Assembly (NCBI GenBank): GCA_016840165.1
Contig: JAEOSU010000093.1
Location: forward strand, 1-19,132
Length of the DNA: 19,132 bases
Reading direction: 5' to 3'
Source: Promethearchaeota archaeon
GTDB lineage: Archaea > Asgardarchaeota > Lokiarchaeia > Sigyniarchaeales > SOKP01
Shown here: positions 1 through 19,132 of the stretch, piece after piece
Position numbering within the stretch: the first letter of the stretch is position 1
How the letters are laid out: every line of letters begins with the position of its first letter
Notes under the pieces: model-generated
Seen by the model: only the letters and a program-made list of their open reading frames with translations
Database searches by the model: none
What the model was told of the DNA's origin: nothing
Translations under genes and position numbers: made by a program

Positions 1-1
1 T

Positions 2-352
2 ACCGGTGATGCAATAAGCAAAACTGTATCCGAGAAAGCATTTAGAATCGACAAGCAACGTGAAAGTGATGAAAAAAGAAAACAATTAAAACCTGATATC
101 CAAACAGCTGGTAAAGCCATTGAAAAATTAGTTGGAGAGAAAGCCTTCATGCAAGAAAAACGTAGACAGTCAGAAGAACTGAAGAAGACTGTTAAACCCG
201 ATTTGGAAACTGCTGGTAAGGCTATAGAAAAGAGTATAGAAGAGAAAGCCTTCATGCAGGAAAAGATAAAAGAACGAAATGTTCAGAAAATGGGATTAAA
301 ACCAGATATTAAAGGAATCGGAGAAAAAATTGAAAAAGATATAGAAAAGCAT
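2..352 (+). repeat. Degenerate coding tandem repeat, 105-nt (35-codon) period, at least 3.5 units visible
   Basis: GAGAAAGC (EKA) starts at 32, 137 and 242. KPD codons start at 89, 194 and 299. The exact 18-mer AGAGAAAGCCTTCATGCA occurs at 136-153 and 241-258. All spacings are 105 nt. Confidence 0.9.
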
Positions 353-388
353 GAATCTCAAAAAGACAATCACTTAGAAAAAAATTAA
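2..388 (+). CDS. C-terminal part of a charged helical repeat protein with ~35-aa tandem repeats (5' truncated by the window edge)
   Basis: The frame of the 149..388 ORF is open back to nt 2: TGDAISKTVSEKAFRIDKQRESDEKRKQL-KPDIQTAGKAIEKLVGEKAFMQEKRRQSEELKKTV-KPDLETAGKAIEKSIEEKAFMQEKIKERNVQKMGL-KPDIKGIGEKIEKDIEKH...; TAA at 386-388. Met149 lies inside a repeat, so it is not the true start. Confidence 0.85.
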   Translation, partial: TGDAISKTVSEKAFRIDKQRESDEKRKQLKPDIQTAGKAIEKLVGEKAFMQEKRRQSEELKKTVKPDLETAGKAIEKSIEEKAFMQEKIKERNVQKMGLKPDIKGIGEKIEKDIEKHESQKDNHLEKN

Positions 389-397
389 AATATCTTA

Positions 398-898
398 CTA
401 AAAATAAATATTAAACCGAAATAAAGAATTAAGATTAATATTATCTAATCTCTTTTTGTATGATTTAATACGAGGATCGATAATTCCGTTAAATTGATTA
501 ATGCTTGTTTCAAATCGAGAATAAAAATCTTCAACAATTTCGTTTAAAATACCTCTTTCTATTTGTAAATTAGTTTTTCTAGTTATAGCGATAACTAATA
601 ACCTTTCTTTTCTGGCATATAACAATCTGGTTTCTTGAAAATTAATCTCTTGAATCTCATCGCTTTTAGATTGAGATTTTATTTCTTTAATAAACAGATT
701 TAATGCATTCAAAAACCCACTAATCAAATCCTCATTTGAGGAAAATTCTGAATCATTTGTATATTTTTTACTCAAAAATAATGCTCCTGTTAAATTATCT
801 AAGAAATAAATTGCATGAAATCGCGATTTTTGCAAATCTATTTTCTCTAGTGCGAATCCATATTCTTTTGGGTTATAATATTCTCTTTTAAACGACAT
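398..898 (-). CDS. Longin-like (longin/roadblock superfamily) domain protein
   Basis: Pattern typical of Asgard longin-like proteins: hairpin AIYFLDNLTGALFLSKKY, helix EDLISGFLNALNLFIKEI, strands IQEINFQETRLLYARKERLLVIAIT, then helix ILNEIVEDFYSRF. Confidence 0.7.
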   Translation of the reverse strand: MSFKREYYNPKEYGFALEKIDLQKSRFHAIYFLDNLTGALFLSKKYTNDSEFSSNEDLISGFLNALNLFIKEIKSQSKSDEIQEINFQETRLLYARKERLLVIAITRKTNLQIERGILNEIVEDFYSRFETSINQFNGIIDPRIKSYKKRLDNINLNSLFRFNIYF

Positions 899-1160
899 AA
901 TTCAATATCCTAAGTTCTTCGATAAAATATTTTGTATCTAATAAATATCAATATAGGATTAATAGACTTCTTTTTAAAATCTAAATGTTATCTTTATGTT
1001 ATTTAGAGTATATATTTCCCCGATCCTCTATCATTAGGTAGCTGAGGTACAAATCCAAATATGTTAGTAATAAAAGAAAATATAAAGAAAAATCAATAAG
1101 ATATAAATAAATTGAAGTTCATATTAGAAATAATATCTTTTTACTAATTTTCTATTTTTG

Positions 1161-1634
1161 ATGGACATGATCGAAAAAAATAGCGAAGAATCCCAAAAAA
1201 ACAAAATTTCTAATGGCTTAATCATAACTAAAGAGCATTTAAGATCGACTATTTTTCCTGAAGAAGTTCAAAATGAAATTGATGAATCTCCATATTATTT
1301 ATTGATCTTCATATCGCGAGAGGATGTGATTAAAATCTTTTGTTTTCCTACGCTAAACAAGAAGATAAAAAAAATACTTATTAAATTAGAGGAATTCTCT
1401 CCAGAAGTAGTCAAAGGAATCTCTGAAGTATTAAACAATCTTCAGCTCAATAAGGATATTCTTCATACCACCGGAATTTGCTATGAATTAGAAAAATGCT
1501 TTTATGAAACTTATTTAGTCGGAGAGGCGCTAGAAAAAGGTAATATATCAATGTCCTTAATAAATGAAAAATTTATGGCAATCCCACGAGTGAATAAGGT
1601 ATCTATAGAAGATATTCCGATGATTGATGAATAA
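1161..1634 (+). CDS. Hypothetical protein, possible C-terminal ACT-like domain (putative ligand- or metal-responsive regulator)
   Basis: 158-aa ORF (TTG 1158; ATG 1161 or 1167 more likely). The C-terminal half fits an ACT-like beta-alpha-beta-beta-alpha-beta pattern (KKILIKL..SPEVVKGISEVL..ILHTTGIC..CFYETYL..FMAIPRVNKVSI). The fold call is inference. Confidence 0.5.
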   Translation: MDMIEKNSEESQKNKISNGLIITKEHLRSTIFPEEVQNEIDESPYYLLIFISREDVIKIFCFPTLNKKIKKILIKLEEFSPEVVKGISEVLNNLQLNKDILHTTGICYELEKCFYETYLVGEALEKGNISMSLINEKFMAIPRVNKVSIEDIPMIDE

Positions 1635-1705
1635 TAATTTGTTAAGTAAAATTCACTTTTTAATGATTAAAATAGAAATATTTATACCTTTTATTTAAGA
1701 TTAAA

Positions 1706-1906
1706 ATGAATGAGAAACCGCCGCCACCTACTCTGCCACCAACTATTGTAATAAATAAGGATTTTTGTTTATTTCATAAAGGCAGAATACAAGGAGAAAG
1801 ATATACTTGCCCGAGATGCAAGACACAATATTGTCTTAATTGCGCTTTAAAAGCAAAACAAGAAGGAAGCCTTTGTGTAAAGTGTAAGCAATTAATCGAT
1901 CTTTAA
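1706..1906 (+). CDS. Small RING-like double zinc-finger protein with N-terminal polyproline
   Basis: Eight ligands spaced C-x2-H-x10-C-x2-C-x4-C-x2-C-x10-C-x2-C; N-terminus PPPPTLPP; TATA-like TTTATA at 1681-1686, about 25 nt upstream of the ATG. Confidence 0.75.
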   Translation: MNEKPPPPTLPPTIVINKDFCLFHKGRIQGERYTCPRCKTQYCLNCALKAKQEGSLCVKCKQLIDL

Positions 1907-1923
1907 TTTCACATCAATTTTTT

Positions 1924-2313
1924 CTAAACTTCTCTCTTTTTTATTGAATCTAATGAACGCCATGCTTTCCAAAAGATTAACCAGAGAATTATAAATATAA
2001 AAATTGTTGTCATAAATGTATAACCCCCAATAAATGGATCAATTAAGAATATGAATGGTATACCGGATATTGAAAAGCCAATAAGATACCCATAACCCCA
2101 ATATCGATTTTTTAAAGCAAACATTATCCCTGGAATCATAGTTGTTAAGATTATAGAAAGAAATGCAAGTACTTCTAAAGATGAGGGTGAATTTAGAATC
2201 ATTAACATATTAAACCATGATATAAAGATACCTAAGAAAAAACAAATTATTGTGCCTATATCAATTCTTAATTCTGGTTCTCTATTTTCTTTTAAGTTCT
2301 TTCTCGGCTTCAT
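1924..2313 (-). CDS. Small integral membrane protein (~4 TM helices), unknown function
   Basis: Four hydrophobic segments, basic N- and C-termini, and a GGAG SD-like motif upstream of the ATG. Confidence 0.75.
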   Translation of the reverse strand: MKPRKNLKENREPELRIDIGTIICFFLGIFISWFNMLMILNSPSSLEVLAFLSIILTTMIPGIMFALKNRYWGYGYLIGFSISGIPFIFLIDPFIGGYTFMTTIFIFIILWLIFWKAWRSLDSIKKREV

Positions 2314-2615
2314 AATGACTCTCCAAAATAAAGAAATTTCTATCTTTATTAATATTTGTTATCTAATAAAAAAATCTCCTTTCATTTTACAAAGTATTCC
2401 CTAAATCTTTAATCTCTATTTTATAATACTACAAAATTGACAAAAGTCAAATCTTACTAAGAGCATTATTTTAAATAGGTCAAAACATATATTATTTATA
2501 AGATAGAAATTTAATCGCAGTATGAATAAATATTCAAAAAAGCGAATTTCACAATATTTAGATAAAAAAATATGAAAAGTAAATAAGATAGGGAAGAATC
2601 AAAATAACAATAACA

Positions 2616-2736
2616 AGACTCCTGCTACCGCCCTGGATTTTTGTCTTTTGGTAGTGTGTCTATACACACTCTGATTTCGCCCTCCTCCCCCTATTTTATT
2701 TCTGACCTTGTATTGAGGTCTTGGTGGCAGGAGTCT
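2616..2736. ncRNA. Candidate structured non-coding RNA or cis-element (multi-stem, GC-rich island)
   Basis: Closing stem AGACTCCTGCTACC (2616-2629) / GGTGGCAGGAGTCT (2723-2736): 13 Watson-Crick pairs plus 1 G-U on the + strand. Internal hairpins AGTGTGT-ctat-ACACACT (2653-2670) and GACCTTG-tat-TGAGGTC (2704-2720). Clearly more GC-rich than its flanks. Confidence 0.5.
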
Positions 2737-2834
2737 CCTTTTACCTATTTAAAATATTCTATCAAGTTTTTAACATTAAATTCTTTTTTAAAAAAACAGT
2801 ATGGCTTAAATCAAAAAAAAAATAAAAAAAACCT

Positions 2835-3593
2835 CTATTGTTCTATTTTTAAAAGCTTTTTCATCCAATTTGGCAAGATAAATCCAAGATAATAGAATGT
2901 GCTCGCTAATACCATAAAAATTCTAAAAACGATTAATGTCACGGGACTTAATGGCAAGAAACCATCTCCAATAGCCCCAATTGCGAAGAAATTAAAAGAT
3001 AAAACAAGAAACCTTCCTTTCCATTTTATTAATTTATCTTCACTTTTAATCGATTTAATTGCAAACTCATTACCGGTAATAGTGCTTATTAATAAAGAAA
3101 ATGCTAGAAATATCAAGGCATAACCTTTATATTCAATATCAATAACACTCTCCTTTACTCCAATTAGATTCATAATTGGAGCACCTGGTACAAGAAATAA
3201 TAGAGCTATTACATAAATGTAATATACACCAGATAATATAGCTGAAATAATTAATAAATGGTATTTTAATCGGGGATGGACTGCTGGGATATAGATTTGT
3301 AACCATGCAAATAAGGCAATGGGAACTCCTAGGGTTCCTAATAATACATATGCTGGATAGGGAATAGCGGCTTTGGTGATTAACCAATAAAGGTAACCAA
3401 ATCCACTAGGAAACCAAGGTGAAATGGTAAAAATTATGGCGAAGAAGAAATAATACAAATCTTTATATTTTAGTTGGATAGCCTTAATCAGTACCAAGAT
3501 CCCATAAAATATTGCTATAGCTACTGTGATTGTTCCTAATATGCCCGATAGTTGGCTAAGAGCATCTAATTCGATAAATAATAGTTGAATCAT
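2835..3593 (-). CDS. Stand-alone seven-transmembrane protein (Lokiarchaeia-type 7TM family)
   Basis: Seven hydrophobic segments in 252 aa, ending YYLGFILPNWMKK; no soluble output domain and no retinal-binding Lys in TM7. Confidence 0.8.
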   Translation of the reverse strand: MIQLLFIELDALSQLSGILGTITVAIAIFYGILVLIKAIQLKYKDLYYFFFAIIFTISPWFPSGFGYLYWLITKAAIPYPAYVLLGTLGVPIALFAWLQIYIPAVHPRLKYHLLIISAILSGVYYIYVIALLFLVPGAPIMNLIGVKESVIDIEYKGYALIFLAFSLLISTITGNEFAIKSIKSEDKLIKWKGRFLVLSFNFFAIGAIGDGFLPLSPVTLIVFRIFMVLASTFYYLGFILPNWMKKLLKIEQ

Positions 3594-3974
3594 ACTTGAC
3601 AGATAGTGTACAGATATATAAGCGTTTGTTTCAGTATAAATTACGAATAAAATCGCTATCTAGCTATAGAATCAATTTCTTTAAATACAAAAATATTTAG
3701 TCAATTTTTCCTAAAACTTGTTTTTGATGAATTCTTAAAATGGCGAAATATCTACAAAATTCAACTAATTTCCTAATCGCGAGCATCTACATAACCATTT
3801 TAAGAATTTTAAGTCGTGGATTTTTGCTCATTATTAAAAATAAGGTTCTTTTTTAATAATTTTATAATACGATTCCGATTATGAAACCTACTATAAAGCT
3901 TAAATTAAAAGCTTAACTAACCTTTTAATTAAATAATTATTTTACCAAAATGAAAAACTTGTGTTTTGATATAC

Positions 3975-5675
3975 ATGACTGAAGAAATAATTAGACGTAC
4001 AACAAGTATATGTCCGGAGTGCCTTCAGACCATTCCTGCCGAAATTTATGTAGATCCTGCTACTAATTTCGTTATGATGCGAAAAAATTGTAATGAACAC
4101 GGTGATTTTAAAGATAAGATTTCGATTGATCCCGAGGAATATAAATGGAGTCAAACCTTTACAGACGATATTGGATCAACCATCAACAATTCCACGAAGC
4201 CAGAAAGCGTCTCTTCAGGTATTAAAGAAATAAAAAATGGTTGTCCATATGATTGTGGTCTATGTGATAACCATAAAAGTGCACCAAACATCTGTTTGAT
4301 TGATATTACTAATAGATGTAATCTTACATGTCCCATTTGCTTTGCTAATGCAAGTGCGAAGGGGTATGTCGTTGAGCCAACCTTCGATCAGCTGGTTCAG
4401 ATTATGGAGCATTTTCGATCTATGAAACCCGTCGCAGCCGTGATGCTTCAAATTTCGGGAGGGGAACCAACTGTGCGTGATGATCTCCCAGAGATTATAC
4501 GAAAAGGCAAAGAACTTGGTTTTACAGAAGTAATGGTAACTACTAACGGAGTTCGTTATGCAAAATCGATTGATTTTATGAAGAAATGTATGGATGCCGG
4601 TATGGATGCGGTTTATTTGCAATTTGACGCAACTGATAATCCCGAAGTCTGGAAAAAGATACGAGGGGTTAATTTGTGGCCCTTAAAGCAAAGAGTCATT
4701 GATAATGCTCGTAAAATTGGGTTCTTTGGTGTTATGTTAGTACCGGTTATTGCCAAAGGTGTTAATGATAAAGAAGTTGGAAACATCTTAGATTATGCAA
4801 AAGATAATAGTGATGTGGTTTCTGGTGTCGTTTTCCAGCCAGTATCACTTTGTGGACGTATTAGTTTCGAGGAATTGATGGATTTACGATATACTACATC
4901 TGACCTTAAAGTAGCAATCAATAAGCATACTAATAATGCTATTGATAAATTCTATCCAATTGCAACAACTGCGAAAATGACGCGCTTATTAGCATGGTTT
5001 GATGATATGCCTGAATTCGGAATGACTAGCCATAAAGATTGCGGATTTGCCACCATCATCGTGGTAAATGAGAAAGATGAATGGGAACCGATTGAAAAAT
5101 ATTTCGATGCTGAAGGCTTAATTCGGTGGTCGAATAAAGTTTATGATATGGTTCAAGAGAGAGAAATTCCAAAACCAACTGGATTCTTGAAAGGTATCAA
5201 TTTAGAAGACTTTGGCGCTATTGCATCAACTGTAGGTAAATTTATTGATGATATGACTGACCTCGGTTATCGTCAGATGATGAAGGCTTATTATTTTGCG
5301 GGAGCAACTCGATATATTAAAAATCCTGAAAAGATCTTAACGAGTAAAACACTACAAGGCTTTGCTCGGTTAGTAGCGTCCCCAAATCTTGCATCAGCAG
5401 CTAACTTTTTACATACCAAAAATCTGATGATCTCGGCGATGCATTTTCAGGATGCATATAATTTTGACCTTGATAGAGTATGTCGCTGCCTTGTCCATTA
5501 CGGAGTAATTGATCCAGATGATAAAGCTAAAGTACTCGAAGTGCCTTTTTGTGCTATGAATACGCTACATAGGGAGCGCTTAGAACTAGGTAATGCCTTA
5601 AAAGGAGCCGAAGCGAAGAAACCGGAAGTTATCCAATCAGAAATAAAGGAACTATTGGAAACTGTAAAAGATTAA
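3975..5675 (+). CDS. tes: Tetraether lipid synthase (GDGT-macrocyclic archaeol synthase; MJ0619-type radical SAM enzyme)
   Basis: N-terminal CPEC...CNEH metal site; GCPYDCGLCDNH auxiliary cluster motif; radical SAM CNLTCPIC; GGEPT; YLQFD; FQPVS..GR; SHKDCG; MHFQDAYNFD..R..RC.VHY; VPFC..N. This motif order matches MJ0619/Tes. ATG 3975 preferred over TTG 3966. Confidence 0.92.
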   Translation: MTEEIIRRTTSICPECLQTIPAEIYVDPATNFVMMRKNCNEHGDFKDKISIDPEEYKWSQTFTDDIGSTINNSTKPESVSSGIKEIKNGCPYDCGLCDNHKSAPNICLIDITNRCNLTCPICFANASAKGYVVEPTFDQLVQIMEHFRSMKPVAAVMLQISGGEPTVRDDLPEIIRKGKELGFTEVMVTTNGVRYAKSIDFMKKCMDAGMDAVYLQFDATDNPEVWKKIRGVNLWPLKQRVIDNARKIGFFGVMLVPVIAKGVNDKEVGNILDYAKDNSDVVSGVVFQPVSLCGRISFEELMDLRYTTSDLKVAINKHTNNAIDKFYPIATTAKMTRLLAWFDDMPEFGMTSHKDCGFATIIVVNEKDEWEPIEKYFDAEGLIRWSNKVYDMVQEREIPKPTGFLKGINLEDFGAIASTVGKFIDDMTDLGYRQMMKAYYFAGATRYIKNPEKILTSKTLQGFARLVASPNLASAANFLHTKNLMISAMHFQDAYNFDLDRVCRCLVHYGVIDPDDKAKVLEVPFCAMNTLHRERLELGNALKGAEAKKPEVIQSEIKELLETVKD

Positions 5676-5907
5676 ATAAAATCTATAAACATTTTTTATA
5701 CTATATTTATAATACTTTTCTATATTATTTTTAATTTTTATTCATAGTTTTATATTTGTTCAATTCTAATTTTTATTCCTTTAAAATCAATTATACGCTT
5801 AGATTATTGAAAAATAAAACCTTAAATGGTTTCAATATTCTACCATTATAGAGTAAAAGATATATCGAGATATTGACATTTTAGACGGAACGAAATTTTG
5901 TTTTGGC

Positions 5908-6495
5908 ATGTTTGATAATTCTGATATGATAGGAGAGTATAAGGGGACTGTAAAAAATAAAGTGATTACTGCACTTTTGCAGTCCTATTTAGACAAATTG
6001 GATTATGATGGAATGAAATCTATTCTACGGGAGGCGGAGCTATTAGAGTTAAAAGACATGCGAGATGTAAACCAAGACGGAACGATTGATTTTTTTTCAT
6101 TCAAGAAACTGATAGCTGCTCAAAATTGTCTTCTTTATGACTCAGATGCTCTCCTTTATGAGATTGGGCGGAAATTTGCATTTTATTTGTTTCCATACGG
6201 TAAAGATTTTGAAGAGGTTATTGAAGAAATTAATAAACTTATTATTACGGATTGGAAAGTTTCTATTGTTGATAGAACTGAATACTCAGTAATAATAAAT
6301 GTTGAAAAGTGCGTTTTTTGCTCAGAAATAGGTGTTTCATGTTGTATGTTTAAAGGATTTCTTGTAAATTCTTTAGAAAAGACATTATCAACTGATTTTC
6401 GAGTGGTTCAGTTAGAATCAGAGGAGGATGTAAGCGATCCTAACCATAATACGTTTTTATTCAAATTAATGATAGAAAAAATATTTAAAATCTGA
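5908..6495 (+). CDS. V4R-domain protein (V4R/H-NOX/Bet3-like fold)
   Basis: Helical N-terminal part ending LLYEIGRKFA, then IINVEKCVFC...CCMFKGFLVNSLE, the V4R Cys cluster. The distal E-x2-C...C-x-F cysteines are not conserved. Confidence 0.72.
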   Translation: MFDNSDMIGEYKGTVKNKVITALLQSYLDKLDYDGMKSILREAELLELKDMRDVNQDGTIDFFSFKKLIAAQNCLLYDSDALLYEIGRKFAFYLFPYGKDFEEVIEEINKLIITDWKVSIVDRTEYSVIINVEKCVFCSEIGVSCCMFKGFLVNSLEKTLSTDFRVVQLESEEDVSDPNHNTFLFKLMIEKIFKI

Positions 6496-6598
6496 AATAA
6501 CGAAAAATTAATTGATATTAAAAAATCAAAGAAGAGTTATATATATCTTTAGGAAATATACATTTGCATAAAAAAATACTTTAATTAATTGAAGGGAA

Positions 6599-7150
6599 AT
6601 GTGTGCCGAAGAAGCGAAGGAATACGTGTTTAAAGTAACCATACTAGGCGATGCCGCCGTCGGTAAAACCTCTTTAATTAATCATTTTGTTGAAGGTGCT
6701 TTTGAAGAGGATTATAAACCCACTCTTGGAGCAAACATAATAAGGAAAGATGTAACGTTAGAAAAGTTTAATGCCAAAATTCGTTTAATCATGTGGGATC
6801 TTGCCGGACAAGAAAAGTACAATGTAATTCGAAGTATGTATTTCCAAGGGTGTGTAGGTGCGCTCGTTGTTTATGATATTACACGTCATAATACTTTTAA
6901 TAATATTGATTCAAAATGGCTAAAAGATTTTAAGAATTACGTCAAGAAAGAAGGCGCTTATATATTAATTGGCAATAAAAGTGACTTAAAAGACCAAAGA
7001 GCAGTATCAACAGAGGAAGGTAAAAAGCTGGCAGAGGAAATACAAGCAAGTGATTTTATTGAAACCAGTGCCAAGTATGGGGAGAATGTAGAGATGGCTT
7101 TTAAGAATTTGGTTTATCAGATATTACGGAATTATGGAGAGAATGTGTAA
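6599..7150 (+). CDS. Rab-like small GTPase (Ras superfamily)
   Basis: G1 GDAAVGKT, G2 YKPTLG, G3 WDLAGQ, G4 GNKSD, G5 ETSAK; Rab-like IRSMYFQG and LVVYDIT; no C-terminal prenylation Cys. Confidence 0.95.
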   Translation: MCAEEAKEYVFKVTILGDAAVGKTSLINHFVEGAFEEDYKPTLGANIIRKDVTLEKFNAKIRLIMWDLAGQEKYNVIRSMYFQGCVGALVVYDITRHNTFNNIDSKWLKDFKNYVKKEGAYILIGNKSDLKDQRAVSTEEGKKLAEEIQASDFIETSAKYGENVEMAFKNLVYQILRNYGENV

Positions 7151-7234
7151 ATTTCTGAGGATTTACTTTCTTGATAAAAATCTTATCCTTTACAAAATCA
7201 AATCTTTTAAATAGAATTGAATAGTTCATAATTT

Positions 7235-8386
7235 ATGAAGGAACTATCGCGAAAAGTTGCGCAAGCACCAAAATCTAAAATTAGGGAACTATTTGATCTT
7301 GCTGCTGGTAGGGAAGATGTAATTAGTCTAGGTATAGGTCAACCAGATTTTAAAACTCCTCAACCAGCAATTGAAGGTAATATTAAAGCTCTTAATAAAA
7401 ATATCACATATTACGCTCCAACTCGGGGAATTCCATCGTTACTTGAGCAATTAGAGCGAAAGGTCAAAAAGTTCAATAAGATTAATGTAAATTGGAAAGA
7501 AAACATCATCGTGACTAATGGTGGCTCGCAAGCGCTTTCTCTTGCCTTTGCCTCTTTATTTAACCCTGGGGATGAGCTTATCCTCTCCTCTCCGAACTTC
7601 ATTTCATATTTTTATTTAACAATTTTTTTTGGGGTAAAGCTTGTAGAGATCCAGAGAAAGAACGACTTCAGTTTAGATCTTGAAGCGATTAAAAAAAAGA
7701 TTAATCCCAATACAAAAGCGATATTAATTAACTCCCCTAATAACCCAACGGGTTATGTTTTGAGTAACGATGAATTATATGAACTTGTTGAAATCGTAAA
7801 GAGCAATGATATTTACCTTATTTCAGATGAAGTTTATGAAAATTACACATATGATGGGTCAAAACACATTAGCCCTGCCTCCATAGAAGGTATGTTTGAA
7901 AGAACTATAACCTTAAATGCTATGTCAAAATTATTTTCCGCTACTGGTTTTCGATTAGGTTATGTTATTGCAAAAAAACAGGTTATTGATTTAATGGAAA
8001 ATTATCACCAATATACGGTTGCTGGAACAAACCATCCCGCTCAATACGGTTTTCTCGAAGCATTAAAAATGGATATATCATTTTTTAATGAGATCCTAAA
8101 AAGCTTTGACAAGAGACGAATATTTGTTTACAAGAGATTAAATGAAATGGGTTTTGATGTGGTAAAACCAAAAGGAGCGTTCTATATTATGCCTTCCGTC
8201 AAAAAGTTTAATATTGATGGAGAGGATTTTTCTAAAGCGTTAATGAAGGATTATGGAGTAGCTGTAGTTCCTGGTAAAACCTTTGGGTCTTATTCAAATA
8301 ATATGATACGAATTTCCTATGCCACTGAATATAGCAAACTCGAAGAGGCTATGAATAGGATTGAAAAATTTATTAAAAAAATTTAG
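7235..8386 (+). CDS. PLP-dependent aminotransferase class I/II (aspartate/aromatic aminotransferase-like)
   Basis: SLGIGQPDF, TNGGSQAL, NSPNNPTG, SDEVY, PLP-lysine motif AMSKLFSATGFRLGY, PKGAFY, RISYA. Confidence 0.95.
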   Translation: MKELSRKVAQAPKSKIRELFDLAAGREDVISLGIGQPDFKTPQPAIEGNIKALNKNITYYAPTRGIPSLLEQLERKVKKFNKINVNWKENIIVTNGGSQALSLAFASLFNPGDELILSSPNFISYFYLTIFFGVKLVEIQRKNDFSLDLEAIKKKINPNTKAILINSPNNPTGYVLSNDELYELVEIVKSNDIYLISDEVYENYTYDGSKHISPASIEGMFERTITLNAMSKLFSATGFRLGYVIAKKQVIDLMENYHQYTVAGTNHPAQYGFLEALKMDISFFNEILKSFDKRRIFVYKRLNEMGFDVVKPKGAFYIMPSVKKFNIDGEDFSKALMKDYGVAVVPGKTFGSYSNNMIRISYATEYSKLEEAMNRIEKFIKKI

Positions 8387-8445
8387 AATATTAAAAAAAT
8401 AGAAAAAACTCAAATTTTTTACTTATCATCTTATAAGCGATCGGT

Positions 8446-8976
8446 CTATCTTTTCTCTTCTTTTTCATGGTGAAGCATGATGACTATTCCTAAAACTAAC
8501 ATAGTGGAATTATCGTCTAGTTCAGGTATGACTTTAATTCCATAGGTACCTTTTAAGATACTTTTGAAGAATTTCTTGTTTATTTCTGCAACTTCTTTAT
8601 TATCTTTAAGAATTTTATACTTCAAGGTTAAAATGTTTCCTTTCATGGTAAAAACTCGGTTCTCCTGGGGATCCTCAAACCAATACTTAGGTTTTATTGA
8701 GACTATTTTCCGTTTAAGTTGACCTAAATATTTATCATCATCTTGTTCACCACCTTTATAGAAACGATAAGTAGAATGAATTGAGATTATCTTTTCATGT
8801 ATGGTTAAAACGGGATTTTCTTCAAGGTCCCTTATCCTATATGTATTTCCTATTTTAATGAGTTTTCCTTGGAATGTACCTATTACATCTTTATTGGTAT
8901 TCATAATTGTTCCTTTATCGGTCAGAGAGATCATTTTTTCTTGTAGTATAAATTCTCTAGTTTTTTGTAACGACAT
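8446..8976 (-). CDS. LURP-one-related / scramblase / Tubby C-terminal-like protein
   Basis: Repeated beta-hairpin units (QEKMISL, HEKIISIHSTYRF, KRKIVSIKPKYWF, KGNILTLKYKI, AEINKKFF..GTYGI) closed by the hydrophobic helix MLVLGIVIML; GAGGA SD-like motif upstream. Confidence 0.85.
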   Translation of the reverse strand: MSLQKTREFILQEKMISLTDKGTIMNTNKDVIGTFQGKLIKIGNTYRIRDLEENPVLTIHEKIISIHSTYRFYKGGEQDDDKYLGQLKRKIVSIKPKYWFEDPQENRVFTMKGNILTLKYKILKDNKEVAEINKKFFKSILKGTYGIKVIPELDDNSTMLVLGIVIMLHHEKEEKR

Positions 8977-9162
8977 TTTCCTTCTTCCTCAAGCTTAAAT
9001 TTAACTCACTTTTAAAAATAATTTATTAAGAGTGTTTATAGTAAAAATCGAGTTTGAATTTATATATTTATTCTAGTTCGATAAGATGATAATTAAATTA
9101 AAATAGGTGATCAAACATACAACCCTTAATATTACAGTATAAATTAAGTTTTAATTGAGAGA

Positions 9163-9657
9163 ATGTCATTAATATATAGTTCTGATGGTTATTTCTGCGA
9201 AGGAGAAGTGGCCGGAAATTGGCAATTTACTATGGAATTAGGAAAAATTCTACTAACAAAACAATACCTTTCCCTATTAAAAAAGTCGAATATAAGTTTA
9301 ACCGAAATAGGTTCTTCAATAGATGATTTTAATGAAGGTTATAAAATACCTTTAAGAAATATACGAAAAGTCTTTCCTTTGAAACAAGGAAAGATTTATA
9401 CAGTGAAAATAGAGACTCGAGATAATCACTTTTTCTCTATTACTTTAGCTGATGATGAAACATTTGGTAAGAATAAGAGTGATGAATTAAGTGAAATTAT
9501 CAACTCCACAATTTTACAATGGATTAAGTCAGAAGAAATGGTTATAAACGAGAACAAGGAAACTAGAAATAATATTTCTAGAAATTATTGTAAATACTGT
9601 GGTTCAGAGATCGCCTTAAATGCTAAATATTGTAAAAATTGTGGTATAGAATTATAA
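9163..9657 (+). CDS. PH/GRAM-like domain protein with C-terminal zinc ribbon
   Basis: GKILLTKQYLSLL...YKIPLRNIRKV...VKIETRD..FFSIT...helix (PH-like pattern); C-terminal CKYCG-x8-YCKNCG zinc ribbon. Confidence 0.7.
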   Translation: MSLIYSSDGYFCEGEVAGNWQFTMELGKILLTKQYLSLLKKSNISLTEIGSSIDDFNEGYKIPLRNIRKVFPLKQGKIYTVKIETRDNHFFSITLADDETFGKNKSDELSEIINSTILQWIKSEEMVINENKETRNNISRNYCKYCGSEIALNAKYCKNCGIEL

Positions 9658-9664
9658 CGAGGTT

Positions 9665-10867
9665 CTATATATAATCGACTTCAAATGGTGTTTTTGGAAG
9701 CACTTCCGCACCTTTCTTAGTGACTAATGTAGGAGACTCTAAGCGTAATCCTCCAAGTCTTGGACGATTAAATACTACCGCAGCTATCTCCACCATGTTT
9801 TCTTCAAAGATCATAGATCCCCATTCTTTTCCCGGTACCACAACTGGCCAGCTTTCATTGCCGATACAGCCAATACCATGACCTAATCCGAAGAATAAAT
9901 CATTTGCATATCCTTGTCTTTCTGCAATCTTCTTCACTTCTTGATAACAATTATCAAAGGTATTTCCCGGATACATATTATCTATTAAGGTATAACACAT
10001 CTGTTCATAGACATCATTAAAGTTTTTTAATTGGGGAGGACATCTTCCAAGGACATAATTATGGCTTAAATCTCCCAAATAACAACCATATTCACTATGT
10101 AAGTCGACAAGTAGCGATTCTCCTTCTAATACTTTTTTATTTGTTGCGGGTGTACACCCGTTAAAAGTCCAGCTTGCTCTATAACCCGAGGCAATCTCTT
10201 CATTTCCTGTAAATGTCCATTCATAATTGCTACCTGCTTTTCTCATAGCTAAAGTTCCTATTCCTGCAATCTCATTTTCTGTATAAACTTTACCTTCTTT
10301 ACGCTCAGATAATTCTTCTTTCACTGCTTTTTGACCAATATCGGTAATTTCACTAGCTTTTCTTAACATCGCAATTTCTTCGGGTTCTTTAATGAATTGA
10401 ATTCTTTCAGTTTTATCATTAAAATCGACTAATTCACAGCCAGGAAATTTATTCTTTAGATAATTAGCTTCAGTATAGGATAACATCTGTCCTGTCACAC
10501 ATATATCAATTCCAAGTTCAACACCTATACGAGGAGGAGTTCCTTTAGGCTCATATACTCCAGCTTTTTTTGCTAATTTTTGGATTTTTTTTTCCCAAAA
10601 AAATCCACTCATTGGACCCCATCCACTCACATTACTCAAATATGACTCTGCTTTTACCCTTTCTACATCTAATAATACAGTTAATAACTCAGGTTCTCCT
10701 TGACCCTCCTTTGGCAAGAAAAAGTAGCTTTTCCATGGCACAAAACACCCTGCAAGATACGTTATTGATTTTACTCTAGTAAGAACACAAAAATCTAAAT
10801 TAAGCTCTTCCATAGCGTTTTGATACTTTTTTATATGTCCCGCCCAATTTATTTCAATATCACTCAT
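9665..10867 (-). CDS. M24 family (Xaa-Pro peptidase/creatinase-like) protein with atypical active site
   Basis: Creatinase-type N-domain (SITYLAG), IKEPEEIAMLRKA, LLVDL..Y..YLGDL, GHGIG, GGLRLES.TLVT. ATG 10867 with a GTGAT SD-like motif is preferred over GTG 10876. Confidence 0.88.
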   Translation of the reverse strand: MSDIEINWAGHIKKYQNAMEELNLDFCVLTRVKSITYLAGCFVPWKSYFFLPKEGQGEPELLTVLLDVERVKAESYLSNVSGWGPMSGFFWEKKIQKLAKKAGVYEPKGTPPRIGVELGIDICVTGQMLSYTEANYLKNKFPGCELVDFNDKTERIQFIKEPEEIAMLRKASEITDIGQKAVKEELSERKEGKVYTENEIAGIGTLAMRKAGSNYEWTFTGNEEIASGYRASWTFNGCTPATNKKVLEGESLLVDLHSEYGCYLGDLSHNYVLGRCPPQLKNFNDVYEQMCYTLIDNMYPGNTFDNCYQEVKKIAERQGYANDLFFGLGHGIGCIGNESWPVVVPGKEWGSMIFEENMVEIAAVVFNRPRLGGLRLESPTLVTKKGAEVLPKTPFEVDYI

Positions 10868-10983
10868 TAATATCACATGTTTTATTTGATTACTAAATCT
10901 ATTTAGATATCGATATATAAATAGTTTTGAAACCTAGTAAAATATAAGTTTATAAAAATTCAAAAAGAAAAAGTAGAATTTTT

Positions 10984-13287
<2,304 letters not shown>

Positions 13288-13327
13288 TCAAATAGATAAA
13301 ATAAATACTACTTTAATTTCTTTTTCC

Positions 13328-14155
13328 TTATTTTTTAAAATTGTTTTCAAAAGAAGACTTGAATTTATCTTCCTTTAATTGAGTTCTTAAAAAGATTTTG
13401 AACTTATTTGCGATGTCTAAATTACTCATTTCATTATTTAGATTTTCCTTAATGAATAATTTTCTTAACCTAATTATTTGAGGAATAAATGAAGTTTCCT
13501 TTAAATTTTTTATATTCTGATTCACAATTTTTCTAGTGATTTGATCCAAGTCCTCCTTATATAGATTCTTTTTCTTCTTTAATGATCTCTTCTGGTATTG
13601 CTCTGAAGTTAACTTAATATCTTGTTCAATTATCTTGAGTAAATTTTTGATCTTCGCCTCCAAATTCGTAATTTCTGAAAGATTAATACTAGCGATTGGT
13701 TTGTCCCATGAATAGGTATCGAAAAAATCAAACTTTTGATTAATATTTTGTACTACTTGATTTGGAATTGGTTTCCCGCGCTTTTCATTCCATAAAACGC
13801 ATTGATCAACAGGTGTAGAAATATGGATGATATAGAAAGGAGTATCAACTTTCTTGGCTATTTCTTTCAGATCATGTCTCATACTCGAATAATAGTTTAA
13901 ATCATCACTAATAACAATATCTCCATCCTTCAGAGCTTTTCGTAAGCTTTTTAGATTTCTCTTGCGTACAATATTTTCCTTTTTATAATTAAAATTGCTA
14001 GAATATAAATTTTTTCTGATTTTATCGGGATCAACTATACTTACTATTACTTGATCATTAACATTTTCCAATATAGATTTAAATTTATGTGCAAAAGTAG
14101 ATTTTCCCGAAGCGGGCAGCCCACATAATATGATAAGATAGTTTCGTTTAGGCAT
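13328..14155 (-). CDS. pstK: O-phosphoseryl-tRNA(Sec) kinase (PSTK; KTI12-related P-loop kinase)
   Basis: LIILCGLPASGKST, DKIR, DDLNYYSSMRHDL, WNEKRGKPIP, KFD..YSWDKP and C-terminal helical domain LDQITRKIV..LRKLF match archaeal PSTK (MJ1538-type). ATG 14155 (MPKRNY) overlaps the upstream gene end; 14173 is an alternative start. Confidence 0.88.
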   Translation of the reverse strand: MPKRNYLIILCGLPASGKSTFAHKFKSILENVNDQVIVSIVDPDKIRKNLYSSNFNYKKENIVRKRNLKSLRKALKDGDIVISDDLNYYSSMRHDLKEIAKKVDTPFYIIHISTPVDQCVLWNEKRGKPIPNQVVQNINQKFDFFDTYSWDKPIASINLSEITNLEAKIKNLLKIIEQDIKLTSEQYQKRSLKKKKNLYKEDLDQITRKIVNQNIKNLKETSFIPQIIRLRKLFIKENLNNEMSNLDIANKFKIFLRTQLKEDKFKSSFENNFKK

Positions 14156-14432
14156 CAATTCGGTCAATATCATTAAAATTTTTTATTAGTTTAATTTTTT
14201 CTTTTCTTGAGAGCGATTTAATTTCTAATTCTCTTCTCATTGCATCAGTTCGTTCTCTAAAGGTTTCAAAATACTTGAGTTTAATTTCTTTTTTTCCCCG
14301 ACAAAAGCGTGCTCCCTTTCCTTTTTTATGCTCCTCCACTCTTCGATGCAGATTATTAGTATATCCGGTATAATACCACTTTCTGTTCTTTTTTGATACT
14401 GTTTCTAAGATATATACGTAATACACAGACAT
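14148..14432 (-). CDS. Small GIY-YIG endonuclease (UPF0213 / YhbQ-like)
   Basis: YYVYIL...YYTGYTNNLHRRVEEH..GKGARF...AMRRELEIK.LSR..K; GTGAT SD-like motif upstream. Confidence 0.93.
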   Translation of the reverse strand: MSVYYVYILETVSKKNRKWYYTGYTNNLHRRVEEHKKGKGARFCRGKKEIKLKYFETFRERTDAMRRELEIKSLSRKEKIKLIKNFNDIDRIDA

Positions 14433-14636
14433 TCAAAGATCACTACCTTAAGAATGGTTTTCATTATATTTATCTTTTAATCCAGATTACCATTGAAAAT
14501 AAATGATTTTGCTTTCTATTGAATCAAGCTTATTAGTTGTCGATTCTATCCGTAATAACAAATCTAAAAATTAAATTTATTAAGAAGGAGTTTTATAATT
14601 TAAAAGTAGGCTATAAGAATTTACTGGTGATGTACT

Positions 14637-15272
14637 ATTCCTTTAGGTGTTTTTTTAATTAAATGGGATGAGGTAATCGGCGGGACAATTTATATGAAAT
14701 ATCCCGAAGTTTTGGACATTCCAGACAATATTGTCCAACAAATTCAAATTTCACATAATTTTATAGAATCCTACATAACAATAGAAGAAAAAAATTGGAG
14801 TTCCATCTCTTATTATAACGAAGAGAAAGATATCATCATAGTCTTAGTCTTAGATAAATATGACGATAGTTCTGACTATACTATTATATTAGATGAATTT
14901 AAGAAGGAATTACAATTAGATTTAAAAGAAAAGGAACTTCGATGGCATTTAGAGCGAATATTTAACTTATCTCTTAAAGTTTTTCGTACAAGAGATGAAG
15001 TAATCGCTAAATTGAGCAATGAAGTTGCTCAACTCAAAACCTTAGAATATGATCTGAAAAAAAAATTTGCTAAAATAGTAAACTCTGATCATCTCAAAGT
15101 GAAAAGTAAAATTCAGTTTTTATTAGCTATTAATGATGAATTATCACATGATGAGCTTAAGAAGGCAGTAAATACAAGTAAAAGATGGCTCAATGAAGTC
15201 TTAGAAACCCTCATACAAAACCAAATCGTTGCCTATGATAAGAATAAAGATAATTACTATTTATTGTTTTAA
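14637..15272 (+). CDS. uDENN/longin-like N-domain + coiled coil + C-terminal winged-helix protein (probable AUU start)
   Basis: The frame is open upstream of ATG 14694 to the TGA at 14628-14630, adding IPLGVFLIKWDEVIGGTIY before MKYPE. GGTGA SD at 14626-14630. Heptad region VIAKLSNEVAQLKTLEYDL. wHTH-like KIQFLLAINDELSHDELKKAVNTSKRWLNEVLETLIQNQIVAYDKNKDNYYL. Confidence 0.65.
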   Translation: MPLGVFLIKWDEVIGGTIYMKYPEVLDIPDNIVQQIQISHNFIESYITIEEKNWSSISYYNEEKDIIIVLVLDKYDDSSDYTIILDEFKKELQLDLKEKELRWHLERIFNLSLKVFRTRDEVIAKLSNEVAQLKTLEYDLKKKFAKIVNSDHLKVKSKIQFLLAINDELSHDELKKAVNTSKRWLNEVLETLIQNQIVAYDKNKDNYYLLF

Positions 15273-15367
15273 AAAACCTAATCAGTGAATTTTCAATAAT
15301 CAGATTCATATAGGTGTTTTTATTTACTTACATAAATTACATAATTATTCAAATAGTTAACCTACCA

Positions 15368-16501
15368 ATGAATTTATCAAACGAAGAACAAGAGGCTGTA
15401 ATAAAAGTGATGGAGTCTCAGATGCTCACATTACTTCATGGGACCTATGTAAAACAATTTGAAGAGAATTTTGCTAATTATATTGGTGTTAAGCATGCAA
15501 TTGGGGTTAATACCGGTACTGCAGCTCTCCATATTGCCCTTGCAGCGTTAGATATTGGTCCAGGAGATGAAGTTATTGTTCCTCCATTTACATTCATCGC
15601 CACCGCAAGTTCAATATTACATAATAATGCTATTCCTATTTTTGCTGATATTGATCCAAAATCCTACACTTTAGATCCAGAATCAGTAAAAGAAAAGATC
15701 ACTAATAGAACAAAGGCAATTATCCCCGTTCATTTAGCTGGAATCAGCGCCGATATGGAATCACTTCAAAAAATAGCGGAAAGGGATGCTATCCATATAA
15801 TAGAAGATGCCGCTCAGTCGATTGGGACCCTATGTAATGGTAAAAAAGTAGGCTCATTAGGAACTCTTGGATGCTTTAGTTTTTATCCCAGCAAAAATAT
15901 TACCACTGGTGAGGGAGGGATGATCACGACTAATGATGATAAATTAGCAGATCAATGTCGTTTGATCAGGCATCATGGAGAACCATCATGGTATGTATAT
16001 AATCGCCTAGGATATAATTATCGAATGACTGAGATTCAAGGAGCAATAGGGAATGTTCAATTAAAAAAACTTCCTAAATTTATTGAGGTAAGAAATAGAA
16101 ATGCTGAGTTTCTTAGTAATGCCGTGGATCAGATTGAAGGAATAAGCTCTCCTTTTGTCCCGGAATATTGTAAACCTGCTTTTAATTACTGGATTGGAAG
16201 AATCAATCCTAAAGAAATAGGATTAAATAAAAATCAATTTATAGAGCGTTTTCCTAAAAGTAAGGTCTTGTATCCAAAACCTCTTTATAAGACAAAACTT
16301 TTTCAAGAAAAAATAGCCTACCCAAAAGGCTGTCCGTGGTCTTGCCCTTTTTATGGAAAGGAAATCGATTATAAAACAGTCTCTTTACCAAACGTAGAAT
16401 TGATTACCACAGAAATTTTTGCCCTAGATATTCATCCAAAAATGACGCAAGCAGATTTAGAAGAAAATGTAAGAATAATGAGAAAATTGGCTAAAAATTA
16501 A
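15368..16501 (+). CDS. DegT/DnrJ/EryC1/StrS family PLP-dependent (sugar) aminotransferase
   Basis: VNTGTAALH, GDEVIVPPFTFIATA, IIPVHLAG, IEDAAQS, FSFYPSKNITTGEGGM (PLP Lys), GYNYRMTEIQGAIG. Start uncertain: ATG 15368, GTG 15314, or a non-AUG codon a few codons upstream of 15368. Confidence 0.93.
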   Translation: MNLSNEEQEAVIKVMESQMLTLLHGTYVKQFEENFANYIGVKHAIGVNTGTAALHIALAALDIGPGDEVIVPPFTFIATASSILHNNAIPIFADIDPKSYTLDPESVKEKITNRTKAIIPVHLAGISADMESLQKIAERDAIHIIEDAAQSIGTLCNGKKVGSLGTLGCFSFYPSKNITTGEGGMITTNDDKLADQCRLIRHHGEPSWYVYNRLGYNYRMTEIQGAIGNVQLKKLPKFIEVRNRNAEFLSNAVDQIEGISSPFVPEYCKPAFNYWIGRINPKEIGLNKNQFIERFPKSKVLYPKPLYKTKLFQEKIAYPKGCPWSCPFYGKEIDYKTVSLPNVELITTEIFALDIHPKMTQADLEENVRIMRKLAKN

Positions 16502-16526
16502 ATGCTCCTTTCTCTTACATTTATTT

Positions 16527-16799
16527 ATGCGTAGAATTATAATAAAAGTATACGGTCTAGTTCAAGGAGTTTTTTTTCGATACACAACAAGAAAAGTTGC
16601 TCGTCAATTAGATTTAACGGGCATAGTAAAAAATATGCCTGATGGAAGTGTATACATTGAAGCTGAAGGTACAGAAGAAAATCTATCCCAACTTCTAAAA
16701 TTTGCTAAAAAAGGACCAAAATACGCCGAAGTTTCAAATATAGAATACGAATATACCCCCCCTCTAAATAAGTACAAAGGTTTTGATTATGCTTTTTAA
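16527..16799 (+). CDS. acyP: Acylphosphatase
   Basis: Signatures VYGLVQGVFFR, GIVKNMPDGSV.IEAEG and GPKYAEV. Confidence 0.96.
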   Translation: MRRIIIKVYGLVQGVFFRYTTRKVARQLDLTGIVKNMPDGSVYIEAEGTEENLSQLLKFAKKGPKYAEVSNIEYEYTPPLNKYKGFDYAF

Positions 16800-16863
16800 T
16801 AACTTAGAGGATAATATCCAGATATTATTCGTGAAAATATAGTATTATTTCAATACATTATTT

Positions 16864-17211
16864 ATGTCGCTAACTTTAAAGAGAAATAAATATCTCAGTC
16901 TTTTTAATTCTCTACTTCATCAAGACATAAAATTCCCGAGTCCCCTAATCTTAAGAATGTATGGTTTGCTAAATGATTTGAATTTGAAAAAAGAGAACCG
17001 CTATATTTTATGCAATTTTATCGATCAAAATAGTGATCGCTTCGAGGTTAAGAGAGATATCTATCAAAATAATCACCATTATACCTTAAATCACCTATTT
17101 CTATTCGCAATTAAAAAAGCTAAAGAATTTAACTTAATTGAGGCGCTTTATGAAGAGTATTTAAATAGTATTATAGCTATTAACCGCAAAATAGAGATTT
17201 CTCATTATTAA
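16864..17211 (+). CDS. Hypothetical all-alpha protein
   Basis: 115-aa ORF with ATG start, co-oriented and filling the gap between acyP and the GTPase; no recognisable motif. Confidence 0.6.
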   Translation: MSLTLKRNKYLSLFNSLLHQDIKFPSPLILRMYGLLNDLNLKKENRYILCNFIDQNSDRFEVKRDIYQNNHHYTLNHLFLFAIKKAKEFNLIEALYEEYLNSIIAINRKIEISHY

Positions 17212-17362
17212 TAGTTCTAAAACAACCCACCTATTTCAAATTATTTCATAATCTCTTACTGAATTTTAATTACCAAATAAAAGAAGAAAATTATTAATAA
17301 GGAATATTTTTATTATGAAAGTATCATATGAACTTCAATTTTATTAATTAAGGGAAAAAATT

Positions 17363-17890
17363 ATGCAAGAACCAAATTATATTATAAAAATTTGCTTACT
17401 TGGGGAAGCAAATGTGGGTAAAACTTCGCTAGTATATAGATTTATTGAAAATAAATTCAGAGAGAATTATAAAAGCACCCTTGGAGTTAACTTATTAAAA
17501 AAAGATTTTAAGCTGAAGGATTATGGAGATGTATCTGCTCAGATCTGGGATTTAGGCGGGCAGGAAAGTTTCAAGAGTTTGAGAAAATTGTATCTTGAAG
17601 GTGCAAATGGTGCTTTATTGGTATTTGATACAACTAAAAAGAAGACCTTTGAAAAACTTCAAGATTGGATACAAGATTTCAAACAAGCACGAGGAGATGA
17701 GCCAATAGTACTTATTAGAAATAAAATTGATTTAAAAGATAATACAAAAGTCTCAGACAGCGAAGCTCTTGAACTTGCTGAAAGTTATGATATGAAATAT
17801 ATTTCCACATCAGCAAAAACTGGTTCAAATGTAGAAGATGCGTTCATAGAACTTACTAAGGTAATTTTAAATAAGAATTTAAACCAATAA
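17363..17890 (+). CDS. Rab-like small GTPase (Ras superfamily)
   Basis: G1 GEANVGKT, G2 YKSTLG, G3 QIWDLGGQ, G4 RNKID, G5 TSAK; FKSLRKLYLEGA and LLVFD; no prenylation motif. Confidence 0.95.
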   Translation: MQEPNYIIKICLLGEANVGKTSLVYRFIENKFRENYKSTLGVNLLKKDFKLKDYGDVSAQIWDLGGQESFKSLRKLYLEGANGALLVFDTTKKKTFEKLQDWIQDFKQARGDEPIVLIRNKIDLKDNTKVSDSEALELAESYDMKYISTSAKTGSNVEDAFIELTKVILNKNLNQ

Positions 17891-17956
17891 ATGATATAAA
17901 AACCCAAGATCTTACATTTTTTTCGTTAAATTTCTGGTTTTATCTAGAAAGTGGTT

Positions 17957-17992
17957 TTTATAAATGATTATTTATAAATGTCTTTATAAATG
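17957..17992. promoter_or_regulatory. Three tandem copies of TTTATAAATG (TATA-box array) upstream of tbp
   Basis: Exact 10-mer at 17957-17966, 17971-17980 and 17983-17992; the core TTTATAAA fits the archaeal TATA consensus and is palindromic. Confidence 0.6.
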
Positions 17993-18093
17993 ATAGTTTA
18001 TTTAAATAAAATTATATATAAAATTACGTTTTTTAATGAAAATTATCTTTTTATAATGGAATATAAATCACATTTATCAATTTATGATTGAAT

Positions 18094-18768
18094 ATGGCAG
18101 AAGAAGAAAATGAATTTGACGATCTAGAAGATGAGGAAGAAGAAGAGGGGGAAGAAGAGGAAGATTTTGACTATGAGTCTGATTTGGATTATAAAATAGA
18201 AAATGTTGTCGCAACTGTTACTGTAGAAATTACGGAAAAAATCGATCTTAATCAGATTGCTCGAAAACATGCGGAAGTAGAGTATAATCCTGAACGATTT
18301 CCTGGTTTAGTTATGCGAATTGAAAAACCAAGAGCAACCATTTTAATATTCTCAACCGGTAAAATGGTGGTAACGGGCTTACGGAAGGCTGCTGAAGCAG
18401 AACGAGTAGTAGATAAGGTTGTGAAAAATATAAGGAAAGCAGGTATTAAAGTAGCAAATCCAGAAATCACAATACAAAATATTGTGGCAAGTGGAGATCT
18501 TCATACTAATATTGACTTAAATATGGCTGCTATCGTAATGGAATATGCTATGTATGAACCAGAAGTGTTTCCGGGGTTAATATATCGTATGCAGGATCCA
18601 AAAACAGTATTTTTAATCTTCTCAACTGGAAGGATTGTATGCACGGGAGCAAAAAAAAAGGAAATTGTGAGAGAGGCTGTGAAGAAACTAAATCAGCAAG
18701 TAAGAGATTTAGGAGTTGCTAAGCGAGAATTAGATTCCTCTGATTACCAAGATATAACCTTTATTTAA
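18094..18768 (+). CDS. tbp: TATA-box-binding protein with acidic N-terminal extension
   Basis: Two TBP repeats: IENVVAT...YNPERFPGLVMRIEKPRATILIFSTGKMVVTG and IQNIVAS...YEPEVFPGLIYRMQDPKTVFLIFSTGRIVCTG. ATG 18094 preferred over TTG 18088. Confidence 0.98.
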   Translation: MAEEENEFDDLEDEEEEEGEEEEDFDYESDLDYKIENVVATVTVEITEKIDLNQIARKHAEVEYNPERFPGLVMRIEKPRATILIFSTGKMVVTGLRKAAEAERVVDKVVKNIRKAGIKVANPEITIQNIVASGDLHTNIDLNMAAIVMEYAMYEPEVFPGLIYRMQDPKTVFLIFSTGRIVCTGAKKKEIVREAVKKLNQQVRDLGVAKRELDSSDYQDITFI

Positions 18769-18778
18769 ATCTAATTAA

Positions 18779-18787
18779 ATTTTTTTT
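18779..18787 (+). terminator. Putative archaeal oligo(T) terminator after tbp
   Basis: Run of T about 10 nt after the tbp stop, in a convergent intergenic gap. Confidence 0.4.
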
Positions 18788-18849
18788 ACCTAAATTTTAA
18801 CGCATAAATATTGTTATAGGCGTAATTTTAAAGATAACTCAATTTATGA

Positions 18850-19131
18850 TTATTCTTTCTGAAATACTATCATAAATTCACAATAACTTTCCCCTGTTTG
18901 TAAGCTACAATTTACTTCTTGGGCAAAACAGTGAATATTTGTCATACGTTCAACAATACCAGCTAATAATCCTGCTTCGAATGAGCAAAAACTTCCCTCT
19001 GTTTTAATACCTTTATTAATTAAATCCTTTATTGAGGAGTGTTCCCCAAGTTTTAATTGGATAATCTCATCCGAACTGTCAGTTATCTCAATTTTTCCTA
19101 TATTATATTCTTGAACAAGCCTTTTCAATTC
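18850..19131 (-). CDS. V4R-domain protein, C-terminal part (5' truncated by the window edge)
   Basis: Canonical V4R motif GKIEI...FCSFEAGLLAGIVE....AQEVNC...GESYCEF; the frame is open to the window edge. Confidence 0.88.
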   Translation of the reverse strand, partial: ELKRLVQEYNIGKIEITDSSDEIIQLKLGEHSSIKDLINKGIKTEGSFCSFEAGLLAGIVERMTNIHCFAQEVNCSLQTGESYCEFMIVFQKE

Positions 19132-19132
19132 A

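Follow-up and report, generated by a model that had tools for sequence, protein, structure and literature searches.

A lineage-restricted gene of Loki-type Asgard archaea encodes exact 35-residue modules predicted to form an extended helical rod

The stretch of DNA analysed here (the window; 19,132 nucleotides) lies at the beginning of contig C81, one of 105 contigs in a genome assembly of 3.6 Mb with 31.6% G+C (genome G000). Its first gene lies in a plus-strand frame that is open from base 2 to a TAA stop and encodes 128 residues. The first 68 bases of the window are the exact reverse complement of C95:1-68, a contig-end overlap, and on contig C95 the same frame runs upstream for 251 codons to a conserved start. 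The upstream ORF and its repeats, anticipated by an earlier sequence-only reading of the window, could thus be recovered: directly joining C95 and C81 gave a protein of 354 amino acids, consisting of an 80-residue helical head and eight KP-anchored modules. The joined ORF begins at a conserved GTG (V-R-K-L-E-E-N), with an alternative TTG start three codons downstream. C95 carries the conserved head and the window the conserved tail, whose degenerate terminal module marks the end of the protein, as in all same-genus orthologues. Window positions 2-388 are the 3' end, the last quarter, of a real and conserved gene that is present in single copy in G000. The value of the window itself is modest, since it holds the gene tail only. 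The partial module at its edge contains ...TVSEKAFRIDKQRES... (Table 1). A minus-strand ORF at 1-255 was rejected as a shadow of the repeat frame.

The repeat gene is part of a gene order that is conserved across genera of the GTDB family to which the window belongs (Table 1). The gene for a 247-residue helical protein is found mostly 90-170 bases upstream of the repeat gene on the same strand; it occurs in 54 of the 68 genomes of the family and in two of the seven genomes of the sister family (f2), and nowhere else. In one genus of the window's own family (g5) and in one sister-family genome, the cluster of the 247-aa and longin-like genes is kept with no repeat gene in between. Thus, the repeat protein is dispensable and represents an accessory addition to the cluster. 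Synteny of the four-gene block at window 398-2313 extends to all genera of the family and holds even in the absence of the repeat gene (g5 and genome G285). In genome G183 (L068:160-2433), a surface protein of 757 aa with a single membrane pass, Ig-like repeats and a zinc ribbon has a paralogue of the 247-aa domain as its cytoplasmic C-terminus, which hints that this domain works at the membrane-cytoplasm interface.

Table 1. Features of the repeat gene and its surroundings; the conserved gene order runs from the DUF362 gene to the radical-SAM enzyme, and positions are those of the window unless a contig is named.
Feature	Position	Strand	Remarks
DUF362 gene			First in the conserved order
247-aa all-helical protein, no known family	C95:880-1620 (L065)	minus	Directly upstream of the repeat gene
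Repeat protein gene			Between the 247-aa gene and the longin-like gene
Contig-end overlap	1-68	plus	Within the repeat, where the assembly branches; gene continues on C95
Partial module (module positions 7-35), TGDAISKTVSEKAFRIDKQRESDEKRKQL	2-88	plus	First 22 residues also end the C95 part
Full 35-residue module, KPDIQTAGKAIEKLVGEKAFMQEKRRQSEELKKTV	89-193	plus	Bears the sole LKKT among 199 modules
Full 35-residue module, KPDLETAGKAIEKSIEEKAFMQEKIKERNVQKMGL	194-298	plus	
Degenerate terminal module and K/E-rich tail, KPDIKGIGEKIEKDIEK...	299-385	plus	Conserved
Stop codon TAA	386-388	plus	Stop of the convergent longin-like gene follows after 10 bases
Longin-like 166-aa protein	398-898	minus	Weak Fuz_longin_1 match, E = 0.019; convergent with the repeat gene
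158-aa protein	1158-1634		
66-aa zinc ribbon	1706-1906		N-terminal polyproline leader PPPPTLPP
129-aa membrane protein	1924-2313		
Radical-SAM enzyme	3966-5675		
Ras/Rab-like small GTPase	6599-7150		Pfam Ras, E = 9e-52

Eight modules are the minimum for this gene. We aligned Logan contigs from four public sediment/soil metagenome runs containing this DNA to window 1-1500. In two of the runs, window 1-127 was carried by short contigs whose depth was about double that of the 2.5-kb contig flanking them (27 vs 12.3 and 23.2 vs 11.1). A contig of 345 bases started with window 77-127 and, after 64 bases, entered a near copy of window 87-159, from which another 51 bases led to window 1-106. This path re-enters the repeat one super-unit earlier, which is the signature of a collapsed block of three modules. 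The nearest orthologue (L007; 76% identical, 456 aa) contains an internal 3-module duplication. Considering the ~2-fold depth, the looping contig and the duplication in L007, the true count is probably 11 modules (~459 aa), with one 3-module block hidden. Orthologues from the same genus have 385, 419, 455-458 or 493-495 residues, differing by whole modules, and carry 9 to 12 KP-anchored modules when the degenerate last one is counted. Note that ~2-fold public metagenome depth and branching paths extend over window 1-150, where the MAG assembly collapsed part of the array. Duplications of three modules were seen in G000, L007 and L004. In L004 (L004:8001-9165; GCA_054381395.1, JBQSAH010000012.1) the orthologue was called as two overlapping ORFs of 190 and 234 aa with ~80 residues identical in common, which is a very recent duplication of ~3 modules in the DNA combined with a frameshift or an assembly error.

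The sequence-only reading had described an indel-free period of 35 residues, and the wider comparison bears this out. The eight K/R-P anchors of the joined ORF are spaced 35,35,35,35,35,35,35, far beyond chance. All anchor distances in 19 orthologues are multiples of 35, and the 199 modules of the 20 proteins (G000 plus the 19 orthologues) could be stacked with zero indels. The exact period of 35 was also found in 8-10 loci from other genera of the GTDB family. The stacked modules were conserved at K1 (83%), P2 (95%), D3 (81%), A10 (75%), I11 (100%), I/V15 (97%), E17 (82%), K18 (99%), A19 (90%), F20 (98%), E/D23 (96%), K24 (85%), R/K26 (99%), E27 (87%), D29 (70%), R32 (73%) and L/I35 (93%). 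The consensus proposed earlier, KPD[IL]xxAGKAIEKx[VI]xEKAF, is right for the source genome; that of the family differs and reads KPDIEKTGEAIsKsIxEKAFxIEKQRExDxKRMEL.

Orthologous modules shared 74% identity and paralogous modules 47%, indicating that the array is old and position-specific and has not been homogenised recently. Inter-module identity was higher at lags of three and six modules (0.57 and 0.53) than otherwise (0.49), revealing a super-repeat of 105 residues. Tandem Repeats Finder reported no array at the DNA level, as nucleotide identity between the modules is only 52-75%. The gene is under purifying selection, with a dN/dS of 0.07 against the nearest orthologue, at a dS of ~1.9 that is near saturation. 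The absence of indels is a real constraint, a selected property within the main clade, because the modules have diverged to a paralogous identity of 47% while dN/dS is 0.07.

Within the window's own GTDB family, 61 of the 68 genomes sampled contained a member of the repeat family, as did one of seven genomes of the sister family. A search of 301 genomes of the phylum with the module profile confirmed no member outside these two families; a weak match in genome G038 vanished with this profile. Homologues in the databases are hypothetical proteins annotated as 'Promethearchaeota archaeon' and are mostly fragments. The same holds for the 38 matches of an exhaustive search of representative sequences, none of which contained a known domain; two of them (P0016 and P0033) were rejected as unrelated repeat proteins. 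A word-index homologue search with a 4-module profile found no longer or fused forms, a result of limited weight owing to crowding. Thus, the gene for the repeat protein is lineage-restricted and occurs almost exclusively in a single family of Loki-type Asgard archaea, within which genus g5 does without it. Remote relatives have modules of 32, 36 and 37 residues, and so the length of 35 is fixed within the main clade but not across the whole family. The only homologue in the sister family (L061:7527-8414, genome G165) consists of six exact modules of 37 residues without Pro (AIEKxVGxxAF...), showing that the period was altered once and then fixed anew. In G165 the repeat gene does not adjoin the 247-aa gene.

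We predicted the structure of the repeat protein with AlphaFold2 in two runs, one on the head and five modules with an alignment of 24 rows, and one on four modules with 36 rows of non-overlapping windows stacked in phase. Both runs returned, for each module, one helix of 31 residues and a 4-residue break, L-K-P-D. The pLDDT was 80 and the pTM 0.25 in both cases, a pTM at which the overall shape is unpredicted; AlphaFold2 on shallow alignments of close relatives may miss tertiary or quaternary packing. The head was predicted as two helices (residues 13-40 and 42-79) with a pLDDT above 90. Foldseek found no match to the model, neither a compact fold nor a solenoid, and an exhaustive VIA-align search returned only long single helices or coiled-coil chains (Z<=6.6). 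Stretches of 66-85 residues (two or three modules) superposed on straight coiled-coil helices with 4-6 A rmsd, and therefore neighbouring helices of the model are roughly collinear. What the model shows is an extended rod with gentle kinks, as opposed to stacked hairpins. Thus, a self-contained solenoid or bundle, which would have spoken against the earlier idea of an actin-filament binder, is not what AlphaFold2, Foldseek and VIA-align point to, the prediction being an extended chain of helices.

The module divides into two parts by its physico-chemical properties. Residues 3-22 carry a narrow apolar stripe (I4, I11, I15 and I22) and the near-invariant E17-K18-A19-F20, whereas residues 23-34 (EKQRExDxKR) form a salt-bridged helix of the ER/K type with no apolar face. 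The maximal 18-residue hydrophobic moment (0.44, at a mean hydrophobicity of 0.18) falls in the N-terminal half of the module, compared to 0.10-0.20 over the second half. Of all residues 46% are charged, and the protein is basic (pI 9.0-9.3, ~+0.9 charge per module). The high charge content, the dense i/i+3 and i/i+4 acid-base pairs in residues 23-34 and the predicted isolated, extended helices without tertiary contacts are reminiscent of ER/K single-alpha-helix (SAH) spacers and charged rod proteins, for example the SAH of myosin-6/10, and caldesmon. In contrast to the repeat protein, SAH domains have no exact position-conserved modules, no invariant hydrophobic or aromatic residues and no Pro linker.

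With little more than even confidence, we favour the view that the protein is a length-adjustable, multivalent helical rod with one candidate site, centred on EKAF, per 35 residues. The product of this single-copy gene would be cytoplasmic: the head of two long helices would be followed by the modules (eight assembled, probably 11; 8-12 in relatives), each a 31-residue helix closed by its L-K-P-D linker, and then by the short K/E tail. We infer that the rod works as a multivalent scaffold or spacer. Along its ~45-65 nm it may offer a periodic or multivalent partner one identical docking site every ~5.3-5.6 nm, and its module number changes by whole modules or blocks of three. The conservation of four consecutive residues encircles the helix, and E17-K18-A19-F20 may be buried or lie at a kink just as well as serve for docking. 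An exact length kept over ~200 diverged modules under purifying selection makes this protein a concrete candidate, among only a few, for a scaffold with a regular period in Asgard cells. Even with a partner other than actin, the family neatly illustrates how a natural protein 'ruler' made of modules can evolve its length by whole modules.

The same periodicity could serve self-association, with chains pairing in register to dimers, tetramers or filaments as a coiled-coil cytoskeletal or tether element. As 35 residues are 5 x 7, all modules share one heptad phase; the stripe of Ile at 4/11/15/22 and the small residues found at 7, 8, 14 and 19 are reminiscent of a, d and e positions, and the top structural neighbours in VIA-align are coiled-coil chains. 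The high pLDDT of the head moreover suggests a packed helical hairpin that might nucleate assembly. However, only 4 of the 10 a/d positions per module are hydrophobic, with K18, Q25, D29 and R32 falling into the would-be core, and every module contains a Pro and several Gly or Ser. Modules of 28 or 42 residues, which a pure heptad constraint would permit, do not occur. We therefore consider a self-associating coiled coil unlikely, although it is the likeliest of the alternatives. A canonical two-stranded coiled coil of the tropomyosin type was rejected, as there is no continuous a/d core and only I4, I11, I15 and I22 are apolar in the best heptad register.

We next considered actin as the partner of the multivalent rod. 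The sequence-only reading had assumed an Asgard source with actin, and this proved right: the homologues are from Promethearchaeota, and G000 contains four actin-family genes including Lokiactin (contigs C77, C54, C15 and C4). Two Lokiactin paralogues in G000 are 83% identical. Lokiactin filaments have a rise of 27.9 A (PMC9834061), which corresponds to a spacing of 2 x 27.9 A = 5.58 nm (55.8 A) per strand subunit. A module would span 5.25 nm if all-helical and up to ~6 nm with a stretched linker, values that bracket 5.58 nm, and the 37 residues of the Pro-less relatives would measure 5.55 nm as a continuous helix. On these modelled dimensions, Lokiactin would be geometrically possible as a partner. 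The rod could then be a convergent nebulin-like side-binder or ruler of Lokiactin filaments, in which each 35-residue (or Pro-less 37-residue) module spans one actin subunit of the strand and the number of modules sets the length of filament segments of 45-65 nm or stabilises them. In agreement with this proposal, the rod is basic while Lokiactin of G000 is acidic (pI 5.2), a near-invariant aromatic residue (F20) sits on the charged face like Tyr22 of nebulin, and nebulin modules are likewise predicted as one long helix starting from Pro.

Several findings speak against a Lokiactin side-binder. The protein lacks Nebulin profile similarity (see below). Lokiactin varies little within the GTDB family (95-100% identity throughout), yet the rod is found in 61/68 and 1/7 genomes, with one genus lacking it. 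The conserved neighbourhood contained no gene for actin, profilin or gelsolin. The remote relatives deviate in module length (32, 36 and 37 residues), the 3-module super-repeat matches no actin symmetry, and four consecutive conserved residues do not make a one-faced binding stripe. Taken together, we regard binding along Lokiactin filaments as rather improbable. If true, it would provide the first filament ruler or side-stabiliser outside eukaryotes. To our knowledge, no side-binding or length-setting actin protein has been described for Asgard archaea. Their actin is thought to be regulated mainly by profilins and gelsolins (PMC13716822).

A surface-seeking coat on membrane or lipid, as formed by the amphipathic repeats of apolipoprotein, perilipin, LEA or GvpC type, would also be built from helical repeats punctuated by Pro, and the apolar positions 4, 8, 11, 15, 19 and 22 form a roughly straight 4-3-4 stripe; the hydrophobic moment peaks (0.44) in the N-terminal half of the module. 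The Entericidin model of Pfam, amphipathic and 20 residues long, matched 13 of the 17 full-length orthologues (best E = 6e-10) through the motif T/A-G-x-A-I-E-K at module positions 5-15. Membership in this family was rejected, as only 11 residues per module are covered and neither a signal peptide nor a lipobox is present; the match is a short amphipathic-helix motif common by chance or convergence. With a hydrophobicity of ~0.18, 46% charged residues, a moment of at most 0.44 and, in the stretch of that moment, a net charge near zero, the module falls below typical lipid-binding helices, and one third of it has no apolar face. A lipid coat is thus very unlikely.

Motifs of pentatricopeptide repeat (PPR) proteins are 35 residues long and end in G-[IV]-K-P-D. 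The repeat protein shares with P-class PPR proteins the 35-residue helical period and K-P-D at the module boundary, raising the question of a divergent PPR/TPR-type alpha-solenoid with a helix-turn-helix per 35 residues, possibly binding RNA. The 493-column family profile (A2) matched the designer PPR protein dPPR10 (PDB 6een) with E = 1.8e-4, in register on KPD...I...KA.R[LI]E over six modules, and helix N-cap residues (D, G, S and N) abound at module position 16. Because a designer protein repeats itself perfectly, any faint resemblance of single modules is multiplied; we take the match to be a probable coincidence boosted in this way and not a sign of PPR membership. No natural PPR chain was among the PDB matches. 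Against Pfam at E<=10, neither the two pieces of the protein nor 17 full-length orthologues yielded a PPR (PF01535, PF13041 and relatives) or TPR match, for the orthologues among the 25 most often matched of 32 families. Both AlphaFold2 runs predicted one unbroken helix per module in place of a hairpin, with no packing; Foldseek detected no solenoid, and residues 23-32, about one third of the module, offer no hydrophobic face to pack. We judge a solenoid highly improbable. Further searches with the repeat protein gave no match in NCBIfam or, by phmmer, in the PDB. Searching the PDB with a profile of the head produced nothing significant, and ESM Atlas look-alike searches with the repeat protein and the 247-aa protein returned nothing usable.

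Finally, we examined the sequence likeness to nebulin, WH2 and beta-thymosin on which the first reading of the window had been based. A Pfam scan of the two pieces of the protein (P0001 and P0002) at E<=10 contained no Nebulin, WH2 or Thymosin match, with the caveat that HMMER filters may drop very weak matches, and none of the three was among the 25 most often matched of the 32 families found at E<=10 with the 17 full-length orthologues. Similarity to the nebulin profile was thus not borne out. The nebulin module has D3, a Pro at ~5, SDxxYK at 18-23 with the invariant Y22, and a length of 31-38 residues (10.1101/2021.10.06.463400). The parallel drawn with SDxxYK is loose. At the equivalent site of the repeat protein, xEKAF[RLM], the aromatic residue is Phe in 98% of the modules and Tyr in 2/199, the first position is Ser in 36/199 (18%), and S[DE]xx[YF][KR] fits 14/199. 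The distance from Pro to the aromatic residue is 18 residues, compared to 17 in nebulin.

The protein resembles the simple repeats of nebulin, nebulette, LASP and N-RAP (PF00880) in having tandem helical modules of ~35 residues that start near a Pro, a mid-helix acidic-x-x-aromatic-basic site, conserved charges, a basic and extended character, a variable number of modules and a module length near the actin subunit spacing. It differs in that no sequence relationship is detectable, Phe stands where nebulin has its invariant Tyr, neither Ser nor Asp is conserved, and the register, counted from Pro, is shifted by one residue. Moreover, the period is a strict 35 as opposed to 31-38, the linker has four residues where nebulin has a loop, the super-repeat comprises three modules rather than seven, and there are 8-12 modules rather than about 185. 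Going by the sequences, the repeat protein is no relative of nebulin and is similar to it in design only. Of the earlier proposal, the extended, ruler-like design of an Asgard protein can be retained and the reading of nebulin, thymosin and WH2 motifs has to be given up.

True homology to nebulin or to the WH2/beta-thymosin motifs (PF00880, PF02205, PF01290) has in its favour a likeness by eye (KPD, S/G-E-K-A-F-R vs SDxxYK, and one ELKKTV), and we assign it a next to negligible probability in view of the Pfam results, the motif counts, the shifted distance from Pro and a narrow taxonomic range that speaks against an ancient common origin. The LKKT element that had been taken to recall thymosin and WH2 domains is a one-off, LKK[TV] occurring in 1/199 modules, and its likeness to thymosin/WH2 is therefore due to chance; the family consensus at this place is K-R-M-E. 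The strings VSEKAFR and ELKKTV are both present in the window frame as they were quoted.
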